A stretch of DNA of 64,000 nt, taken from positions 14,721-78,720 of the forward strand of contig WAPT01000001.1 of assembly GCA_015520605.1 (NCBI GenBank). The letters are read 5' to 3'. Position 1 is the first letter of the stretch, and each line of letters begins with the position of its first letter. This document shows, one piece after another, positions 1 through 64,000 of this stretch. The position numbers and the translations under genes were made by a program. The DNA comes from Nanobdellati archaeon (lineage in GTDB: Archaea > EX4484-52 > WAPT01). The notes below the pieces were generated by a model that was not told the origin of the DNA, did not search any database, and saw nothing but the letters and a program-made list of their open reading frames with translations.

Positions 1-1147
1 CTCTCTCCTCCTCGCTATTGTAGACCACCATTACAACGAGGTCATCATCACTGCATTCCATTTTTTTCATGAGGGCTGTTATCTCTTCCTTGCTGATGCG
101 ATACTTTTCCAACTTTTCGTCGGTGTGGATTATCCCTTTCATTTTCGTTTTTGCTTTCACGTAGTCGGCAACTTCCCTCCCAACAGTTCTGAAAGAATTC
201 AACTCTCTGACAAAATAGCCAGCCATCCCCTCTATTTTCATTGCGAGGACCTTCTTACCTCTGACGATCCTGCTTTGAGAAGTTGTGAACACATCGCTAA
301 CATCAACGAAGAATGAGAACTTTATTTCCCTCTTTTTCAGCTCTTCCACGAGCTTTATCAGGCTGAGCTGCCTTTTGACTTCTTCCTTAACAAGACTCTC
401 CAGAATGGAAAGATCCTGCACACCCTTAACTTCAATCCTGGCTCCTCCTTTCACCGATATGTTCACATCCTGTCTTATGCTCCCTATACCTCTCATCACC
501 TTACCTGTGAGTCTCAACAACGTTCCGAGGGTTCTTGCGGCTTCCACCACTTTTTGCGGGGTGTCAAGCACAGGTGCTGTTGCTATCTCTATGAGAGGTA
601 TCCCGAGTCTGTTGAGCCCGTAAAGAACATGGTCATCGCCTTTCTCCAGAATTTGCGCGCTCTCCTCTTCAAGACATATCGTGGTTATGGGCACTTCTCC
701 AAAGCTACACTTTAGCCTGCCATCCATACCTATCATAGCTGTCCTCTGGAACCCGCTGGTGTTGGAGCCATCTATAACTATCTTCCTCATGAAGTGCACC
801 TCATCAACAATCTCCGCGTCAAGTAAAAGCGCTATCTCAAGGGCTATGCGTAGCGCTTCCTCATTTACGTTATGTGGTGGCTCCTCGTCACACTCTACAA
901 GGCATGAGCTTTTCCTGTACATCCTGTAAATGTACCTTCTACCCTTCTGAAACTCGTGAAGCGCTGCTGGATCTATCTCTCCAAGCTCGCTTTTACTCAC
1001 CCTCAAATACCTGAAAAACTCGCCGTCACTTTCGTCTTCAAGCAAGGATTGGCAGTTACAGAAGAGCTTCCTCGTTTTCAGTCTGCGGTGGATCTCAATC
1101 CCGCATTTCAATCCAACGGAACTGTAATCAATATCTTCCACGCCCAT
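1..1147 (-). CDS. gatE: Glu-tRNA(Gln) amidotransferase subunit E (runs off the left edge of the window)
   Basis: Not in the ORF track. Manual translation from ATG 1147 gives MGVEDIDYSSVGLKCGIEIHRRLKTRKLFCNC, and later IVIDGSNTSGFQRT, LNRLGIPLIEIAT and RGIGSIRQDVNISV, all GatE/GatB motifs. gatD is nearby. Confidence 0.95.
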   Translation of the reverse strand, partial: MGVEDIDYSSVGLKCGIEIHRRLKTRKLFCNCQSLLEDESDGEFFRYLRVSKSELGEIDPAALHEFQKGRRYIYRMYRKSSCLVECDEEPPHNVNEEALRIALEIALLLDAEIVDEVHFMRKIVIDGSNTSGFQRTAMIGMDGRLKCSFGEVPITTICLEEESAQILEKGDDHVLYGLNRLGIPLIEIATAPVLDTPQKVVEAARTLGTLLRLTGKVMRGIGSIRQDVNISVKGGARIEVKGVQDLSILESLVKEEVKRQLSLIKLVEELKKREIKFSFFVDVSDVFTTSQSRIVRGKKVLAMKIEGMAGYFVRELNSFRTVGREVADYVKAKTKMKGIIHTDEKLEKYRISKEEITALMKKMECSDDDLVVMVVYNSEEER

Positions 1148-1171
1148 TTCGCTTCACCGTGCTTTCCAGAT

Positions 1172-1744
1172 TCAGCTTATTGCCTTCGCCACCTCCTCAA
1201 GGAACTTTTTCGCAAGCTCATGACTCTCTTTAGCGAGCTCCTTGCTCCTCTCAAAAAACAACGAGCCATACGCTCTGGAAATGAACTTGGATGCGTTCCT
1301 TAAAATATCTGCCGAATCCCTGTAAGTTGGAAGTCTGGATGCTGTGATTATGAATTTTATCAGTCCGTGAGGGGAACATCTCTCCACATTTTCAGCATCA
1401 CTAACAACTCTCTCTTCCAAACTCTCAGGCATGCCTTCTTGTGCCCATACTCTGAAGTCGTGCTTTTTTATCGCGCTGCATATTGCGGCTCTCCTATCAG
1501 CAGAGACACTCAAATCCTTCAGAATTCGTTCTGCTGCTACAGCGCTTTCCTCAGCATGGGTCATTACATTTTTGCCATCAAAAGCAACATCATGGAGAAG
1601 GGCAGCCACCCTCACAATCGTTTTGTTTGCTCCGACACTTTCTGCAATCTCTTCGGCAAGCTCCATCACTCTGAGCGCGTGAGGGTAACCGAAAAGAGCG
1701 TCATGCCCAAGTCTAGCCTTCACTATACGGTGTAGCTCTTCCAT
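1172..1744 (-). CDS. HD-domain phosphohydrolase
   Basis: HALRV...AALLHD...HAEES...KH...SDA HD motif set. Confidence 0.85.
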   Translation of the reverse strand: MEELHRIVKARLGHDALFGYPHALRVMELAEEIAESVGANKTIVRVAALLHDVAFDGKNVMTHAEESAVAAERILKDLSVSADRRAAICSAIKKHDFRVWAQEGMPESLEERVVSDAENVERCSPHGLIKFIITASRLPTYRDSADILRNASKFISRAYGSLFFERSKELAKESHELAKKFLEEVAKAIS

Positions 1745-1994
1745 AGCTTAGCTAAAGGGGAGATAATTTAAAATGTATTTGGACATACCTTTTCTAGTTT
1801 ACGGAGCAATAAAAATTTTAGAAGATTTAGAAAAACTTGTTTTAATTCTCACCTAAGAGTCCTAAAGTGATGATTCCATATAGGAGTTGGATGTTTTCTT
1901 GAATGGGTGGAAGAAAAGTTCGAAACATCATACCTCAGAGCGGGGTGCGATTATCCAAGATTTATTAAAAAATTTTTGTTCTAAAATGAAAGGC

Positions 1995-3350
1995 ATGACC
2001 ACTTATTCTAAAAGGGTCGAGGAGTTACTTGGAAAAGCTGGGGCTGATGAAGGAGACATTGTGAAGGTTGAGCTTAAAACTGGAAAAACTTACGAAGGTC
2101 TGCTGATGCCGCGAACAGGCTTTGGCAATAAAGACTGTCTTATCTTGAAGCTCAAAAACGGTTACAACATAGGAATTCTTATGGATAAAATCAAAAGCAT
2201 CGAAGTTATTAAGAAAGCTGAGAAAAGAAAAGCAACACCCTCTACAAAATCCAGAAAAAAAACAGGTAGCAGGAAGTTAAAGAAGGTTTCCATACTCCAT
2301 ACCGGAGGCACGATAGCATCACGTGTGGATTATGAAACTGGAGGGGTTAAAGCTCTCTTCACTCCAGAAGACCTCATAGATCTCTTCCCCGAAATTGAAA
2401 ATTATGCTGAGATAAGCTCAAGACTCATAGCCAATGCCCTAAGTGAGAATCTGAGGTTTGAGCATTATAACATCATGATAGATGCGATAGTGGAGGAGAT
2501 AAAGAAAGGTACGGATGGCATAATTCTGACTCACGGCACGGACACGATGGCTTATACCGCCTCAGCATTAGCTTTCGCGTTCGAGAACCTCCCTGTCCCG
2601 ATAATTCTTGTGGGTGCGCAGCGCAGCTCGGACAGGCCGAGCAGTGATGCTGCCATTAACCTTATAGCTGCTGTGCAGTTTATAACCGGTACAGACTTCT
2701 GCGATGTGGGTATATGCATGCATGCAACAACCAGCGATGACTTCTGCCACATACTCCCAGCTTGCAAAACTCGTAAGATGCACACTTCAGCAAGGTATGC
2801 TTTTCAGGCCATAAACTCCCTACCATACGCTAAAGTGTGGCCGAAGGAAGAAAAAATAGAGTTTTTGAGGGACGATTACAGGAGAAGAAGCGATGTAAAG
2901 GACAAGCTAATCGTCAGAAAATTCAACCCTGCTGTGAAGGTGGGTGTTCTCAAAGCTCACCCAAACATGCTTCCGGAGGAAATAATGGTGTTTAAGGGCT
3001 TTGACGGCCTGGTTATAGAAGGTACTGGACTGGGACACATAGGGATAGAGAGCTTTGATGAGCACAGCAAGGAGAATGAGCGTGTGAGGGAAGCTCTGCA
3101 GGAGGTTATAAATAGTGGGGCTGTCGTTGTGATGACTTCCCAGTGTCTCCATGGTAGAGTTAATATGAACGTTTACAGCACCGGCAGAAAGCTCGTTGAG
3201 ATGGGGGTGCTCGGAAACCTCACGGACATGCTTCCCGAGGTTGCATTCATAAAGCTTGCATGGCTGCTCAGCAACTATCCGAAAGAAAGGGTAAAAGAGC
3301 TCTGGTACGAGAACCTGAGAGGGGAGATCTCCCATAGAACCCTGCAGTAA
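1995..3350 (+). CDS. gatD: Glu-tRNA(Gln) amidotransferase subunit D (start probably 1986 or 1995, not 1887)
   Basis: N-terminal LKLKNGYNIG domain plus asparaginase motifs TGGTIASRVDY, HGTDTM and GAQRSSDRPSSD. Confidence 0.97.
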   Translation: MTTYSKRVEELLGKAGADEGDIVKVELKTGKTYEGLLMPRTGFGNKDCLILKLKNGYNIGILMDKIKSIEVIKKAEKRKATPSTKSRKKTGSRKLKKVSILHTGGTIASRVDYETGGVKALFTPEDLIDLFPEIENYAEISSRLIANALSENLRFEHYNIMIDAIVEEIKKGTDGIILTHGTDTMAYTASALAFAFENLPVPIILVGAQRSSDRPSSDAAINLIAAVQFITGTDFCDVGICMHATTSDDFCHILPACKTRKMHTSARYAFQAINSLPYAKVWPKEEKIEFLRDDYRRRSDVKDKLIVRKFNPAVKVGVLKAHPNMLPEEIMVFKGFDGLVIEGTGLGHIGIESFDEHSKENERVREALQEVINSGAVVVMTSQCLHGRVNMNVYSTGRKLVEMGVLGNLTDMLPEVAFIKLAWLLSNYPKERVKELWYENLRGEISHRTLQ

Positions 3351-3354
3351 ATCA

Positions 3355-4791
3355 CTACTCAATTGTCTTTGCAAGGTATTTCTGGTAAGCGGAATAAAGG
3401 GCTCTCTTGCACACGCTTGTGTTTATGCACTCAAAGCCGAAGACATACTCAAGTGTTTTTTCATTAAAATAATCTTCAAGCTCTACTCCAAGCTTTCTTG
3501 CCGCAGCTATCCAACCTGTATAGCTCAGCCCGTACCTATATGCTTGGAGCAGCATCTTTCCAACCTTCTCATCTCCGATACTAAGCAAGGTCTGTATGGC
3601 TGCTCTTTTGGGGTTGGTAAAGTGTGCTCTTACTCTAAGCTTTTTCCTCAACAGTTTGTTCCTTCCACTGAGAACATCCACACCCTCAAAGGGTGCGAAC
3701 TGCAGTGGTGTGTGCGGCTTTGGAATGAAGATGGAAAATGTGCACTTAACTCTCATCCCCGCAAGAGAGGAGCACAGGTTTACAAGATCGGCGCAAGCTT
3801 CAAGATCCTTGTCCTGCTCAGCGGGCAGACCCACCATAAAATAGAGTTTGAGATTTCTTGCTCCGCACAGCTTTGCTGTCCTCGCAGCCCTCAAAACATC
3901 CTCATCGCTGAACTTTTTGCCGAGCTCAAATCTTATCCTTTCGGAACTTTCCGGAGCGATTGTAATCGTTCTTGGCTTTATCAGCTTTAGCACATCTCTA
4001 TATTCGTGGATGTCCGAAACATGAATGGACGGCATGCCAATCTCATAACCCGCCTTACGAAGGTAGGTGATTATATCTGGTAATTCTGGATTTGAGAAGG
4101 GATCCGAGCCTATAAGCATTACCTTCTCAACACTTCCCTTCTTTACTCTACTCAAAGCTAACCTGATATCATCCAGACTTCTGTATCTGCACCTCCCTCT
4201 AGTCCATCCAATGAGGCAGAAGAGACATCTCCTTCTGCAACCTCTCTGCACCTCTATCATTACCGTTCCATCCACAGTGGCAAGAGGTGATCTCTCACCC
4301 TCCAGATCACATACTGCTGTCTTTATCTCACATCTCCCTTCATAAAAAACATTTTCATGCCACACCACCGTGTCCATAATCTCTTGGAGTGTTAGGGTTC
4401 CCTTCCTTTCCTTCTTCTCCTTCAGAGTACGGAAAAGCGCCTCTCCATCTCCTATGAAAAAGAAATCAGCAACATGCTTTAACGGTAGAGGGTTGACTGT
4501 TGTTGGACCTCCAACAAGAAGTTTTGGAAAGTCTCTATTTTCCTTTTGAAGACTCAGCCCCCCTTTATCTATCATCTGAAGAAGTATCGGATAATTGTTC
4601 TCGTAGTGAGAGCTAACCATTATCAGCCTGTGTTCCGACATTAGCCCGAGGTTTATGGAGTCTGCAAAGTAAACCCTGCTTCTTATTCCGAGTCTCTCGA
4701 GTTCTTCTTGCAGGAAATGGATGGATAGCGCCTCTCTTCCGACTTTTTTCTCCGCTGGATAAATTATACCAACCACATCGTTCATTTTCAA
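3355..4791 (-). CDS. Radical SAM protein with N-terminal B12-binding-like domain
   Basis: IEVQRGCRRRCLFC (CxxxCxxC), GGP...IGDGE, TIAPES, KLYFMVGLP, FIPKPHTP. Confidence 0.85.
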   Translation of the reverse strand: MKMNDVVGIIYPAEKKVGREALSIHFLQEELERLGIRSRVYFADSINLGLMSEHRLIMVSSHYENNYPILLQMIDKGGLSLQKENRDFPKLLVGGPTTVNPLPLKHVADFFFIGDGEALFRTLKEKKERKGTLTLQEIMDTVVWHENVFYEGRCEIKTAVCDLEGERSPLATVDGTVMIEVQRGCRRRCLFCLIGWTRGRCRYRSLDDIRLALSRVKKGSVEKVMLIGSDPFSNPELPDIITYLRKAGYEIGMPSIHVSDIHEYRDVLKLIKPRTITIAPESSERIRFELGKKFSDEDVLRAARTAKLCGARNLKLYFMVGLPAEQDKDLEACADLVNLCSSLAGMRVKCTFSIFIPKPHTPLQFAPFEGVDVLSGRNKLLRKKLRVRAHFTNPKRAAIQTLLSIGDEKVGKMLLQAYRYGLSYTGWIAAARKLGVELEDYFNEKTLEYVFGFECINTSVCKRALYSAYQKYLAKTIE

Positions 4792-4815
4792 TGATTTTTC
4801 AAGTAAATTTTAATT

Positions 4816-5526
4816 TCAGCTCGCTTCTCTTGTTTCCAGCTCGAGATAATCAGCATAGCTGGGGAGGGTTATGAGAAGTTCAAACTCCGTATCATTGACC
4901 ACAAGATGTGCTATCACCCTTCCTCGCGGTAGATTATTTCCGTACATTTCGGCATAAATATAGCCTGTAGCATTTTCAAACACACTATCCACAAGGACCC
5001 TCACCGTGCCATTAAACGTAACGTTTTCCTTTAACAGTTTTACACCTGCGATGATCCTGCTCATATTTATCTGCTGCCAGTTATCGGGGGTTCCTGCCTT
5101 GGTTATGTTCACCTCAAGATATGAGTTCCTCATTGTGATCACATTCCCATTATCCACCACACTAACATCGTCACCTTCCGCTATTATGATGTTCCCTTCC
5201 CGAATCATAGCACTCCTTGCCACAAGCGGAGTGTCTGTTTTCATCCTGAACTCTATTAGATTTGAGCGGTTATCAATGATCAGCACACCCCTCCTTATAA
5301 CCAGCGGGACAACTCTGGTGGAACCCTTACCTTCAGCGATGATTTCCTGGAGCGATGTCGCGAGATCATGCATCATGGTCTTAGCACTTTCAAACGCCGC
5401 TTTGTCCCTAAGTGATTGAACGTAGGGAGTTATCGTGCTTATTAGGATTGCTATCACAACGATTGCGATGGTCATGTAGAGCGTTCCCGCAAGAAGGGGC
5501 GATACAGCCTTTCTTTTTCTCAGCAT
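4816..5526 (-). CDS. Archaeal type IV pilin-like protein (class III signal peptide)
   Basis: MLRKRKA|VSPLLA followed by a hydrophobic helix. Confidence 0.8.
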   Translation of the reverse strand: MLRKRKAVSPLLAGTLYMTIAIVVIAILISTITPYVQSLRDKAAFESAKTMMHDLATSLQEIIAEGKGSTRVVPLVIRRGVLIIDNRSNLIEFRMKTDTPLVARSAMIREGNIIIAEGDDVSVVDNGNVITMRNSYLEVNITKAGTPDNWQQINMSRIIAGVKLLKENVTFNGTVRVLVDSVFENATGYIYAEMYGNNLPRGRVIAHLVVNDTEFELLITLPSYADYLELETREAS

Positions 5527-5652
5527 GATTTTTTGTTAGATTCCAACAAATATATGTGTATGTGTATTCGCGCTCAGAGTGATCTTCACGATCAATCAAG
5601 AATTGATGGCAAGGTCGCAGCTGCTGAGATTCCGGAAATGCAAGTCCGTTTT

Positions 5653-5877
5653 TCACTTCACATGGATATCGACAATTTCACCCAGCCGGATCACAGATTT
5701 TATTATTTCTGACTTGTCGGTAAAAAGGCTTACCATTCCGTCCCTGTGTTTCTTTAATACAATCTCCACTCGTTTTTCCACCGGACTGGCAAACACAGTT
5801 CCGTTGGGAAGCTCTATTTTTTCGTAACCTTCCAGTTCCAGCTCCGGTTCATTCTTCAGCACAATCTCCACGATCAT
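5653..5877 (-). CDS. Small hypothetical protein
   Basis: 74-aa ORF with natural composition; TTTATAAA box about 25 bp upstream (5900-5907). Confidence 0.65.
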   Translation of the reverse strand: MIVEIVLKNEPELELEGYEKIELPNGTVFASPVEKRVEIVLKKHRDGMVSLFTDKSEIIKSVIRLGEIVDIHVK

Positions 5878-5999
5878 TAACTTTACTAGTAGTTAAACGT
5901 TTATAAAGATTTTAAATATTTCACACGCAACCCGCGGATCTCAAAACAGGGACATCGCGAGATATTCCCGTAGCATCATCCCTGTAGTGTGTGACCGGT

Positions 6000-6584
6000 T
6001 CAGCAGGGTGTGAGTGTTCTTGTGGTGATGATCCTGGTGTTTCCCGCAAGATCGGTGGCGATCACCACAATACCTCCGTAATATTCTGTCTTCATCTCAG
6101 CGCGGAAGCACATGTCTGTATCCACACTATATACCCTAAAAGTGATATTTGCGGGAAGCGTTATGGAATAAGTCACCTCCTCGCGTTTCACATCCCAGGG
6201 TAGAAGGGGCGATGCAAAGACAATATTCCCATTCACATCCAGATAAAAGTTGGTTGTGTTTTCATTTCCATTGAAGAAAAGAAGGTCATAACCTGTGCCG
6301 TTTCTCTCCACCTCAAAAACGAACACGCTGACATTTTCACCTCTCTCTTTTAGTAGGGAAGATACCTCATCGTAAAATGAGACCACGGCATATCCATCGG
6401 TTTGCTTATCAGCCAGCATCGCTACCAGCGATTGGTCGAGGAATGTTCTGAACGCTTCCCTGCTCGTTGAGATGGTCAGAAAACTCGTTCTTCTTCCCAT
6501 CCGAGGTACGGTCAGCAGTGATGACAGAACGAGGATGACCATTAAAGCCCCTATGATGAGCCACTGTCCCTTCCTCACTTTCAT
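6000..6584 (-). CDS. Pilin-like protein (class III signal peptide)
   Basis: MKVRKG|QWLIIG plus hydrophobic helix; 4-bp overlap with the upstream gene. Confidence 0.7.
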   Translation of the reverse strand: MKVRKGQWLIIGALMVILVLSSLLTVPRMGRRTSFLTISTSREAFRTFLDQSLVAMLADKQTDGYAVVSFYDEVSSLLKERGENVSVFVFEVERNGTGYDLLFFNGNENTTNFYLDVNGNIVFASPLLPWDVKREEVTYSITLPANITFRVYSVDTDMCFRAEMKTEYYGGIVVIATDLAGNTRIITTRTLTPC

Positions 6585-7210
6585 TCGATTACCACCCTGA
6601 TCTCGGCGTAATTTTGAGCATCCATAACCACGGGATAATAAACCTGTGCCACGTTATCAGTATCCTGGGTGTTGTTCCCACACACAGATTCCTTTCTCAC
6701 CACGATCCAGGCCGGGTTGGTGCAAGAAACGGAAAGGTATACCAGCCCCTCCAGACTGGGTGGAATTTCGATTCTGTAAAGTCTTGTGACCGTATAGTTC
6801 CCGAGTGTTGTGGAATTAACCTTAAAAAAGCACGATGTCAGGGTGGTCTCCACCGGGATGACGTCTATGTATGCTGTTTCGTTCTCCGCTATAATAAGAT
6901 TAAGGGATGTGGAAAGGTTCGCAACTATGGCTTTTAAGCTCAGCATACCGATGTCAACATAGACCTTTTTTACCCCCACGTACGGTTGAACTATTCTCTT
7001 TATGCCTCCGGCATCACAGCTGATGGTATAATTTTGCAGCAGTGAAGCCCGTGCTGCGAAATCCATAATCTTCGAAAGCTTTTCGGTGTATATCCAATTG
7101 TCCCCCGTTTCTTTTTCCGGTAGAAGCAGCCACACCACAAAAGAGATAAGCAGCATTCCTGCTATAACACCCTCAATTATGTGAATGTAGCCCTTACGTC
7201 CTATCTCCAT
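6581..7210 (-). CDS. Pilin-like protein (class III signal peptide)
   Basis: RKG|YIHIIEG plus hydrophobic helix; many NxS/T sequons. Confidence 0.7.
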   Translation of the reverse strand: MEIGRKGYIHIIEGVIAGMLLISFVVWLLLPEKETGDNWIYTEKLSKIMDFAARASLLQNYTISCDAGGIKRIVQPYVGVKKVYVDIGMLSLKAIVANLSTSLNLIIAENETAYIDVIPVETTLTSCFFKVNSTTLGNYTVTRLYRIEIPPSLEGLVYLSVSCTNPAWIVVRKESVCGNNTQDTDNVAQVYYPVVMDAQNYAEIRVVIE

Positions 7211-8400
7211 AACCTGATCACCATATCGACCGGAGTTATTGTTCCGTTCTCATAAAGCAATATGCCGGTGTATTTTCTCACCCAGATGTTGGTGAAGAGA
7301 GGTTCCTTTTTCCCGAATGTGAAATTCCCGATGGTTACATTGAAATCGAAGCCTGTAACCCCCGAGTCCTCCTTTATTTTCTCATATGTGCTGTTCTTGA
7401 TGCTGTTTAACGTGTTATCGCTCCAGATTCTCAACAAATAACGTCCTGCAACCGCCGTGGAGGAGTTGGTGAACAGCAAATTCTCACAATCTCCACAATT
7501 AACAGCACCATCACAGAAGTATATTTCTGTTCTTTTTGTGTTCTCAAAGCTCACCCGTATGGTCAGGGTTCCAACCCTTACATTGCATGCGGAACTGTCG
7601 GTCAGAAAGTTCATGTTTACGCCCGTGTTGGTATCGTAAAGGGAAATGAAACCGGTGCTCACAGCATAATTCCAGCCGTTTACCAATGTGGTTGATGATG
7701 ACCCATCATACAATGTATCAAAGTCCCTTACAAGCACGAATGTGTAATTCTGGGGGTTCTCGGATATCAGCCATAGTCTCGGTGAGTAGGCATCCATGAT
7801 GAGTTCCGTTGTGTTGAAGTCCAGCTCGATGAACGAGCACCCGTAGATAGAGCGCTGAAAGTTTGAGGGCATGAGCACGGGTTGAAATAGATAATTTGTG
7901 CCGTTGAAGTCCAGGGACGTTATGGAAGCTGTGCCGTATCCCACTTCTAGATACGTGTTCAGTATGCTATTCGTCCCTTCCCCGAGGTCGGACACGCATC
8001 CGTATGTTTTTATATCCCCGGAAGATACGCAGAGAAACGGCAATCCCGTGGTCACCACACTCCTTATTTTCCCGTCATGCACACCGACGGGAAGTGTTCT
8101 ATTTTTCTGAAAGCATGTGGTTATGGATGAGTTAGCGGCTGTAAACTCAACTGGGTAATGCTCAACGCGGCATCCATTCACGACCCCCATATATGCCTCT
8201 GCGTCCGTGCTGAAAGCTTCGGCGACCCTTAGTATCTGGGCTGCCGCTAATCCTGGATCGTGTCTCTGAAAGGTGACCAGATACTTCGCGTTAAGAAATT
8301 TTAATGAAATTGTGAGCGTTGTCAGAAAGATGATCATTGCCAGAGTCCATTCAAAATATGTTGTGGCCTTTCTCGAATCTCTTATGGTTGTTCTTCTCAT
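7201..8400 (-). CDS. Large pilin-like or minor pilin protein
   Basis: RKA|TTYFEW (E at +5) plus hydrophobic helix; Cys pairs and NxS/T sequons. Confidence 0.65.
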   Translation of the reverse strand: MRRTTIRDSRKATTYFEWTLAMIIFLTTLTISLKFLNAKYLVTFQRHDPGLAAAQILRVAEAFSTDAEAYMGVVNGCRVEHYPVEFTAANSSITTCFQKNRTLPVGVHDGKIRSVVTTGLPFLCVSSGDIKTYGCVSDLGEGTNSILNTYLEVGYGTASITSLDFNGTNYLFQPVLMPSNFQRSIYGCSFIELDFNTTELIMDAYSPRLWLISENPQNYTFVLVRDFDTLYDGSSSTTLVNGWNYAVSTGFISLYDTNTGVNMNFLTDSSACNVRVGTLTIRVSFENTKRTEIYFCDGAVNCGDCENLLFTNSSTAVAGRYLLRIWSDNTLNSIKNSTYEKIKEDSGVTGFDFNVTIGNFTFGKKEPLFTNIWVRKYTGILLYENGTITPVDMVIRLWR

Positions 8401-8423
8401 GCTCCCAAAACCCCCTCCTCCCG

Positions 8424-8984
8424 TTATCTTATTCTTATGTTTATCATAGTCGAATTGTACACCTTCCCTTCATTTCTCAATACAAGCGTTGTGGATCCCT
8501 CCGATAAAAACAGATTTCTTTCGAATGAACACGATTCGCACGGTATCATGATCCTGATCACAAAGTCTTTCGATAACCAGTCCTGCCCGTACCCGAACGT
8601 CGGGACGGCATCATCCGGAACCTCGCCAAAGTAAATGGACTTGCTCCTCCTTTCTATCTTTGAGTTATCTTTGGCTGTAAAAAAAATGTACATCTTGGAT
8701 TCCAGTGGAGTAACAACGCTAACACCTGCTGATGTGTTCTGCCAGCTGGAATTATAGGTGGAGAAAAGCAGGATTCCGGCAGAATAGCTGTCAGTATTTC
8801 CGTAAACTAAGGGTACCTCATCGCTCCTGTGGGTTTCGGTGAAGTTGCTCAAAATTTCAACTGAAAGCGACCGTGCTGAGATGTTCTGCGCCTTAACAAA
8901 GACGGACAAGAGCGTGATGAGCACAGCTCCGACTATGACAAGCATGAATGAGATGAGAAGCGCTGAAGCTCTTGCTGTTTTCAT
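8424..8984 (-). CDS. Pilin-like or secreted protein
   Basis: MKTARA|SALL plus hydrophobic helix; first gene of the cluster. Confidence 0.6.
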   Translation of the reverse strand: MKTARASALLISFMLVIVGAVLITLLSVFVKAQNISARSLSVEILSNFTETHRSDEVPLVYGNTDSYSAGILLFSTYNSSWQNTSAGVSVVTPLESKMYIFFTAKDNSKIERRSKSIYFGEVPDDAVPTFGYGQDWLSKDFVIRIMIPCESCSFERNLFLSEGSTTLVLRNEGKVYNSTMINIRIR

Positions 8985-9049
8985 GAAGAGGTAAATGGAT
9001 TCGGAACAATAAAAAATTTGACAACCACATGCTTTATTTGGTGATAAAA

Positions 9050-10375
9050 ATGAATGAGAGCGTTTTGCTTGAAAACTGTTCGTGGATAGTGACGCAGAAC
9101 GGAAATCGGGATGTTTTGAGGGACAAATACATAATCATCGAGGACGGTAAGATAAAGGCGATTACGGGTCATGTTGAAAGTAGCAGAAGATTCGACAGGG
9201 TCATAGATTGCAAAGGCAGGGTTGTTCTTCCCGCACTGATAAACGGGCACACGCATGCCGCAATGACCCTTATGAGAGGGTACAACGACGATGCGGAGCT
9301 TCACGAATGGCTGGACTCAGTGTGGAGGGTCGAGGCAAAGCTGACAGGAAGGGATGTTGAAGCCGGTACGTTGCTTGCCTGTCTTGAAATGCTTAAAACG
9401 GGCACGTGCTGCTTTGTGGACATGTACTTTTTCATGGAGGATGCTGCAAAAGCTGTTGAAAAAGCTGGGATAAAGGCCTTGCTTGGCTACGGCATGCTTG
9501 ATTTTGGTAATGAAGAAAAGAGAAAGGAAGAGCTCAAGGAGTGTAAAAGGCTCCTCGAGCTTCTCAAGAAAAAAAGCAACAGAAGACTAAGAGGTGTTGT
9601 GGCCCCCCATGCAATTTATACATGCTCCGCTGAGCTACTGCAGGAAGCCATGGAAATAGCAAAAAGTTATGGCGTGCTTTACACAATTCACCTTTCCGAA
9701 ACAAGAAAGGAGGTGCACGAGTGCTTCAGAACTCACAGAAAGTATCCAGTTGAGTATCTTGATGACCTCGGAGTGCTCAATGACAGGTTTGTTGGGTTCC
9801 ATGCAGCTTGGCTTACAAGAAACGAGATATCCCTCCTTGCGAGAAAAGGTGGGGGGGTGGTGCATTGCCCTGTGTCTAACATGAAGCTGGCGACGGGTGG
9901 TGCTTTTCCGTTCAGAGAGTACCTCAAAGCGGGAGTGCTCACAGCGCTTGGCACGGATGGAGCGTGCTCAAACAACAGCCTGAACATGCTTGAGGAGATG
10001 AAATTTGCCGCACTCCTACAGAAGTGGTTCAGATGGAACGCAAGGGAAATGAGCGCACAGCAAGCTTTGGACATGGCAACTGTAAACGCGTCAAAATTGT
10101 TCCGGCTCAATAATGGTAGTGTCGAACCCGGAAAAGATGCGGATCTCCTCGTTCTAAATGCAAGCTCATGCTTTATGCTCCCTTATCATAATGTGGTTTC
10201 AAACATCGTTTACGCTTCTTCCTACTTCACCGTTGAGCACGTGTTGATCGATGGTGAGGTTGTGATAGAGCAGGGGAGGCATACCGCTTTAGATGAAGAG
10301 GAGGTTATAAGCACCTTCCTGAAGAGGGTCGAAAGCCTAATGGAAAGAGCCGAAACGGGGGATGAGAAGCAATGA
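9050..10375 (+). CDS. Amidohydrolase, MTA/SAH (5'-deoxyadenosine) deaminase family
   Basis: LINGHTHAAM, IHLSET, HCPVSNMKLA, LGTDGACSNN; GGTGA RBS before ATG 9050. Confidence 0.88.
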   Translation: MNESVLLENCSWIVTQNGNRDVLRDKYIIIEDGKIKAITGHVESSRRFDRVIDCKGRVVLPALINGHTHAAMTLMRGYNDDAELHEWLDSVWRVEAKLTGRDVEAGTLLACLEMLKTGTCCFVDMYFFMEDAAKAVEKAGIKALLGYGMLDFGNEEKRKEELKECKRLLELLKKKSNRRLRGVVAPHAIYTCSAELLQEAMEIAKSYGVLYTIHLSETRKEVHECFRTHRKYPVEYLDDLGVLNDRFVGFHAAWLTRNEISLLARKGGGVVHCPVSNMKLATGGAFPFREYLKAGVLTALGTDGACSNNSLNMLEEMKFAALLQKWFRWNAREMSAQQALDMATVNASKLFRLNNGSVEPGKDADLLVLNASSCFMLPYHNVVSNIVYASSYFTVEHVLIDGEVVIEQGRHTALDEEEVISTFLKRVESLMERAETGDEKQ

Positions 10376-11043
10376 GAGCTCTTGCTCTTCTCTCCGGGGG
10401 AAAGGACAGCTGGTATGCTGCCTACCTGGCATCACTCATGGGTATGGAGTTAAAGCTAGCGGTAACCTTCATCCCGGAAAGCAAGGACTCTTACATGCTG
10501 CATTACCCAACTCTTGACCTCGTCCCTATTCAGTGTAAACTTGCCCGTATATCCCAGCTCAGTTTTGGTGTGTCCGGAGTGAAGGAGAAGGAAGTTGAGG
10601 AAATGACATCCCATCTCAGAAAATTGGTGGATGAGTATGATATAAAGGCCTTGGTTTGTGGCGCGGTTCAAAGCGAGTACCAGAAAATGCGCGTGGAGTT
10701 CATCGCCGAAGAGTTAGGATTGATTAGCTACGCCCCGTTATGGAAGAAAGATGAGCGCAACCTTCTGGAGGAGATTGTAAGAGATGCGGGCTTCAGATTC
10801 CTTGTGGTGAGGGTTGCCGCCGAAGGATTAGAAAATTGGATAGGAAAGATTGTTGACAACCGGAATTTTGATAGCTTCCTGAACGATTTGGAAAAGGCGA
10901 GGGCAAATCCAATAGGAGAGGGAGGAGAGTACGAAACTCTCGTGATTTATATGCCGCTCTTTTCGAATGAGATTAGAATCAAAGGGTTTGATGTACTAAA
11001 GTATGGAAATTCCAAAGAAATCAAGATAAAAGGTGTGAATTAG
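10372..11043 (+). CDS. Diphthine--ammonia ligase (Dph6) family PP-loop ATPase
   Basis: LSGGKDS, SYMLH, YQKMRVE, APLW, GEGGEYETLV. Confidence 0.88.
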   Translation: MRALALLSGGKDSWYAAYLASLMGMELKLAVTFIPESKDSYMLHYPTLDLVPIQCKLARISQLSFGVSGVKEKEVEEMTSHLRKLVDEYDIKALVCGAVQSEYQKMRVEFIAEELGLISYAPLWKKDERNLLEEIVRDAGFRFLVVRVAAEGLENWIGKIVDNRNFDSFLNDLEKARANPIGEGGEYETLVIYMPLFSNEIRIKGFDVLKYGNSKEIKIKGVN

Positions 11044-11114
11044 TGTTTGCATTTGAATGCCCTTCTAGCTGGCTCGTTTTAAAAATAAAAATCTTTTCAT
11101 CACATTATACCCTC

Positions 11115-11151
11115 AAGAGGTGTTAAGGTGTTAAGATAAAGAGGTGTTAAG
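11115..11151 (+). repeat. Triplicated GGTGTTAAG motif immediately upstream of tbp
   Basis: GGTGTTAAG at 11119, 11127 and 11143; the 13-mer AAGAGGTGTTAAG at 11115 and 11139. Confidence 0.85.
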
Positions 11152-11697
11152 ATGGGGGGACACCCTACCTCAATTCACAATGTTGTGGCATCATGCCAGA
11201 CTGATTCTAAAATTCCGCTGGCAAAGCTTGCCAACGAGATTGAAGGTATAGAGTATGAGCCGGAGCAGTTTCCTGGGTTGGTTCTCAGACTGAACGAACC
11301 AAAGGCTGCAGCGCTCATTTTCAGTTCGGGCAAAATCGTATGCACGGGAACAAAATCTCCGGAAGAGGCGAAGAAAGCCGTTAACGCTCTGGTTGACCTC
11401 ATGCGGAAGGTGGGAATAAACATCAACGAGATCAAGGCGGTGGACATTCAGAACATAGTGGCATCATCATATCTGGGTAAAGAGGTCAATCTCAACAAGA
11501 TAGCCTACGAACTCGATGACTGCGAGTATGAGCCGGAGCAGTTTCCCGGGCTTGTGCACAGGATGGATGAAGAGAATGTTGTGTTCCTCATTTTTACTTC
11601 CGGTAAGATCATATGTACTGGAGGTAAGAGTATAGAACAGATAGAAAGGAGCATAGAAAAGCTCAAGCAGAAACTAAAAGCAATAGGCGCTCTTTAA
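11152..11697 (+). CDS. tbp: TATA-box binding protein
   Basis: Two YEPEQFPGLV...LIF.SGKI.CTG repeats. Confidence 0.98.
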   Translation: MGGHPTSIHNVVASCQTDSKIPLAKLANEIEGIEYEPEQFPGLVLRLNEPKAAALIFSSGKIVCTGTKSPEEAKKAVNALVDLMRKVGININEIKAVDIQNIVASSYLGKEVNLNKIAYELDDCEYEPEQFPGLVHRMDEENVVFLIFTSGKIICTGGKSIEQIERSIEKLKQKLKAIGAL

Positions 11698-11798
11698 CTG
11701 GAACCATCAGCTTTTTGAATTTTAGGAATGACCAAACTCAAAAATAGTTCTTCTCACGCTTCCAAACAAATTAAAATGTTGGACGGAAATCTCTCCTC

Positions 11799-13814
11799 AT
11801 GGCTCTGGAATATGATGAACTTGTTCAAAGACTGGAGCTGTTCTTCTCTGAAGCAGCCTACAAGGAAATTCTCGAAGCAGCTCAAAAGAAAACGAGCGCG
11901 ATCATAGATTTTCAGAAGCTTGAGCTTTTTGATCCCGACCTGGCTGACTTTCTTGTTGAGAACCCGGACGAGTTCTTCAAAGCTGTTGATGAAGCCCTCC
12001 TCGCGATTGATCTTGGTGAGGAGTTTGAAGGTAAGCTAAACGTCAGATTTTCCAATCTGCCTGAGGATTACGTTATTCCTATTAAGCACATAAGGAGCAA
12101 GCACATCAACAAGTTTATAGGCATTGAGGGTGTAATAAAACTTGCATCGGAGGTAAGGCCGGAGATAACTGCAGCCACGTTTGAGTGTGGGTACTGCGGT
12201 CAAAGGATAACCCTCCTGCAGGAGAAACCAACACTTAAAAAACCAGCTATGTGTGACTGCGGGAACAAGAAGCATTTTGAGCTTGTGGATAGAAGGCTTG
12301 TCGATATTCAGCACGTGGTCGTGGAGGAAATACCCGAGAAGGTTGAGGGAGCTCAGCCATCCAAAATATCGGTGTTCCTGAAAGATGACCTCGTTGATCC
12401 GAAGTTCCAGAAGAGAGTGGTTCCCGGAGCTAAAGTAAGGATGAGCGGAATATTGAGGGACAAACCTCTCGGGTTCGGGACGGAGAAGGAAACTAAAAGG
12501 AGAGATCTCTACATCGAGGCTAACTACATAGAACCGCTCGAGCTTGAGTATGAGGACATAGAGATAACGGAGGAGGACGAAAAGGAAATAAAAAAACTTG
12601 CCAAAAGGCCGGACATTTACGAGTTGCTGATAAAATCAATAGCCCCATCGATTTATGGTTATGAGGATGTGAAGGAAGCGATAGCACTGCAATTGTTCGG
12701 TGGCGTCAGGAAGGAGAGGAAGGATGGAACTGTAACGAGAGGGGACATTCACATTTTGCTGGTGGGAGATCCCGGTGCGGGTAAATCAGCCCTGCTGAAA
12801 TATGTGGCCAAGTTGGCACCAAAAGCGAGATATGTGGTTGGTAGGGCAGCTACAGCTTCTGGTCTTACAGCAACGGTGGTGAGGGACGAGTTCCTTAAGG
12901 GCTGGGCTCTCGAAGCCGGGGCGCTCGTGCTGGCGAACAAGGGCATAGCCGTGGTGGATGAGATAGATAAGATGAGTGCTGAGGATAGAGTTGCCATGCA
13001 CGAGATTATGGAGCAGCAGACGTGTACTGTGGCTAAAGCAAACGTGCAGGCCACGCTCCAGGCACAAACTACAATACTCGCTGCGGCAAATCCAAAATTC
13101 GGAAGATTTGATCCGTTCACACCCCTTCCGGAACAGATAGGACTGCCTGAAACCTTGCTTTCCAGGTTTGACCTTATCTTTGCAATAAGAGATGTACCCG
13201 ATCCGGAAAGAGATAAACAGCTTGTGAGACATATCCTCAAGCTGCACGAGGATCCTGAGAGTGAGGAGCCACCCATAGATCCACAGCTCCTCAGAAAATA
13301 CATAGCCTATGCAAGAAACAACGTGTTTCCCGGGATTACGAAGGCTGCTGAAAAATACATAGAGAATTTTTATGTCGGTCTGAGGAATAAATACTCCCAG
13401 GAAAATACCGGTGGTGTGCCTATAACCACAAGGCAGCTTGAAGCCATAATAAGGTTGGCTGAAGCTTCTGCAAGGGTGCGGCTCTCCAAAAAAGTCACGA
13501 AAAAGGATGCCGAAAGAGCTGTGAGAATAATGAAGAACTATCTTATGAAGCTCGGGCTCGATCCCGAAACGGGCTACCTGGACATAGATAGAATAGAGAC
13601 GGGGATCTCCTCAAGCCAGCGCAACAAGATAAAGCTGCTCCTTGCATTGATAGAAAACCTCCAGAACGAAAGTCCTGAGGGTATGGTCAGCGTGTCCGAC
13701 CTCCTCGCGGCAGCGGAGAGCAGCGGGATAAGTGATGCCGCAGAAATACTGGACAAGCTGAAGAGGAGCGGAGAGATATTCGAACCGCGCGCAGGCTATA
13801 TAAAGAAGGTATGA
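11799..13814 (+). CDS. mcm: MCM replicative helicase (no intein)
   Basis: Zn finger CxxC...CxC, GDPGAGKS, VDEIDKM, LLSRFD, C-terminal winged helix. Confidence 0.98.
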   Translation: MALEYDELVQRLELFFSEAAYKEILEAAQKKTSAIIDFQKLELFDPDLADFLVENPDEFFKAVDEALLAIDLGEEFEGKLNVRFSNLPEDYVIPIKHIRSKHINKFIGIEGVIKLASEVRPEITAATFECGYCGQRITLLQEKPTLKKPAMCDCGNKKHFELVDRRLVDIQHVVVEEIPEKVEGAQPSKISVFLKDDLVDPKFQKRVVPGAKVRMSGILRDKPLGFGTEKETKRRDLYIEANYIEPLELEYEDIEITEEDEKEIKKLAKRPDIYELLIKSIAPSIYGYEDVKEAIALQLFGGVRKERKDGTVTRGDIHILLVGDPGAGKSALLKYVAKLAPKARYVVGRAATASGLTATVVRDEFLKGWALEAGALVLANKGIAVVDEIDKMSAEDRVAMHEIMEQQTCTVAKANVQATLQAQTTILAAANPKFGRFDPFTPLPEQIGLPETLLSRFDLIFAIRDVPDPERDKQLVRHILKLHEDPESEEPPIDPQLLRKYIAYARNNVFPGITKAAEKYIENFYVGLRNKYSQENTGGVPITTRQLEAIIRLAEASARVRLSKKVTKKDAERAVRIMKNYLMKLGLDPETGYLDIDRIETGISSSQRNKIKLLLALIENLQNESPEGMVSVSDLLAAAESSGISDAAEILDKLKRSGEIFEPRAGYIKKV

Positions 13815-13827
13815 AAGGTAATGAAAT

Positions 13828-14577
13828 ATGAAGAAAAAAGCTCCAGCTGTTAGGTGCAGAATAAAGGACGTTCTTAAAGGAAAGTATGTACCCACAACCG
13901 ATCTCACCCCTGGGTATGTCCTCCTGCCTATTGGTGTAAGAGCTTATAAAGTCATGCTTCACGGTGTGGTCACCCAGATCTATATCAATGAGTCAAGAAC
14001 TTACGGTTTCCTTGTGCTGGAGGACGGCACAGGAAGAATAAGAGCCAAGTTCTTCAGCGGGATAAAAATGCTTGAAAATATCAACCGGGGAGATAGCGTA
14101 GCTGTCATCGGAAGGATCAGGGAGTACAATGAGGAGAGGTATCTTGCCGTTACGGGTATCAGAAAACTGCAAACTCCAGAGGAAGAAGCTACGTTCAGAC
14201 TCGATATGGCGGTTAAGCTGAGCAGAATGCTTGATGCTGCAAAGAGCATAGCTAAAGCAATAAAAAGTGCCGAGAGTTTGGATGAGGCTCTGAAGCTGTG
14301 CGGACATCACCCAGAGTATCTCGTTGCCGGGGTTTATGAGCTCGAGAGGTTTGTGGAGGAGAAAAGTGCTGCCGAGAGCAGGAGCGCTGATGAGAAGGAT
14401 CTGAAGGAAATCATATTAAGTATTATAAAGGATAATGATGAGGGGGATGGTGTGGATTACGTCAAGATAATACAGCTTGCGGGCCTTCCAGAGAGCGTGG
14501 TAGAAAGGGTGATAAATGAGCTGCTCGAAGAGGGATCATGCTACGAACCAAAACCAGGAAGGATAAAGATGGTCTGA
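13828..14577 (+). CDS. RPA32-like OB-fold plus winged-helix ssDNA-binding protein
   Basis: LEDGTGRIRAKFF OB fold; C-terminal GSCYEPKPG wH. Confidence 0.8.
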   Translation: MKKKAPAVRCRIKDVLKGKYVPTTDLTPGYVLLPIGVRAYKVMLHGVVTQIYINESRTYGFLVLEDGTGRIRAKFFSGIKMLENINRGDSVAVIGRIREYNEERYLAVTGIRKLQTPEEEATFRLDMAVKLSRMLDAAKSIAKAIKSAESLDEALKLCGHHPEYLVAGVYELERFVEEKSAAESRSADEKDLKEIILSIIKDNDEGDGVDYVKIIQLAGLPESVVERVINELLEEGSCYEPKPGRIKMV

Positions 14578-14588
14578 GGTGGTGAAAG

Positions 14589-15011
14589 ATGGCCGAAATG
14601 GACATAATGGATTATGATGCTCTGCTGGAAAGGGCAAAGAAACAGCTTCCGGAATCCGTTCTCGTTAAGGAAAGGTTCGAGATTCCTGTGCTCAGATCCA
14701 TAATAGTAGGTAACAGAACCTTCATAAAGAAGTTCACGGATGTGTGCGATTATATAAGAAGGGATCCGAAACATCTCCTGAAATTCTTAGCAAAGGAGCT
14801 GGGTACTCAAGGTGAGATTGAGGGCGGTGATGCTGTTTTCCAGGGCAAATTCAGCAATGCCGTAATAAACAAGAAGTTTGAAAGATATGTCAAGGACTAT
14901 GTGCTGTGCCACGAGTGTGGCAAACCGGATACAAAGCTCTTCAAGGAGGGCAGGATAATGATGCTCAAGTGTGAGGCGTGCGGGGCCATAAGACCTGTGG
15001 AGAAAATATAA
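14589..15011 (+). CDS. eif2b: Translation initiation factor aIF2 beta subunit
   Basis: ERFEIP, RDPKHLLKFLAKELGT, CHECGKPDT...CEACGA. Confidence 0.96.
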   Translation: MAEMDIMDYDALLERAKKQLPESVLVKERFEIPVLRSIIVGNRTFIKKFTDVCDYIRRDPKHLLKFLAKELGTQGEIEGGDAVFQGKFSNAVINKKFERYVKDYVLCHECGKPDTKLFKEGRIMMLKCEACGAIRPVEKI

Positions 15012-15021
15012 GGGCAGGCCT

Positions 15022-15336
15022 ATGGAAAAGTTCTATCTCACTGTAAGGGATAGCCCGCACGGTAGTGTAGTTGCAGTATGTGACAAGGAGATTTTCGGAA
15101 AGAAATTCGAAGAAGGGGATCTAGTTCTCGATCTCACGACCGCCTTCTATTTTGAAGAGGGAAAAACCACCGAAACCGAGGATGTTGAGTTGATCGTGAA
15201 GAAAGTAAGAGAGGCCTTTACCTCAAACATAGTGGGTAATAGTATTGTTGATGCGCTTCTGGAGAGAGGAATCATAAAGAGAAGTGGTGTAAAGAGCATA
15301 GCTGGAGTTAAATATGCCATGACATTTAAAATATAG
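15022..15336 (+). CDS. DUF424 family protein
   Basis: VVAVCDKEIFGKKFEEG...FY...NIVG pattern; conserved neighbourhood. Confidence 0.85.
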   Translation: MEKFYLTVRDSPHGSVVAVCDKEIFGKKFEEGDLVLDLTTAFYFEEGKTTETEDVELIVKKVREAFTSNIVGNSIVDALLERGIIKRSGVKSIAGVKYAMTFKI

Positions 15337-15354
15337 AATATATCACTGTGTTCT

Positions 15355-16092
15355 ATGAGAAAGAAAAAACTCGTCAGGATCTGTGCTAAGTGCGGAAAGC
15401 GGGTTGAGGAGTTGCATGAAGGTTTGTGCGAGGAATGTTTCTCCATTATGAAAGGTTTGAGGAGATCCCAAAAACAGGAAATGGTCGAGGTTAACTGGTG
15501 TAGGTGCGGTTTGGTTTCAGCTTGCAAAAAAGAACTCGGTTTTGCCTCAACATTCGGGGAGTTGCTGGAACTCGTGCTCTCACACAGTTTGGATAAAGAA
15601 GCTCGAGATGCTGAGCTTACCTTTGAGGTTGAGGAGGTTCAAAACATGGGTAGGGATGTGTATAGAGTGGTGGGTGTTCTCGATGGAAAGGACAGGACGG
15701 TGGTTGAAATCAAGCTAACCCGTAAGCTCTGTGAGAGCTGCAGGTACAGATCTGGCGGGTATTATGAAGCGACACTACAGCTAAGAGGTGATGAAGACTT
15801 TCTTGCTAATATGCTGGAGCTTGTTGAGGATATAGCGAATAAATGGAGAGAGTTCGACAAAAAATCTTTCATAACCTCCATGGAAGGAGTTAGGGGCGGG
15901 ATAGACGTGAAACTGGGATCAAAAAGACTCGCCAAGAAAATCGTTAGCCAAGCTAAAAAATATAAAAAAGATATCATTATAAAATGTTCGAAAAAGTTAA
16001 AAACTGTGAAGGACGGAAAGAAAATTTACAGGTACACATTTGCGGTAAAGGTTGATAATTATGGGAAAAAGAGGACAAGAAAGGGACGGTAA
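15355..16092 (+). CDS. NMD3 family ribosome biogenesis protein
   Basis: CAKCG...LCEEC, CESC...GGYYEATLQLRG, GGIDVKLGS. Confidence 0.88.
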   Translation: MRKKKLVRICAKCGKRVEELHEGLCEECFSIMKGLRRSQKQEMVEVNWCRCGLVSACKKELGFASTFGELLELVLSHSLDKEARDAELTFEVEEVQNMGRDVYRVVGVLDGKDRTVVEIKLTRKLCESCRYRSGGYYEATLQLRGDEDFLANMLELVEDIANKWREFDKKSFITSMEGVRGGIDVKLGSKRLAKKIVSQAKKYKKDIIIKCSKKLKTVKDGKKIYRYTFAVKVDNYGKKRTRKGR

Positions 16093-16411
16093 TAAAGGTA
16101 TTCTGACAGATGAGGAAATAGAAAAGAAGGTGATACTGCCCAAAGGCAAACAGGTCTTCGGAGTTGTGGAGTCAAGGCTCGGGTATGGGAGGATGAATAC
16201 AATCTGTTCCGACAAAAAGATAAGAGTTTGCCGCGTACCCGGCAGATACGCGAGGAGGATCTGGATCAGAGAGGGTGATGTTGTTATCGTTGAACCATGG
16301 CCCATTCAGGGCGATAAAAAAGGTGACATAATTCACAAATACAGACCGGTGGAGGTGGATTGGCTCAGGAGGAAGGGCTTTCTGAAAGGTTTGGAAGAAT
16401 TCATAATTTGA
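16061..16411 (+). CDS. eif1a: Translation initiation factor aIF1A
   Basis: RVCRVPGR...IWIREGDVVIVEPW. Confidence 0.96.
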   Translation: MGKRGQERDGNKGILTDEEIEKKVILPKGKQVFGVVESRLGYGRMNTICSDKKIRVCRVPGRYARRIWIREGDVVIVEPWPIQGDKKGDIIHKYRPVEVDWLRRKGFLKGLEEFII

Positions 16412-16469
16412 TTTGATTTTTCAAAAATAATGGAAAAGTATATATATCAAGAAATACTCTATATTCAAC

Positions 16470-18134
16470 ATGGTGTTTTGTGCGAGAGGGATTTATGATA
16501 AAGTAATGATTGTAGGTATCGTATTGTCTGTCATTTTTTGCGCTTCCACCGCGTTCGCACTCGAGAACCATAATTTAATGTTCTGGAATGGTGATATGCA
16601 AATATTCTTGAACAAAAATGTCTATTCTGCCGGAGAGAATCTAAAAGCGACAATCAGAATTTCTAATGGTGAGAATTATTTTATCACGGATGGAAAAATT
16701 GTTATTGAGATTGTGTACGGATGTGACACGCCCACATATCCTGCGCAGGTTTCCGATTGCGACGATGTTATTTACGAAAAGGTGCTTAGAGACATTCACA
16801 TCCCTCCGAAAGGAAACAGAGAGATAAATTTCAGCTACTCATTACCGCAGGATCTGCGTGAGGGTACCTACAGGGTTGACGCATACTTTACTGCAAATAG
16901 AGCACCGGTAAAGGGGATTCACTTCATCTTTCTGCCGGGAGCTTATCAGGACTTCCGGGTGGAGAACACGGCGGGAGACTACCCATCTTTGAAGATACTG
17001 AGGACAAAAACAGTTTTTAATGGTGAGCGTGGACAGGTCGCTGCTCCGGTCCAGCCGGGTGGTGTGATCAACGGGACTGTGTGGGTTGAAGCTCTCGACG
17101 ACAGCGCGATAGGTAAGAACTACATGCTGAGATTGCGGTTGTGTTCATGGGATGACACCAACTGCGATGGATATAACCTAACGAAACGGTTTTATCTGGA
17201 CTCGAAAGTTCAAAGTATATGGGTGAAAATGAAAGCCCCGACCAAACCGGACGCATACGCCATAAGAATTGAGATAGTGGATGAAAACGAGAGGTTGCAG
17301 TCCCTTTACAGAAGCAGGATAATCGTGACCGGGATAACGGCCAAGATAAGGAAGGTTCAGCTCGCTTCAGTGGTGTTGAGGAAAGGTACACCCACGGAAC
17401 TCAATGTGCTTGTGGGTACATCTCCGGATCATTATACCGAACCCGAGGTTAGAAATGTTGTTTGTGCGGTGAAGATCACCGATAAACCATCCGAAAAACT
17501 TGTGTTTACTGGTAAAAAGACCATAGAAAAACTCTCTTCAAAAGACAACATAATTTTCGTTCCCCTGAGTTTCTCGATAACCCCGAACACGGATACGAAA
17601 AATTTCAGGGTGTGTATCGAGCTGCGTTCTGAAGCGGGAAAACTTTTTGATAAATATTGTTTTGATGTGAACGCCAACGACTATAAGGATGTACTTCTAC
17701 CCGATTATAGTGCCAAGCTTTTGAAATACTTTGAGAACAACCGCACAGCGGTGCTTGAAGTCTGCGCTAGGTACAGCATTATTGATAAGGATGCCAACAT
17801 AATGGCCGATCTTCTTCTTTACAAAAATAACGGAATCATAAAAATGGTTCGCAATGTTAAAATAAATGGATGTAAGCTGTTCTCCTTCGATAAAATTGAG
17901 GGAGAGCCTGGCGTTAATTACACGTTGGTTTTAAACGATAAGGTAAACGATCTGCAGTATATTTTTAACTTCTCACCACGGAGCGCTTCAGAAAATACGG
18001 CAGTTCCGGCATCCCGGGAACAGAGGACGGGAATCGGTAACGGTAAACTTGTGCTGTGCATAATGTCCCTTGTCGCTGTCGTGGTTATTATCGCTTTTAT
18101 CATGAGGAACTGGAAAGGTGGTGAAAATGCATGA
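16470..18134 (+). CDS. Secreted or surface protein with signal peptide, beta-rich domains and C-terminal TM anchor
   Basis: N-terminal signal ending AFA; C-terminal hydrophobic helix with a short tail. Confidence 0.75.
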   Translation: MVFCARGIYDKVMIVGIVLSVIFCASTAFALENHNLMFWNGDMQIFLNKNVYSAGENLKATIRISNGENYFITDGKIVIEIVYGCDTPTYPAQVSDCDDVIYEKVLRDIHIPPKGNREINFSYSLPQDLREGTYRVDAYFTANRAPVKGIHFIFLPGAYQDFRVENTAGDYPSLKILRTKTVFNGERGQVAAPVQPGGVINGTVWVEALDDSAIGKNYMLRLRLCSWDDTNCDGYNLTKRFYLDSKVQSIWVKMKAPTKPDAYAIRIEIVDENERLQSLYRSRIIVTGITAKIRKVQLASVVLRKGTPTELNVLVGTSPDHYTEPEVRNVVCAVKITDKPSEKLVFTGKKTIEKLSSKDNIIFVPLSFSITPNTDTKNFRVCIELRSEAGKLFDKYCFDVNANDYKDVLLPDYSAKLLKYFENNRTAVLEVCARYSIIDKDANIMADLLLYKNNGIIKMVRNVKINGCKLFSFDKIEGEPGVNYTLVLNDKVNDLQYIFNFSPRSASENTAVPASREQRTGIGNGKLVLCIMSLVAVVVIIAFIMRNWKGGENA

Positions 18135-21100
18135 ATCGAAAAACATGATGGGTGTCGGAATCATTATTTTGGTAAGCATGTTTTTTGGCATTGCGATTAG
18201 CTCGAAAATTTCCTTTGGGTGGTGGAATGATGATTGGAAATACAGGATACCGATAAACGTGAGCTATGATGGATCCTCAGAGATCGATAATTATCAGCTC
18301 AAATTGGTGATCAATTATCAGGAGGGCATGCAATGCGATTTTCGAGACATACGGTTCACACAAGTTATTAACGGTGATGAGATCGAGATCCCCTACTTTA
18401 TTGAGAATTATACTGATTGTCAAGAAGCATTTGTTTGGATTAAGATGATAAAATTGACTCCCGGAGAAAATACAGTGTATCTTTATTTTGGAAATCCTAA
18501 TGTTTCCTCAAAGAGTTCCAGTAGCGATGTGTTCCTCGGAAAAATAAGCAACGTTGCCGGGTGTTGGTACTTTGATAAAGAGACAAACAACATCGTCATA
18601 GATTGTTCGGGAGTGGGGAACCCGATGACTCTGTACAATGGTGCTACCCTGGGGGATGGAAAATACGGATATGCCCTCGAGCTGGACGGCAATGACGATT
18701 ATGCAAGCTCAGACCTTAACGGAATCAACTTCCAAAAAAATGAGATCGCAATCCTCTTCTGGTTGCTTGATGATATGGAAAGCAATGGCAATAGGGAATG
18801 GTTTATAAATAAGCTGACCACTCAACCTTCCACGGGTTTTGGATTTTATACAACAGACACAGACGAGAACAACCTTAGAAGGCTCGTTTTTTCTGTCGGT
18901 AGTACTGCGGCTTCCAAAGAAGTCAGCATCATGATACCGTCTCACACATGGGTGAGTGTTGGGGGAGTTGTAAGACTCTATAACTCCACCCATTATAGGG
19001 TTGAGTTATGGATAAACGGGAGTATGGTTAATTATACCTACATAGAAGACGCCTCGCTTAAACTGGAGAATACGGAGCCGCTAACGATAGGTATGTTCAA
19101 CAACAGCTTCTATGCTTACGGAAGGGTGGACGAGCTCTATATTTTCAACACATCTTTAGACGGAAACACTATAGAACAACTTTCGGTTGCTCGCGGTGTG
19201 GTTCTGCCAGAAGAGCCGCTAACCTTATATCTTACACAATACGCATCCCCGCAGCCAGCATACACCATCGGAGCCATCGAGAAGTATCTCAAAGCTGTTG
19301 GTGAGCCATGTACAAGTGACGACGAATGTGAAACTGGACACTGCGCTGTCGATTACGATGGGAATGGGGCATGGTGCATGCCCAAAACATCCTGTGCTCA
19401 TAATGGTATAGAGTATAAGGACGGTAGCTATGCACCGGAGTGTTTATCCAAGACATCCACATGGAAATGTTCTGCTGGAACATGGCAGGAATTCAATTGT
19501 GGCAGGTGGAGTGTGTGTAAGAGCGGAAAATGTTTATTGAAGGATAGTGATGGGGATGGTGTTCCGGATAGGGACGATCTGTGTCCCGGAACTCCGGCTG
19601 GGTGTAAAGTGTATGCCAACAATGGATGTCCGAAGGTACCGTTCAAATACCACATAAAAAACAATATATCCTCATCATGTCCCGGATCTTCCATACCCGT
19701 AGATCCCGAGCACTACTGTCTGAGCACATCCCAAGACCCAAAGATCAAATTTTATGTTGGGACCGTGCTTGCAAACTCTGAGCCCTACTGCGATCCTCTG
19801 TATGGCACTGAGGGATGGCATGATGTAGAAGACGGAAGAAATTATTGCGAATTCCCAATCCCTGTAAGCATAAACCCCGGAAAATACACATTGTATGCCG
19901 AGTATGAGCTTGGGGGGAGAACCTACAAGGATGTCGTAGAGTCCGGGTTCGTGGTGAAAAGTTCGTGTTCCACGAGAACCCGATGTAACCATGGGGGGCA
20001 CATGGAATCCAACCCCACGTACAACATCGCATTCTCTAACGGCCAGTGTGAGGTGTCCGGAGGCATCTATTATTGTAAGAACGGAACCACCGTTTCACTA
20101 ACCTCAATATCCAGAGTTGTCCCGCACTGTAGTGATGGTGCATACGCGTCAGCAAGACCTCCTGGATTGCTCGCATGGGTGTATTCCGGTAACGTATTTT
20201 TGGCTGAAAAAGACAACAAGTACGCTGGATGTTCGCTGTGGAATCCTTCAGTTAACGACAGGAGATATTTATTCAGTCTAAAAGTTGGGTTTAGGTGGGC
20301 GTGCAACATTGGATGGGCAAGCGGGGCGAAATACAACCATATAAACAACATATACACATTTAAAAAACCTGGCAAATACATGCTTTACGTTGATTTGATA
20401 AACGCTGTGTGTGATTCTCCAGATTATATCTGTCCGACCAACTGTAGTGGATACAAGTGTTTATGCTACATAGGAACTATGAAAGGTGATCAGTGGGGGT
20501 TCCTAAACCTCGGAAAATACGAAATTGCGGTAGTTGACCCAGAGCTGAAGTTTATAAGCACTCCCAGTAGCCCCATCAAACTGGATGGGTCTCCATCGAT
20601 AACCTTGACATGGAAAATCAGGAATACCGGCATTGGCGATATCGACGTTAAAGTAGCTCCCGTATGTCCGGCGGGGTGGAAATGCGTGGTTGATCCAACC
20701 CGTGTCAGAAATGTGAAGGAAAACAACAATGTTACAATTACACTCACGGTCTACAACAAAAAGCCACCGGCAATGGTAAATGCCAAGCGGATTCCAGTTG
20801 GAATAAACATAAGTTATTTTGATTCTTACGGACTCTATCCAGAAAAAAGAACAGGAAATTCCGTAATTCTCATCCTAGATAATCGGCCCCCGGTCGTGGG
20901 GTTCAGCGCACCTTCGGGATATGGCTGGAGCGCTTCGGATCTGCCATTCAAAATAACCTGCGATGACAACCCATACACCAGCTACGGAACTTATGGCGGA
21001 TGCAATAAAATATATTATCTGGTCGTGAATTCGTCTCAAAAATGTCCGCAGGATCTGAACAGTTATAAAGTATATTCATCTAACCCTCAGGAGACGCTAA

Positions 21101-22122
21101 CGTTTTTGGGCAAAATAACATGCCCTGAAGGAACCGTTTGCAAAAAGAAGGTCTGCTATGCGGCGGAAGACAGATTTGGGTACAGGAGTCCGATAACTGC
21201 TAGCGATGAGTTCAGGATTGATAAACAGCCACCGGTCATCAACGCCACGGTTCTACCCTCCCCTGTGCTCTCATCGTTCGGCCCAGAGAAAGAAAAGGTC
21301 TTCATCATTTTAAGATGTGACGATGGTGACGGGAGCGGATGTGCTATAACTAAAATCTCCAGCACAGCACTTTTCTCCTCCAAACCATGTGAGTTGCAAG
21401 GAGATGGCGAGACCATATGCGAATTTATCGCTCCCGACTGTACTGGTTTAATCAGCAGAACACAGCCCTATTCTGTAGAAAGTGAAGACATGGTTCACAA
21501 TTCAATTTCACATACTTACGAATATGAAGTCAAATTTAATACAGGATGCAGTTGTTACACAGGCAACGAATGTTATAGCGGTTCTTGTGTTGATGGTAGA
21601 TGTAAGGGGGTTATAAATGTAACGCAGGGAGGAAATGTTGTTCAACCACAACGACCTTCATCCAACCCGATCGAAGTAAATATTTCACACACGTCCCTTC
21701 GGTTGATGGTTGGGGAGGTTTATCGGGGAGTTATAGATGTCAAGAACAACAATAACTTCATGGACACTGTTGTGCTACACATAAACACCAATCCCGAATA
21801 TCCATGGAAACACTGGGTGTATTTTGAGGGTGAAAAATTCTCCATGAACGGTGATCAGTTCGTTATCAACCTGAAGGGCGAGGAGGAAAGGAGAGTTGTG
21901 TTTATAATAGAACCCAACATGGTAACCATTTCGCCGATAACCGTGAATATTACCGCTGAAGGTTTGATCTCTGGAGGAAAGTCAACACAAACCATGAAAG
22001 TGGATGTTGTGGCACATGGAAGCAACGGGGCAAAAAGTTCACTACCTGGAATTGAGTTTTACAATGTATGGGTGATCGCACTGATGGCTGCGTTCCTCTC
22101 CTATTTAAATTTCCGGAAATAA
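18127..22122 (+). CDS. Large Cys-rich surface adhesin-like protein (DUF2341, LamG-like lectin, TSP3-like Ca-binding repeat, Ig-like domains, C-terminal anchor)
   Basis: WWNDDWKYRIPI...DFRDIRF...YLYFGNP; LELDGNDDY...GRVDELYIFN; DSDGDGVPDRDDLCP; LPGIEF-TM-RK. Confidence 0.8.
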   Translation: MHESKNMMGVGIIILVSMFFGIAISSKISFGWWNDDWKYRIPINVSYDGSSEIDNYQLKLVINYQEGMQCDFRDIRFTQVINGDEIEIPYFIENYTDCQEAFVWIKMIKLTPGENTVYLYFGNPNVSSKSSSSDVFLGKISNVAGCWYFDKETNNIVIDCSGVGNPMTLYNGATLGDGKYGYALELDGNDDYASSDLNGINFQKNEIAILFWLLDDMESNGNREWFINKLTTQPSTGFGFYTTDTDENNLRRLVFSVGSTAASKEVSIMIPSHTWVSVGGVVRLYNSTHYRVELWINGSMVNYTYIEDASLKLENTEPLTIGMFNNSFYAYGRVDELYIFNTSLDGNTIEQLSVARGVVLPEEPLTLYLTQYASPQPAYTIGAIEKYLKAVGEPCTSDDECETGHCAVDYDGNGAWCMPKTSCAHNGIEYKDGSYAPECLSKTSTWKCSAGTWQEFNCGRWSVCKSGKCLLKDSDGDGVPDRDDLCPGTPAGCKVYANNGCPKVPFKYHIKNNISSSCPGSSIPVDPEHYCLSTSQDPKIKFYVGTVLANSEPYCDPLYGTEGWHDVEDGRNYCEFPIPVSINPGKYTLYAEYELGGRTYKDVVESGFVVKSSCSTRTRCNHGGHMESNPTYNIAFSNGQCEVSGGIYYCKNGTTVSLTSISRVVPHCSDGAYASARPPGLLAWVYSGNVFLAEKDNKYAGCSLWNPSVNDRRYLFSLKVGFRWACNIGWASGAKYNHINNIYTFKKPGKYMLYVDLINAVCDSPDYICPTNCSGYKCLCYIGTMKGDQWGFLNLGKYEIAVVDPELKFISTPSSPIKLDGSPSITLTWKIRNTGIGDIDVKVAPVCPAGWKCVVDPTRVRNVKENNNVTITLTVYNKKPPAMVNAKRIPVGINISYFDSYGLYPEKRTGNSVILILDNRPPVVGFSAPSGYGWSASDLPFKITCDDNPYTSYGTYGGCNKIYYLVVNSSQKCPQDLNSYKVYSSNPQETLTFLGKITCPEGTVCKKKVCYAAEDRFGYRSPITASDEFRIDKQPPVINATVLPSPVLSSFGPEKEKVFIILRCDDGDGSGCAITKISSTALFSSKPCELQGDGETICEFIAPDCTGLISRTQPYSVESEDMVHNSISHTYEYEVKFNTGCSCYTGNECYSGSCVDGRCKGVINVTQGGNVVQPQRPSSNPIEVNISHTSLRLMVGEVYRGVIDVKNNNNFMDTVVLHINTNPEYPWKHWVYFEGEKFSMNGDQFVINLKGEEERRVVFIIEPNMVTISPITVNITAEGLISGGKSTQTMKVDVVAHGSNGAKSSLPGIEFYNVWVIALMAAFLSYLNFRK

Positions 22123-22132
22123 AAGGAATTTT

Positions 22133-22873
22133 ATGCCGGAGTTCAGGGAGGAGAGGGTATTTGATGAGAACGATTACAAGTACTTCTCAAAGGTCTTTGA
22201 TTTCTTCACGTTTGATGCGATAAGAACGTTTGAAATAAGACGGGTCATAAAAAGGGCTTCGGGTGTTATAAAGGAGGGTAAAGAGTCCATCATCGTCCTG
22301 TGCGAGGGCCCTGAAAATGATTACCGCATCCTCAAAATTTACAAGATAGAAACTTCCGACTTTAAGAGAATGGAAGAATACATAGTTGGGGATCCCCGCT
22401 TTAAATCTGTGAGAAAGAAGAAGAGGGATCTCATTTACCAGTGGTGCAGAAAGGAATTCTCCAACCTGAAAAAAGCTCAAAAAGCAGGAGTTTCGGCTCC
22501 AAAACCGTATGCCTTCATGAGAAACATGCTTATCATGGAATGCGTGATGGACGGAGATAACATAGCGAGATCCTTAGACGATATGAATGAGGGTGAGCTT
22601 GATGATCCAGAGGAATTTTTCTGGAAAATTGTTGAAGAGCTGAGAAAGCTTTACAAGAATGCAAAGCTTATCCATGCCGATATAAGCGAGTTCAACATAT
22701 TGAAGAGTAACAACAAACCTGTGCTCATAGATTTCGCGCAGGCTGTTCTCCAAACGCACCCAATGGCCGATAGGTTTCTGGAGAGAGATGTGAGTAACCT
22801 CACTAAATTCTTCAGGAGAGCTTATCGGCTCAATTTTTCTTGCAATGACGTGCTTCAATACATAAAAAACTGA
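22133..22873 (+). CDS. rio1: RIO1 family atypical kinase
   Basis: GKES, KIYK, WCRKEFSNL, IHADISEFNIL, IDFAQAV. Confidence 0.93.
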   Translation: MPEFREERVFDENDYKYFSKVFDFFTFDAIRTFEIRRVIKRASGVIKEGKESIIVLCEGPENDYRILKIYKIETSDFKRMEEYIVGDPRFKSVRKKKRDLIYQWCRKEFSNLKKAQKAGVSAPKPYAFMRNMLIMECVMDGDNIARSLDDMNEGELDDPEEFFWKIVEELRKLYKNAKLIHADISEFNILKSNNKPVLIDFAQAVLQTHPMADRFLERDVSNLTKFFRRAYRLNFSCNDVLQYIKN

Positions 22874-22893
22874 TACAAAAGAAATTAACAATC

Positions 22894-23457
22894 ATGAAAG
22901 GTGAAGATGACGTGCATGACGACTTTCAGATATTCGAGGAAAGTTTAAGAATTCCGGAAGAAAGGGTGCCTGTGCTCATCGGCAGGAGGGGCCAAACCAA
23001 AAGAGAAATTGAAAAAAAGCTTGAGTGCGAGATAAAGGTTTCATCTGATGGAGAAATCGTGATAAGAGGCACACCAATCAACCTCATGAAAGCACGGGAA
23101 ATCGTTCTCGCGATAGGCAGGGGTTTCTCTCCCGAAAATGCGATGAAACTCTTTGACATCAAAGTAATGCTGGATATTATTGACCTCAACGAGCTGCTTG
23201 GCAGAAATCAAAACAGGCTGATACGTCAGAGAGCAAGGATAATCGGCACGAAAGGCAGCGCAAAGAAACAGATAGAAAACATGACAAACACCATCATCTC
23301 CGTTTATGGAAAGACCGTAGCCATAATCGGTCCGCCATCGAACGTGAGAGTTGCGAGAGAAGCCATAGTGATGCTTGCCGAAGGTGCTAAGCACACCACC
23401 GTTTATAATTACATAAAGAGGAACACCCATGCCATAGATGACTATCCATTCAAGTAG
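22894..23457 (+). CDS. KH-domain pre-rRNA processing protein (Dim2/Pno1 family)
   Basis: VLIGRRG, AIGRGFSPE, RIIGTKG, VYGKTVAIIG. Confidence 0.92.
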   Translation: MKGEDDVHDDFQIFEESLRIPEERVPVLIGRRGQTKREIEKKLECEIKVSSDGEIVIRGTPINLMKAREIVLAIGRGFSPENAMKLFDIKVMLDIIDLNELLGRNQNRLIRQRARIIGTKGSAKKQIENMTNTIISVYGKTVAIIGPPSNVRVAREAIVMLAEGAKHTTVYNYIKRNTHAIDDYPFK

Positions 23458-23550
23458 CGAATTTTTTATTAATGGGGAATTTCCCAACAGGAAGTATGGA
23501 GTATACCGAATGATGGCTGAGGAGGTAGGCTGTGTGTTAAGGTGTGAGAG

Positions 23551-25398
23551 ATGAGTGCCGACCCAAACAATTATGCAAGTGATATGTCGAGGCTTCAGAT
23601 GGAGATCAGCGTCGCGGAGTTTTTTGAGAAAAACCGCCACCTCTTGGGTTTTGAGAACCCCACAAAGGCGATGCTTACTTGTGTGAGAGAAGCTGTTGAT
23701 AACTCTCTCGATGCGTGTGAGGAAGCGAAGATTCTGCCGGAAGTCTATGTGGAGATAAAAGGTGTTAACGGTTCCGAGGATCATTATCTGATCGTTGTTG
23801 AAGACAACGGCCCGGGAATAGTCAAGAGCGAGGTTCCTTACGTATTCGGGAAGCTTCTTTTTGGCTCGAAATTTCACAGGCTGAAACAGAGCAGAGGTCA
23901 GCAGGGCATAGGAATAAGCGGAGCTGTGCTTTACGCGCAGCTCACAACCGGAAAGCCCACGAGAGTATATTCACGGGTAGGAGATGGCAAGGTGTATGTG
24001 TTTGATGTCATGATAGACACCCAGAAAAACGAACCAAGAATTCTGAATTATATGGAGCTTGATAGCGAAGGACACGGCGTTAGGATAGAGATGGAAATAA
24101 AGGGTAGGTATGTAAGGGGAAGGCAGTCCGTACTTGAGTACCTGAGGGCTGTTTCCTTAATGAATCCGTTTGCCCAGATCGTATTTGTTGAACCGAACGG
24201 AAATGAGTTGGTTTTTGAGAGAAAAATCGAAGAACTTCCTCCTGAAGCCAAGGAAATAAAGCCACATCCGCACGGCATAGAGTTCGGGATGTTTCTTAGG
24301 ATGTTAAAGGATACAAAGGCAAAAACCCTCGTGAACTTCTTTGTCAATGAGTTCTCGAGGGTGGGGAAAGATACCGCCATGGAGATATGCGCGCTAGCGG
24401 AAATAAGCCCGGACAGGACACCGCAGAGGATAACGAGGGAGGAAGCTGAAAGGATATGGGATGTTGTGCAGAAGATGAAGTTTTATGCTCCCCCAACAAA
24501 TTGTCTCTCTCCGGTGGGAAGCGAAGCAATAGAAAAGAGTTTAAAGGCGGAGTTTAACCCGGAGTTCGTGGCTGCGGTCAGCAGAAAACCCTCTGTTTAT
24601 AGAGGAAATCCGTTTCTGGTGGAGGTCGGTATAGCCTACGGTGGGGATCTTGACCCTGAGGGCCCGGTCACCATTTACCGTTTTGCGAACAAGATGCCTC
24701 TGCTTTACCAACAGCCCGCATGTGTTATAACAAGGGCGATAGCGGATGTGGACTGGAAAAGGTATGGGTTAAGTCAACCATCCGGATCCCTTCCTTACGG
24801 GCCTCTTGCCATAGCTGTGCACTTCGCTTCCGTCTGGGTTCCGTACACTTCTGAGGGGAAAGAAGCAATAGCAGCATATCCGGAGATCATGAAAGAGATA
24901 AAGCTCACATTGCAGGAGGTCGGGAGGAAACTCAGCACATATCTCTCTGCAAAGAAAAGGGAAAAGATGAGGCAGAGAAGGATAAGCATATTTATGAGGT
25001 ATTCTCCTGAGGTTGTGGCTGCCATCCACAAGCTTACCTGTGTTGATGAAAAAACCGTAGAGGAAGCCATCACTAATCTTCTCAGGACAAAAGGTCTTCA
25101 CAACAAGGAAGAAACGGAAGCTGTGGTTGAAGATGTTGTACAGGAAGCTGAAGAGGTGGAAGACATCATTGAAGGTGTAGAGGATAAGGATGTTGACTCG
25201 GGGCAGGAGAGCAAGGGTCTAAAGGAGAAAAGAATCGAAGATATTAACGAAGGTGTTAAGTTCCAGTCAAATCCACCTGCTGATGTTACTGAAAATGACT
25301 CGACTATAGAATCTCGGGAGGGTAAAAACGAAAACAAAGGTAATGATGAAGACGCATCCACACCATCAACCCTCAAGAAGTGGATGGTGATAGAATGA
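23551..25398 (+). CDS. top6B: DNA topoisomerase VI subunit B
   Basis: EFFEKN, EAVDNSLDA, DNGPGI, SRGQQGIGISG, FANKMPLLY. Confidence 0.97.
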   Translation: MSADPNNYASDMSRLQMEISVAEFFEKNRHLLGFENPTKAMLTCVREAVDNSLDACEEAKILPEVYVEIKGVNGSEDHYLIVVEDNGPGIVKSEVPYVFGKLLFGSKFHRLKQSRGQQGIGISGAVLYAQLTTGKPTRVYSRVGDGKVYVFDVMIDTQKNEPRILNYMELDSEGHGVRIEMEIKGRYVRGRQSVLEYLRAVSLMNPFAQIVFVEPNGNELVFERKIEELPPEAKEIKPHPHGIEFGMFLRMLKDTKAKTLVNFFVNEFSRVGKDTAMEICALAEISPDRTPQRITREEAERIWDVVQKMKFYAPPTNCLSPVGSEAIEKSLKAEFNPEFVAAVSRKPSVYRGNPFLVEVGIAYGGDLDPEGPVTIYRFANKMPLLYQQPACVITRAIADVDWKRYGLSQPSGSLPYGPLAIAVHFASVWVPYTSEGKEAIAAYPEIMKEIKLTLQEVGRKLSTYLSAKKREKMRQRRISIFMRYSPEVVAAIHKLTCVDEKTVEEAITNLLRTKGLHNKEETEAVVEDVVQEAEEVEDIIEGVEDKDVDSGQESKGLKEKRIEDINEGVKFQSNPPADVTENDSTIESREGKNENKGNDEDASTPSTLKKWMVIE

Positions 25399-26495
25399 GA
25401 GACGACGTTCCCGATGAGGAGATAATAGAGGCGCTTAGCGAAATTGGGAGGAAAGTGCTCATGCAGATGATGGAAGGCGAGAACCCTTACATCGAGATGA
25501 AGGTCAGAACCCTTTCCAATGTTTATTTTGACGAAAAAGAGAGGATAATAAAACTCGGTGACATGAAGCAGAGGAGATATTTCCTGAATGCGGGGCAGGC
25601 CAAAAAGTTCATGCAAACTCTGCTCGTTGCTGAACGCATAAAGTGGCTACTGGAGCGGAACAGGAGCCTGAGCAAGAGGCAGCTGTTCTACACGCTGAAG
25701 CACACCATCCCGGGCACGAAGGAGAACACGTTTGACGAGCAGAATGAGAGCGACGAAATCCTGGAGGATCTCGAGGTAACCATAGATGTGCTTGTGGAGA
25801 GGTTTAACATAATAGCCGATTCGAAAGGTGTTATGGCTGGACCGCTTGTGGTGGAGGACAAGGGCGACACGATAGATCTCACCAAAATGGGTAGTGCCGG
25901 CTACGCTGTTCCCGGGATAGTTGAACCGGACGTCGTTAAATTTAAAGAGTGCTCAGCAGATTATGTTCTGGTTGTGGAGAAAGCCGCTGTGTGGAACCTG
26001 CTTAATGAGGACAGGTACTGGCAGAAGGAGAACTGCATACTGATAACGGGCAAGGGTCAGCCGTCAAGGGCTGAAAGGAGGATGGTTCACCGCCTCCATA
26101 AGGAGCTCGGCCTGCCCGTTTATGTTTTCACGGACATGGATCCGTGGGGGTATTACATTTATTCGGTTTACAAGCAGGGCTCCATAAACCTCGCGCATTT
26201 TTCCATGAAGTGCGGTGTTCCTGAAGCAAAGTTCATAGGGTTCTGCACCTCCGACGTTAATGAATTCAACATGCCGAGTGACGCGTTCATAAAAATGAAG
26301 GACATAGATTTCAAGAGGATTAAGGAGCTCAAGAACTACGAATGGTTCAAAAACAGAGAATGGCAGAAAGAGCTGGACAGCCTGCGCAAGTTCGGTTACA
26401 AGATAGAGCAGGATGCACTGGTCATGAAGGGCCTTGAGTTCACCGCCAAGGAATACCTGCCAACTAAGATAGAAAACAACATGTTCCTGCCGTGA
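25395..26495 (+). CDS. top6A: DNA topoisomerase VI subunit A
   Basis: RQLFY (catalytic Tyr), NTFDEQNES, VVEK, TDMDPWG TOPRIM. Confidence 0.97.
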   Translation: MRDDVPDEEIIEALSEIGRKVLMQMMEGENPYIEMKVRTLSNVYFDEKERIIKLGDMKQRRYFLNAGQAKKFMQTLLVAERIKWLLERNRSLSKRQLFYTLKHTIPGTKENTFDEQNESDEILEDLEVTIDVLVERFNIIADSKGVMAGPLVVEDKGDTIDLTKMGSAGYAVPGIVEPDVVKFKECSADYVLVVEKAAVWNLLNEDRYWQKENCILITGKGQPSRAERRMVHRLHKELGLPVYVFTDMDPWGYYIYSVYKQGSINLAHFSMKCGVPEAKFIGFCTSDVNEFNMPSDAFIKMKDIDFKRIKELKNYEWFKNREWQKELDSLRKFGYKIEQDALVMKGLEFTAKEYLPTKIENNMFLP

Positions 26496-26510
26496 GACGG
26501 TGAATGATTT

Positions 26511-27338
26511 ATGAAGAGTGCACGCCATCTCCCGAAAAACATGCGTCTCTGGGATGGAAAGGGCTACATAGCCATAATGCTCTTTGGGCTTTTGCTGAAC
26601 GGAAACCTAAGCACAATACACCCGAAACAACTTGTGGCTTTCACGCTTGCGTCCGTACTTTACGTTGGTTACGCGTTCAGCATAAACAACTGCTTCGACA
26701 CGGACACAGATTCTTTAAATGCGCGCAAGAAATCTAAGAACCCTGTCGTGAGCGGAAAGATATCCAGAAAACTTGCGTTGATCTTTTCCGCGTGCCTCAT
26801 CACTGCAGGTATTCTGATCGTTGCTCTTGCATTCAACACGGATATGTTCATCACTTACGTCACGATGTGTGTGCTTGCAACCCTCTATTCTGCACCGCCG
26901 AGACTTAAGGCAACGCCATTTTTGGATGTACTCTCACACGGTCTGTTTTTCGGAACGCTTCCTGTTTATTTTGGAGCGTTTTTTGACGGCACACTCACCC
27001 ACACTGAGATAATGTCAGGAGTTGCGTTTTTCGTCTATTCCTGCTTCCTCCAGCTGAGAAACCTGTTGGAAGATTATGAGAGTGATTTGAAAGCCGGGTT
27101 ACGCACAACACCCAGCATAATAGGAGTAAGGAACACTACGATCCTTACATTAACAAGTGGTACCTTAAGCAGTATGCTTCTTGCCCGGACACTCCTAAAA
27201 TTTTGTCCATTGCTTCTGATTTTTCCAATCGTAACCACACTATTGTTTCTGTTCTTTGAGAAGGAAAAGATTAATAAAATCTTGGACTTCATCATGACAC
27301 TGTTATGTTTGCTTATAATTCTGAGCGTAAACCTCTAA
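26511..27338 (+). CDS. UbiA family prenyltransferase
   Basis: INNCFDTDTD...KNP..SG, YSAPPRLK, DYESD..AGLRT; multi-TM. Confidence 0.9.
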   Translation: MKSARHLPKNMRLWDGKGYIAIMLFGLLLNGNLSTIHPKQLVAFTLASVLYVGYAFSINNCFDTDTDSLNARKKSKNPVVSGKISRKLALIFSACLITAGILIVALAFNTDMFITYVTMCVLATLYSAPPRLKATPFLDVLSHGLFFGTLPVYFGAFFDGTLTHTEIMSGVAFFVYSCFLQLRNLLEDYESDLKAGLRTTPSIIGVRNTTILTLTSGTLSSMLLARTLLKFCPLLLIFPIVTTLLFLFFEKEKINKILDFIMTLLCLLIILSVNL

Positions 27339-28201
27339 GCGAGCTTAAGCCACTTAAATTTCTTCAGATGATGTTCGGGGTTTTTGCGGTGTTTTATCTC
27401 CTGAAACTGATGGAATATAATGAGGTTGTGGTGGCGATCAGAAATATGGAGCTGAGGTATCTGTTTCTGTGCGGCATGCTCTCGATGTCCCATCTTCTCC
27501 TTTCCTCCCTGAGGTGGTACATTTTTTTGCTCCCCAACCAACAGAGGAGACTGCGCTATCTTCAGATTATCAAGGCCAACCTTAAGGGATATTCCATAAT
27601 GTTCTCCATGCCGTTTGGCGCCACAGGACACCTTATAAAGCCTAAGCTTATACCGGGTGATTACAAAGACAACCTTTTTTCTCTGATCTTGAGCCAGACC
27701 ATGGAGATAAACGCCCTGCTTGCTGTATTTCTCTTCTGGAAGTTCGGAATGAAGGGTCTGATTTTGCCCGTTGCGGCGTGTGTTGCCATACTACTCTTGA
27801 GAAAAATGAGAGAGACCACATTTTTAGTGAAGCTGTTTAACGGGTTCATTGAGAGGGTGCGGATCCCACACGATAAGGTTTTGGTGAGCGGGTTCATCCT
27901 TGGGGTTATGACCCTTCTTGTGCAGGCAGCGGGAATCATCTTCGCTTTTAGAGCAACGGGCTTGGATGTGGGAATGAGTAATGCAATCCTCGCGGTTGTG
28001 CTCTGCCATGTATTCGGAGCTCTCTCTCCGTTTCCCGCCGGAATTGCTGTGGGTGAGATGGGGATAGTACTCGCCACGGGTCAAGAGACCCACGCGGTTA
28101 TTGCTGCGTTCATTTACCGGTTCATTTTTCAGTATGTTTATTCCGCACTAGGATCCCTGCTGTTCATTAGGGAAGGGGTCAAGAAGGGTGTGCGCACATG
28201 A
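27305..28201 (+). CDS. UPF0104 / lysylphosphatidylglycerol synthase TM-domain (flippase-like) protein; start uncertain
   Basis: SLRW, PAGIAVGE, AAFIYR; multi-TM. Confidence 0.75.
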   Translation: MFAYNSERKPLSELKPLKFLQMMFGVFAVFYLLKLMEYNEVVVAIRNMELRYLFLCGMLSMSHLLLSSLRWYIFLLPNQQRRLRYLQIIKANLKGYSIMFSMPFGATGHLIKPKLIPGDYKDNLFSLILSQTMEINALLAVFLFWKFGMKGLILPVAACVAILLLRKMRETTFLVKLFNGFIERVRIPHDKVLVSGFILGVMTLLVQAAGIIFAFRATGLDVGMSNAILAVVLCHVFGALSPFPAGIAVGEMGIVLATGQETHAVIAAFIYRFIFQYVYSALGSLLFIREGVKKGVRT

Positions 28202-29391
28202 TGGTGGCTCTGATCAGTGACTGGTACTACCCCGTAATAGGAGGGGTTGCAAGCCACATGCATGCCCTCGCTTTGAAGCTGAAGGAAAAGGGGCTGGAAG
28301 TTGCAATAATAACCAACGACTGGAACACCGGGAAGGAGGAGGAACTTGAAGATAATGGCATAAGTCTAGTGAAAATAGGTGGAAAGACAAGCCCAATCGT
28401 GAGAGTTAACCTCTCCGTCATGCTGAATCCCGATCCGCTCTCTAGAGTTCTAAGGGATTTTGACGTGGTGCACGCACATCATGCTTTTGTGCCCCTTTCA
28501 TTCAAAGCTATCGGCTGTGCATCCTCGCTGAACCTGCCGACAGTTCTCACAAATCACACCATCTCCTTCATGTACGATTTCAGACTATGGAAGGTGATAG
28601 GAGGAAGGTTATCTATAATTAAGGGTAGCATAAACCGCGCAAACAGGATAATTGCTGTAAGTAGCGCTGCCGCAAAGTTCATAGAGCACTTTCTGGACGA
28701 GGAGAACAGGGATAAAGTTGAAATCATCCCCAACGGTGTCAATACAGCAAGGTTCACACCACCTTCCCCAGAGGAGAGGGAAAAAATTAAGTCGGAACTC
28801 GGCATAGAGTCCGAAAAGGTTGTGCTCTACCTGAGCAGGATGAGTATAAGAAAGGGTCCTAACATCCTGCTCAAGGCGTTCAGCTCTCTTCTTGATGAGC
28901 TTGACAGCGAGACGAGAAAAACAACCCTTCTCATTATGGCCGGAAGCGGTGAAATGCTCCCTGCACTTAAAGCCCAAGCAAAAATGCTCGGTGTTGAAAA
29001 GAACGTCATGTTCACCGGAAAGGTTGGTGACGAGCTTGTGCCCAAACTTTTTAAAATCGCGGATATTTTTGTACTGCCTTCGATAACAGCTGAAGCTTTC
29101 GGAATGGTGATACTGGAAGCCATGGCCTCCGGCGTTCCCGTGGTGGCAACCAGAGTTGGAGGGATACCAGAGATCTTAAAGAGATCAAAGTGTGGTGTGC
29201 TTGTTGAGCCTCTCAGCGAGGTGGAACTGACTGTAGCAATGCTAAGACTGCTTGAAAATCCCGATATGGCCGCGAAAATGGGAAAGAAAGGAAGATATGC
29301 TGCCGAAAAATATTACAGCTGGGACGTTATCAGCAAAAAGGTTGTTGATGTGTACAGAGGTGTTGCTACCTCGCATCGCGGGTCAGTTTAA
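28198..29391 (+). CDS. GT4 family glycosyltransferase
   Basis: SDWYYP.IGGV, IIPNGV, EAFGMVILEAMASG. Confidence 0.93.
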   Translation: MMVALISDWYYPVIGGVASHMHALALKLKEKGLEVAIITNDWNTGKEEELEDNGISLVKIGGKTSPIVRVNLSVMLNPDPLSRVLRDFDVVHAHHAFVPLSFKAIGCASSLNLPTVLTNHTISFMYDFRLWKVIGGRLSIIKGSINRANRIIAVSSAAAKFIEHFLDEENRDKVEIIPNGVNTARFTPPSPEEREKIKSELGIESEKVVLYLSRMSIRKGPNILLKAFSSLLDELDSETRKTTLLIMAGSGEMLPALKAQAKMLGVEKNVMFTGKVGDELVPKLFKIADIFVLPSITAEAFGMVILEAMASGVPVVATRVGGIPEILKRSKCGVLVEPLSEVELTVAMLRLLENPDMAAKMGKKGRYAAEKYYSWDVISKKVVDVYRGVATSHRGSV

Positions 29392-29433
29392 ATTTTTAAA
29401 CATTTTGGAGATAGATAAAATTTAGGCTTCTGT

Positions 29434-29509
29434 GCCCCCGTAGCTCAGCAGGTAGAGCGCGCGGCTGTTAACCGCGTTGTCCCAGGTTCGAGTCCTGGCG
29501 GGGGCGCCA
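29434..29509 (+). tRNA. tRNA-Asn(GTT), CCA encoded
   Basis: Acceptor GCCCCCG/CGGGGGC, anticodon arm CGCGG-CTGTTAA-CCGCG, T-loop TTCGAGT. Confidence 0.96.
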
Positions 29510-29581
29510 TTTTGCTACTTCTAAAAATGATTAAAGAATTGTGCAAATTTTTCGAAAATTATAAACGTCACTTGCCGAAAT

Positions 29582-29607
29582 AATTTCTCGTTAAATAACG
29601 AAAAATT
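29582..29607. promoter_or_regulatory. Inverted repeat adjoining the TATA box upstream of pyruvate kinase
   Basis: AATTTcTCGTTA-AA-TAACGAaAAATT followed by TTTATATATT. Confidence 0.45.
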
Positions 29608-29637
29608 TATATATTTATGTGGAAAAGTAATTGTCTC

Positions 29638-30321
29638 ATGCGCAGAACAAAGATAATATGTACGATAGGTCCGGCATCCCAACACCTCATAGAAGAGTTA
29701 AAACAAGCTGGGATGGATGTTGCAAGGATAAACACTGCATACACCGATGATGTGAATATAGGCTTCAGGGATGTGCTGATTGATGTAAGGCACTGGAGCG
29801 TTCTCGAGAGGCTGGAACTTCCAGAGAATGCCACCATTGCGCTCTCCTTTGTCAGGAGAAGATCATGCTTGGAAAACGCAAGAAAGATTGTTGATCTGCC
29901 AATTTGTGCCAAGATAGAAACAATGGAAGCTATCCAGAACTTGGAGGACATTGTGAAGGAAAGCGACATGATCATGATTGCCAGAGGCGATCTCGGTAAA
30001 GAGTTCGGAATTCATATGGTTCCGATGCTACAGCAGAGAATAATAGAGGTATGCAACCGCTATGACAAGCCATTCATAGTCGCAACGGAAGTACTTAAAT
30101 CCATGGTTAATAACGCTGAGCCAACAAGAGCTGAGGCGGTGGATGTTTTCAATGCTGTGAATGCGGGCGCATGGGGGATCATGCTGGCTGAAGAGACTGC
30201 AATAGGAAATTATCCTGTTGAGACGGCGAGATGGCTCGACGTTCTCATAAGAGCTGCCGAAAACCATAGGGAAGGCGGGTGTTTAGCTTTAAGTTTGCCA
30301 CCGAGATCTCCCACAGGATAA
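29638..30321 (+). CDS. pyk: Pyruvate kinase, barrel domain only
   Basis: RTKIICTIGPAS, ARIN, LSFVR, AKIE, MIARGDLG, ATEVLKSM, PTRAE, MLAEETAIGNYP. Confidence 0.85.
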   Translation: MRRTKIICTIGPASQHLIEELKQAGMDVARINTAYTDDVNIGFRDVLIDVRHWSVLERLELPENATIALSFVRRRSCLENARKIVDLPICAKIETMEAIQNLEDIVKESDMIMIARGDLGKEFGIHMVPMLQQRIIEVCNRYDKPFIVATEVLKSMVNNAEPTRAEAVDVFNAVNAGAWGIMLAEETAIGNYPVETARWLDVLIRAAENHREGGCLALSLPPRSPTG

Positions 30322-30658
30322 CAGGACATTACAAAAAAGACGATTGTGAGCACCCACAAGCCATAGCATGAACGAGATAGCAAAAGTGAAAGGGGATTAC
30401 TCACGACCAATGGTGTTCTAATCAACACAGGTGGATATTTTTGATCGATGATAGGATAATCTGTTATTTTTATACCAGTAAATATTCTTTCTTGGTGAGT
30501 GTTGCATTAAGCTATAAAACCGTTCACCGTCGTGAGGCGATGCGTCCTTTTTCAACTTACCTCCACGGTGATTTAAATTAAACAAGGTGACATATGCAGT
30601 ATTCAATTGATTGATTCCCTATAAATTTAAAAATAATCAGAGAAAAAATCATCCTAGC

Positions 30659-30735
30659 GGGGCGGTAGCTCAGCCTGGGAGAGCGCGCGGCTGAAGACCG
30701 CGGTGTCCGGGGTTCGAATCCCCGCCGCCCCACCA
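30659..30735 (+). tRNA. tRNA-Phe(GAA), CCA encoded
   Basis: Acceptor GGGGCGG/CCGCCCC, anticodon arm CGCGG-CTGAAGA-CCGCG, T-loop TTCGAAT. Confidence 0.96.
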
Positions 30736-30771
30736 TGACTTTAAAAAATTTCTTTCATTCTCTATATTTCC

Positions 30772-31359
30772 ATGGCCGAGAATAAAAGCAGAAAAGAAAG
30801 CAACAAAATAATCGCACATGCTGAACTTCTCGGGACGAGAGTGGTTGTGTGGGATGAAGAAGAAGGAAATAAAATTTACAGTGAGAAATACTTTGGGAAG
30901 TGGATAGAGGAAGAAAAGGTTAAGTTTCTTCAATTAATGCTGGAGGAAGCGATGCTCCTGCTTGAAAGGGGTTTCATCGAAATAAAGGAGAGCGGGAAAG
31001 TTCTTGATGTCCGTGAATTTTACAGGAGATGCTGCGAGATTGATCCGGAACTCCCCTTCAAATACATAGTATATAGGGATCTCAGAAACAGGGGATTCAT
31101 AGTCAAATCTGGCTTTAAGTTTGGTACTCATTTTAGAGTGTATGAGAGAGGTGTGAATCCCTACAAAAGAGGTGAGAAAAGCTCGAGGGAACACACGAAG
31201 TACAATGTTCATGCTGTGCCTGAAAACATAGACTGGAGCCTAGCCGATTTGTCGAGATTCGTTAGGCTTAGCCAGAACATAAGGGCAAAGCCATTGCTCG
31301 CAGTTGTAGATGAAGAGGGAAGCGTAACATATTACATCATAAAGCATGTGAGCCCTTGA
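30772..31359 (+). CDS. endA: tRNA-intron splicing endonuclease (single-unit type)
   Basis: LEEAMLL, VYRDLRNRGFIVKSGFKFGTHFRVY, AVVDEEGSVTYY. Confidence 0.93.
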   Translation: MAENKSRKESNKIIAHAELLGTRVVVWDEEEGNKIYSEKYFGKWIEEEKVKFLQLMLEEAMLLLERGFIEIKESGKVLDVREFYRRCCEIDPELPFKYIVYRDLRNRGFIVKSGFKFGTHFRVYERGVNPYKRGEKSSREHTKYNVHAVPENIDWSLADLSRFVRLSQNIRAKPLLAVVDEEGSVTYYIIKHVSP

Positions 31360-31392
31360 AAAGTTCGTTCATAATCCATTCGTGAGTTAAAC

Positions 31393-31910
31393 TCAAACTT
31401 TCTTTTTGGTTTCTTCCCCGTAAAATTTGTGGTTCAGCTCATTCATAATCTCCAGTTTTGCACCCTCTCCTTTATAAAATTTCAGAAATTTCAATCCTTC
31501 TGGTGGAGATACAGCATCGCCCCTCTCATCATAAATCAGAAGTACGGGAAATTCAAGCTTGTTTATTGCTTCAGCTGAGCTGTACTTCATGCTGTCCTTA
31601 ATGTAATCCTTTGATTGAACGAAATCGTCATACATTAAAGACCTTTCCTCTCAAATTCTTCGAACCACATCCTTGCTCAAAAATCCCTCAGATCGGAAAC
31701 TCTACCCGTTCAGTATACCACACCAACCACATGCCTCATTTTTTGAGACGCAAAGAACGACACGTAAAAACCTTGGCTGTGGCCGATAAGCACACGATTC
31801 TTCCGTTGACTTGTGTTGCAAGAGCCATGGAAATCAAATCTTATGACGTTCAAGCCTTTTAGAGATAAAGAATCATGCAGCCGTGACGAGATGATCAATA
31901 TGATTGTCAC
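31393..31910 (-). pseudogene. Degraded alpha/beta hydrolase
   Basis: Fragments in different frames: GLNVIRFDFHG, IGHSQG (nucleophile elbow), PVLLIYDERGD...LNHKF; appears to have internal deletions. Confidence 0.7.
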
Positions 31911-31913
31911 GGT

Positions 31914-33467
31914 TTATCGATCTCTACCTTTCAGCTCTTCAAAACTTATCTCTCCCTCAATCAGCTTTTCCAAAATGTCTGTAAGCTCATCAATTTTAAC
32001 GCGCACCTGCTCTCTCGTATCCCTGTCCCTGATTGTCACAGTGTTATTCTGCAGCGTATCATAGTCGATGGTCACACAGTATGGTGTGCCTATCTCATCC
32101 TGCCTTGCGTATCTTCGCCCTATACTTCCCTTTTCATCATAGAAAGCCACGAACTTCCTCTTCAGCATTCTATATACTTCCCTTGCCTTCTCCGGCAAAC
32201 CATCTTTAGTCACGAGGGGGAACACCGCCACCTTGTAGGGTGCAAGTTTAGGATGAAGCTTCAGCACAACCCTTCCATCTTCCTCTTCATGATACGCATC
32301 TATTATGAAAACGAGGAATGCTCTATCAACCCCCTGTGATGGCTCAACAACAACATACGGGATAACTTTCTTTTTGCTTTCCTCATCAAAGTAGGTCAGA
32401 TCCTTTCCGCTGAACTTCATATGTTGTTCGAGGTCGAAAGTCGTTCTGTTAGCCATACCGTGTATCTCCTTCCATCCAAATGGAAAATGGTATTCTATAT
32501 CCCAGGTGTCAAGGGCGTAATGACTCCTTTCTTCGGGTAAGTGCTGCCTTATCCTTAACTTTTCTGGATTAACACCCAGATCTATAAACCACTTGCACAT
32601 CTCGTAAAGCCAGTAGACATGCCACTTCGTTTTGATTATCCCCTTCTCAAGCGCTTCCCTAAGCTTCATTTTTCTGTGCTGCTCACCCATTTTTTGCATT
32701 TCAGCGGAGAGCACGTTCATCTCAAAGTCAAGGATCTCGTCTGTCAGATAGGGGCATTCATTTATTTTATCGGGATGTACAAAGTATTCTATCTCCATCT
32801 GCTCAAACTCCCTCATCCTAAATAGAAAGTTTCTTGGGCTTATCTCGTTTCTGTAAGCTCTACCGATCTGCGCTATACCAAATGGGAGCTTCACCCTCGT
32901 GGTTTCAAGGATCAGCTTGAAGTTAACGAATATAAGCTGGGCTGTCTCCGGTCTCAAATACGCTATGCTGCGCTCATCCTCAGTCGGCCCGACAAAGGTC
33001 TTGAACATGAGGTTGAAGGTTCTTGCCTGAGTCAATTCACCACCACATTTCGGGCACTTTAAGTTGTGTTCTTTGATCAGCTGGTTTATCCTCTCAAGGC
33101 TTATGCCATCAACCGCAATTCCGAGAGCATCCTCAATCAAGTGGTCTGCCCTGTGCCTCGTGTGGCATTTTTTGCACTCAACAAGAGGATCAACGAAACA
33201 TTCGACGTGGCCCGAAGCTCTCCACACCATTGGATGGTTGATGGTGCACGCATCCATCCCAACGACGTCGTCACGCTGCCTAACAAATCTGTTCCACCAC
33301 TCATCCTTTATGTTCTTTTTAAGTTCCGCTCCAAGCGGGCCGTAGTCGTAAAAACCAGCAAACCCTCCATAGATCTCACAGGAGGGATAAACAAAACCCT
33401 TCCTCTTGCAGAAGGTTGCTATCTTCTGTATAAATGATTTCATCTCTTTTTCGTTGACGTCCGGCAT
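31914..33467 (-). CDS. glyS: Glycine--tRNA ligase (alpha2 type)
   Basis: YDYGPLG, YLRPETAQ, RNEISPR, REFEQMEIE, GSIGRRYARQDEIGTP. Confidence 0.97.
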   Translation of the reverse strand: MPDVNEKEMKSFIQKIATFCKRKGFVYPSCEIYGGFAGFYDYGPLGAELKKNIKDEWWNRFVRQRDDVVGMDACTINHPMVWRASGHVECFVDPLVECKKCHTRHRADHLIEDALGIAVDGISLERINQLIKEHNLKCPKCGGELTQARTFNLMFKTFVGPTEDERSIAYLRPETAQLIFVNFKLILETTRVKLPFGIAQIGRAYRNEISPRNFLFRMREFEQMEIEYFVHPDKINECPYLTDEILDFEMNVLSAEMQKMGEQHRKMKLREALEKGIIKTKWHVYWLYEMCKWFIDLGVNPEKLRIRQHLPEERSHYALDTWDIEYHFPFGWKEIHGMANRTTFDLEQHMKFSGKDLTYFDEESKKKVIPYVVVEPSQGVDRAFLVFIIDAYHEEEDGRVVLKLHPKLAPYKVAVFPLVTKDGLPEKAREVYRMLKRKFVAFYDEKGSIGRRYARQDEIGTPYCVTIDYDTLQNNTVTIRDRDTREQVRVKIDELTDILEKLIEGEISFEELKGRDR

Positions 33468-33571
33468 GTTTCTCCTCCCTGATTCTCTACGAGGATTCAT
33501 CATATTGAATATCTTTAAATTTAAAAAACTGCAAATAATTATCGGGAAATGCCTGGAGGAGCGTGTTGATC

Positions 33572-34291
33572 ATGCAGTACAGGATAATCTCGAAACCGTC
33601 ATACAGTCTTGTCGAATTATATCTGAATGGCGGGGAGGAGGTTATAGCGGAAGCCGGGGCTATGGCATACATGAAGAACGTGGATATAATAACAGAGACA
33701 AGAGGGATCGGTGGTGCTTTAAAGAGGAGTCTGCTCGGTGGGGAGAGCTTCTTTCTGAACAGATTCAGGTGTAATGATTCCACAGGACTTGTTGGGCTCG
33801 CTCCGCGCTTCCCAGGGGATGTTGAGATCGTTGAGATGAACAACAGCACGCTCTACGTTCAGAGCGGCTCCTTTCTTGCTGGGGCGCCAACGATCAACAT
33901 CGACACAAAATGGAGCGGAGCGAAAGGGTTCTTCAGCGGGGAGGGGATTTTCCTTCTGAAGATCACCGGGAATGGAGGGATTTTTCTATCATCTTTTGGC
34001 GGGATAGAGAGGATCGATCTGCAGGGAGATGAAATAACGGTTGACACGGGGCACATAGTCGCCTTTACGGACGGGTTGGAGTGGAGTGTTGGAAAAGCTG
34101 GAAATCTCAAATCTTTCCTCTTTAGCGGGGAGGGACTTGTGGCAAGGTTCAGGGGGGTGGGCAGCATCTGGATTCAGACAAGAACATTAGATTCCTTCCT
34201 TGAGTACATTGCCACGCGCATCCATAAAGACAGCGGCAAATCCGCGATCGCCCTCGGATTGCTCGGGGGAATCCTCAAGGCAAGGGAATGA
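33572..34291 (+). CDS. AIM24 / TIGR00266 family protein
   Basis: AEAGAM, LGGESFF, FSGEG, VDTGHIVAF, IWIQTR. Confidence 0.9.
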   Translation: MQYRIISKPSYSLVELYLNGGEEVIAEAGAMAYMKNVDIITETRGIGGALKRSLLGGESFFLNRFRCNDSTGLVGLAPRFPGDVEIVEMNNSTLYVQSGSFLAGAPTINIDTKWSGAKGFFSGEGIFLLKITGNGGIFLSSFGGIERIDLQGDEITVDTGHIVAFTDGLEWSVGKAGNLKSFLFSGEGLVARFRGVGSIWIQTRTLDSFLEYIATRIHKDSGKSAIALGLLGGILKARE

Positions 34292-34355
34292 TAACAATTT
34301 AAAAACGTGCCAGACTTATCTTTCAGAGTAATGAGTCCAATTGTGGTGCTGCTGA

Positions 34356-35453
34356 ATGGTGAAGCTTGATCCCTGGGGGTCAGCGCAGATAGAAAGCTAT
34401 GAAAGGCTGATGAGAGAGTTCGGCATACTGCCGTTCAGCGATGTGTTAAATAAAGTTGTTGACCCACATCCTTATATGAGAAGGGGCATAATTTACGGTC
34501 ACAGAGATTTTGAAAGGATTCTCGATGCCATGAAAAAAGGTAAAGGCTATGCGATGATGACGGGATTCATGCCTTCTGGCAAGCCCCACCTTGGACATAA
34601 AATGGTGATGAACCAGATAGTGTGGTACCAGAAGCGCAAAGCCATACTTTATGTTTGTGTGGCGGACATAGAAGCGTACACGGTAAGGAGGATTGACAGG
34701 AACAAGTGTGTTAACTTCGGCCTCGAATATCTGTCTTATCTTGTGGCAAGCGGGCTTGAGCTTGATGATAACACTGTCATTTACTTCCAGAGCGCGAAAA
34801 ATGCTGGCTATCACGCCTTCAGCAAGCTTGCCGCAAGAAAGGTGACGTTCAACGAGCTTGAAGCGATATACGGAACGCTAACTCCGGGCAAGATAGTCTC
34901 AGCACTGACTCAAGTTGCTGATATCCTACTTCCACAGCTTGAGCATGGACCGATACCCACTGTCGTGCCCGTAGGTTCGGATCAGGATCCGCACATAAGG
35001 CTCACAAGGGACATAGCATCCCGCTTTAAAGCCGAATACCGGTTCATCTTACCATCATCCACCTACCACAAGTTCCAGACAGGACTTGATGGAGGGAAGA
35101 TGAGCTCCTCAAAGCCATCATCTTACATAGCTCTAAATGAGCGTGAGGAGGAGATAAGGAAGAAAATTATGAATGCTTTTACCGGAGGGAGAGTAACGCT
35201 TGAGGAGCAAAAAAGGCTTGGGGGTAATCCCGAAATCTGCACAGTCTTCGAGCTCTTTGCCTACCACCTTGAAATGGACGATAAGGCCTTAGAGGAAATC
35301 TACAGGTCATGTAAAGAAGGCAGGAGGCTCTGTGGCCCGTGTAAAAAAGAATGTATAGAAAAGCTCGTTGAGATGCTCCACACTCTCAATGAGAAAAAGG
35401 AAGAAGCGATGGAAAGAGTAAAGGAATTTGTGGTGCTGCCCGATGGAGCTTGA
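34356..35453 (+). CDS. trpS: Tryptophan--tRNA ligase
   Basis: LDPWG, PSGKPHLGH, PVGSDQDPH, KMSSS. Confidence 0.96.
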   Translation: MVKLDPWGSAQIESYERLMREFGILPFSDVLNKVVDPHPYMRRGIIYGHRDFERILDAMKKGKGYAMMTGFMPSGKPHLGHKMVMNQIVWYQKRKAILYVCVADIEAYTVRRIDRNKCVNFGLEYLSYLVASGLELDDNTVIYFQSAKNAGYHAFSKLAARKVTFNELEAIYGTLTPGKIVSALTQVADILLPQLEHGPIPTVVPVGSDQDPHIRLTRDIASRFKAEYRFILPSSTYHKFQTGLDGGKMSSSKPSSYIALNEREEEIRKKIMNAFTGGRVTLEEQKRLGGNPEICTVFELFAYHLEMDDKALEEIYRSCKEGRRLCGPCKKECIEKLVEMLHTLNEKKEEAMERVKEFVVLPDGA

Positions 35454-36930
35454 GAGAAATGAAGCGCTGGTGTTGAAGGCTATAGTGGATGGACATGAAT
35501 ACAGTCTTGGAGAGCTTGTTGAAAAGACTCGCCTCGCTTTGCCTGCTGTGGTTAAAGCTATTGAGGGTCTGAAAAAGTATGGACTTGTGAGCGTAAGGGA
35601 AGAAAAAAGTTCTGAGTATAGTCTCACAAATGAGGGAGAACTCTCCTTGAGGGAGGGACTCGTTGAAAGAAAACTCGTTAGGGAGCTTATTGACGCTGGA
35701 GGTAACAAAAAGGTGGAAGATATTGAAACCCAACCAAAGGAAGTGGCGATTGGATGGGCAATAAGGAAGGGGTGGGTGAGAATTGAAGGTGAGGGAAAAG
35801 AGAAAAGTGTTGTTCTCACCGACAAAGGCAAGGAGCATGCCGAAACTCCGGACGAGATGGAGCTTGCACTTGAAAAAATAAGGAAAGGTGAGGATGTTGA
35901 CAGAAAAATCTTGGAAATGCTTAGAAAAAGAGGGCTTATAGAGCTGGAGGAAAAAGTGGAGAGGTTCGTCAGGATAACAGGGAGGGGTGCGGAAAAAGCG
36001 AGGGAAATAAAGGAAATTAAGGAAGAGATCACCGCTTTAACTCCCGAAATAATAAGGACAGGTAAGTGGAAGCACGCTGAAATAAAGAGGTATGATGTTA
36101 AGGATCCTGTTCGTGAAATTTATCCTGCCAAAAAGCAACCTTACAGGGCTTTTCTTGATGAGGTAAAAAGAAAGCTTGTATCGATGGGTTTCAAGGAGAT
36201 GGAAGGTCCCCTCATAGAGCTTGAATTCTGGAATTTCGATGCGCTTTTCCAGCCCCAAAATCACCCAGCAAGAACGTGGACTGATACATACAGGCTGAAA
36301 TATCCCAGCCACGGTAGGCTTCCATCCAAGAAACTGGTGGAGAGGGTCAAAAAAACTCATGAAAATGGCTGGAAGACTGGCTCGAAAGGGTGGGGATACA
36401 AATGGAGTGAGGAAATAGCGAGCAGGCTGATGCCGAGAGCACAAGGTACAGCGCTTTCTGCAAGAACTCTCGCCTCTCTTCCGGAGATTCCCGGCAAGTA
36501 TTTTGCGATAGCGAGGTGTTACAGACCGGATAAGCTTGATGCCACCCATCTAATTGAGTTCAATCAGGTGGAAGGGATAGTTATAGGGAAGGGTCTGAAC
36601 TTCAGGCACATTCTTGGCATCCTGAAGAAGTTTGCTGTGGAGGTGGCAAGAGCTGAAGACGTGAGATTTTATCCCGATTATTACCCCTTCACCGAGCCAT
36701 CCGTTCAGCTCTCAGCCAAGCATCCTGAGCTAGGCTGGGTTGAGCTGGGAGGAGCGGGGATCTTCAGGGAGGAGGTCACAAAGCCTCTCGGAATCGATGT
36801 GCCGGTAATCGCCTGTGGGTTGGGCATTGACAGGCTCGCAATGTTCAAACTTGGCATAAGAGATATAAGGTATCTTTTCAGCTACGACCTCAAATGGATA
36901 AGAAAGCACAGCTCGATCATAACCCTTTGA
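35443..36930 (+). CDS. pheS: Phenylalanine--tRNA ligase alpha subunit
   Basis: WNFDALFQPQNHPAR, DATHLIEFNQVEG, YPFTEPS, GIDRLAM. Confidence 0.97.
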   Translation: MELERNEALVLKAIVDGHEYSLGELVEKTRLALPAVVKAIEGLKKYGLVSVREEKSSEYSLTNEGELSLREGLVERKLVRELIDAGGNKKVEDIETQPKEVAIGWAIRKGWVRIEGEGKEKSVVLTDKGKEHAETPDEMELALEKIRKGEDVDRKILEMLRKRGLIELEEKVERFVRITGRGAEKAREIKEIKEEITALTPEIIRTGKWKHAEIKRYDVKDPVREIYPAKKQPYRAFLDEVKRKLVSMGFKEMEGPLIELEFWNFDALFQPQNHPARTWTDTYRLKYPSHGRLPSKKLVERVKKTHENGWKTGSKGWGYKWSEEIASRLMPRAQGTALSARTLASLPEIPGKYFAIARCYRPDKLDATHLIEFNQVEGIVIGKGLNFRHILGILKKFAVEVARAEDVRFYPDYYPFTEPSVQLSAKHPELGWVELGGAGIFREEVTKPLGIDVPVIACGLGIDRLAMFKLGIRDIRYLFSYDLKWIRKHSSIITL

Positions 36931-36950
36931 GCTTGAAGGGTGGTTGGTTT

Positions 36951-38627
36951 ATGCCTACAATAGAGGTAAAGAGGGATGATCTTGAAAGCCTTATAGGTAG
37001 GAAAGCTTCAAGCATCGAGGAACTGGAAGAGTGGCTGATGTGGGCGAAAGCAGAACTTGATGGTGTAGATGACAACATTCTCAAGGTTGATGTGAAGGAC
37101 ACGAACCGCCCGGATTTATGGAGTGTGGAGGGTATAGCGAGGGAGATAAAGGGAAGGCTGAAAATAGAGAGAGGTCTTCCACAGTACAGAGTTGAAAGTA
37201 GTGATGTTGAGGTTTTTGTGGATAAGAAGCTTAAGGACATCAGGCCAGCCATAGCATGTGCCATAGTTAAGGGTGTGGATCTCGATGATGAGGCCATAAG
37301 GCAACTCATGCAGCTTCAGGAAAAGATACACCACACCTTCGGGAGAAGAAGGGAGTACGTTGCGATTGGTGTTTCTAATTTCGATAAGATAAGTCCGCCC
37401 ATATATTATAAGGCCGTAAAGCCGAAGGAGATAAAATTCCCTCCGCTGGGATATGATGAGGAGATGACGCCTGCGGAGATTCTGGAAAAACATCCTAAGG
37501 GGCAGGAATACGGCCACCTCATAAACGGATTTTCACGCTATCCCATACTTGTTGATTCAAAGGGAGAAGTTATCTCGATGCCTCCGATAATAAACTCAAA
37601 CACGATAGGGAAAGTTGATGAGCACACCAGAAATCTGTTTATAGATGTTACAGGGCTGAGATATGAGGATGTTCTCACGGCTCTCAACGTTATGGTGACC
37701 GTGCTCGCTGATAGAGGGGGCAGGATACACTCTGTCGTTATTCATAGTCCAGACGGAGATATAACAACTCCAGACCTCACCCCAAAGGAGGTGGTGGTGG
37801 ATGCTAACAAAGTGAGGGAGATACTGGGTGTTGAGATTTCGGATCATGAAATAGTTGAGCTCCTGAAGGATGCGAGGTATGATGCAGAAGTTGCTACGGA
37901 GGGCAAAATTGTTGCGAGGTATCTCCCCACAAGGAACGACATTCTTCACTGGAGGGATGTTGCAGAGGATGTTGCAATAAGCTTTGGTTACAACGACTTC
38001 CTGCCGGAAGAGGTCAGAATAGGAACAACGGGCGAGCTGAGCAGGAGGGAGCTTCTATCTGATAAGATAAGGGAGCTGATGATAGGCTACGGGCTGCAGG
38101 AGGTGATGACATTCACCCTCACCAACAAGGATGTGCTCTTCAAAAAGATGAACAGGAAGGAGGAAGATGTGGTGAAGATCGCAAACCCCGTATCCTCCAG
38201 CTGGACAACAATTAGGAACGCAATACTGCCCTGTCTCATTGAATTTTTATCACGAAACACTCATGTTGAATATCCCCAGCGTGTATTTGAGGTGGGAGAG
38301 GTTGTTGTAATAGATCCAAGTGATAAGGAAAGCGGCACGAGGACCAAAAGACATCTTGCAATAGCCATAGCCTCAAGTACGGCATCCTTCACCGAAATAA
38401 AGGAGATCGTTGATTCATTCGCAAAGCAGCTCAAACTCTCGTTCGATTACGAGGAGACCGAGGATGGTGCTTTTCTGGAAGGGAGACGCGCAGCAATAAT
38501 GCTTGAAGGAAAAAGGATAGGAGTTATGGGCGAGGTGCACCCCGCCGTGCTGAACAACTGGGATATCGAAATGCCGATGGTAGCAGCTGAGATTGATCTG
38601 GAGGAGATCTTTAGGGTTCTGAAGTAG
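36951..38627 (+). CDS. pheT: Phenylalanine--tRNA ligase beta subunit
   Basis: NRPDLWSVEGIAR, MPPIINS, RNDILH..DVAEDVAI, GEVHP. Confidence 0.97.
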   Translation: MPTIEVKRDDLESLIGRKASSIEELEEWLMWAKAELDGVDDNILKVDVKDTNRPDLWSVEGIAREIKGRLKIERGLPQYRVESSDVEVFVDKKLKDIRPAIACAIVKGVDLDDEAIRQLMQLQEKIHHTFGRRREYVAIGVSNFDKISPPIYYKAVKPKEIKFPPLGYDEEMTPAEILEKHPKGQEYGHLINGFSRYPILVDSKGEVISMPPIINSNTIGKVDEHTRNLFIDVTGLRYEDVLTALNVMVTVLADRGGRIHSVVIHSPDGDITTPDLTPKEVVVDANKVREILGVEISDHEIVELLKDARYDAEVATEGKIVARYLPTRNDILHWRDVAEDVAISFGYNDFLPEEVRIGTTGELSRRELLSDKIRELMIGYGLQEVMTFTLTNKDVLFKKMNRKEEDVVKIANPVSSSWTTIRNAILPCLIEFLSRNTHVEYPQRVFEVGEVVVIDPSDKESGTRTKRHLAIAIASSTASFTEIKEIVDSFAKQLKLSFDYEETEDGAFLEGRRAAIMLEGKRIGVMGEVHPAVLNNWDIEMPMVAAEIDLEEIFRVLK

Positions 38628-38635
38628 TAAAAAGC

Positions 38636-38848
38636 TCATTCATTCATCATTTTTCCTCGGGACTTAGAAGAGCTCTTACCATTCGGAAGCACATCCTGAA
38701 GTGCTTTCAAAAGCTCCTCAGCCTGATGAATATCGAGAAACACTCTGCAGGAATCTCCGAACTGGATCACATAATCATACCTCATACCGTTGTACTTTCT
38801 CACCACCACCTTATCAACATTGTCGAGAAGCACTGAACCTCTAAACAT
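38636..38848 (-). CDS. Small hypothetical protein
   Basis: 70-aa ORF with RBS-like GGGGA upstream, filling an intergenic gap. Confidence 0.6.
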   Translation of the reverse strand: MFRGSVLLDNVDKVVVRKYNGMRYDYVIQFGDSCRVFLDIHQAEELLKALQDVLPNGKSSSKSRGKMMNE

Positions 38849-38936
38849 GGATTATCCCCGCAGTTAGGAAGGAAGCGTGCAAAAATTATTAAAGATTCCT
38901 TCAGGCTATGTGCTACGCTTGTGTGGTTATTGTGTC

Positions 38937-40001
38937 TTACTCCATCCTTCCTTTGTCCAAGATGTGCATAAGCTCATCGAGAGGTATCCTTGCGATACAC
39001 GCAAAGGAATCTGCTGCTCCGTAGGAAATCAGAATGCTGTCATCAACTTTAACGGCTCCGCAAGGGAAGATGGTGAGGGAATTATCGCCGAAGAGTTCGT
39101 AGGGCTCACGCGGGCTCATTATGTAAAAAGGTGTGATCGCCTCCACTTCCATATTATTTCTGTTCATTAACATCGCGAACACGCTGTATCTCTCCAACTC
39201 CCTCTCCACCGCATGAAGAAAGATCAGGAGCTTCCCGTCAATTTCAAGCGGAGGTGTTCCCCACCCGACCTTGTCCTCAAACCTCTCCTGCAGCAGTATT
39301 TCTCGAGTGTTCTTAACTTCAATCTCCTTTAGCCCTGAAGAGTTGAAATCGATTCCATCAACACCGCTCACTAACATGGAAAATCTACCCCTAAGATCGT
39401 GGGCTCTGTGAAAGAACATTACACCGTCTTTACTTCTCACAAAAAATGCATTTTTGTTGGACACAATACCAAGCTTTCTCGTTGATTCCTCCCCGAAATC
39501 GGTTGCGAATTTTTTCACCCATTCACCTTTCTCGAGTACTGCGGTAACCGGTATTGTTCTTCTAAGGGCTCCCCGAATAAAATAATTGTGAGTCCTGCCC
39601 GTGTAGGTCATTAGGAGTTTGTTGTCCATCCAGTAAACCCTTGGATCCTCAGCACCCATCACATCGTATTTGGTGTTCGGGTAGGTTACGATTTTTGCCC
39701 TCCATTTATCTCCGTTCTTTTCTTTTTGGTCTAGCTCAACAATCCCGCTGACGTATCTGTAGTAGCCAATAACAACCCTCGCATATATTTTGAGGGCATC
39801 ATCCACAAGGACTACGGATGGGTTGAATATTGCTGCGGGTCTGGAAACGGGGAAGTTTTCTATCACAACTTTTTCAGAAGAGATCACAACCTCCCTTTTG
39901 GCTATATCTTTAGTTGTGTTTTCCCTTCTACCTCTTAAATCCAGAAAGGTGGGGAATGCGGATCCGGGAGTGCTTCCATCTTCAGCTTTTAGCCCTCCCA
40001 T
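38937..40001 (-). CDS. GH130 family glycoside phosphorylase/hydrolase (start uncertain)
   Basis: IFNPS, GAEDPRV, KNAFF, KVGWG.PP, IFPCGA, SYGAAD. Confidence 0.88.
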   Translation of the reverse strand: MGGLKAEDGSTPGSAFPTFLDLRGRRENTTKDIAKREVVISSEKVVIENFPVSRPAAIFNPSVVLVDDALKIYARVVIGYYRYVSGIVELDQKEKNGDKWRAKIVTYPNTKYDVMGAEDPRVYWMDNKLLMTYTGRTHNYFIRGALRRTIPVTAVLEKGEWVKKFATDFGEESTRKLGIVSNKNAFFVRSKDGVMFFHRAHDLRGRFSMLVSGVDGIDFNSSGLKEIEVKNTREILLQERFEDKVGWGTPPLEIDGKLLIFLHAVERELERYSVFAMLMNRNNMEVEAITPFYIMSPREPYELFGDNSLTIFPCGAVKVDDSILISYGAADSFACIARIPLDELMHILDKGRME

Positions 40002-40086
40002 CCTATCCACGCTTCCATAGCCATAATTATTGTTATAATTTCGTGCACAATATGCTGTACACGAACGTGTTTTGCACACCACCGGA

Positions 40087-40860
40087 TTATCTTCTCAGGA
40101 AACCAAAAAGCCTAGCGAGTAGTCCCCTCCTCTCAACCGACGGAGGTGTCCATTCAATACCCGCAAGTTTCGCTGCAAGCGCTTTTATTTCAATGGCCGC
40201 CCTCGAATCCGGAGCGTACAAAACAAGAGGTGTTTTCGCTGCTATGGACTCATCAACTTTGGGTTCTTCCGGAACCATCGATATTACCGGGTATCCGAGC
40301 AGGGACTCGACATCATCCACTGTAAGCTCATGCTGTGTGTTCTTTACCCTGTTGAGCACAACCCCCAAAATGTGTGAGCCGAATTCCTCAGCCAGCTTGA
40401 TAACCTTGAGAGCATCAGTAACTGAGGGCAAGTCAGGGTTGGTCACCACCAGCACTTCATCCGTGGCTTCCATCCCGGTGAGTGGTTCCCTTCCAAGCCC
40501 CGCAGCTCCGTCGAGAATGACAAAGTCGTGAGTTCCCAACAGCTCAAGAAGTATCTCAGTCAGTTTTTCTGGCTTGGTCGACTTAAGATCTGATATGGAT
40601 ATGCTCCCAGGGATTACTTTCAGTCCAGAAGGATGCACGTATATCGCTTCCTCGATGTTGGCCTCCCCCCTTAAAATGTCGTGTATGGTTTTAGGGTAGA
40701 GAGGCACACCGAGATGAAAACCGAGGTGAGGGGTCGTAAAGTTACCGTCTATGATTAGAGTGTTCATGCCAAACTCGTTCAGCGCCGCTCCGAGGTTTGC
40801 GGCCACAGTGGTTTTCCCCACACCACCCTTTCCAGAAGCAACACATATGAGCCTGGTCAT
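40087..40860 (-). CDS. minD: Archaeal MinD/ParA family ATPase
   Basis: SGKGGVGKTT, DGAAGLG, LGVVLNR. Confidence 0.9.
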   Translation of the reverse strand: MTRLICVASGKGGVGKTTVAANLGAALNEFGMNTLIIDGNFTTPHLGFHLGVPLYPKTIHDILRGEANIEEAIYVHPSGLKVIPGSISISDLKSTKPEKLTEILLELLGTHDFVILDGAAGLGREPLTGMEATDEVLVVTNPDLPSVTDALKVIKLAEEFGSHILGVVLNRVKNTQHELTVDDVESLLGYPVISMVPEEPKVDESIAAKTPLVLYAPDSRAAIEIKALAAKLAGIEWTPPSVERRGLLARLFGFLRR

Positions 40861-41302
40861 CTCCCATCACCAATTTTACGGATTGTTTAATATATCGAGA
40901 GAAAGTAATTTAAAAGTAAAAGTCTTCCGCTTGGGCGAAAGAAAACCCTGAGAACAATCTCAGGGAGTATCCAAAGTTTTTTTACTTCGGTAGATAGCAA
41001 CCCGATCAGCGCCATTAGAAATGATTTTTCGATAATAATGGGTCGTCGTTTTCGGCCAACATCATTCCCGCAGACGTAGCCATCCACGACTGCAAATAAC
41101 TCAGCACGACTCTCCTTCTGTATTGCAAGAAGATCCGACAGAAGCTCCGACAGCACCTCATGAATTTTTTAGATAATTGTGCGAATGCACTCTAAGCTTT
41201 TGGAGAAAAAGATGCCTGTTCCATATTGGTCAGCAGGATGTGGTCTGTACTGCTTCAGAAGATGTTCCTAACCGCGGGCCACCAAACTTCACACCACACC
41301 GC

Positions 41303-42265
41303 TCATTCCCGAAAAAACACACCCATAGCAATTACCCCAACCAGAACTGCGAACCAGAGAGTTAATGCCCTGAAAACCAGTGTTGCTGCTGTCGCGCTTG
41401 CCCTTTCCATTCCAGAAAGCGAGAGCAGAGATATCATTGAAAGCTCCGCTACACCGATTCCTCCCGGAAGCATGCTGATTACCCCTGCAAGCGTTGAGAG
41501 CGCAAAGATAAAAACAGCCGAGCTGAGGGAAACTTTAAATGATAGCGCTTTCAAGATGAGGTAAAGACCAAGGCATTCCATAAACCATGATCCCGCGCTC
41601 AACAAACTCATCAGTAACAAAGGCTTCAAGCCAAACATCCTCTGAACATCTTTGGCAAAATCATTATGTTTTATCCCTTTTCTCCTACGAGCGGGAACTC
41701 TGCTCAGGAGAACCTTGAGGAACATGTTCCTCCTTACAATTAGGACAAAGATCAAGAAGAAAAGAACAACCAATATAGACGCCTTTAGAACTGAAGACAG
41801 TAAGCTTTTGTCATCCCCTATAGTAAGATAAGTAAGATTTCCTCTGGAGAATTCTATTCCAATGGCTCCGATCCCCAGAAGTACAGCCATGGCTATAACA
41901 TCCGTCACCCTCTCCGCAAGGATGGCAAGAACACCCTTCCTCATTTCTACACCGTGCCTCTCCTTTAAAAGGTATGCCTTGACAACCTCACCAAACTTTC
42001 CGGGACTTAAGGTTAAGGATAGACCTGCAAGGAATATTTTAGTGTTGTCAGAGAACGGTACTTTCGCTCCGGCAAGCTTTGTGTAGTAGTGCCACTTAAC
42101 ACTTCTCAACAGATAGTTGGTCATGCTAAGCACACACACGAGAAGCACCACAGGAAGCTCTATGTTTATTATCAGCATGGATGTCTCATTCCAGTTTGAC
42201 CAGATCAGAAGAGAAAGATAAAGGAGAGACGCAGCAACGATAATAAATGATATGCGCATATTCAT
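41303..42265 (-). CDS. UPF0104 flippase-like membrane protein
   Basis: LRSVKW, PGKFGE, AERVTD, LPGGIGVAE, FRALTLWF. Confidence 0.88.
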   Translation of the reverse strand: MNMRISFIIVAASLLYLSLLIWSNWNETSMLIINIELPVVLLVCVLSMTNYLLRSVKWHYYTKLAGAKVPFSDNTKIFLAGLSLTLSPGKFGEVVKAYLLKERHGVEMRKGVLAILAERVTDVIAMAVLLGIGAIGIEFSRGNLTYLTIGDDKSLLSSVLKASILVVLFFLIFVLIVRRNMFLKVLLSRVPARRRKGIKHNDFAKDVQRMFGLKPLLLMSLLSAGSWFMECLGLYLILKALSFKVSLSSAVFIFALSTLAGVISMLPGGIGVAELSMISLLSLSGMERASATAATLVFRALTLWFAVLVGVIAMGVFFRE

Positions 42266-42506
42266 TCAAACAAGGGTAAAAGTAAATTTTAAATAAGTGT
42301 TGACACTCATTATTACGGTATTATGAAAATGATCAACAGGTTCTGTGCAAGGAATGGTAGAGAGAAGGCTGAGAGAGATCTCGATCTTCTTCTTCTAAGG
42401 CTAGTGGTACTACTACAGTGATCATCTCACAGGTTCCTTCCTGCTAACTCTTCTTTTCACTCAGTTTTGTTTGATTTTTCTTAAAAAACTTCCGGAGGTG
42501 GTTGTG

Positions 42507-42878
42507 ATGTCCTCTCAACATACCTCTGCGGTGGAAAAGGAAAGGGCTGATGGCTGGCTGGATAAGATTTACAGGGAGATGGCGAAGCTTGACCCATACA
42601 TGAATGAGGAGGAGATGAGGGAAGCTCTTCCAGAATGGCAGCTGAAACCTATAGCAAACTTTTGGGGATGTCCAAGTAATGGAGAATATAAGAATGTGGA
42701 AGAAGTTGCCAGCCAATGTTACCGTGTTTTTGAAGAAGCGTTCAGCGAGGCGATGAGGTTCGGAAACTACAAAAAGCCTATAAGCGATGTTTATGCATGC
42801 GGTAACAGACTTACCATCTGGGTTGCAGAGGGGCAGAAGCAGATCGTGTTTGAAAGGGAGAACGGCACCATAATTTAA
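42507..42878 (+). CDS. Hypothetical protein
   Basis: ORF with GGAGGTG RBS upstream. Confidence 0.65.
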   Translation: MSSQHTSAVEKERADGWLDKIYREMAKLDPYMNEEEMREALPEWQLKPIANFWGCPSNGEYKNVEEVASQCYRVFEEAFSEAMRFGNYKKPISDVYACGNRLTIWVAEGQKQIVFERENGTII

Positions 42879-42923
42879 ATTAATTGATAGCCGACTGTGT
42901 AAAAGTGGTCCGGGGTGGTGAAG

Positions 42924-45770
42924 ATGGTGAATTTCAGAGAAATAGAGAAGAAATGGCAGGAGGTATGGGAAAAGGAAAAGGTATTTGAAGCTGACGTTGA
43001 CAGCTCAAAGCCAAAGTTCTTCATAACCTTCCCGTATCCTTATGTAAATGGTGCTCCACACATAGGGCACGGATACTCGTTTTTGAGGACTGATGCATAT
43101 GCAAGATACAAAAGGATGAGAGGCTTCAACGTTCTCTTCCCGCAGGGCTTTCATGCGACTGGCGAGCCAATAGTTGGTGTGTGGGAAAGGCTTAGAAATA
43201 ATGATGAGAAGCAGATAGCCACGTTAAAGAAGAGCGGAGCGACTGATGAGGATATAGAGCGCTTCAAGGAAACTCCCGAGAACATCGTGCGGTTCTGGAT
43301 GAAGAGGTGGATGGAAGACCTCAAAATGGTGGGCGCTTCAATCGACTGGAGGAGAACATTTGTTACGACAACCATGACCCTCCAGTACTCCCGCTTCATA
43401 GAGTGGCAGTACAACACCCTGAGAAAGAGGGGCTACATAAAGAAGGGTACCCATCCTGTCATCTGGTGTCCGCACTGTGAAAGTCCTACCGGAGACCATG
43501 ACAGGCTGGAGGGCGAGGGAGAAAGTCCTGTAGACTATGTGCTCATAAAGTTCAGGCTTGTGGATGAGGATGCTTTTCTCGTTGCGGCAACTCTCAGATC
43601 CGAGACGGTATTTGGTGTGACTAACATTTGGGTTAAGGAAGATGCTGATTACGTCAAAGCGAGAGTTAATGGTGAAGTATGGATCATTAGTAAAGATGCT
43701 GTTCCAAAACTTGCCGACCAGCTAAAGGAAGTTGAAGTGCTTGAGGAGATCAAGGGCAGGGACCTGCTCGGAAAGAGGTGTGCCAACCCTGTTAACGGTA
43801 AACATGTGCCGATCCTTCCAGCGGATTTTGTCGATCCATCTAATGCAACTGGCGTTGTGATGTCCGTTCCTGCACATGCGCCATTTGATTATGCTGCTGT
43901 TATGGATCTCCTGAAGGACAGAGATAAGCTTGTAAGATATGGTGTTTCAGCTGATGAGCTGGAACCCATAAGCCTGATAGATGTGAAGGGCTTTGGAAAG
44001 CTTCCTGCTAAAGAAATCGTTGAAAAGACGGGAATAAGATCTCAGACCGAAAAAGAGAAACTTGAGGAGGCAACGAGAAAACTCTACAAAAATGAGTTCC
44101 ATCTCGGAAAACTGAAGGAAACATGCGGCGAATTTGCGGGAATGAAGGTCTCAGAAGTCAAGGAAAAAATAGCCGAGTGGTTGAAGGAAAGGGGTTATGC
44201 TGACGTCATGTGGGAGTGCACTGGGAGAGTTGTGTGTAGATGTGGGACCACATGCCACGTTAAGATCCTCAAGGACCAGTGGTTCCTCGCGTACTCTGAT
44301 GAGGACTGGAAGAGGAAAGTTATAGAACACATAAAACGAATGAAATTCTACCCGGAGGATGTCAGGCAGCAGTTCATAAACACCGTAGAGTGGTTGAAAG
44401 ACAAGGCATGTGTCAGAAAAACAGGCCTCGGTACGCCCCTTCCCTGGGATAAGGAGTGGATAGTGGAGACCCTTTCAGATTCAACAATCTACATGGCATA
44501 CTACACCATAGCAAGAATAATAAATGAAAGGAAAATAGAGGCGGAAAAGCTCACAGATGAGGTATTCGACTACATCTTTTTGGGGAAGGGAAATGCCAAC
44601 GAGGTGGCAAAAAACTCAGGGCTTGATGTTGAGACTCTGGAAGAAATGAGAAGGGAGTTTGAGTACTTCTACCCAGTTGATCTGAGGAACAGCGGTAAGG
44701 ACCTCGTGCAGAACCACCTCACATTCTATCTAATGCACCACATAGCAATATGGGACGGTATGCCTGAAAAGTGGCCTGTTGCCATAAGCGTCAATGGTAG
44801 GGTTATGGTTGAAGGAGAGAAGATGAGCAAAAGTAAGGGTAACATCATTCCGCTCAGAAACCTTGTGGAGGAATTTGGTGCTGATCCCGTTAGGCTCAAC
44901 ATAGTTTGCTCCGCTGAAGGGATGGAGGAAGCTGACTGGAGAGTTGAAAACATCAAGGGTTATGTGTCCAGGCTTGAATATCTTGATGGCCTTGTGGAAT
45001 CATTAAACGCCATGAAGGGTAAAAGTGTTACAAATGCTGAAAGGTATCTGAACAGCAAGCTTCAGAAGATGATAATTGAGGTCACAAACGCCTACGAGGA
45101 AATGAAATTCAGAACCGCAATAACGCATGTGCTCTTCTATGGTGTGAACCATCTCAAATGGTACTTCAGGAGAGTGGGATGCATAGAGAGGGCAAATAGG
45201 GAGGTTGTTGAGCGCTTCCTCAAAGCTGTGATAAAAATGCTTTCTCCAATAGCACCTCACTTTTCCGAAGAGATGTGGCACAGAATGGGGGAGAGCACGC
45301 TTATAGTCAGGGAGAGCTGGCCGGAAGCGGACGAGAGCTTAATTAACGAAAAAGCTGAAGTGCTTGAAAATTACCTCGAATCGCTGATGGATGACATCAA
45401 CAGTGTTGTGAGGCTTGTCGGTGCAAAACCCGAAAAGGTTAAGGTATACGTTGCATCTCAATGGAAACGTGATGTTTACGCACTTGTTCTCCAAAAGAAG
45501 GAAGAAGCGATGAAAATAATAGGGAACGATGATAGGTTTGCTGAAGTAAGGACCAAAGCAATTGAACTCGCTAAAAATCTTCTCAAAAAATATTATGAAC
45601 TTGAAAAGACAATATTATTACAGGAGGATGAACTCGCGATACTTGAGGAAGCGAGAGAATTCCTTGAAAAGGAGCTTGGGTGTGAACTTGAGGTTATGAA
45701 AGAGGAAGATGCTAGCTCAACGAGAGCATCAAAGGCAATGCCTATGAAACCAGGTATAGAGGTGGTGTAA
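42924..45770 (+). CDS. leuS: Leucine--tRNA ligase
   Basis: FPYPYVNGAPHIGH, CP1 editing domain ATGVVMSVPAHAPFD, GKDLVQNHL, KMSKS. Confidence 0.97.
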   Translation: MVNFREIEKKWQEVWEKEKVFEADVDSSKPKFFITFPYPYVNGAPHIGHGYSFLRTDAYARYKRMRGFNVLFPQGFHATGEPIVGVWERLRNNDEKQIATLKKSGATDEDIERFKETPENIVRFWMKRWMEDLKMVGASIDWRRTFVTTTMTLQYSRFIEWQYNTLRKRGYIKKGTHPVIWCPHCESPTGDHDRLEGEGESPVDYVLIKFRLVDEDAFLVAATLRSETVFGVTNIWVKEDADYVKARVNGEVWIISKDAVPKLADQLKEVEVLEEIKGRDLLGKRCANPVNGKHVPILPADFVDPSNATGVVMSVPAHAPFDYAAVMDLLKDRDKLVRYGVSADELEPISLIDVKGFGKLPAKEIVEKTGIRSQTEKEKLEEATRKLYKNEFHLGKLKETCGEFAGMKVSEVKEKIAEWLKERGYADVMWECTGRVVCRCGTTCHVKILKDQWFLAYSDEDWKRKVIEHIKRMKFYPEDVRQQFINTVEWLKDKACVRKTGLGTPLPWDKEWIVETLSDSTIYMAYYTIARIINERKIEAEKLTDEVFDYIFLGKGNANEVAKNSGLDVETLEEMRREFEYFYPVDLRNSGKDLVQNHLTFYLMHHIAIWDGMPEKWPVAISVNGRVMVEGEKMSKSKGNIIPLRNLVEEFGADPVRLNIVCSAEGMEEADWRVENIKGYVSRLEYLDGLVESLNAMKGKSVTNAERYLNSKLQKMIIEVTNAYEEMKFRTAITHVLFYGVNHLKWYFRRVGCIERANREVVERFLKAVIKMLSPIAPHFSEEMWHRMGESTLIVRESWPEADESLINEKAEVLENYLESLMDDINSVVRLVGAKPEKVKVYVASQWKRDVYALVLQKKEEAMKIIGNDDRFAEVRTKAIELAKNLLKKYYELEKTILLQEDELAILEEAREFLEKELGCELEVMKEEDASSTRASKAMPMKPGIEVV

Positions 45771-45771
45771 T

Positions 45772-46605
45772 TTGAAAATTCAGATGCCGAAACATCTGGA
45801 GTTTGTGGAGATCGATAGTGAGGCTCCTGAAAAAATCTTTGTGGATGGAAAGGAGATTATTGGTGATGTGAGGAGATTCAAAGAAATGGCAACGCTTTAC
45901 TACGACAACATGGGGGATTGGGTAGACAACATGGACTTCAACACATCCCTCTACTACATGTTCAGGAACGTGTGCAAGGAGGAAGATCGCGCTAACATCG
46001 CTAATCACAAGCTGAGGTATGATATCACCATAATGCTTCCCCTCCGCTTTGGTTCCGGGCCAAAGGAATACAACAAGACGGTCGGACATTATCATCCCAT
46101 AGTTCCGGGTGCGAGGATCAGCTATCCAGAACTGTATGAGGTTATCCATGGGGAGTGTTACTTCATAATCCAGAAGGTGCGCAACAAATATGAAGTGGTG
46201 GATGCGCTGATTATAAAAGCTGAGAGGGGTGACAAGATCATAATACCTCCCGATTATGGACACGTGATGGTGAACAGCGGAAGGGAGCTTTTGATTACTG
46301 CCAACTGGGTCTCCTCAGCATTCTCCAGCATTTATGAGCCCTACCGGGAGATGAAAGGTGCGTGTTACTACATTCTTGAGGAGTATCTTCAACCCAAGAT
46401 AGTCAAAAACGAGGCTTACGACAACGTACCTGAACCAAAAATCGTCAGAAGCAGGGCTCACGAATTTTTAAAGATCGGAAAGGACGAATCCATGTACAGA
46501 CTGGCCAAAGAGCTTGAGAAGCTGGATTTCCTCAACCATCCACAAAACCATCCCGCGCACTTTAACCCTTCAGTAATTTTTGAGGTCTTCCACCAGACTT
46601 CCTGA
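45772..46605 (+). CDS. Cupin-type glucose-6-phosphate isomerase family protein
   Basis: LRYDIT, KTVGHYH, YPELYEV, IIPPDYGH; TTG start. Confidence 0.88.
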   Translation: MKIQMPKHLEFVEIDSEAPEKIFVDGKEIIGDVRRFKEMATLYYDNMGDWVDNMDFNTSLYYMFRNVCKEEDRANIANHKLRYDITIMLPLRFGSGPKEYNKTVGHYHPIVPGARISYPELYEVIHGECYFIIQKVRNKYEVVDALIIKAERGDKIIIPPDYGHVMVNSGRELLITANWVSSAFSSIYEPYREMKGACYYILEEYLQPKIVKNEAYDNVPEPKIVRSRAHEFLKIGKDESMYRLAKELEKLDFLNHPQNHPAHFNPSVIFEVFHQTS

Positions 46606-46815
46606 GGAAACGGATGCGAGCTTTATCTCAAGTTTTCTGACCTTTTTTTCCAGCCTTTCGAGTCTGCTGGAAAGCTCAAGCAGAGTCACCCAGATCTGTG
46701 CTATTGCCGGTTCCTCAGCATGCTGGTAAACACTCTCATATCTCTGAATTCTTGAGAGAAGAGATACGAGCTGCTTCTTTTTCTCAACATCAAGCTCAGC
46801 GACCCAATCCGACAT
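46570..46815 (-). CDS. Small coiled-coil hypothetical protein
   Basis: 81 aa, leaderless-type AT-rich promoter upstream, convergent overlap with the GPI gene. Confidence 0.65.
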   Translation of the reverse strand: MSDWVAELDVEKKKQLVSLLSRIQRYESVYQHAEEPAIAQIWVTLLELSSRLERLEKKVRKLEIKLASVSSGSLVEDLKNY

Positions 46816-46881
46816 GCTTATTTAAATTTTACCCATCTTTTAAATTATTCACCTTCGCTTTCATTTGCAACGTGGTGCTCT

Positions 46882-47658
46882 ATGGAAAAAGGGGACTTTG
46901 TGGAAATAGAATACACGGGAAGGGTTAAGAGTTCCGGAGAATTGTTTGACACCACTGATGAAGAAGTTGCAAAAAAAACAGGAATATACTCTGAACACAC
47001 GAGGTACGGCCCCATAACTGTGGTAGTAGGAGCTGGACACGTTATAGAAGGGCTGGATGAAGCTCTTCTCACAATGAAGGAAGGCGATAAAAAAGTCATA
47101 GAGCTTCCGCCCGAGAAGGCATTCGGCAGAAGGGATCAGAAACTTGTTAAGGTTTTCTCTCTTGCGATGTTCAGGAAAAGGGGAATAACACCTAGAGTGG
47201 GGGAGGTTCTTTACTTCAATAATGTTGAAGGTAGAATTGTGGGTGTCTCTTCTGGGAGAGTTGTGGTCGATTTCAATCACCCTCTTGCGGGAAAGAGCGT
47301 TGAGTACGAACTGAAGGTAATAAGGAAAGTTACGGATCCTACTGAAAAAGTTAAGGCCATCTTTAAGTATCACACCTTCATGCCGGATGATGGGTTTGAT
47401 GTTAAGATCGAGGGTAAGAAAGCGACAATTAAGGTTAAGATGATCATTGCAAAACAGATAGCAGATAGGATAAAGGAAGAAATAACGAAATACGTGAAAG
47501 AGGTTGAAAGCGTTGAAATTATAATGGGTGGTGAAGAAGAGAAAAAGGGTGAAAAGAAAGAAACTCGAGCAGATGGGAGAAGCGCCGAGATGCGTGAGGA
47601 TTCTGAATCAAAGGATAATGAAAAATCGAAAAACGAAAAGGAACAACCTAAAACTTAA
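46882..47658 (+). CDS. Long-type FKBP peptidyl-prolyl isomerase (SlyD-like)
   Basis: FDTT, VIEGLDEAL, PEKAFG, DFNHPLAGK. Confidence 0.93.
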   Translation: MEKGDFVEIEYTGRVKSSGELFDTTDEEVAKKTGIYSEHTRYGPITVVVGAGHVIEGLDEALLTMKEGDKKVIELPPEKAFGRRDQKLVKVFSLAMFRKRGITPRVGEVLYFNNVEGRIVGVSSGRVVVDFNHPLAGKSVEYELKVIRKVTDPTEKVKAIFKYHTFMPDDGFDVKIEGKKATIKVKMIIAKQIADRIKEEITKYVKEVESVEIIMGGEEEKKGEKKETRADGRSAEMREDSESKDNEKSKNEKEQPKT

Positions 47659-47713
47659 AAATTTAAGACATGATTATAAGACATAATCAATACTCACCGG
47701 GGAGTGATGCAAG

Positions 47714-48826
47714 ATGGTGCAGGATATTAAGGATGTTGAAGGATCTTCTAAACCTGAAGTTGAGGCTCATGCTCGACAAAAAACGGAGGCGAATGGCGAG
47801 CTTGAAGAACTTTTGAAGACCAGGAAGGCCGAGATTGTCGTTGTTGGAGCTGGCGGAGCCGGATGCAACACGATCTCAAGGCTCATGCAAGTTGGAGTTG
47901 AGGGTGTGAAGACCATAGCGATAAATACCGATGCGCAGGATCTTCTGTACACCGATGCGGATGTTAAGATACTCATAGGAAAGGAGATCACAAGGGGGCT
48001 TGGCGCTGGGGCCAATCCAAAGATAGGAGAGGCTGCAGCCAAAGAATCCAAAGAGACAATAAAGAAGTCCCTTGAAGGAGCGGACATGGTGTTCATAACA
48101 TGCGGTCTGGGTGGGGGTACTGGAACTGGTTCAGCACCGATCATAGCTGAAATAGCCAAGAAGCTTGGTGCGCTAACAGTTGCAATAGTGACCCTCCCGT
48201 TCTCCATGGAGGGAGCGCACAGAGCTGCAAATGCGAAAACGGGGCTTGAACAGCTGGAGGGGGTTGTTGATACCCTCATAGTCATACCAAACGACAAACT
48301 ACTCGAGATCGTGCCTGACGTCTCTATAAATACAGCTTTTAAGGTTGCTGACGAGATACTGGTAAATGCTGTGAAGGGTATAGCCGAGCTTGTTACGAAG
48401 CCGGGGTTAATTAACCTTGATTTTGCTGACATAAAGGCTGTGATGGATAGCGGGGGTCTTGCTCTTATAGGTATGGGTCAGAGCGACACCGAAAACAGGG
48501 CTTATGAAGCCGTGCAGAAAGCTCTTAACAACCCGTTGCTCGATGTTGACATAGAGGGTGCGAGAGGTGCCCTCATCAACGTTGTTGGTGGTCAGGACCT
48601 GACGCTTAGAGAAGCAAAGGAGGTTGTTAACGCCGTTACCTCAAGACTCTCTCCTGACGCAAAGGTTATATGGGGTGCACAGATAGATAGAAGCCTGGGA
48701 GAATCATTGAGGGTGATGGTCATAGTGACTGGCGTGCAGAGCCCACAGATCTACGGGCCTGAAAGACCGTTCAGTGAGGAGAAAAAGAAGGACATAGAAA
48801 GGAAGCTCGGCATAGATTTCATCTGA
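47714..48826 (+). CDS. ftsZ: Cell division protein FtsZ
   Basis: GAGGAGCN, GLGAG, GGGTGTG, NLDFAD. Confidence 0.98.
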   Translation: MVQDIKDVEGSSKPEVEAHARQKTEANGELEELLKTRKAEIVVVGAGGAGCNTISRLMQVGVEGVKTIAINTDAQDLLYTDADVKILIGKEITRGLGAGANPKIGEAAAKESKETIKKSLEGADMVFITCGLGGGTGTGSAPIIAEIAKKLGALTVAIVTLPFSMEGAHRAANAKTGLEQLEGVVDTLIVIPNDKLLEIVPDVSINTAFKVADEILVNAVKGIAELVTKPGLINLDFADIKAVMDSGGLALIGMGQSDTENRAYEAVQKALNNPLLDVDIEGARGALINVVGGQDLTLREAKEVVNAVTSRLSPDAKVIWGAQIDRSLGESLRVMVIVTGVQSPQIYGPERPFSEEKKKDIERKLGIDFI

Positions 48827-50258
48827 TTTCCTCGTCAACATTCCTCTTATTTCTATTTTTTGTGAAAGAATCAGCAGCAATTATGCCGGAAATGATAGCA
48901 TCCACATTACCCCTACATATTCCGTTCATATCACCAAGCACATAGATTTCGCTTTCCACTCTATCTGTTTTAAGCCTCATCGTGAAGGGGTCGACATTTA
49001 TTCTGGACGGCTTCAGAATTATTAAGGGAGCATACATTAAAGTTGATGGTTCCGCAAGCCCGTTGATAACAGCATCCAGCTTCTTTATGCCGTCGTATAT
49101 GTTATCCATAACTCTATCGGGATATGCAAAACTTATATCTCCAGGAGTCATATCATTGAACGTGAGGGTAGGTCGGACAAGTCTGTTGTTTTTATTCTTT
49201 TTTCCGTGCTTCTCCTGCCTTTCTCGTAATCGCCCAGCCTCTGTATTATGGGCTTACCACCGCCGAGCATAAGCGTGTTCTCGCTGAGCCTCTTTCCGTA
49301 AAGGTGTGTGTCGTTGAACGGTTCGATGAACCTGATTTCTGTCACGATCCCTAACACTGTGTTGTCACTCTTCTTGTTTTCATCCATTATGCCGTTTACA
49401 CATCTGATGCCATTTCCGTAATCCACCACCGCAACTCTTCCGTGAGGATAATAACCATAAGTACGGACGACATCGTCCCTTCTTCCGCTTATCAGGGTGA
49501 GTTTGGGCTCGCACATATAACTCATAGCCTCGGGGAATATTGTTTCTGTGGCCTCGAGAACCACACCACCGAGCAGGCTCTTTTCACCGTTTTCCTCTCT
49601 TATATAGCCTTGCGCTTTAAGCTCATCGAACATACCGTTTGTTATACCCTCCCTCCCGCACGCAAGAAAGACCGCATCTCTGTATCTCACTTTATCACCA
49701 TTCTCAAGCACAGCACAGTTCTTCTCAGGAGATACCCTCCTCACGAATCCATTCACAACATCGACATTAGAACACTCGTTCTTTAGATGGTCATAAAGGC
49801 TATTCAAAAGGACACACGTGCTGTTAACTCCACCTATAAATATAACATCAGAGATAGTAACGCTTATTCCCTTTTTATGGCATTTCTCACAAACCTTTCT
49901 ATTTCCTCACGTTTTTCCGTATCCGGATACTCATTATAGTTTATTCCAGTTTCCTTCGCCCAGTTGTAAAGCGAGTCCTTGGCTTTTTCCTCCAGCTTCA
50001 GAAACTCATCAACCCTGCCGTTTCTGTAAAAATGATCCTGCAGTTCTCCACCGGGTCTCCTATAATCAGGATTTGCGCGAATTTCATCATTTAAAGAAAA
50101 GATAAACTTGCCGTTATTCGGTCTTGGATATTTTTCCGGACCGATAACACAGATGGAGTAATTATCTTTATTTTCAAGCTCTTTTCAAGCTCTAAGGCTG
50201 CAACTAATCCCGATAAACCACCACCTACAATAAGGACATCGTAACTTTTTGAAGGCAT
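48819..50258 (-). pseudogene. FAD-dependent oxidoreductase (COG2509-like), broken into four frame segments
   Basis: ATG 50258 MPSKSYDVLIVGGGLSGLVAA; later GGGKPIIQRLGD, PGDISFAYP and GDMNGICRG; breaks near 50180, 49875 and 49190. Confidence 0.8.
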
Positions 50259-50396
50259 GCCATTTAGGAAATTCCGGTAGCAACATTTTTAAGTGTGTCG
50301 CTCGTGTACAGTATTGAGATGTCGAAAATCCGGAGTTCGTGTTCTTGCCTTTTATAAATATTTTTAAATTTTAACCACAATAAACTTGCCTATCGC

Positions 50397-50429
50397 CCGC
50401 CGTACTGCCCGCTGGGGCAGGAGGGGCGG
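50397..50429 (+). promoter_or_regulatory. GC-rich leader hairpin upstream of the secE to ribosomal protein operon
   Basis: CCGCC-GTA-CTGCCC-GCTG-GGGCAG-GAGG-GGCGG, downstream of a TATA-like tract at about 50350-50370. Confidence 0.6.
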
Positions 50430-50463
50430 ATTCTTGGGACGTAAATGGCATCGGGGAGAAATC

Positions 50464-50661
50464 ATGGGGATGAAGGAGAAAATAATATCGTTCGTGAACC
50501 AGTGTATCAGAGTGCTTAAAATAATGAAAAAACCCAGCTTGGAGGAGATCAAACTCACCATCAAAATAACGCTTCTCGGAATGACACTCATAGGTGCGAT
50601 AGGATATTTAATATTTGCGATCTTCGTGCTCCTCTCAAATTATGGAATCATAAGAATGTAA
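50464..50661 (+). CDS. secE: Protein translocase subunit SecE (Sec61 gamma)
   Basis: RVLKIMKKPSLEE...GAIGYLI; conserved position before spt5. Confidence 0.92.
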   Translation: MGMKEKIISFVNQCIRVLKIMKKPSLEEIKLTIKITLLGMTLIGAIGYLIFAIFVLLSNYGIIRM

Positions 50662-50679
50662 GTCTGTTTGGGTGAGAAG

Positions 50680-51120
50680 ATGGTCATATTTACTGCCAGA
50701 ATCACTATAGGAAGGGAGAAAATAGTTATGGATTCCCTTGAAGCGAAAGTTAAGGCTAACAAGCTGGGGATAAAGGCGATACTCGCGCCTGCGGAACTCA
50801 AGGGGTACATATTCATCGAGGGAAATAACATCGATGAGGTAAGAAAGCTCGTCACGGGCGTACCTCACGTTAGAGGACTCATAGAAAAGGAGGTCAAAAT
50901 AGAAGATATCGAGAACTTCCTTGAAGCCAAAGCCCCCGAAATAAAGATAAAGGAGGGGGACATAGTCGAGATAATTGGTGGTCCGTTCAAGAGGGAGAAA
51001 GCCAAGGTAATAAAGGTTGATGAGGAAAAAAGAGAGGCGAAGATAGAACTTATAGATTCCGCAGTGCCAATCCCCATAACCATAAAGGCTGATCTGCTTA
51101 AGGTCATAAAGGAAGAGTGA
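50680..51120 (+). CDS. spt5: Transcription elongation factor Spt5
   Basis: LKGYIFIE; [15 protein letters not shown]. Confidence 0.95.
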
Positions 51121-51125
51121 GAGTT

Positions 51126-51608
51126 ATGCCAGAGAAAATCGTTGAAGCACTGGTGGAAGGAGGAAAAGCAACACCAGCTCCACCTCTCGGCCCGGCTTTG
51201 GGCCAGCTGAAGGTAAACATAAAGGAAGTCATAGATGAGATAAATCGCAAAACCAAGGACTTTGCAGGAATGAAAGTTCCCGTCAAGATCATAGTTGATA
51301 CCGATACAAAGGAGTTCAGAGTGGAAGTGGGATCACCTCCAGTCTCTCAGCTCATAAAAAAAGAGCTCGGTGTTGAGAAACTAGCTAAGGAGCCGGGTAA
51401 GGAGTGGGCAGGAAACCTATCCATGGAACAGGTTGTCAAGATAGCGAGGATGAAGAGGGATAGCATGCTTGCTAAGACGCTTAAGGGAGCTGTGAAGTGC
51501 ATAGTCGGATCATGTATCTCATGCGGAGTTACGGTTGAGGGCAAACATCCAAAGGAAGTGCTGAAGGAGATAGATGAGGGTAGATATGATCACCTCCTGA
51601 AGGAGTGA
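51126..51608 (+). CDS. rpl11: 50S ribosomal protein uL11
   Basis: [22 protein letters not shown]. Confidence 0.97.
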
Positions 51609-52246
51609 TGCCAATGAATATTGACGAAGCTCTGAAAAAAATGAGAGAGAACAGCAAGAAGAGGAAATTCGTGCAGACGGTGGACCTTATAATAAATTTA
51701 AGAGATGTTGATGTCAAAAACCCCTCTAACAGGTTCGTACTGGAGATTCCTCTACCAGCAGGCAGAGGTAAAAACGTGAGAGTCTGTGTTATTGGGAAGA
51801 GTTTGGCTGAGGTTGCCAAGGAGCTTGCGGATGAAGTTGTAGATGAGAAAACGCTGGAGAAAATAGAGGAGGACAAGAAGGCTATAAAGAAACTCGTCAA
51901 AAGAAACGATTTTTTCCTTACTGAACCGCAACTGATGGCAAGGATAGGTAAGTCTATGGGTAGGTTCATGGGTCCACGTAACAAGATGCCAAAACCCGTT
52001 CCACCTCAAGCAGATATAAAGTCCATAATTGAGAAGCTGAAGAGAAGCATAAGAGTTGTACTTAAAGATAGCCCGCTTATCCAGTGTCCGATAGGAACTG
52101 AAGACATGAGCGATGAGGACCTCAAAAAGAACTTCGAAGCTGTGATTAATGCTGTTATTCAGAAGTTGCCAGCTGGAAAACAAAATATAAAGAGCATATA
52201 TATCAAGACCACGATGGGATCTCCAGTTAAAGTGGATGAGCTTTAA
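51608..52246 (+). CDS. rpl1: 50S ribosomal protein uL1
   Basis: RKFVQTVDL, GPRNKMP, KTTMG. Confidence 0.97.
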   Translation: MPMNIDEALKKMRENSKKRKFVQTVDLIINLRDVDVKNPSNRFVLEIPLPAGRGKNVRVCVIGKSLAEVAKELADEVVDEKTLEKIEEDKKAIKKLVKRNDFFLTEPQLMARIGKSMGRFMGPRNKMPKPVPPQADIKSIIEKLKRSIRVVLKDSPLIQCPIGTEDMSDEDLKKNFEAVINAVIQKLPAGKQNIKSIYIKTTMGSPVKVDEL

Positions 52247-52258
52247 GGTCGTTGCCCT

Positions 52259-53113
52259 ATGGTAAAGGAAGAAAAAATAAGGAGGGTCAAGGAACTTGCT
52301 GACCTCATAAAGAAGTACGGGGTTGTGGGGATCATAGATATTTACGGTTTGCCGTCAGATCCATTCCAGCAGATAAGGAAAGAACTGAGAGGGAAAGCTA
52401 TAATAAGGGTTGAGAAAAAAAGCATACTTGAGCGTGCAATCAGAGAAGCCAATAAGTCCAATCTCAAAAAGCTCCTCGAGCTGGATGTTAAAATGCCAGC
52501 AATACTTCTCACCGATGATAATCCTTTCCGTCTGTTTAAATTGCTCAAGAAGAAGAGAACCCCGACTTTCGCAAAGTCAGGAGAAAGGGCTGAGAGAGAG
52601 GTTGTCGTTCCTGCAGGTCCAACGGGACTCCCACCGGGGCCCATAATCAGCGATCTCAAATCAGTTGGTATAAAAGCCTCAATTCAAGGGCAAGATATAG
52701 TTGTACAAGAGGATTGTAAGCTACTCGACCCCGGAGACGTTATAGACGAAAAGGTTGCAAACGTGCTCATGAAGCTCGGAATAAAGGCATCGTCCATAGG
52801 GCTTAAGCTTGTAGGAGCGTGGGAGAATGGGGTTGTGTACACACATGACGTGCTTGATGTCAGCGCTGAAGAGTATGAGAATGAGATTATCGAGGCTGTG
52901 CAGCAGTCCTTCAACCTTGCTTACAACATAGACTATCCAGCAAGAGAGGTCGTTGAGATTAAGCTTGTTAAGGCTACACAGCACGCGCTCAACCTTGCTT
53001 ACAACGCCGTGATATACGAAAAGGAAGTCATCGAAATGCTCCTTCAGAAGGCGCAGTTTGAAGCCATGGCTTTAAATGAAGCGGTTGAAGATAAAAAAAT
53101 GATAAGGGGGTAG
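52259..53113 (+). CDS. rpl10: 50S ribosomal protein uL10 (P0)
   Basis: QQIRKELRG, NPFRL, PAGPTGLPPGP, stalk-binding helices. Confidence 0.96.
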   Translation: MVKEEKIRRVKELADLIKKYGVVGIIDIYGLPSDPFQQIRKELRGKAIIRVEKKSILERAIREANKSNLKKLLELDVKMPAILLTDDNPFRLFKLLKKKRTPTFAKSGERAEREVVVPAGPTGLPPGPIISDLKSVGIKASIQGQDIVVQEDCKLLDPGDVIDEKVANVLMKLGIKASSIGLKLVGAWENGVVYTHDVLDVSAEEYENEIIEAVQQSFNLAYNIDYPAREVVEIKLVKATQHALNLAYNAVIYEKEVIEMLLQKAQFEAMALNEAVEDKKMIRG

Positions 53114-53119
53114 TTAAAG

Positions 53120-53452
53120 ATGGAGTACATATACGCGGCTCTACTCCTGCACAAAGCAGGGAAGGAGATAAACGAAGATAATATAAAGAAAATTGTGAAG
53201 GCTGCAGGGATACAGCCAGATGAGGCAAAGATAAAAGCGCTCGTGGCAGCGTTGGAGGAAGTGAACATTGAGGAAGCGATAAGCAAAGCGCCGACCATCG
53301 CTGTGGGAGCTCCTGTTGCCGCTGCTCCGGCTGGCGAGGCAGCAGCAGCCGGCGGTGAGGCCCCAGCAAAGGAAGAGGAAAAAAAGGAAGATGAGGGCAA
53401 GAAGGAGGAGGAGGCTGCAGCAGGTCTTGGTGCGCTGTTCGGAGGATTTTAA
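53120..53452 (+). CDS. rpl12: 50S ribosomal stalk protein P1/L12
   Basis: [11 protein letters not shown]...[10 protein letters not shown]. Confidence 0.98.
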
Positions 53453-53468
53453 AGGAGAACAGCAACCC

Positions 53469-53490
53469 TTTTTTATTTTTTAAATTTTTT
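53469..53490 (+). terminator. Oligo-T terminator after rpl12
   Basis: Three consecutive T-tracts in an AT-rich gap between convergent genes. Confidence 0.6.
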
Positions 53491-53534
53491 AATATATTTA
53501 TTAAATTTAATATTTATTAGCTCTATTTAGTTTT

Positions 53535-54083
53535 TCATTTGTTGGATGCGTTTTTTATTGTTTCTTCAGTTGAATTCCCAATTATCTCATTTAAAACACA
53601 CATAGTTGGTTTTGGGTTAACTATACTACACAGGTAGTTTTCAATAACGGTAATGTTGGATGCGTTTTTTATTGTTTCTAAGGGAGTATAAAGATTTAGG
53701 ACTATGTTGGAGACGTTGCCCCCATAGGTGGAAAGATATAGGATGGGGTAGAATATCCTAATAAGCTGCACGGACTGATTATATATGGACATGCATTCTT
53801 CGCTGCAATTCTTTGGCACGATGACTTCAAGCACAGCTTTGCCATTCGAAAGAATGTAATTGATCTCCTCAGCTGAAAGTGGTCTGTTTATCTCTAAGTT
53901 TGATGGAAGTTTTTGTTTTTTTGAGTGTGCAAACATACCACCGCTATAAGCCGCGGCGAAAACCGAAAATGTCAGCATGAATGCAATGAGTAGGGAAAAA
54001 TACAAATCCTTCCTTTCGTTCTTATCCACCTCCCTCCTCCCTCTCTTCCTTTTTGTGGGTCTTGGTTTGGCCATAATGCTCAA
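53535..54083 (-). CDS. Membrane-anchored hypothetical protein
   Basis: Basic N-terminus, single TM, Asn-rich extracellular part with Cys pairs. Confidence 0.7.
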   Translation of the reverse strand: MSIMAKPRPTKRKRGRREVDKNERKDLYFSLLIAFMLTFSVFAAAYSGGMFAHSKKQKLPSNLEINRPLSAEEINYILSNGKAVLEVIVPKNCSEECMSIYNQSVQLIRIFYPILYLSTYGGNVSNIVLNLYTPLETIKNASNITVIENYLCSIVNPKPTMCVLNEIIGNSTEETIKNASNK

Positions 54084-54925
54084 CCCTTCAACAGTTGAGA
54101 GATCGCCAACACCCGTTTTCTATAATTTTTTATTGCGGACTCTTTAAGGCCTGCTCTCTTCAAGGTATCATCGTCAGCCTTCATAAAGTCAACAACGTTC
54201 CATATCCCGAGAGGAATAAGCGCTCTCCTATCTCTCAAAGGCATGCTGATTACTGTGAGTGGATATGCTTTCATCTCATTTACCCAGTCCGCAAAACTAT
54301 GTCCTTCGGGAAATCTCCAACTCAGAAGTTTGATGCCTCTGCACTTCGCGTATCTAATAGCGTGATCCGAAAATTTTGTGTTTGTCGTCACCCAGGCTTC
54401 AGATGGATTTATGGCGTTTTTCTTCCCTAGATCCCATCCTTCTCTCAGGTCTATTAATCTAGCATGTTGTCGCATCACCACATCAAGCCCCGTAAATGTT
54501 CTCTCCCTGTAGTGATGCTTGCACTCCACAATGATGATTTTATCATTTTTTTCGGCCAGAACATCTATTTCGTGTTCCACACACTTTCCCTCAGGTTTTG
54601 GTTCCGGGCTTCTCTTAACCCTGTAGCCGCGCAACCTGAAAAGAGAAGCCACATAACATTCAAATTCGTGAATATCGGGGTTAAGAGAAGCAATCGCATC
54701 CTTTAGCGTGTAAATCCTCGCAAGATGAGGGTCGTGTTTCTTGAGTTCTTCCTTGACCATCCTCAAAATTTCCTTTGTAGTTATCCCGTCATAAGCTCTC
54801 CTTTCGATCCCTCTTGCTATCTCTTCCGCCAGGGATTCTGGAGCCCCTGCTTTTATGGCGGTAGAGATTATTTTGTCCTCTCGGAACTCCTCGCGTTCAC
54901 CGTTCATTTTAACTACGTAAACCAT
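54080..54925 (-). CDS. ATP-cone plus Mrr-like PD-(D/E)xK restriction endonuclease domain protein
   Basis: VVKMNGEREEF ATP cone; FECYVASLF...EIDVLAEK...VECKHH; TNTKFS. Confidence 0.85.
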   Translation of the reverse strand: MVYVVKMNGEREEFREDKIISTAIKAGAPESLAEEIARGIERRAYDGITTKEILRMVKEELKKHDPHLARIYTLKDAIASLNPDIHEFECYVASLFRLRGYRVKRSPEPKPEGKCVEHEIDVLAEKNDKIIIVECKHHYRERTFTGLDVVMRQHARLIDLREGWDLGKKNAINPSEAWVTTNTKFSDHAIRYAKCRGIKLLSWRFPEGHSFADWVNEMKAYPLTVISMPLRDRRALIPLGIWNVVDFMKADDDTLKRAGLKESAIKNYRKRVLAISQLLKG

Positions 54926-54964
54926 AAAAATTTCTCGGGGAAGGAAAAGATATATATATTTGGT

Positions 54965-55036
54965 AGCCCCGTGGTGTAGTGGTAAGCATGGCGGGCTTTG
55001 GACCCGCTGACCCAGGTTCGAATCCTGGCGGGGCTA
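54965..55036 (+). tRNA. tRNA-Gln(TTG), CCA not encoded
   Basis: Acceptor AGCCCCG/CGGGGCT (A1-U72, typical of archaeal tRNA-Gln), anticodon arm GCGGG-CTTTGGA-CCCGC. Confidence 0.95.
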
Positions 55037-55072
55037 TTATATTTAAATAATTTAAAAAGGTGAAATTTAGAT

Positions 55073-55204
55073 ATGGGTGATGAGGACGATAAAGACTCGC
55101 ATCAAAAGGGTCTTAAAAGGGACGATTATATTGAGATTGCGGTGGTTCTCTTCCTCACATTGGTTCTGCTTGTGATCGTGGCAGGATACTACAATCTGAC
55201 TTGA
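55073..55204 (+). CDS. 43-aa single-pass membrane microprotein
   Basis: Not in the ORF track. AGGTGA RBS; MGDEDDKDSHQKGLKRDDYIEIAVVLFLTLVLLVIVAGYYNLT. Confidence 0.6.
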   Translation: MGDEDDKDSHQKGLKRDDYIEIAVVLFLTLVLLVIVAGYYNLT

Positions 55205-55254
55205 GGCAACATAAAGCAGAAAGTATTTAATTTAGAGCTTGTATATAGACCACA

Positions 55255-55587
55255 ATGTTGTTTGGGTTTTTATTTATTTTGATAGTGGTGTTGTGGATCG
55301 TGGATGCTGTAGAGACACTTATCGTGGTGCGTAGATTGGGATGCGGGGCTGAACTAAACCCATTCGCGCGATTTTTGCTGAAACACAACAAGGAGGATTT
55401 CATTCTATTTAAGCTAATTGATCTTGTGGTGGTGCTTACAATACTTTACTTCCTGTGCATTGAATCCGAAGAAATGGCGATGAGTCTTCTTGTAAGTTTT
55501 TTTGCAGTTTATTTATTTGTGGTAGTACATAATTTTAAGGTCATAAAAACTTTAAAAAACAAAAAAGATTATACAAAATATAAATAA
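55255..55587 (+). CDS. Small membrane protein (DUF5658-like)
   Basis: D..ET...G.AELNP...FK...VVVHN pattern, 3 TM. Confidence 0.65.
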   Translation: MLFGFLFILIVVLWIVDAVETLIVVRRLGCGAELNPFARFLLKHNKEDFILFKLIDLVVVLTILYFLCIESEEMAMSLLVSFFAVYLFVVVHNFKVIKTLKNKKDYTKYK

Positions 55588-55685
55588 TAAAATATAATTA
55601 AAAAACATGAAAACATATAAAAATGTCCATACACCTAAATATGAAATAAACTGACAGAAAACCATCAGCAAATTGGTGGTGAAAA

Positions 55686-55976
55686 ATGGACGAAGTCTCT
55701 CTCACAAACATTTTACTTCATGAGAAGCCGGTAAAGATGCTACTTGGTATCAGGAACAATGGCGGAGCGTCATACACAACGAAGATAGCCAAGTATGCGG
55801 ATTGTACATACTCTCACACAATGAAAATAATCGATATTTTTGAAAACAAGGGGCTTGTGGAGTCTGAAAAGAAAGGAAGAACCCGCTACATAAAATTGAC
55901 TAAAGTCGGGGAAGAGATCGCGAATCTCCTTGATGAACTCATGAGACTTTTTAAGAAAGTCGATGGAATAAAATAG
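55686..55976 (+). CDS. Winged helix-turn-helix regulator
   Basis: DCTYSHT...GLVESEKKGR...LTKVG. Confidence 0.85.
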   Translation: MDEVSLTNILLHEKPVKMLLGIRNNGGASYTTKIAKYADCTYSHTMKIIDIFENKGLVESEKKGRTRYIKLTKVGEEIANLLDELMRLFKKVDGIK

Positions 55977-55987
55977 TTTAGTGTTTT

Positions 55988-56833
55988 TCAATCCATTTCA
56001 TCAAGAGGGCTTTTTATTTTCATAAGCTCTTTAGCAGATACCTTGGTGTAGATCTGAGTTGTGTTTAGATTGGCATGCCCGAGCAGTTCCTGAATCTTTC
56101 TTATATCGACGCCCGCCTCCAGAAGGTGTGTGGCAAAACTGTGTCTCAGAACGTGTGGGGTTACATTTTTTGTTATTCCCGCCACAGCTGAAAGGTTCGA
56201 TATGATTTTCTGTGCAGCTCTGGGTGTCATCGGTCTGTTTCTGTCTTTTCCGGTAAAAATGTAATCCTCTGAGCTTTTATTTTCCATGGTTATCAAAGTT
56301 TGGAGATCCTCCGCAACTCTTTTTGATATGATAAATATTCTATCCTTTTTTCCCTTACCACCTCTCACAACCCCAACAAAATTGTTAAAATCTATATCCT
56401 TGACTTTTAAGTTGAGACACTCACTTATTCTTAAGCCAGAGGAGTAAAGAAGTTCAACCAGCGCCTTATGTTTTATGTTCTCCGCAGCATCTATCAGCGC
56501 TCTCACTTCCTCTTTGGTGAGAACGGTGGGCAGCTTCTTTTCCTGTTTTGGTGGTTTGAATCTCACAACATCCTCCTTCTTCATAACTTCGGAGAAAAAG
56601 AAGCGCAATGCGGCCATTATGCATGCTATGGTTCTTGTGCTCAACCCCTCCTCGATCATTTTTTGAGATATGTAGTCCTTAACGTCTTCCTCCGTGATCT
56701 TTGCTGGATTCTTTCCAACTTTCTTCAAAAAGTTTTTTACGTGCATCAAGTAGCTTTTGATCGTATTTTCTGTGAAGCCACGTAACCTCAACTCGGATTC
56801 CATTCTTGCGAGATATTTTGATTGAGTTCGCAT
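55988..56833 (-). CDS. xerA: XerA-like site-specific tyrosine recombinase
   Basis: N-terminal SAM-like domain; SGLRISE, GKGKKDR, HVLRHSFATHLLE, LLGHA..TTQIY (R-K-H-R-H-Y). Confidence 0.88.
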   Translation of the reverse strand: MRTQSKYLARMESELRLRGFTENTIKSYLMHVKNFLKKVGKNPAKITEEDVKDYISQKMIEEGLSTRTIACIMAALRFFFSEVMKKEDVVRFKPPKQEKKLPTVLTKEEVRALIDAAENIKHKALVELLYSSGLRISECLNLKVKDIDFNNFVGVVRGGKGKKDRIFIISKRVAEDLQTLITMENKSSEDYIFTGKDRNRPMTPRAAQKIISNLSAVAGITKNVTPHVLRHSFATHLLEAGVDIRKIQELLGHANLNTTQIYTKVSAKELMKIKSPLDEMD

Positions 56834-56835
56834 AA
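56825..56835 (-). promoter_or_regulatory. dif-arm half-site overlapping the xerA start codon
   Basis: Minus-strand TTATGCGAACT, identical to 63782-63792. Confidence 0.6.
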
Positions 56836-56925
56836 ACTATCGTATTGTTTTTTAACAAAATAAAAATGTTCATCAAACATGTTCGAGTAAGGGAAATCTT
56901 TAAATAGGGCTTCGGGTCAAAACAT

Positions 56926-57195
56926 GTGTTTATGAAGCTACCTCCAATAGAAGAGTTGGATTACTTCACGAGAAGGACGCTGGTAAACGACAATGGAGAA
57001 AAAACAGGAATGGTTATAATCTATCGTAGAAAAGGTGAGGAAAAATTCCACTATTTTCTACTTTGTCCTTACTGTGGTAAGGAACAAAAAGGGGAAGCTG
57101 TCTTCAAGAGAAGGCCATACAGAATAGAGTGTAAGGAGTGTGGTAAGAAAATTATTGTCGAACGATTGTACAAAAAGAACAAAAAGAAAAAGTGA
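56926..57195 (+). CDS. Zn-ribbon protein
   Basis: CPYCG...CKECG; divergent from xerA. Confidence 0.7.
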   Translation: MFMKLPPIEELDYFTRRTLVNDNGEKTGMVIIYRRKGEEKFHYFLLCPYCGKEQKGEAVFKRRPYRIECKECGKKIIVERLYKKNKKKK

Positions 57196-57538
57196 TTGAA
57201 GGTTAAAATATTAACGTATGGGGGGATGGGGAAGTCTGCTGCCTATGTTTTACACTCCAACAGTACATACAGGAAAATCAAGGACACCTTTTTTCATGGT
57301 GGCATTCCTTATATAGATTGCTGCGAACATGATAGTTTACATAAAGGCTGGGGAACACGATTAATAAGTTCGTGATGAAATCTTTCATAACCTGCTTCAC
57401 GACTTTTCTTCTGCTTCGGTATGTGATGTTCAAACTTGCTCACGCTCTTGCGGTGGTGGGATCTGGCACAAGAAATGAAAAATTTTAAAGGTTTGGCATA
57501 TTGTTTTATTATATCAGGAAGGAAAGGGCTTCTGTGGT

Positions 57539-57642
57539 GCCCGGGTAGCTCAGTTGGTAGAGCGCGAGTCTTGTAGCGTGAATCTCGTAGCCACGTGCTG
57601 GAGAACTCGTGGTCGTGGGTTCGAGTCCCACCCCGGGCTCCA
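57539..57642 (+). tRNA. tRNA-Thr(TGT) with a 28-nt intron at position 37/38 (57576-57603), CCA encoded
   Basis: Acceptor GCCCGGG/CCCGGGC-T-CCA; CGAGT-CTTGTA[intron]A-ACTCG; T-arm GTGGG-TTCGAGT-CCCAC. Confidence 0.9.
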
Positions 57643-57845
57643 CTTATTTTTCAAAAAATAAAGTCATTTTAAAAACAACAAAATTATTGCATGTTCTGTT
57701 CTCTTTTTTAAAAATTTTCAGAATCTCGTGTAAAACTTCTAACGAATCTCGTTAAAGTCTCAGCACCATTGTTTTCTACAGAATTGATTTATAAATTTAA
57801 CCAAAATCAATATAATATATTAAAGATGATTAAAGTACTCGTTAT

Positions 57846-58217
57846 ATGGTTGAAAACATGATAAGTAATTCGATACTCGGCGGCGTGACTTTGGTTGCTA
57901 TCGCCATTTCGGTCGCACTTATTTATATTTCTCTTGAAGCATACAGAACTTTCAAACTTAAAATATTCAAACAAGCGTTTGCTGTGTTTGTGTTTGCTTC
58001 CTATATTCTGCTGGTTGGAAGCATGATAACCTATTTTGGAGTCGAGGTCTGGTCCGAATACGGGACTTTCAAGGTGTTTATGGTACTTTTTATTATATTT
58101 GGAATCCTTTTTACTACGGGAATAATAAAAATGATAGAAGCTGCACAGATGCTTGGAATAGGAAAAATGCCATCCCGTTCTGAATTGAAAAAATTAAAAA
58201 AGAAAAAATCTAATTGA
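57846..58217 (+). CDS. Multi-pass membrane protein coupled to the KaiC-like ATPase
   Basis: Three hydrophobic segments and a basic tail. Confidence 0.7.
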   Translation: MVENMISNSILGGVTLVAIAISVALIYISLEAYRTFKLKIFKQAFAVFVFASYILLVGSMITYFGVEVWSEYGTFKVFMVLFIIFGILFTTGIIKMIEAAQMLGIGKMPSRSELKKLKKKKSN

Positions 58218-58231
58218 TATGTGTGGTCGAT

Positions 58232-58918
58232 ATGAGCAAGGTTCCCATTGAAAGGGTTCCCTCTGGGATTCCTGGATTGGATGAATTGGTGGAGGGTGGT
58301 TTTCCCAAAAGCAGTGCGATCCTAGTGGCTGGAGGTACAGGTACTGGTAAAACTACTTTTCTGAGTCAGTTCATATGGGAAGGTCTTAAGAGGGGGGAAA
58401 ACTGTCTTTTCGTAACACTTGAAGAAACTCCTGAAGAGATAAAAGGTGATGCTGCTGTTTTTGGGTGGGACTTCGAAACCTACGAGCAAAACGGACAGCT
58501 TCGCATAGAGTACTTTGATCCATTCGAGCTCGGGGATCTGGCGAACAGACTTGCAGACATGATAAAAATGAATAATTATGCGAGGGTGGCGATAGACTCC
58601 ACAGCACTTTTCGGTCTTTACGTTAATGATCTCTACAAAATAAGAAAAATCCTGTATAAACTCATAGAAAGCGTTAAATCCACCGGTGCGACCATTCTTC
58701 TCTCAACCGAAATTCCCGAAAACTCCAACCAACTCAGTAGATTTGGTGTGGAGGAATTCGTTTGCGATGGTGTCGTAGTTCTTTATTACCTTGGGATAGG
58801 GGAGGGTGTGTTCAGGAACATAGAAGTAAGAAAAATGAGAAGAACAAACCACAAAAACGGTACATTCCCCATGGAAATAACCGATGACGGCATTATTGTT
58901 AGATCCACATCCTTGTAG
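58232..58918 (+). CDS. Single-domain KaiC/RAD55-like ATPase
   Basis: SGIPGLDEL..GG, GGTGTGKT, TLEE, AIDS, VRKMR.T.H. Confidence 0.92.
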   Translation: MSKVPIERVPSGIPGLDELVEGGFPKSSAILVAGGTGTGKTTFLSQFIWEGLKRGENCLFVTLEETPEEIKGDAAVFGWDFETYEQNGQLRIEYFDPFELGDLANRLADMIKMNNYARVAIDSTALFGLYVNDLYKIRKILYKLIESVKSTGATILLSTEIPENSNQLSRFGVEEFVCDGVVVLYYLGIGEGVFRNIEVRKMRRTNHKNGTFPMEITDDGIIVRSTSL

Positions 58919-58992
58919 TGCATTCGCATATTCTGAAATTTATTTAAACGTTCCTTACCAGAGCTCCATCATTATCGGCGAGGTGATAAAAG

Positions 58993-60180
58993 ATGGTAAA
59001 AACACTGCTTACCAAGGATGTTATGAACAAAAACTTCGTGATAATGGAGGAAAACGATCCGATTTCAAAAGCGATAGATATTTTCGATGAGAGGGAGCCC
59101 GATGTAATTGTTGTTGTGGATTCAAATGGAAATTATGTTGGAATTCTGTCCGAAAGGTGGATCTACAGGTCAAGGCTTGATCCCACCAAAACCAAAGTAA
59201 AGACACTTGCGAGACATGTTCCCAAAGCCTATAAGGATACTCTTCTGGTGGAGATCGCCAGAAAAATGGTTGAGAATTATGTTCAGGCTGTGCCCGTTTT
59301 CGATAAGGATCAAGATGTGGTTATTGGTATAGTAAGTGATATTGATCTTCTTGTGAAGGTTGTGGAGAAAGAGTTCGGAAATGAGAAAGCCATAGATTAT
59401 GCAACCACACACCTAATAACACTTTTGCCTACAGACAGCATAGGAAAAGCTCTGGCCATGTTCAGGGATAACAATATTTCCCGAGCTCCGGTTATAGACG
59501 AGGGTAAGGTTGTGGGTATAGTCACCATGCATGACATCGTCACAAGGTTCCTTATTCCCAGAGAGAGGGCCAGGAGGGGTGAATTGAAAGGAGAGAAGGT
59601 TCATCCGCTTTCTGCTCCCGTCAGTAAGATAATGAGCTCGCCGGTCATTACGGTAACTCCTAATGCCACTCTAAGAGATATTGTGGAGCTCCTGAAACAG
59701 CACGATATTTCGGGGGTTGTGATCACGGATGAGAAAGGCAAGGCCATCGGAATAATCACCAAGAGGGACTTGCTGGAAGCTCTGATAAAGTATGCAGAAG
59801 TGCCTGAGGAAGAGAATTACATCGTGCAGATGGCAGGAGACTATGATAAGGTCGATGCTTTCGAGATGGAACACATAAGGAAGGATATTGAAAGTCTGAT
59901 GGAACTTGTGAAAAAGATGTTCGATGAAGCAATGCTGACCGTGCACTTCAAGCAGCTGAAAGCAACAAGGCCTGATGCAAGAAGATTCCTGATAAGGTTG
60001 AGGTTGATAACACCAGGCAAGGTTTATGTTGCAAAATACGAGGGTTTTAACGCTATAGATGTGTTTGAAATCGTGAAGGACAAGCTCGAAAGAGAGATTG
60101 TATCCGATAAGGAAAAGGAGGTTGACTTAAGAAAGAAGGAGACTCACGAACACCTAGAGAAGTATGAGTTTTGGATGTGA
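58993..60180 (+). CDS. Four-CBS-domain protein with C-terminal HPF/RaiA-like domain
   Basis: Four CBS repeats (GILS, GIVS, GIVT, GIIT), then a beta-alpha-beta-beta-beta-alpha-patterned C-terminal domain. Confidence 0.8.
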   Translation: MVKTLLTKDVMNKNFVIMEENDPISKAIDIFDEREPDVIVVVDSNGNYVGILSERWIYRSRLDPTKTKVKTLARHVPKAYKDTLLVEIARKMVENYVQAVPVFDKDQDVVIGIVSDIDLLVKVVEKEFGNEKAIDYATTHLITLLPTDSIGKALAMFRDNNISRAPVIDEGKVVGIVTMHDIVTRFLIPRERARRGELKGEKVHPLSAPVSKIMSSPVITVTPNATLRDIVELLKQHDISGVVITDEKGKAIGIITKRDLLEALIKYAEVPEEENYIVQMAGDYDKVDAFEMEHIRKDIESLMELVKKMFDEAMLTVHFKQLKATRPDARRFLIRLRLITPGKVYVAKYEGFNAIDVFEIVKDKLEREIVSDKEKEVDLRKKETHEHLEKYEFWM

Positions 60181-60195
60181 AATTATAATAGGGGG

Positions 60196-60456
60196 GTGAA
60201 CCTAATGGATATGAGAAAGATCAGGCTTGTGGTCGACACAGTACTGATTGCTGTTTTTGTCATCCTTACTCTTAGTGGGTTTGTGCTCTACATAGCTCCA
60301 TCCGGGCCCGGAAGTAAGTACTGGAGCTTTCTGGGAATAAATAAGTATAAGTGGGGTATGTTACATACACAAATAGGATTCGTGTTCATCTTGTTAGTTT
60401 TAATCCACTTCTGGCTAAACAGGAAGCTGTTCATAGGATTGATAAAAATGAAGTGA
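60196..60456 (+). CDS. DUF4405-like small membrane protein with conserved His residues
   Basis: SGFVLY...FLGI...W..LH...IHFWLN. Confidence 0.75.
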   Translation: MNLMDMRKIRLVVDTVLIAVFVILTLSGFVLYIAPSGPGSKYWSFLGINKYKWGMLHTQIGFVFILLVLIHFWLNRKLFIGLIKMK

Positions 60457-60720
60457 GTTGCTAAATTATCGCGATTCAGTATGAGATGCAACACACCCTA
60501 CCTAACCTTTGACATCGACACTACAGGTCTTAAAACTATCACATACACCACATACAAATTTTTTGTATGACATACCACAATCCAGATGGAGAGATATAAA
60601 CAACATAAAGAATGGAAGTGTGCTGCTTTGTTGGATTATATGCGAGAGTGGTAAATTCTTCAACCAATGTAAAGATACTGCTCATTAAGTGCTCAAATTA
60701 AACCATCTGGAGGAATATTT

Positions 60721-60819
60721 TCAAGTTCCTTTAATTTTTTGTTTTATTTTTTGTTTGGTTTTTGGTTCCAAATTTTTCATGAACTTAACTGCCTTTTTGT
60801 GTAAAACCACTTCAAACAT
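60721..60819 (-). pseudogene. Truncated RelE/ParE-family toxin
   Basis: Manual translation MFEVVLHKKAVKFMKNLEPKTKQKIKQKIK then frameshift/stop; alternative frame continues ELENIP. Confidence 0.6.
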
Positions 60820-60835
60820 AAAATAAAAACTAGTT

Positions 60836-60863
60836 TCTGTTGTTAATAAATGTTAACGAAAAT
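60836..60863. other. Degenerate dif-like site (11-6-11)
   Basis: TCTGTTGTTAA-TAAATG-TTAACGAAAAT, TAA-N6-TTA core with partial symmetry. Confidence 0.35.
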
Positions 60864-60887
60864 GCAGGATTGTATATTGCTGCAAAA

Positions 60888-61067
60888 TTAAACTTCATCC
60901 AGTTTTACTGCTTTTTTATCTACTTCTCCTTTCTTTACTATCTCATCCGCTTCTTTCAAAAGAAGATATTCCTCATGTGTCAAAAACGCATCACTAATAA
61001 TTTCCACTAAAAAGTTTAGCCTTTTATCTATCTCATTCACTTTTCTCAAAAGTCCCCCATCAGACAT
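60888..61067 (-). CDS. 59-aa putative antitoxin
   Basis: Not in the ORF track. MSDGGLLRKVNEIDKRLNFLVEIISDAFLTHEEYLLLKEADEIVKKGEVDKKAVKLDEV, upstream of the RelE fragment. Confidence 0.6.
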   Translation of the reverse strand: MSDGGLLRKVNEIDKRLNFLVEIISDAFLTHEEYLLLKEADEIVKKGEVDKKAVKLDEV

Positions 61068-61197
61068 AGTTTCTATTTAGCATGTATCTAATATAAATTT
61101 ATTTCAGAGTCTCAAGCCCTAAATTACTTGTTATCTTTTTCTCTTTCGACAAGGTGATAAAGATGGTTTAAAAAGGTTTGAAGAGGAAGAAAAATTC

Positions 61198-61386
61198 ATG
61201 GCAAAGTTCATGATCCTTTGTGTTCCGCCGCATGCGATAGAATATGCGAACAGCAAAAATGAAGCAATAGAACGAGAAGATGTAACAGTAAGATGGATCG
61301 GCAACGCTGAAAGCAAAGAGGAAGCATGGCAGAAATTTGTGGAGCAGGATGCTGAATTTGTGGAATTTTCGGAAAATAGTGGTTAA
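61198..61386 (+). CDS. Small hypothetical protein
   Basis: 62-aa acidic ORF. Confidence 0.45.
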   Translation: MAKFMILCVPPHAIEYANSKNEAIEREDVTVRWIGNAESKEEAWQKFVEQDAEFVEFSENSG

Positions 61387-61416
61387 GAAACGAGTGTCAT
61401 GCTCCGAGGCGATATT

Positions 61417-61911
61417 ATGAGAACAACATTTGAAAAAGTAGTGGAAATAGTTTTCAGAGAAATAATACCGAAACTAGAAAATAACGACGGATTAGCTGTA
61501 TTTGCTAAGGAGAGAGCAAAATTTGAAGGTTGGCTCAAAGTAGAACTATGTGAGAGTTTATCAAAATACTTTCCATCAGTCACCCCAGAAAAAGATAGGA
61601 TTGACATCACATTTAATAATTGGGCAATAGAGCTTAAAACTATCAATACTAACTACCGATACAAAAACGTTAAGAACAAAATACGTCCAATTACTAAAAA
61701 TGTCAAAGGTATACTCGAAGATATTGAAAAATTGAAATCATCAACCTATACTAATAAGGCAATTTTATTCGTAGTTTTCCCTGTGACTCATAATAATGAA
61801 AATTGGCGAATGCATTTGCAAAGAATATCTAGATTATTGAAAGATCTAAAACACAGGGAATTCAAATTTAAAAACGATATTTCAGGAGTGATTTATTTTG
61901 GATTAATATGA
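61417..61911 (+). CDS. Putative PD-(D/E)xK nuclease
   Basis: FEGWLKVEL...RIDITF...AIELK. Confidence 0.6.
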   Translation: MRTTFEKVVEIVFREIIPKLENNDGLAVFAKERAKFEGWLKVELCESLSKYFPSVTPEKDRIDITFNNWAIELKTINTNYRYKNVKNKIRPITKNVKGILEDIEKLKSSTYTNKAILFVVFPVTHNNENWRMHLQRISRLLKDLKHREFKFKNDISGVIYFGLI

Positions 61912-61940
61912 TGACGCCGTTTCGTTCAACAGTGTGGTGC

Positions 61941-62079
61941 TTCACCTCTTATCCTCCATCACAAAATCACTAACAATAAGTATGTGATTTTCTACATTCG
62001 CCTAGATGCTTTGGCTACGGCTTACATTTCACATACCCGCAGAACATTATTGAGTTTGAGGTTTTGAGGATAGGATGAA
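61941..62079. repeat. Long imperfect inverted repeat, attC-like
   Basis: TATCCTC (61950)/GAGGATA (62066) and GTATGTGA (61980)/TCACATAC (62029); TAAC at 61971. Confidence 0.55.
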
Positions 62080-62093
62080 TAACGCTTCTTGTT

Positions 62094-62276
62094 TTATTCA
62101 AGTAATCTTTTAAGATGTTCTTTGTTCGCTTTTGTAAGTGGGATTATGACATTTAATTCCAAATTCCTATCTGTTTTTTCGATTGCTTCCTTTATGTTTT
62201 CTGTTTCAATAATTTCAGAGAACTTTATAACGTTTTCACTATCCCAAACGCAGTATAAAACACCATATTTCATCAT
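62094..62276 (-). CDS. Small hypothetical protein
   Basis: 60-aa ORF with a TTTATAA-like box upstream. Confidence 0.5.
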   Translation of the reverse strand: MMKYGVLYCVWDSENVIKFSEIIETENIKEAIEKTDRNLELNVIIPLTKANKEHLKRLLE

Positions 62277-62331
62277 GAATAGATCGAGAGAAGGTGATAT
62301 TTATAAGGATTTTTATTAACTTTTCTTAATT

Positions 62332-63300
62332 ATGAATAAACCAAACTATTTTCTAATATCAGTATCAAATAGGGAGAATCTAGAACTATGTAAGAAATTC
62401 GCTTTGGCGGGGCTTACAAATAGTATTAATGGCGCATGGGCATACGTGGAAATAAATGAGGGGGATTTCGTTTCATTTCTTTATGGTGCGCGAGCACACA
62501 ATCTCTATAGGGTCAAGGAAAAAGAAGCAATACGAAACGCTAAAGACCTTCCACCATGGAAACCAATAACATTCAAACCATCAAATAGAACATATTGGTT
62601 TCCTTTAGGTTGTATCTTGAACCAGTAAGGCAGTTTGAAGAGCCCCTCATAAGAAACGAGTTTGCTTATGTAGCTGAAAATTTGCTTTTACGTGGAGGAT
62701 ACAGGAAAACGCATTTTCAAGCGGATCAAACCACACTTCAATAATGTTTCTCAAGTAGGTAATGTCATTAAAAGGAGTGTAGATATTTTAGAAATGCCAA
62801 AATACGAAACCTTTGAACTTAAATTCTGTTTGAGGAAAGAAAATGAAAATCCACCCGAAGTATCTTCATTTAAGGAAGTCATTCTACAAGCGCTAATAAA
62901 GAGATACTTATCAGAAAACCCTAACTTGAAAAATCTCATAGAGATTTGTGAAATAGACGAATTGGATATAAACAACCTTGAAGTCTTAAGTGAAAAAGCG
63001 CTGCCAGAAGGACATGTAGATATATTGATCAAAGAAGCAATACCAATAGGAGTTTCAAGGAAAATTGTGATAGAAGTCAAACTTGGAAAGGCTTCAGAAA
63101 ATGATTTCAAACAACTAAAATATTATGTTTCTGAGTTGGGTAATGAGTGTTTGAGAGGAGTTTTAATTGCGCGGGATTTTGCAAAACGCGCGCTTGAAAA
63201 GTTTGGAAATGACATAACAACTCTGACATACAATCTTGATTGGAAGAAAGATATTATAAGTTTTGAAAAATTGTGCGAATCGTTGAAGCTTCTACAATAA
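62332..63300 (+). pseudogene. EVE/PUA-like domain plus NucS-like PD-(D/E)xK nuclease, double frameshift
   Basis: ORF1 ([15 protein letters not shown]...EGDFVSFLY) and ORF2 (EGHVDILI...IEVK...QLKYY...GVLIA) are bridged by an open shifted frame [43 protein letters not shown]. Confidence 0.7.
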
Positions 63301-63304
63301 ATTT

Positions 63305-63619
63305 TCAAAGTTTCGCAAATCTGGCAAGTAAGACAATCAATGGAATCACAAAATAAAAAATTAATTCAGATATCCCCAGCAATCCAGCTTTCGCCATAAT
63401 ATATACCCCAAACAACCATCCAATTAAATATCCGGTTCCCCAGTAAGGCGTCACATATACCAGAGAGACAAGACCAAGAAACTCGATTAGCTTTAAAGAA
63501 AGAATATAATCATGAATATTATAAGGCACTATTTTAATCTCTGAGAGGATCTGTATCAAAACACCAATTAAAAAGCCTGAAAAGATTTCTGAGATGGCTC
63601 TTTCAAAACCGTGCTCCAT
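63305..63619 (-). CDS. Small multi-pass membrane protein
   Basis: About 104 aa, four hydrophobic segments. Confidence 0.65.
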   Translation of the reverse strand: MEHGFERAISEIFSGFLIGVLIQILSEIKIVPYNIHDYILSLKLIEFLGLVSLVYVTPYWGTGYLIGWLFGVYIMAKAGLLGISELIFYFVIPLIVLLARFAKL

Positions 63620-63764
63620 TCTGGGCATATATTGTTATTTTTGGGAAAATTTTAATAATATTCTGTCAATTCTTCCCACTTTCATCTTATATTTTTGGGA
63701 AAATATTTTCCAGCTTATATTTCTCAAAATCTTCTTTTCTCTCCACTTTCCATCCGTCCAGTTT

Positions 63765-63792
63765 TGTTCGCATAACGAATATTATGCGAACT
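63765..63792. other. Palindromic dif-like Xer recombination site
   Basis: TGTTCGCATAA-CGAATA-TTATGCGAACT: 11-6-11 geometry, 10-bp perfect inverted arms, CGCATAA-N6-TTATG core as in bacterial dif. Confidence 0.75.
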
Positions 63793-64000
63793 TGTTTTGA
63801 GTGTTGCGTTTTTTGTTCTAATATATTGATCTTGTACAAGTGCTTTTTTATAGAAAATAGTTGGATCAAAAGAACGTGTAGAAAAAGTTCTCAGACATAT
63901 ACTCTAAAGAGTCATATGCCTCATGTTGGGTAAAAGATTAATGTGAGAGTTTTTCGGAACATTGTGGAAAATAAATGGGAAATTTGTTCTAATTATAAGC

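Follow-up and report, generated by a model that had tools for sequence, protein, structure and literature searches.

The window, by which we mean the whole 64,000-nt stretch of DNA that was analysed, belongs to an 863-kb genome (G000; 90.7%, about 91%, complete), and its end coincides with that of contig C15. The host is a DPANN-like archaeon with a small genome and the locus is probably a system for resolving chromosome dimers, in which the recombinase gene xerA, a conserved block, an AT-rich islet of short genes and a 28-bp palindromic dif site follow one another (Table 1). A same-genus genome (G001, the congener) was used as comparison.

Table 1 Features of the xerA-dif locus, in coordinates of the window
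Feature	Position	Strand	Remarks
Small winged-helix protein gene	55686-55976	+	Pfam HTH_45, 25.5 bits, equal to cut-off; convergent with xerA
xerA, tyrosine recombinase, 281 aa	55988-56833	minus	Profile and structure-relative matches
dif half-site, one arm, 10/10	56826-56835		Overlaps xerA ATG
Conserved block	56926-60456	+	Collinear with congener, 39-92% aa identity
Islet slot 1, 0.68 kb	60457-61136		Unrelated to 3.27 kb in same place of congener (blastn, tblastx)
32-aa ORF fragment in slot 1	60724-60819	minus	
59-aa ORF in slot 1	60888-61067	minus	
62-aa ORF	61198-61386	+	76% aa identity in congener; no family match
Single-gene insertion, 665 bp	61386-62050	+	Absent from congener
Restriction-endonuclease-like gene, 164 aa	61417-61911	+	Carried by 665-bp insertion
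60-aa ORF	62094-62276	minus	93% identity in congener; no family match
Reader-plus-nuclease pseudogene	62332-63300	+	EVE/PUA/YTH-like N-domain, NucS/EndoMS-like C-domain
Islet slot 3, membrane protein gene, 107 aa	63305-63628	minus	HNH endonuclease gene in congener instead
dif left flank, conserved	63658-63764		Part of 63658-63826 block, 82% nucleotide identity to congener
dif	63765-63792		28-bp palindrome: 11-bp arm, 6-bp spacer CGAATA, 11-bp arm
dif right flank to contig end	63793-64000		63942-63995 aligns to congener; synteny carried on by contig C23

The xerA product matched Pfam Phage_integrase (1.4e-50) together with a SAM-like N-domain, and NCBIfam recomb_XerA_Arch at 267.7 bits (cut-off 220). 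Its top solved relative was the XerA of P. abyssi (4a8e, E 5.4e-56), with a contiguous alignment that retained GLRISE, GGKGKKDR, HVLRHSFATH and LLGH...QIYTKV, and the congener has an orthologue of 73% identity. Judged from its sequence, the XerA-type recombinase named in a preliminary description of this DNA is indeed intact and real. The XerS model reached only 91.3 bits against its cut-off of 267, and identity as an integron integrase was rejected because TIGR02249 scored 225.3, under the cut-off of 265, and the alignment to IntI4 (2a3v) broke in two (query 184/199 versus chain 184/239), with the inserted segment of IntI4, residues 185-238, having no counterpart in XerA. The winged-helix gene has 76% aa identity at the equivalent place in the congener. 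The block on the other side of xerA encodes a zinc-ribbon protein, an intron-containing tRNA (57539-57639), a membrane protein, a KaiC-like ATPase, a CBS-domain protein and a DUF4405 membrane protein (8.7e-17).

The dif core reads GTTCGCATAA-CGAATA-TTATGCGAAC (63766-63791) and lies 6.9 kb from xerA, in agreement with the earlier report of a palindromic dif-like site about 7 kb away. It scored 21/22 on an idealised 11+6+11 site and the runner-up in the genome scored 17/22; sites with at least 15/22 numbered 31, versus 29-33 across three shuffles. As single-stranded DNA it had a fold z of -4.1, and none of 200 shuffles folded equally well. The arms were found at 0-1 mismatch, one copy each, in five relatives (G001, G003, G008, G015 and G019), and dif at two mismatches or fewer occurred in 6 of 42 genomes, G000 counted (reversed-word control, 0). 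Across three families (f1, f2 and f7) the arms were kept and the spacer was free. Because it recurs once per genome in five relatives, where the arms are kept while the 6-bp spacer changes, the palindrome is identified as dif. In all three genomes with both on long contigs (G000, G001 and G003), xerA and dif lay on one contig, 7-10 kb apart, and in family f5 a variant palindrome was found about 60 bp upstream of xerA (3/4 genomes). Among the metagenome and viral loci that were fetched, 138 also had the core, and a tyrosine recombinase is encoded within 30 of them.

Known archaeal XerA/dif systems (P. abyssi, Thermoplasma acidophilum and T. kodakarensis) likewise have a single XerA-type recombinase and one 28-bp site per chromosome. 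The P. abyssi dif oligonucleotide (PMC2958812) and the T. kodakarensis dif (PMC11840125) have an 11+6+11 layout and an inner ATAA-N6-TTAT in common with the present site; the same papers describe conserved flanks for Thermococcales dif, as we found here, and place the T. kodakarensis site within a 1.9-kb intergenic region. However, the outer sequence differs from that of P. abyssi dif as given there (10/22 arm positions match), the arms are a nearly perfect palindrome (10/11) unlike known archaeal dif, a copy of one arm lies on the xerA start codon, and the host is DPANN-like with a small genome. The linkage of xerA and dif at 7-10 kb also differs from the Thermococcales, whose dif is reported, in the passages cited, not to lie next to xerA.

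The tract beside dif is AT-richer, as had been noticed before, with a GC content of 0.31-0.36 (60500-64000) versus 0.443 genome-wide, and its genes are short and of mixed orientation with membrane proteins among them, as also described earlier. The ORFs of slot 1 gave no family matches in Pfam, PADLOC or NCBIfam. A toxin-antitoxin pair had been proposed for the islet, but there were 0 toxin-antitoxin family matches for G000 ORFs in these three collections, and a six-frame search of the tract for ParE_toxin (PF05016) was likewise negative. Two PD-(D/E)xK nucleases had been proposed as well, and here the outcome was divided. The 164-aa protein of the 665-bp insertion has 689 homologues, the best 120 of which are 61-77% identical (Thermococcus aggregans 74% and Thermatribacter velox 71% among them); homologues carry the name "Restriction endonuclease", and D63, E72 and K74, a D...ExK pattern, are invariant or nearly so among them. 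Its structure model (pLDDT 88.7) had no PDB match in Foldseek at E <= 0.001, so a nuclease assignment has the residue pattern and the names behind it but not a fold match.

The other candidate did yield a NucS_C-like domain, in what is now a pseudogene with two compensating frameshifts (near 62598 and 62745) and internal stops, the middle of which (62598-62744) is 92% identical to the congener in another frame. The domain scored 23.9 bits here against a cut-off of 24, and 25.6 bits in the intact 325-aa copy of the congener, whose model (pLDDT 92.3) matched MJECL36 (2p5d, 1.5e-5), MspJI (4f0p, 5.8e-5), AspBHI (4oc8, 1.7e-4) and EndoMS (5gke, 4.6e-4) in Foldseek. The 325-aa family thus models as a PUA/EVE/YTH-like reader joined to a PD-(D/E)xK nuclease related to NucS/EndoMS, as in the type IV enzymes MspJI and AspBHI and in EVE/YTH-nuclease fusions. 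The matches to MspJI and AspBHI were whole-length, but the TM-scores were low (0.15-0.21), so the likeness is only at the level of domains. From its predicted fold the gene looks like a modification-dependent (type IV) restriction enzyme, which differs from MspJI and AspBHI in that the copy in the window is broken by the two frameshifts.

Gene content is not fixed among relatives. Compared with the congener, the islet has two segment replacements and one clean single-gene insertion of 665 bp, whose junctions have only TTA in common. Unlike G000, in which no toxin-antitoxin family was matched, the congener carries DUF433 (1.3e-26) and DUF5615 (1.4e-21) at the place of the islet, and its HNH endonuclease at slot 3 matched Pfam at 5.5e-13. 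Run X2 contained a variant sequence left of 61164 and a third variant left of 63626. Slot 3, whose start is about 110 bp away from dif, accordingly differs in content among all three of G000, the congener and run X2. The roughly 110 bp adjoining dif are conserved between G000 and the congener, and in the contigs compared all breakpoints of the islet relative to the congener and to runs X2 and X3 lie at least 110 bp from dif. The AT-rich tract is, on these sequence comparisons, variable, with genes of apparently defence-type or selfish character. The locus itself is chromosomal and syntenic in the congener. Synteny places the next conserved gene about 0.9 kb beyond dif, on contig C23; therefore no long array lies beyond the window, where the preliminary description had expected one to continue.

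Repeated sites, a prerequisite of any gene-capture array, were not seen. No second dif-like site above chance was found in the window, the G000 genome or the whole congener contig, which makes dif a singleton on the genome-wide scan that had been suggested for further copies; sites with at least 12/18 in 55000-64000 numbered 6 versus 4.2 ± 1.9 in shuffles. For the second TAA-N6-TTA site proposed earlier, the best candidate (61229-61248) has three mismatches and lacks conservation in the congener, and 4 matches of this kind occur across the window versus 1.8 ± 1.3 expected, a number reached by 11 of 100 shuffles. The attC-like hairpin fared no better, with islet hairpins at z = -1.1, -0.2 and -0.4 relative to shuffled sequence. 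No Xer-like site was found at the junctions of the three differences between G000 and the congener, and no repeat family at module junctions was reported. With a single site, such junctions, chance-level hairpins and a decayed gene, the idea that XerA captures defence cassettes next to dif, through secondary dif-like or folded attC-like sites, is not supported by the sequence.

We consider it probable that the locus is an ordinary XerA/dif system beside which lies a variable accessory islet, and that the islet turns over without secondary sites of XerA. XerA monomers would attach to the pair of 11-bp arms in the single 28-bp dif, cleave at the edges of the 6-bp spacer and swap strands, by which a dimeric chromosome would be converted to monomers. 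The 3.3-kb islet would be a fast-evolving accessory tract of selfish or defence-type genes in varied decay, with a broken enzyme of type IV-like appearance, an apparently recently inserted single-gene unit, small ORFs and a membrane protein; the small restriction-endonuclease-like protein of the inserted unit seems to circulate across phyla. Ordinary insertion, replacement and deletion, and not XerA acting on secondary sites, would account for its turnover.

An unlikely alternative is capture of the kind seen in integrative mobile elements exploiting Xer (IMEX), in which XerA would have inserted circles bearing a dif mimic into dif, the hybrid sites have since eroded and the cargo has become fixed. 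Like CTX-phi, TLC-phi, GGI and LME-1, the locus has accessory DNA beside dif, an integrase of its own was not found in the islet, and PMC5357621 and PMC9765430 describe precedents in bacteria. The varying content beside dif in G000, the congener and run X2 would suit such capture. So would the assembly breaks, since in 6 of the 10 related assemblies that carry dif the site was no more than about 550 bp from a contig end, versus about 1.35 expected (a threshold picked after the data were seen, with rounded genome figures), which hints at variation around dif. In run X3, one contig links 63705 back to 60712 and might represent nearly the whole tract in circular or tandem form, and a terminal repeat of 76 bp with the same kind of site is present in L038, an unrelated metagenome contig of 1407 bp. 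However, such elements have dif at one end and a dif mimic at the other, and a second site is absent from the islet as well as from the genome and the congener contig, although one could sit in the missing part because the genome is 90.7% complete. The differences also do not begin at the crossover point, because the DNA touching dif is conserved; the X3 joint is away from the dif core, and its shorter side spans just 42 nt; and in G003 the neighbours of dif are housekeeping genes, while unassigned ORFs occupy about 1.3 kb on one side. The locus accordingly departs from this class in two points, the mimic being absent and the adjoining 110 bp conserved. No archaeal IMEX was found in the review passages or in the literature on IMEX/XerA and DPANN dif/Xer, as far as these sources were covered.

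It is very improbable that the palindrome serves as operator or terminator, or as an attachment site for some other element, with the true dif in the unassembled 9%. The incompleteness of the genome would allow this, and where a replication terminus would be expected to show a skew inversion, cumulative GC skew and a word-skew (4-mer) statistic gave maxima near dif that are local, not global (G000, G001 and G003). Against it stand the Xer-type 11+6+11 geometry, the conserved arms and free spacer with one copy per genome in f1, f2 and f7, the equivalent palindrome that abuts xerA in the sister family f5, and an arm 9-mer in G003 that switches strand exactly at dif in 16 of 16 copies.

pdif modules are bounded by pairs of dif-like sites. 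An integron-like or pdif-like array, with cassettes bounded by repeated sites, either folded attC-like hairpins or dif-like sites in inverted pairs, and moved by the neighbouring recombinase, can hardly be entertained and is already contradicted on its defining features: a tyrosine recombinase of the Xer/IntI superfamily 7 kb away and short accessory genes in an AT-rich tract recall integrons (IntI, attI and attC) and the pdif modules of Acinetobacter plasmids, but there is no IntI insert and no structured attC, the cassette array was rejected for its mixed orientation, lack of junction repeats and chance-level hairpins, pdif modules for the single site in window, genome and congener contig, and the locus is chromosomal and syntenic.

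For the preferred reading, an ordinary XerA/dif system, what remains of interest is the position of dif near contig ends and the arm on the xerA start. The identical arm that had been noted there proved to be a 10-mer kept at the same place in the congener, at -2 from the xerA ATG, despite different flanks. Among 13 xerA loci examined, the match near the start was 10/10 in G000 and G001 and 9/10 in G008 (-21) and G005 (-40). Speaking somewhat against the ordinary reading, 55000-64000 holds three arm-like half-sites of at least 9/10 besides dif, more than the about 0.5 expected. XerA occupying the start-codon arm might limit its own synthesis; for XerS, autoregulation by binding its own gene was proposed as speculation (PMC1914069). 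The bacterial xerS/difSL and xerH/difH systems also have a single recombinase genetically linked to its own site, an arrangement approached by the f5 relatives with dif about 60 bp upstream of xerA, whereas here the recombinase is XerA-type, the full site is 6.9 kb off and the gene itself has no more than a half-site.

The preliminary description had called the recombinase XerA and the palindrome about 7 kb away dif, and both names are correct. The 281-aa recombinase scored 267.7 bits against the NCBIfam archaeal XerA equivalog (cut-off 220) and remained below the NCBIfam cut-offs for integron-integrase, XerC, XerD and XerS. Its alignment with P. abyssi XerA (4a8e; E 5.4e-56) was contiguous, and that with Vibrio IntI4 fell into two pieces and left IntI4 residues 185-238 unmatched. 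The related-genome set comprised 42 genomes including the source genome G000 (order and phylum scopes were identical), and 35 of the 41 relatives carried a XerA relative, that of the same-genus genome G001 being 73% identical. The genome-contig search for related loci gave one distant XerA (49% identity), in a record titled Candidatus Woesearchaeota archaeon, and no dif-like site of at least 15/20 was found within the 20.8 kb of that locus.

A Xer site is recognised by conserved arms, a free spacer and a single copy. The dif palindrome matched an idealised palindrome at 21 of 22 positions, and the runner-up in G000 reached 17/22; the 31 sites of at least 15/22 were what shuffled genomes gave (31, 33 and 29). 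In a pattern search of the 41 relatives, the arms were found once per genome in G001, G003, G008, G015 and G019 at 0-1 mismatch, with a different spacer in each, and at up to two mismatches 6 of the 42 genomes matched dif, compared with 0 for the reversed-word control. Because the arms are conserved, the spacer is free and there is one copy per genome, the palindrome fits a Xer site. We treat with doubt the matches at three mismatches (G010 and a second contig of G015); that of G010 lies inside a 139-aa ORF and was rejected as probably chance. The dif oligonucleotide of P. abyssi (PMC2958812) and the dif of T. kodakarensis (PMC11840125) have the same layout and the same inner ATAA-N6-TTAT. A further same-genus genome, G002, had no dif match and no DNA match to 57800-64000. 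The cumulative GC-skew and 4-mer-skew profiles of G000, G001 and G003 were dominated by gene-orientation blocks and had only local maxima near dif. In G008 (C141:404-475), a further partial arm (CTCGCATAA) follows 20 bases past dif.

The dif core was also present in at least 119 metagenome stretches and 19 viral contigs, and a tyrosine recombinase lay inside the locus in 30 of the 138 fetched core-bearing loci, often within 1 kb, so this is a common Xer-type core. Among the metagenome matches listed, the sites came from organisms of GC 0.27-0.69 and, recombinases apart, shared no neighbourhood gene with G000; they are thus uninformative on strain variation at the islet, the AT-rich tract beside dif. 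The 19 viral contigs were unrelated to this lineage except for distant recombinases. One metagenome contig of 1407 bp (L038) had a 76-bp terminal direct repeat that includes a Xer site of this type, plus a single 293-aa ORF with no Pfam match, and a 49.7-kb contig from a sister sample (L067) opened with the same 144 nt at 96% identity; L038 is a small circle or else a single-gene module with sites on its flanks.

Gene capture anchored on XerA and dif, of the integron or pdif kind, had been proposed, in part from a second dif-like site and an attC-like hairpin in the islet. Between 55000 and 64000 there were six full dif-like sites of at least 12/18 (4.2 ± 1.9 in shuffles), and the whole window had four inner-core matches (1.8 ± 1.3; four were reached in 11 of 100 shuffles). 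The best secondary candidate, 61229-61248, was not conserved in G001, whose entire contig had one full site. The islet hairpins, including the one at 63274-63317 on a homology breakpoint, had fold z-scores of -1.1, -0.2 and -0.4, compared with -4.1 for dif itself, and Rfam found two tRNAs and nothing else in 54000-64000. Since the site and hairpin tests gave chance-level results, the locus lacks what defines an integron, a pdif module or an IMEX (integrative mobile element exploiting Xer). The preliminary observation is largely real but the capture mechanism is unsupported, and a tempting claim of an integron-like system in an archaeon is removed. The locus belongs with the known XerA/dif systems and has, next to dif, a variable islet of defence-type genes in partial decay.

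Features of the xerA/dif locus and related sites (window coordinates unless a genome is named)
Feature	Position	Strand	Remarks
Collinear part	54080-60456		Collinear with G001, 39-92% aa identity
xerA	55988-56833	-	281 aa; Phage_integrase 1.4e-50 and SAM-like N-domain
dif half-site	56826-56835		Arm 10-mer overlapping xerA start codon; coding strand TTATGCGAAC
Intron-containing tRNA	57539-57639	+	Rfam 62.1 bits; missed by ARAGORN
Islet segment	60457-61136		0.68 kb, unrelated to 3.27 kb at same place in G001
Islet segment	61137-61385		81% match to G001
665-bp unit	61386-62050		Clean insertion, missing in G001; TTA at both junctions, all that they share
Islet segment	62051-63287		88% match to G001
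Islet segment	63288-63657		107-aa membrane protein; in G001 instead 507 bp with HNH endonuclease gene (Pfam 5.5e-13)
Segment with dif	63658-63826		82% match to G001
dif core	63766-63791		GTTCGCATAA-CGAATA-TTATGCGAAC
dif, full site	63765-63792		Core plus outer bases; 11+6+11
f5 palindrome	G006:C45:31062-31085		Arms differing, 6-bp spacer; sole perfect copy in genome
f5 palindrome	G012:C10:20270-20293		Arms differing, 6-bp spacer; sole perfect copy in genome
f5 palindrome	G017:C53:7141-7164		Arms differing, 6-bp spacer; sole perfect copy in genome

The AT-rich tract reported beside dif is real: between about 60500 and the end of the contig, GC is down to 0.31-0.36, compared with 0.443 for the genome, and G001 has a similar dip (0.30-0.35) on either side of its dif. 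The 3.27-kb segment of G001 opposite the first variable stretch encodes Ham1, a HAD hydrolase, a membrane protein, DUF2283 and a DUF433/DUF5615 pair. The 665-bp unit lies directly after the stop codon of a 62-aa ORF. Its 164-aa protein has 689 homologues, the best 120 of which, at 61-77% identity, came from Thermococcus, the bacterium Thermatribacter, Bathyarchaeia, Nitrososphaerales and Methanoperedens; within these 120, proteins of distant archaea and one bacterium were 71-77% identical. D63 and K74 are invariant in the family and E72 nearly so, and UniRef names some homologues "Restriction endonuclease". The predicted structure (pLDDT 88.7) gave no PDB fold match at E ≤ 0.001, so the PD-(D/E)xK assignment rests on motif and naming. 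No member of the family was found on the viral contigs scanned. The unit behaves like a mobile selfish gene without recognisable ends.

The gene at 62332-63300 is intact in G001 (325 aa) and broken in G000, where the middle part, 62598-62744, is in a different frame. Its family has 1204 homologues, and the best 120, at 53-65% identity, came from archaea and Chloroflexota. The model of the G001 protein (pLDDT 92.3) combines an EVE/PUA/YTH-like domain with an EndoMS/NucS-like nuclease, and with whole-length Foldseek matches to MspJI and AspBHI the predicted fold looks like that of a modification-dependent restriction enzyme. The G003 homologue is 24 kb from its dif, and the family is therefore not tied to dif. 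The toxin-antitoxin pair of the preliminary description found no support, as no islet ORF of G000 matched a TA family. A RelE-like reading of the 32-aa fragment at 60724-60819, based on resemblance to archaeal RelE N-termini and on one tblastx match to G001, had no Pfam or six-frame PF05016 support and was rejected. The 59-aa and 62-aa ORFs matched only unnamed clusters in the atlas.

The window spans positions 14721-78720 of contig C15 of G000 and ends on the last base of that contig. An array continuing beyond it had been considered possible, but nothing points to one: the first conserved G001 gene past dif is 0.9 kb off and shows synteny to one end of contig C23 in G000. The ends of C15 and C23 had no exact overlap, the gap measured against G001 synteny was about 50 bp, and one contig of run X1 extended 77 nt beyond the window. 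Between the flanking genes of C23, G001 has 8.4 kb (C7:18936-27322) without syntenic counterpart, which is not AT-rich and has one ORF with only distant matches elsewhere in G000; variable regions thus extend beyond the neighbourhood of dif.

Four sequencing runs (X1-X4) were compared through Logan contigs, and for X2-X4 only the covered parts of the stretch were used. Contigs of X1, the probable source run (metadata: hydrothermal vent metagenome), reproduced the stretch. In X2, another sample of the same study, the sequence diverged left of 61164 and left of 63626, close to the G001 breakpoints. X3, from another study, contained a relative of about 90% identity covering 60680-61347 and 63686-64000. 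One of its contigs joined 63705 back to 60712, away from dif (a step back of 2994 bases; depth 13.4; shorter side 42 nt). This joint may stem from reshuffled modules, from a circular or tandem arrangement, or from misplaced alignment at a shared AATATTTTC. A perfect 14-nt palindrome (63698-63711) lies at this joint; it is unique in G000, which ruled it out as a repeated site.

In six assemblies dif was only 111-554 bp from a contig end (G000, G008:C141, G015:C96, G019:C93, G012:C10 and G017:C53), on contigs often of 1-4 kb. This was 6 of the 10 dif-bearing assemblies versus about 1.35 expected (P about 3e-4, with a post hoc threshold and rounded genome figures), counting the doubtful G010 as not near an end, and 6 of 9 without G010. 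These breaks suggest population heterogeneity around dif.

xerA and dif were on one contig in G000, G001 and G003 (6.9, 8.9 and 9.7 kb apart). In three of the four genomes of family f5 (G006, G012 and G017), a perfect palindrome of variant sequence sits upstream of xerA at a distance of about 60 bp; G021 gave no such match. It is the sole perfect copy in each of the three genomes, so this is a xerA/dif module, an arrangement that a review already stated for some archaea (PMC5357621). The xerA start codon itself is overlapped by a dif half-site, and G001 has the same 10-mer at the same position though the sequence on both sides differs. Among 13 xerA loci, the half-site was 10/10 in G000 and G001 and 9/10 in G008 (-21) and G005 (-40), the two f5 loci had the full palindrome upstream, and it was absent from four f2 loci, two f8 loci and the Woesearchaeota record. 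The exact 10-mer occurs ten times in G000, two of them within dif, and copies of at least 9/10 number 49, or 0.057 per kb, so that the half-site at the xerA start, spotted post hoc, is unlikely to be there by chance. Besides dif, 55000-64000 has three such copies versus about 0.5 expected. We infer that XerA may regulate its own gene through this half-site; autoregulation was likewise raised as speculation for XerS/difSL (PMC1914069).

On G003 contig C1 (126.6 kb; dif at 82896-82921; loci L022, L024 and L029-L034), all nine top-strand occurrences of the exact arm 9-mer lie left of dif, and all seven of its complement lie to the right; these copies are not start codons. The 9-mer shared the top polarity score among the 2551 9-mers with at least 8 copies and, alone of those tied for it, was perfectly polar; the other top scorers belong to a second polar repeat. 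To the left of dif, this second over-represented repeat, with GGTTAGCTGC, had 13 forward and 6 reverse copies; to the right it had 0 forward and 9 reverse. The arm 9-mer exceeded its reversed control in the genomes that use these arms (G003 27 versus 11, G010 34 versus 5, G015 25 versus 7, G019 28 versus 9, G000 15 versus 5, G001 18 versus 7), with the enrichment in families f1 and f2, and was near parity in most other families. The dif contig of G000 showed no clear polarity. With all 16 copies directed towards dif, G003 recalls the XerD-binding sites (XDS) of the bacterial terminus, the nearest known parallel (described in PMC11840125).

We consider it improbable that dif has a role beyond resolution here, in either of two ways. 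The first few hundred bases around dif may be a hot spot for the exchange of defence-type and selfish genes between strains, to which XerA may contribute through integration of the IMEX kind, with secondary sites that are soon eroded. Isolated arms may also be working XerA-binding sites, the one at the xerA start acting as an operator and those of G003 being bound as well. Either, if true, would be a first for Archaea. We found no archaeal example in the accessible literature on IMEX and XerA. To our knowledge, archaeal Xer recombination has no known partner or regulator, and the xerA half-site, the assembly breaks and the G003 polar copies would, if they held up, matter for this reason and deserve a second look. 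The host is a small-genome archaeon (863,228 bases in 27 contigs, completeness 90.7%), and our search of the literature on DPANN, dif sites and Xer found no report of dif or XerA-dif linkage in a small-genome lineage; both are now assigned to one. In fragmented assemblies of this lineage, dif can also serve as a landmark for contig ordering.

Follow-up and report, generated by a model that had tools for sequence, protein, structure and literature searches.

A lone dif arm over the xerA start codon in an uncultured DPANN archaeon: a candidate half-site for negative autoregulation

Why should the start codon of a chromosomal recombinase gene lie inside an exact copy of one arm of the site on which the enzyme is expected to act? 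The arm could serve the gene at whose start it lies, it could be one of many lone arms scattered for another purpose, or it could be a remnant or an accident. The question arose in a window of 64,000 nucleotides (the whole stretch of DNA that was analysed), which belongs to the genome under study, G000, an assembly of 863,228 bases from an uncultured organism that is 90.7% complete. Relatives were compared at the order, class and phylum levels, which comprise the same 42 genomes; the closest named homologues of the phylum belong to Aenigmatarchaeota. The features at the gene and the candidate dif site are as follows.

55686 to 55976, plus strand: winged-helix gene, convergent with xerA (Pfam wHTH matches, of which HTH_45 alone reaches the cut-off)
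55988 to 56833, minus strand: xerA, tyrosine recombinase of 281 aa, with its start codon inside the arm (open reading frame list, Pfam, homologues)
56825 to 56835, minus strand: orphan dif arm and candidate XerA half-site, TTATGCGAACT, partner arm absent
56859 to 56866, minus strand: TATA-like box of xerA, TTTTTATT, occupying -33 to -26 relative to the ATG, which follows 25 nt after the box
56932 to 57195, plus strand: divergent small gene, with its own TATA box at 56899-56906, then 25 nt, then the ATG
63765 to 63792, no strand assigned: dif candidate tGTTCGCATAA-cgaata-TTATGCGAACt, of 11-6-11 layout, 208 bp from the contig end

The product of xerA matches PF00589 (Phage_integrase, 1.4e-50), PF13495 (4e-17) and SAM-like N-terminal domains, and it is the sole PF00589 match in the 863-kb assembly. 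Its closest solved structure is XerA of P. abyssi (4a8e, 5.4e-56). GLR(135), HxLRH, GH and QIY(261) are conserved in this alignment, and the equivalents of R135 and Y261, the residues named as catalytic in the P. abyssi enzyme (PMC3646895), are aligned. The protein therefore has what marks a XerA-type recombinase, that is a Phage_integrase catalytic domain, a SAM-like N-terminal domain and the catalytic Arg and Tyr. The gene also looks like a housekeeping copy: it is chromosomal, lies outside mobile elements and has a neighbourhood that is syntenic with that of the sister species G001. Orthologues were found in 35 of the 41 genomes searched, G000 included, and the winged-helix gene sits beside xerA, in synteny, in G001, G005, G008 and G026 as well.

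The 28-bp dif candidate is an imperfect inverted repeat of two 11-bp arms, which differ from each other at the outermost base only, around a 6-bp spacer. It contains the TAA-N6-TTA core that serves as a dif criterion in the methods of PMC11840125, and it is single-copy in G000. The pattern KCGYATAA-N6-TTATRCGM has exactly one perfect match in each of 14 of the 42 phylum genomes and none in the other 28, and the reversed control pattern has 0 matches in all 42. Across the relatives the arms of the candidates are conserved and the spacers vary. By these features of its sequence, 63765-63792 is a good candidate for dif. The preliminary description had tied this site to the XerA enzyme, and the link is supported by the single PF00589 gene, by the linkage of dif and xerA in relatives and by P. 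abyssi XerA being the closest structure. GC skew shows no clear switch on the contigs G000:C15, G001:C7 and G003:C1 and tracks gene orientation; because it follows the gene strand, GC and AT skew are uninformative for the terminus. In G003 the orphan arms change polarity at dif, as described below, which is suggestive of a terminus position.

The full dif lies 6.9 kb from the xerA start in G000 and 8.85 kb in G001, so that the direct adjacency of the xerS-difSL type is not found in these two genomes. The interval contains the following features.

56836 to 63764, no strand assigned: 6.9-kb interval from the orphan arm to dif (Pfam, Rfam, synteny)
57539 to 57639: intron-bearing tRNA (Rfam)
58214 to 58918: KaiC-like ATPase gene (Pfam)
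58993 to 60180: CBS-domain gene (Pfam)
elsewhere in the interval: DUF4405 genes, small ORFs and a weak NucS-like gene (Pfam)

ARAGORN, unlike Rfam, reported no tRNA in 55000-64000. Gene order from xerA to dif is common to G000 and G001 except at about 60456-62089, and the part near dif varies among strains, with contigs of related strains joining 60466 to 63673 and 61193 to 63338. Among the matches listed for these contigs, no junction of the orphan arm with dif was present. The 7-9 kb of G000 and G001 consist of ordinary genes, in which Pfam found no mobile-element genes. A search for homology of the flanks to the far side of dif in families where dif adjoins xerA found none; the winged-helix gene alone is shared.

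At the start of xerA, the minus strand reads ...gatagtTTATGCGAACTcaat..., in which the ATG (56833-56831) is preceded by the TT of the arm (56835-56834) and followed by its CGAACT (56830-56825), placing TTATGCGAACT at -2 to +9 counted from the A of the ATG. The preliminary description had claimed identity to the right arm of dif (63782-63792) at 11 of 11 positions and absence of the partner arm. Both statements are correct: the identity ends precisely at the borders of the arm, and the 11 nt that would form a partner across a 6-nt spacer upstream (aaaaacaatac) agree with the arm at about 4 of 11 positions, as many as chance would give, so the partner is absent. The spacer side of the orphan arm faces dif. 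The ATG of the arm opens a real gene only in the xerA copies (281 aa in G000 and 279 aa in G001); in the other 44 copies listed in G000, G001, G003, G015 and G019 it is not a gene start. Two candidate features of this region were rejected. A true start at Met11 (ATG at 56803) does not agree with the homologue P0005, which has no internal Met before the domain, or with the N-terminal lengths of the orthologues, which fit Met1. A second site, TTACTCGAAC, which is arm-like at 8 of 10 positions (chance expectation about 0.08 by hand arithmetic) and lies upstream of the TATA box in G000, falls in a 21-nt indel absent from G001.

The arm also appears to overlap the transcription start. Upstream of 585 G000 genes, TATA-like hexamers concentrate between -32 and -27 relative to the ATG, where two 3-nt bins hold 141 of them and bins elsewhere about 10 each, and the box of xerA is kept in G001. 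Since the 25-nt spacing between the xerA box and the ATG is that seen genome-wide, the arm covers the likely transcription start, and the mRNA, as judged from this spacing, is probably leaderless. The divergent small gene has the 98-bp intergenic region in common with xerA. Its G001 orthologue is 75% identical, its promoter block is conserved in the alignment of G000 with G001, and its Pfam matches are weak, zinc-ribbon-like and all under the cut-off.

Comparison with G001, whose XerA protein is 73% identical, indicates that selection acts on the DNA of the arm. The xerA start of G001 carries the identical TTATGCGAACT, all 11 bases, and the flanks of the two genomes diverge, including the 21-nt indel; read by eye, the 266 columns of the 5' alignment contain no other identical run longer than about 10 columns. 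Only 26 of 79 four-fold degenerate sites in xerA are identical between the two species. The two codons within the arm are also unusual: in 414 long ORFs no Arg codon is used less often than CGA (3.5%) and no Thr codon less often than ACT (17.8%), and both species use CGA-ACT. Judged from the DNA of these two species, the arm at the xerA start is under constraint at the DNA level. Homologues beyond G000 and G001 were compared as proteins. P0001-P0006 and P0008, seven of the ten closest homologues (63-96% identity), have M-R-T at the position of the xerA start, followed by variable residues and indels; the two of them with an annotated upstream extension have Ile before the M, which is compatible with ..TT-ATG. 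It is absent from P0007, P0009 and P0010 and from all five more distant homologues compared (P0011, P0012, P0013, P0016 and P0020), and the proteins of the f1 clade give the impression of an ordinary N-terminus to which "MRT" was added. Related-strain contigs of about 93% identity over the xerA 5' region have, among the differences listed, one extra base in the T-run just upstream of the ATG, which leaves the TT of the 11-mer intact. Further relatives with DNA comprise one locus at 49% identity among genome contigs and four loci at 48% identity or less among metagenome contigs. G002, of the same genus, was discarded as a comparator, as its recombinase match has 30% identity and an internal TAG and it has neither a dif by the patterns used nor an orthologue of the CBS-domain gene.

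Sister families place dif, or one of its arms, at the xerA promoter in other ways. Of the 14 genomes whose dif matches perfectly, eight, all in families f3 and f5, have the full site 60-105 nt upstream of a xerA gene; an arm abuts the TATA box in three of these eight, the f5 genomes G017, G006 and G012. The same abutment is found outside the eight in G021, which has a one-mismatch dif, and in G005 (family f4), where a lone arm, TTATACGAACT, abuts the box. G008 (f7) has CTTCGCATAA between the xerA TATA box and the ATG and its dif on another contig, and TTATGCGAA occurs seven times in this genome, two occurrences being the dif arms and one the xerA promoter copy. The position of the arm thus differs by family, upstream of the TATA box, between TATA and ATG, or on the ATG, and these positions need not act alike. 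In f2, the family richest in orphan arms, no arm comes within 150 nt of where xerA begins in the three genomes that belong to the 14 (G003, G015 and G019), so that autoregulation through an arm is not general. A separate observation concerns xer paralogues of f5, which have orphan arms upstream with a common junction word and resemble integrated elements.

How often the arm word occurs bears on whether the xerA copy needs a special explanation. The 11-mer TTATGCGAACT has six copies in 863,228 bases against 0.31-0.62 expected under Markov models of order 0-7, and 0.6% of the observed 11-mers in G000 occur six times or more. Besides the xerA and dif copies, the other four lie within long ORFs in different frames. 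As a 10-mer the arm word has 10 copies in G000, and TTATGCGAAC, with 10 copies against a mean of 1.25 over the 25,200 permutations of the word, ranks in the top 0.2%. Its copies in G001, G003, G015 and G019 number 11, 11, 6 and 7, against 2, 0, 2 and 0 for the reversed control. A high genome-wide frequency had been named as grounds to abandon the proposal of a functional arm. With six copies this ground applies in part, since the word is not unique, but its extra copies form a non-random family of orphan arms rather than background noise. By count alone, an arm match in the window is not remarkable: there are three matches at one mismatch or less, two of which are the palindrome itself, and 9 of 100 shuffles reach three. 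The xerA copy departs from chance through its placement, to which conservation adds. The expected number of copies within 15 nt of the start of the sole recombinase gene is about 1.4e-4, a post hoc hand calculation from the empirical rate of four other copies per 1.73 million strand positions.

The orphan arms have a polarity of their own in family f2. The 126-kb contig G003:C1, which carries dif, holds 18 of the 27 copies of the 9-mer in G003; all 16 of its non-dif copies point toward dif, and their orientation flips at dif. The same sense is seen on three further dif contigs of f2, and orientation is uniform on 18 of 18 other multi-copy contigs. Such a flip is reminiscent of guidance of the KOPS/FtsK type, but in G000 no FtsK_SpoIIIE match exceeds the Pfam cut-off (best 18.4 bits against a cut-off of 24) and polarity in G001 is mixed. 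A comparison with the XDS of B. subtilis gives mixed observations: orphan arms are enriched and, in G003, clustered on the dif contig, whereas a search of G000 found no SMC hinge, a ScpA match that narrowly passes its cut-off and an SMC_N ATPase 765 aa long.

Taken together, these data are best explained if TTATGCGAACT is a selected XerA half-site that gives negative autoregulation and probably derives from an older linkage of dif and xerA. We give this reading a probability of roughly 0.5. An orphan half-site equal to one dif arm would lie directly over the start of both transcription and translation of xerA; with the TATA box 25 nt upstream of the ATG, the arm would span about -2 to +9 of a leaderless transcript. 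A bound XerA monomer would occupy the stretch that RNA polymerase has to melt in order to begin transcription, and a rise in free XerA would lower xerA transcription by occluding the start site. Because there is only a single arm, strand exchange is not expected. Binding of a tyrosine recombinase to a single half-site is usually weaker than to a full site. As for the history of the arm, the ancestor most likely had dif itself in the xerA promoter, as sister families still do; in this genus dif would then have moved 7-9 kb away and one arm would have been retained at the gene start, supplying the ATG. The preliminary description had proposed autorepression or a past recombination at dif. Autorepression gains partial support from the identity in G001 in spite of saturated synonymous sites, from the rare codons, from the predicted overlap with the start and from the promoters of sister lineages. 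An origin by recombination is plausible in view of the dif upstream of xerA in eight of 14 genomes and the grafted look of MRT; against it, no direct trace of an insertion was found and the interval is syntenic.

Because the arm word is not unique and orphan arms form a family, the xerA copy might instead belong to that family, serve the organisation of the chromosome around the terminus, and lie at the xerA start secondarily or incidentally. Possible roles would be polar guide sites, SMC-unloading sites like the XDS of B. subtilis, cited in PMC11840125 as dif-like XerD sites that unload SMC, or fork-trap-like sites. The over-representation of TTATGCGAAC in G000 and its relatives and the uniform orientation toward dif on G003:C1 agree with this view, as do two other orphan copies that keep their position between G000 and G001, one of them in little-conserved DNA about 4.7 kb past dif. 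The xerA copy itself fits poorly into such a family, being the only exact-word orphan on the dif contig of G000 and G001 that points away from dif and the only copy used as a start codon; in G000, moreover, the 78 kb that flank dif on the side of xerA contain no further exact copy. With about 13 non-dif copies of the 9-mer, the chance that one falls within 15 nt of the xerA start is about 4.5e-4 by hand arithmetic. The SMC hinge domain was not found in the 90.7% complete G000, although ScpA and an SMC_N-type ATPase are present, and orientation in G001 is mixed outside the dif contig. We therefore consider organisation of the terminus an unlikely account of the xerA copy. It could also be combined with autoregulation. 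The arm would then be a multi-purpose word read by XerA, paired at dif, as polar lone copies along the chromosome and as the counter-polar copy at xerA. Tens of lone copies on both chromosome arms, pointing to dif, would serve for guidance, as fork traps or for the unloading of condensin, in place of FtsK/KOPS in organisms without FtsK, and the copy at the xerA start would feed the occupancy of the site pool back onto XerA synthesis. This joint reading of the sequence patterns is tentative, and we lean against it.

Two other readings deny the arm at xerA any function as a binding site. It might be a scar, left when an ancestral dif beside xerA was split by a Xer-mediated insertion or rearrangement of 7-9 kb, with the good arm remaining at the gene and a full dif rebuilt at the far junction. 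Several observations point this way: dif lies directly upstream of xerA in eight of the 14 perfect-dif genomes, the spacer side of the orphan arm faces dif as expected for an insertion junction, the interval near dif varies among strains and species, and the element-like xer paralogues of f5 have upstream orphan arms. An insertion at dif that separates xerS from its promoter has been discussed by Le Bourgeois et al. (PMC1914069). A scar should decay, however, whereas all 11 bases, including two rare codons and two non-coding bases, are kept against a synonymous identity of 26 of 79, and M-R-T persists in homologues down to 63% identity. The interval contains ordinary genes with no mobile-element genes found, and no flank homology for an older adjacency was found. 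An origin as a scar is compatible with the half-site reading; what competes with it is the absence of function, which seems quite improbable. The arm could finally match dif by accident at a gene whose enzyme needs M-R-T. M-R-T is indeed conserved as protein in seven of the ten closest homologues, the 11-mer arises elsewhere in the genome by other routes, and the shuffles of the window reach three matches in 9 of 100 cases. Selection on the protein would, however, fix neither the rarest codons nor the two upstream T in both species, the N-terminus is variable and without MRT in all other families, and other lineages carry arms at xerA promoters that are free of coding constraint. Coincidence is thus the least credible of these explanations, and we think it very unlikely.

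Negative autoregulation by the half-site would have precedents in part. XerA of P. abyssi binds and cleaves isolated half-sites (PMC3646895). Like the XerA/dif systems of P. abyssi and Thermococcus kodakarensis, the present one has a single XerA-type recombinase and a single-copy 28-bp site of 11-6-11 layout with an ATAA/TTAT inner core (PMC2958812, PMC3646895, PMC11840125). The position of xerA relative to dif varies in Thermococcales, and the available text of these papers reports no orphan arm at the gene start, unlike the arm that covers the start codon here; "promoter" and "autoregulat" occur 0 times in PMC2958812. In the xerS-difSL systems of streptococci and lactococci, a single recombinase is likewise tied genetically to its site (PMC1914069, PMC5357621). 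Autoregulation of xerS through difSL was proposed by the authors, who speculated that bound XerS controls its own gene from difSL or that the layout protects dif from insertions (PMC1914069). There a complete site adjoins the gene, whereas here only a half-site overlaps the start codon, 6.9 kb from the full site; the full-site arrangement is the one present in the sister families f3 and f5. The integrase IntS of KplE1 is negatively autoregulated, attL overlapping the integrase promoter (PMC2951348). In both cases, here by prediction, recombinase-binding sites overlap the promoter of the recombinase's own gene; negative feedback is experimental for IntS and hypothetical here. IntS differs in being a prophage integrase with arm-type sites, a directionality factor and bacterial sigma-70 promoters; the present hypothesis of regulation concerns a resolvase of chromosome dimers, with a core-type half-site in an archaeal promoter that has a TATA box and would give a leaderless transcript.

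Haloferax volcanii and Halobacterium salinarum have a dif-like site upstream of the xerA transcription unit (PMC11840125), which is a full inverted repeat upstream of an operon, with no start-codon half-site and no regulatory claim in the available text. As the orphan arms may be, the XDS of B. subtilis are non-recombining dif-like recombinase sites around the terminus (Karaboja et al. 2021 as cited in PMC11840125 and PMC10945525). According to the citing papers they act on SMC and not on xerD transcription, whereas here a site lies on the start of the recombinase gene. The orphan arms of f2 resemble KOPS and ASPS in being over-represented and in flipping orientation at dif (PMC2958812); KOPS, the words that FtsK recognises, have no relation to dif arms, and ASPS are words of four nucleotides, whereas here the polar word is the arm, and the copy at the xerA start breaks its polarity. 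Within the available text of an archaeal Xer review and papers, no regulatory mechanism for xerA was found, and our searches of the openly accessible literature turned up neither a xer start codon overlapped by a lone dif arm nor polar dif-arm words.

Archaeal Xer recombination runs without FtsK, and how the activity and dosage of the enzyme are controlled is the question to which this locus speaks. The conserved orphan half-site on the xerA start provides a concrete hypothesis, that is feedback by occlusion of the start site. The linkage of dif or its arm to the xerA promoter recurs across this DPANN phylum in at least three geometries, and such recurrence suggests selection for coupling the expression of the enzyme to its site. 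The polar dif-arm word that flips at dif in the sister family f2 offers in addition a handle on how the terminus is marked and the chromosome oriented without FtsK, and may matter more.

The xerA gene begins inside a copy of one arm of a dif-like palindrome, whose two 11-bp halves (arms) flank a 6-bp spacer.

Features at xerA and the dif candidate
55988..56833, minus strand: xerA ORF, 281 aa, with its ATG at 56833-56831
56835-56825, minus strand: orphan arm word TTATGCGAACT, an 11-mer containing the xerA ATG
57539-57639, plus strand: tRNA gene, 101 nt (Rfam 62.1 bits; missed by ARAGORN)
63765-63792, plus-strand reading: dif candidate tGTTCGCATAA-cgaata-TTATGCGAACt, 11-6-11

Across the xerA start the minus strand of the window reads ...aacaTTTTTATTttgttaaaaaacaatacgatagtTTATGCGAACTcaatcaaaa... 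As the preliminary description had claimed, direct sequence comparison showed that the word at the start equals the right arm of the 63765-63792 site at 11 of 11 positions; the match starts and stops precisely at the arm borders, and the left arm departs from the word at its outermost base only. The absence of the partner arm was also confirmed, since its expected place (a 6-nt gap, then 11 nt upstream) fits at about 4 of 11 positions, which is chance level.

The 63765 palindrome was accepted as a dif candidate. It shares the 11-6-11 layout and ATAA/TTAT core with published archaeal dif sites, such as the T. kodakarensis sequence given in PMC11840125. Among 42 species genomes (the same set at phylum, class and order scope), the pattern KCGYATAA-N6-TTATRCGM gave a single perfect match apiece in 14 and none in the other 28, and its reversed control had no match in any of the 42. 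The arms are kept across genomes and the spacer varies in almost every one. On the same contig, dif lies 8.85 kb from the xerA start in the sister species G001 and about 9.7 kb in G003. The skew, examined to place dif relative to the terminus, tracks gene strand.

The xerA product contains a Phage_integrase domain (1.4e-50) and a SAM-like N-terminal domain, and no other PF00589 match occurs in the window's own genome, G000 (an 863-kb, 27-contig assembly, 90.7% complete). Its closest solved structure is P. abyssi XerA (4a8e, 5.4e-56), with equivalents of the catalytic Arg135 and Tyr261 aligned. The closest named homologues (54-58% identity) carry the label Candidatus Aenigmatarchaeota and one 49% relative is labelled Woesearchaeota; the sequencing runs containing window DNA are recorded as hydrothermal-vent metagenomes. 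A 96-aa winged-helix gene (55686-55976, plus strand), convergent with xerA and kept beside it in G001, G005, G008 and G026, may be a partner or a regulator. In G002, of the same genus and with completeness given as 94%, no xerA orthologue was found (the best match is 30% identical and interrupted by an internal TAG), the CBS-domain gene likewise lacks an orthologue, and the patterns used gave no dif. A 1077-nt contig of another organism (run X1) matches the window only at 56831-56867 (37 bases, 5 differences), which is the xerA promoter and start.

Within the window, three matches with at most one mismatch were counted and 9 of 100 shuffles reach three, so the match is not beyond chance by this count. 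The preliminary description held that frequent occurrence of the 11-mer genome-wide would speak against its reading, and this was borne out in part: G000 has 6 copies versus 0.31-0.62 expected. The remaining four copies are inside long ORFs in differing frames, and the ATG of the xerA copy is the sole one among the arm copies that opens a gene. If copies fell at the rate observed for the others, about 1.4e-4 would be expected within 15 nt of where the lone recombinase gene starts, a calculation made after the fact.

The word is retained in G001, whose XerA is 73% identical and whose gene order from xerA to dif is the same; its xerA start, cattATGCGAACTtcg, contains the identical 11-mer. When the two 5' regions are aligned (266 columns), other identical runs reach at most about 10 columns (conservation line read by eye), and the flanks of the arm diverge, a 21-nt indel being among the differences. 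Synonymous sites in xerA are saturated (26 of 79 fourfold sites identical), and the same codon is used at 85 of the 204 identical residues. Both species use CGA-ACT at the xerA start, although over 414 long ORFs no Arg codon is rarer than CGA (3.5%) and no Thr codon rarer than ACT (17.8%). That this rare pair is kept despite saturation argues, over these two DNA sequences, for selection on the DNA word of the arm and not on the peptide. In a large protein collection, M-R-T is present at this position in 7 of the 10 closest homologues (P0001-P0006 and P0008, 63-96% identity), two of which are annotated with upstream extensions and have Ile before the Met; it is not present in P0007, P0009 and P0010 (60-64% identity) or in five more distant homologues examined. 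The residues that follow diverge with indels (QSKYLAR, SKWIEML, NEWVSKL, SPNEWLEKL, NEWVDKL, SDEEWLNKM). Compared with other families, the N-terminus of this clade looks like an "MRT" added ahead of the usual N-terminus.

A TATA-like box, TTTTTATT, occupies -33 to -26 relative to the xerA ATG, leaving a gap of 25 nt; G001 retains the box with 23 nt to the ATG, and the TATA-ATG spacing of xerA recurs at the divergent neighbour gene (ATG at 56932). Over 585 G000 genes whose starts are well defined, the frequency of TATA-like hexamers has a sharp maximum at -32 to -27 from the ATG (90 and 51 matches in the two 3-nt bins at the peak versus roughly 10 per bin elsewhere), suggesting that a large share of these genes are probably leaderless; a Shine-Dalgarno-like word occurs at -18 to -4 in 209 of the 585. 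By the TATA spacing, the arm would cover roughly positions -2 to +9 of the predicted xerA mRNA, a position at which archaeal repressors commonly block RNA polymerase.

Placement of an arm or dif at xerA differs among the families (f1-f7) of the phylum.

Arm or dif at xerA in the 14 genomes with a perfect dif match
Full dif 60-105 nt upstream of a xerA gene: 8 of 14 (G017, G012, G006 in f5; G026, G016, G004, G024, G028 in f3)
Orphan arm on the ATG: 2 of 14 (G000, G001; f1)
Orphan arm between TATA box and ATG: 1 of 14 (G008; f7)
No arm within 150 nt of the xerA start: 3 of 14 (G003, G015, G019; f2)

In the three f2 genomes, xerA comes close behind another gene. The right arm of the f5 dif stops 3 nt ahead of the TATA box, and a further 21 nt separate the box from the ATG. 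In G008, CTTCGCATAA lies between the xerA TATA box and ATG with dif on a different contig, and TTATGCGAA occurs seven times (two dif arms, the xerA-promoter copy and four others). Outside the 14, the xerA TATA box is abutted by TTATACGAACT in G005 (f4, 78% complete, no perfect dif found) and by a one-mismatch dif in G021. A composite of arm, 15-45 nt and ELKLRG-coding motif matches only G000 and G001 among the 42 genomes. Second xer-like genes in f5 are preceded at 85-100 nt by an orphan dif arm (L105, G006:C1:6330-6700; L107, G021:C50:5150-5500) and have the junction word ggaaattttatTGCGTATAA in common; these loci look like elements integrated at dif-like sites. The f6 xerA genes (L016-L020, L029) have the word TATCGGCA in common some 35 nt ahead of the TATA box, and some have odd palindromes just downstream, e.g. 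TTATACGGAAT-tt-ATTCCGTATAA.

Orphan arms also form a wider family. The 10-mer TTATGCGAAC has 10 copies in G000 versus a mean of 1.25 over 25,200 permutations (top 0.2%); G001, G003, G015 and G019 have 11, 11, 6 and 7 versus 2, 0, 2 and 0 for the reversed control, and G008 has 1 versus 1. The 9-mer TTATGCGAA reaches 27, 34, 28 and 25 copies in G003, G010, G019 and G015 (f2) versus 11, 5, 9 and 7 for the control; f3 and f5, the families with dif next to xerA, show slight or no enrichment of arm 9-mers. Contig C1 of G003 (126.6 kb, 1-126651, L088-L094; dif at 82896) holds 18 of that genome's 27 copies, with 9/9 plus left of dif and 7/7 minus right of it, so that 16/16 point toward dif (19/20 with one mismatch allowed). 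Gene orientation does not explain this polarity, because 8 of the 16 are sense, 5 antisense and 3 intergenic, with gene-strand shares of only about 60:40. The exact 10-mer has 9 copies there, the maximum of all permutations (mean 0.16). Other f2 dif contigs show the same sense (G019:C93 4/4, G015:C96 (L035) 2/2, G010:C26 1/1), and orientation is uniform on 18/18 remaining f2 contigs with at least two TTATGCGAA copies, some pairs being so close that they may be non-independent. Lone arms pointing inward occur within 200-600 bp of dif on both sides in f2 (G015:C96:1-1220; G003:C1:82680 and 83246; G019:C93:1027). The G015 dif is flanked by two convergent genes that belong to no known family; one lone arm is about 50 nt upstream of the first gene's ATG and the other at codons 3-6 of the second. 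Polarity is weaker in f1: uniform within C13 (5 copies), C17 (2) and C19 (2) of G000, mixed on C2, C4 and C5 of G001. Orthologous orphan arms are G000:C23:26405 with G001:C7:33685 and 33742, and G000:C19:37643 with G001:C4:65318. By synteny with G001:C7, contig C23 probably continues C15 beyond dif; its orphan arm is some 4.7 kb past dif, within a stretch of poor conservation in which the two G001 copies are 57 nt apart. Searches of G000 found no FtsK domain over the cut-off and no SMC hinge, while the genome does encode ScpA and an SMC_N ATPase. The xerA copy is the sole exact-word orphan arm pointing away from dif on the G000 and G001 dif contigs, and this opposite polarity, together with its use as a start codon, leads us to read it as having a separate role and not as one more member of the family.

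The preliminary description offered past recombination at dif as one origin of the gene start. Derivation of the arm from an older linkage between dif and the xerA promoter fits the phylogenetic spread of their adjacency, the arm's spacer side facing dif and the strain-variable DNA beside dif; a direct trace of insertion was not found, and the flanks showed no homology to the far side of dif. The interval between xerA and dif encodes the tRNA, which evidently contains an intron, and KaiC-like, CBS-domain, DUF4405 and weakly NucS-like products. Contigs of related strains (about 93% identity, other runs) join 60466 to 63673 and 61193 to 63338, and G001 differs from the window between about 60456 and 62089, marking the DNA beside dif as a gene-turnover hot spot. 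The same contigs replace 57153-57478 by 204 other letters, and the tRNA gene lies beside this segment, about 700 nt from the xerA start. Such an origin is compatible with a present function of the arm.

For that function, negative feedback through a putative XerA half-site, kept by selection where xerA starts, is the best-supported reading. Earlier reports offer parallels: isolated half-sites are bound and cleaved by P. abyssi XerA (PMC3646895); an attL overlapping the integrase promoter gives negative autoregulation of IntS, in a widespread arrangement (PMC2951348); a dif-like element is reported upstream of the haloarchaeal xerA operon (PMC11840125); and Le Bourgeois et al. offered as speculation that xerS is autoregulated by XerS at difSL, or that the arrangement guards against insertions at dif (PMC1914069). 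The lack of any arm at xerA in f2 and the variable position of the arm within the promoter between families count against half-site feedback. Conservation, codon usage, promoter geometry and sister-lineage parallels strengthen the autoregulation interpretation of the preliminary description, which is reasonable as something we infer. We found no report of an orphan dif half-site supplying a xer start codon in the literature outside subscription journals. Regulation of a recombinase gene through its own site is of a known kind, and the unusual element is an orphan half-site doubling as the start codon; XerA at this putative half-site would lower expression of its own gene.
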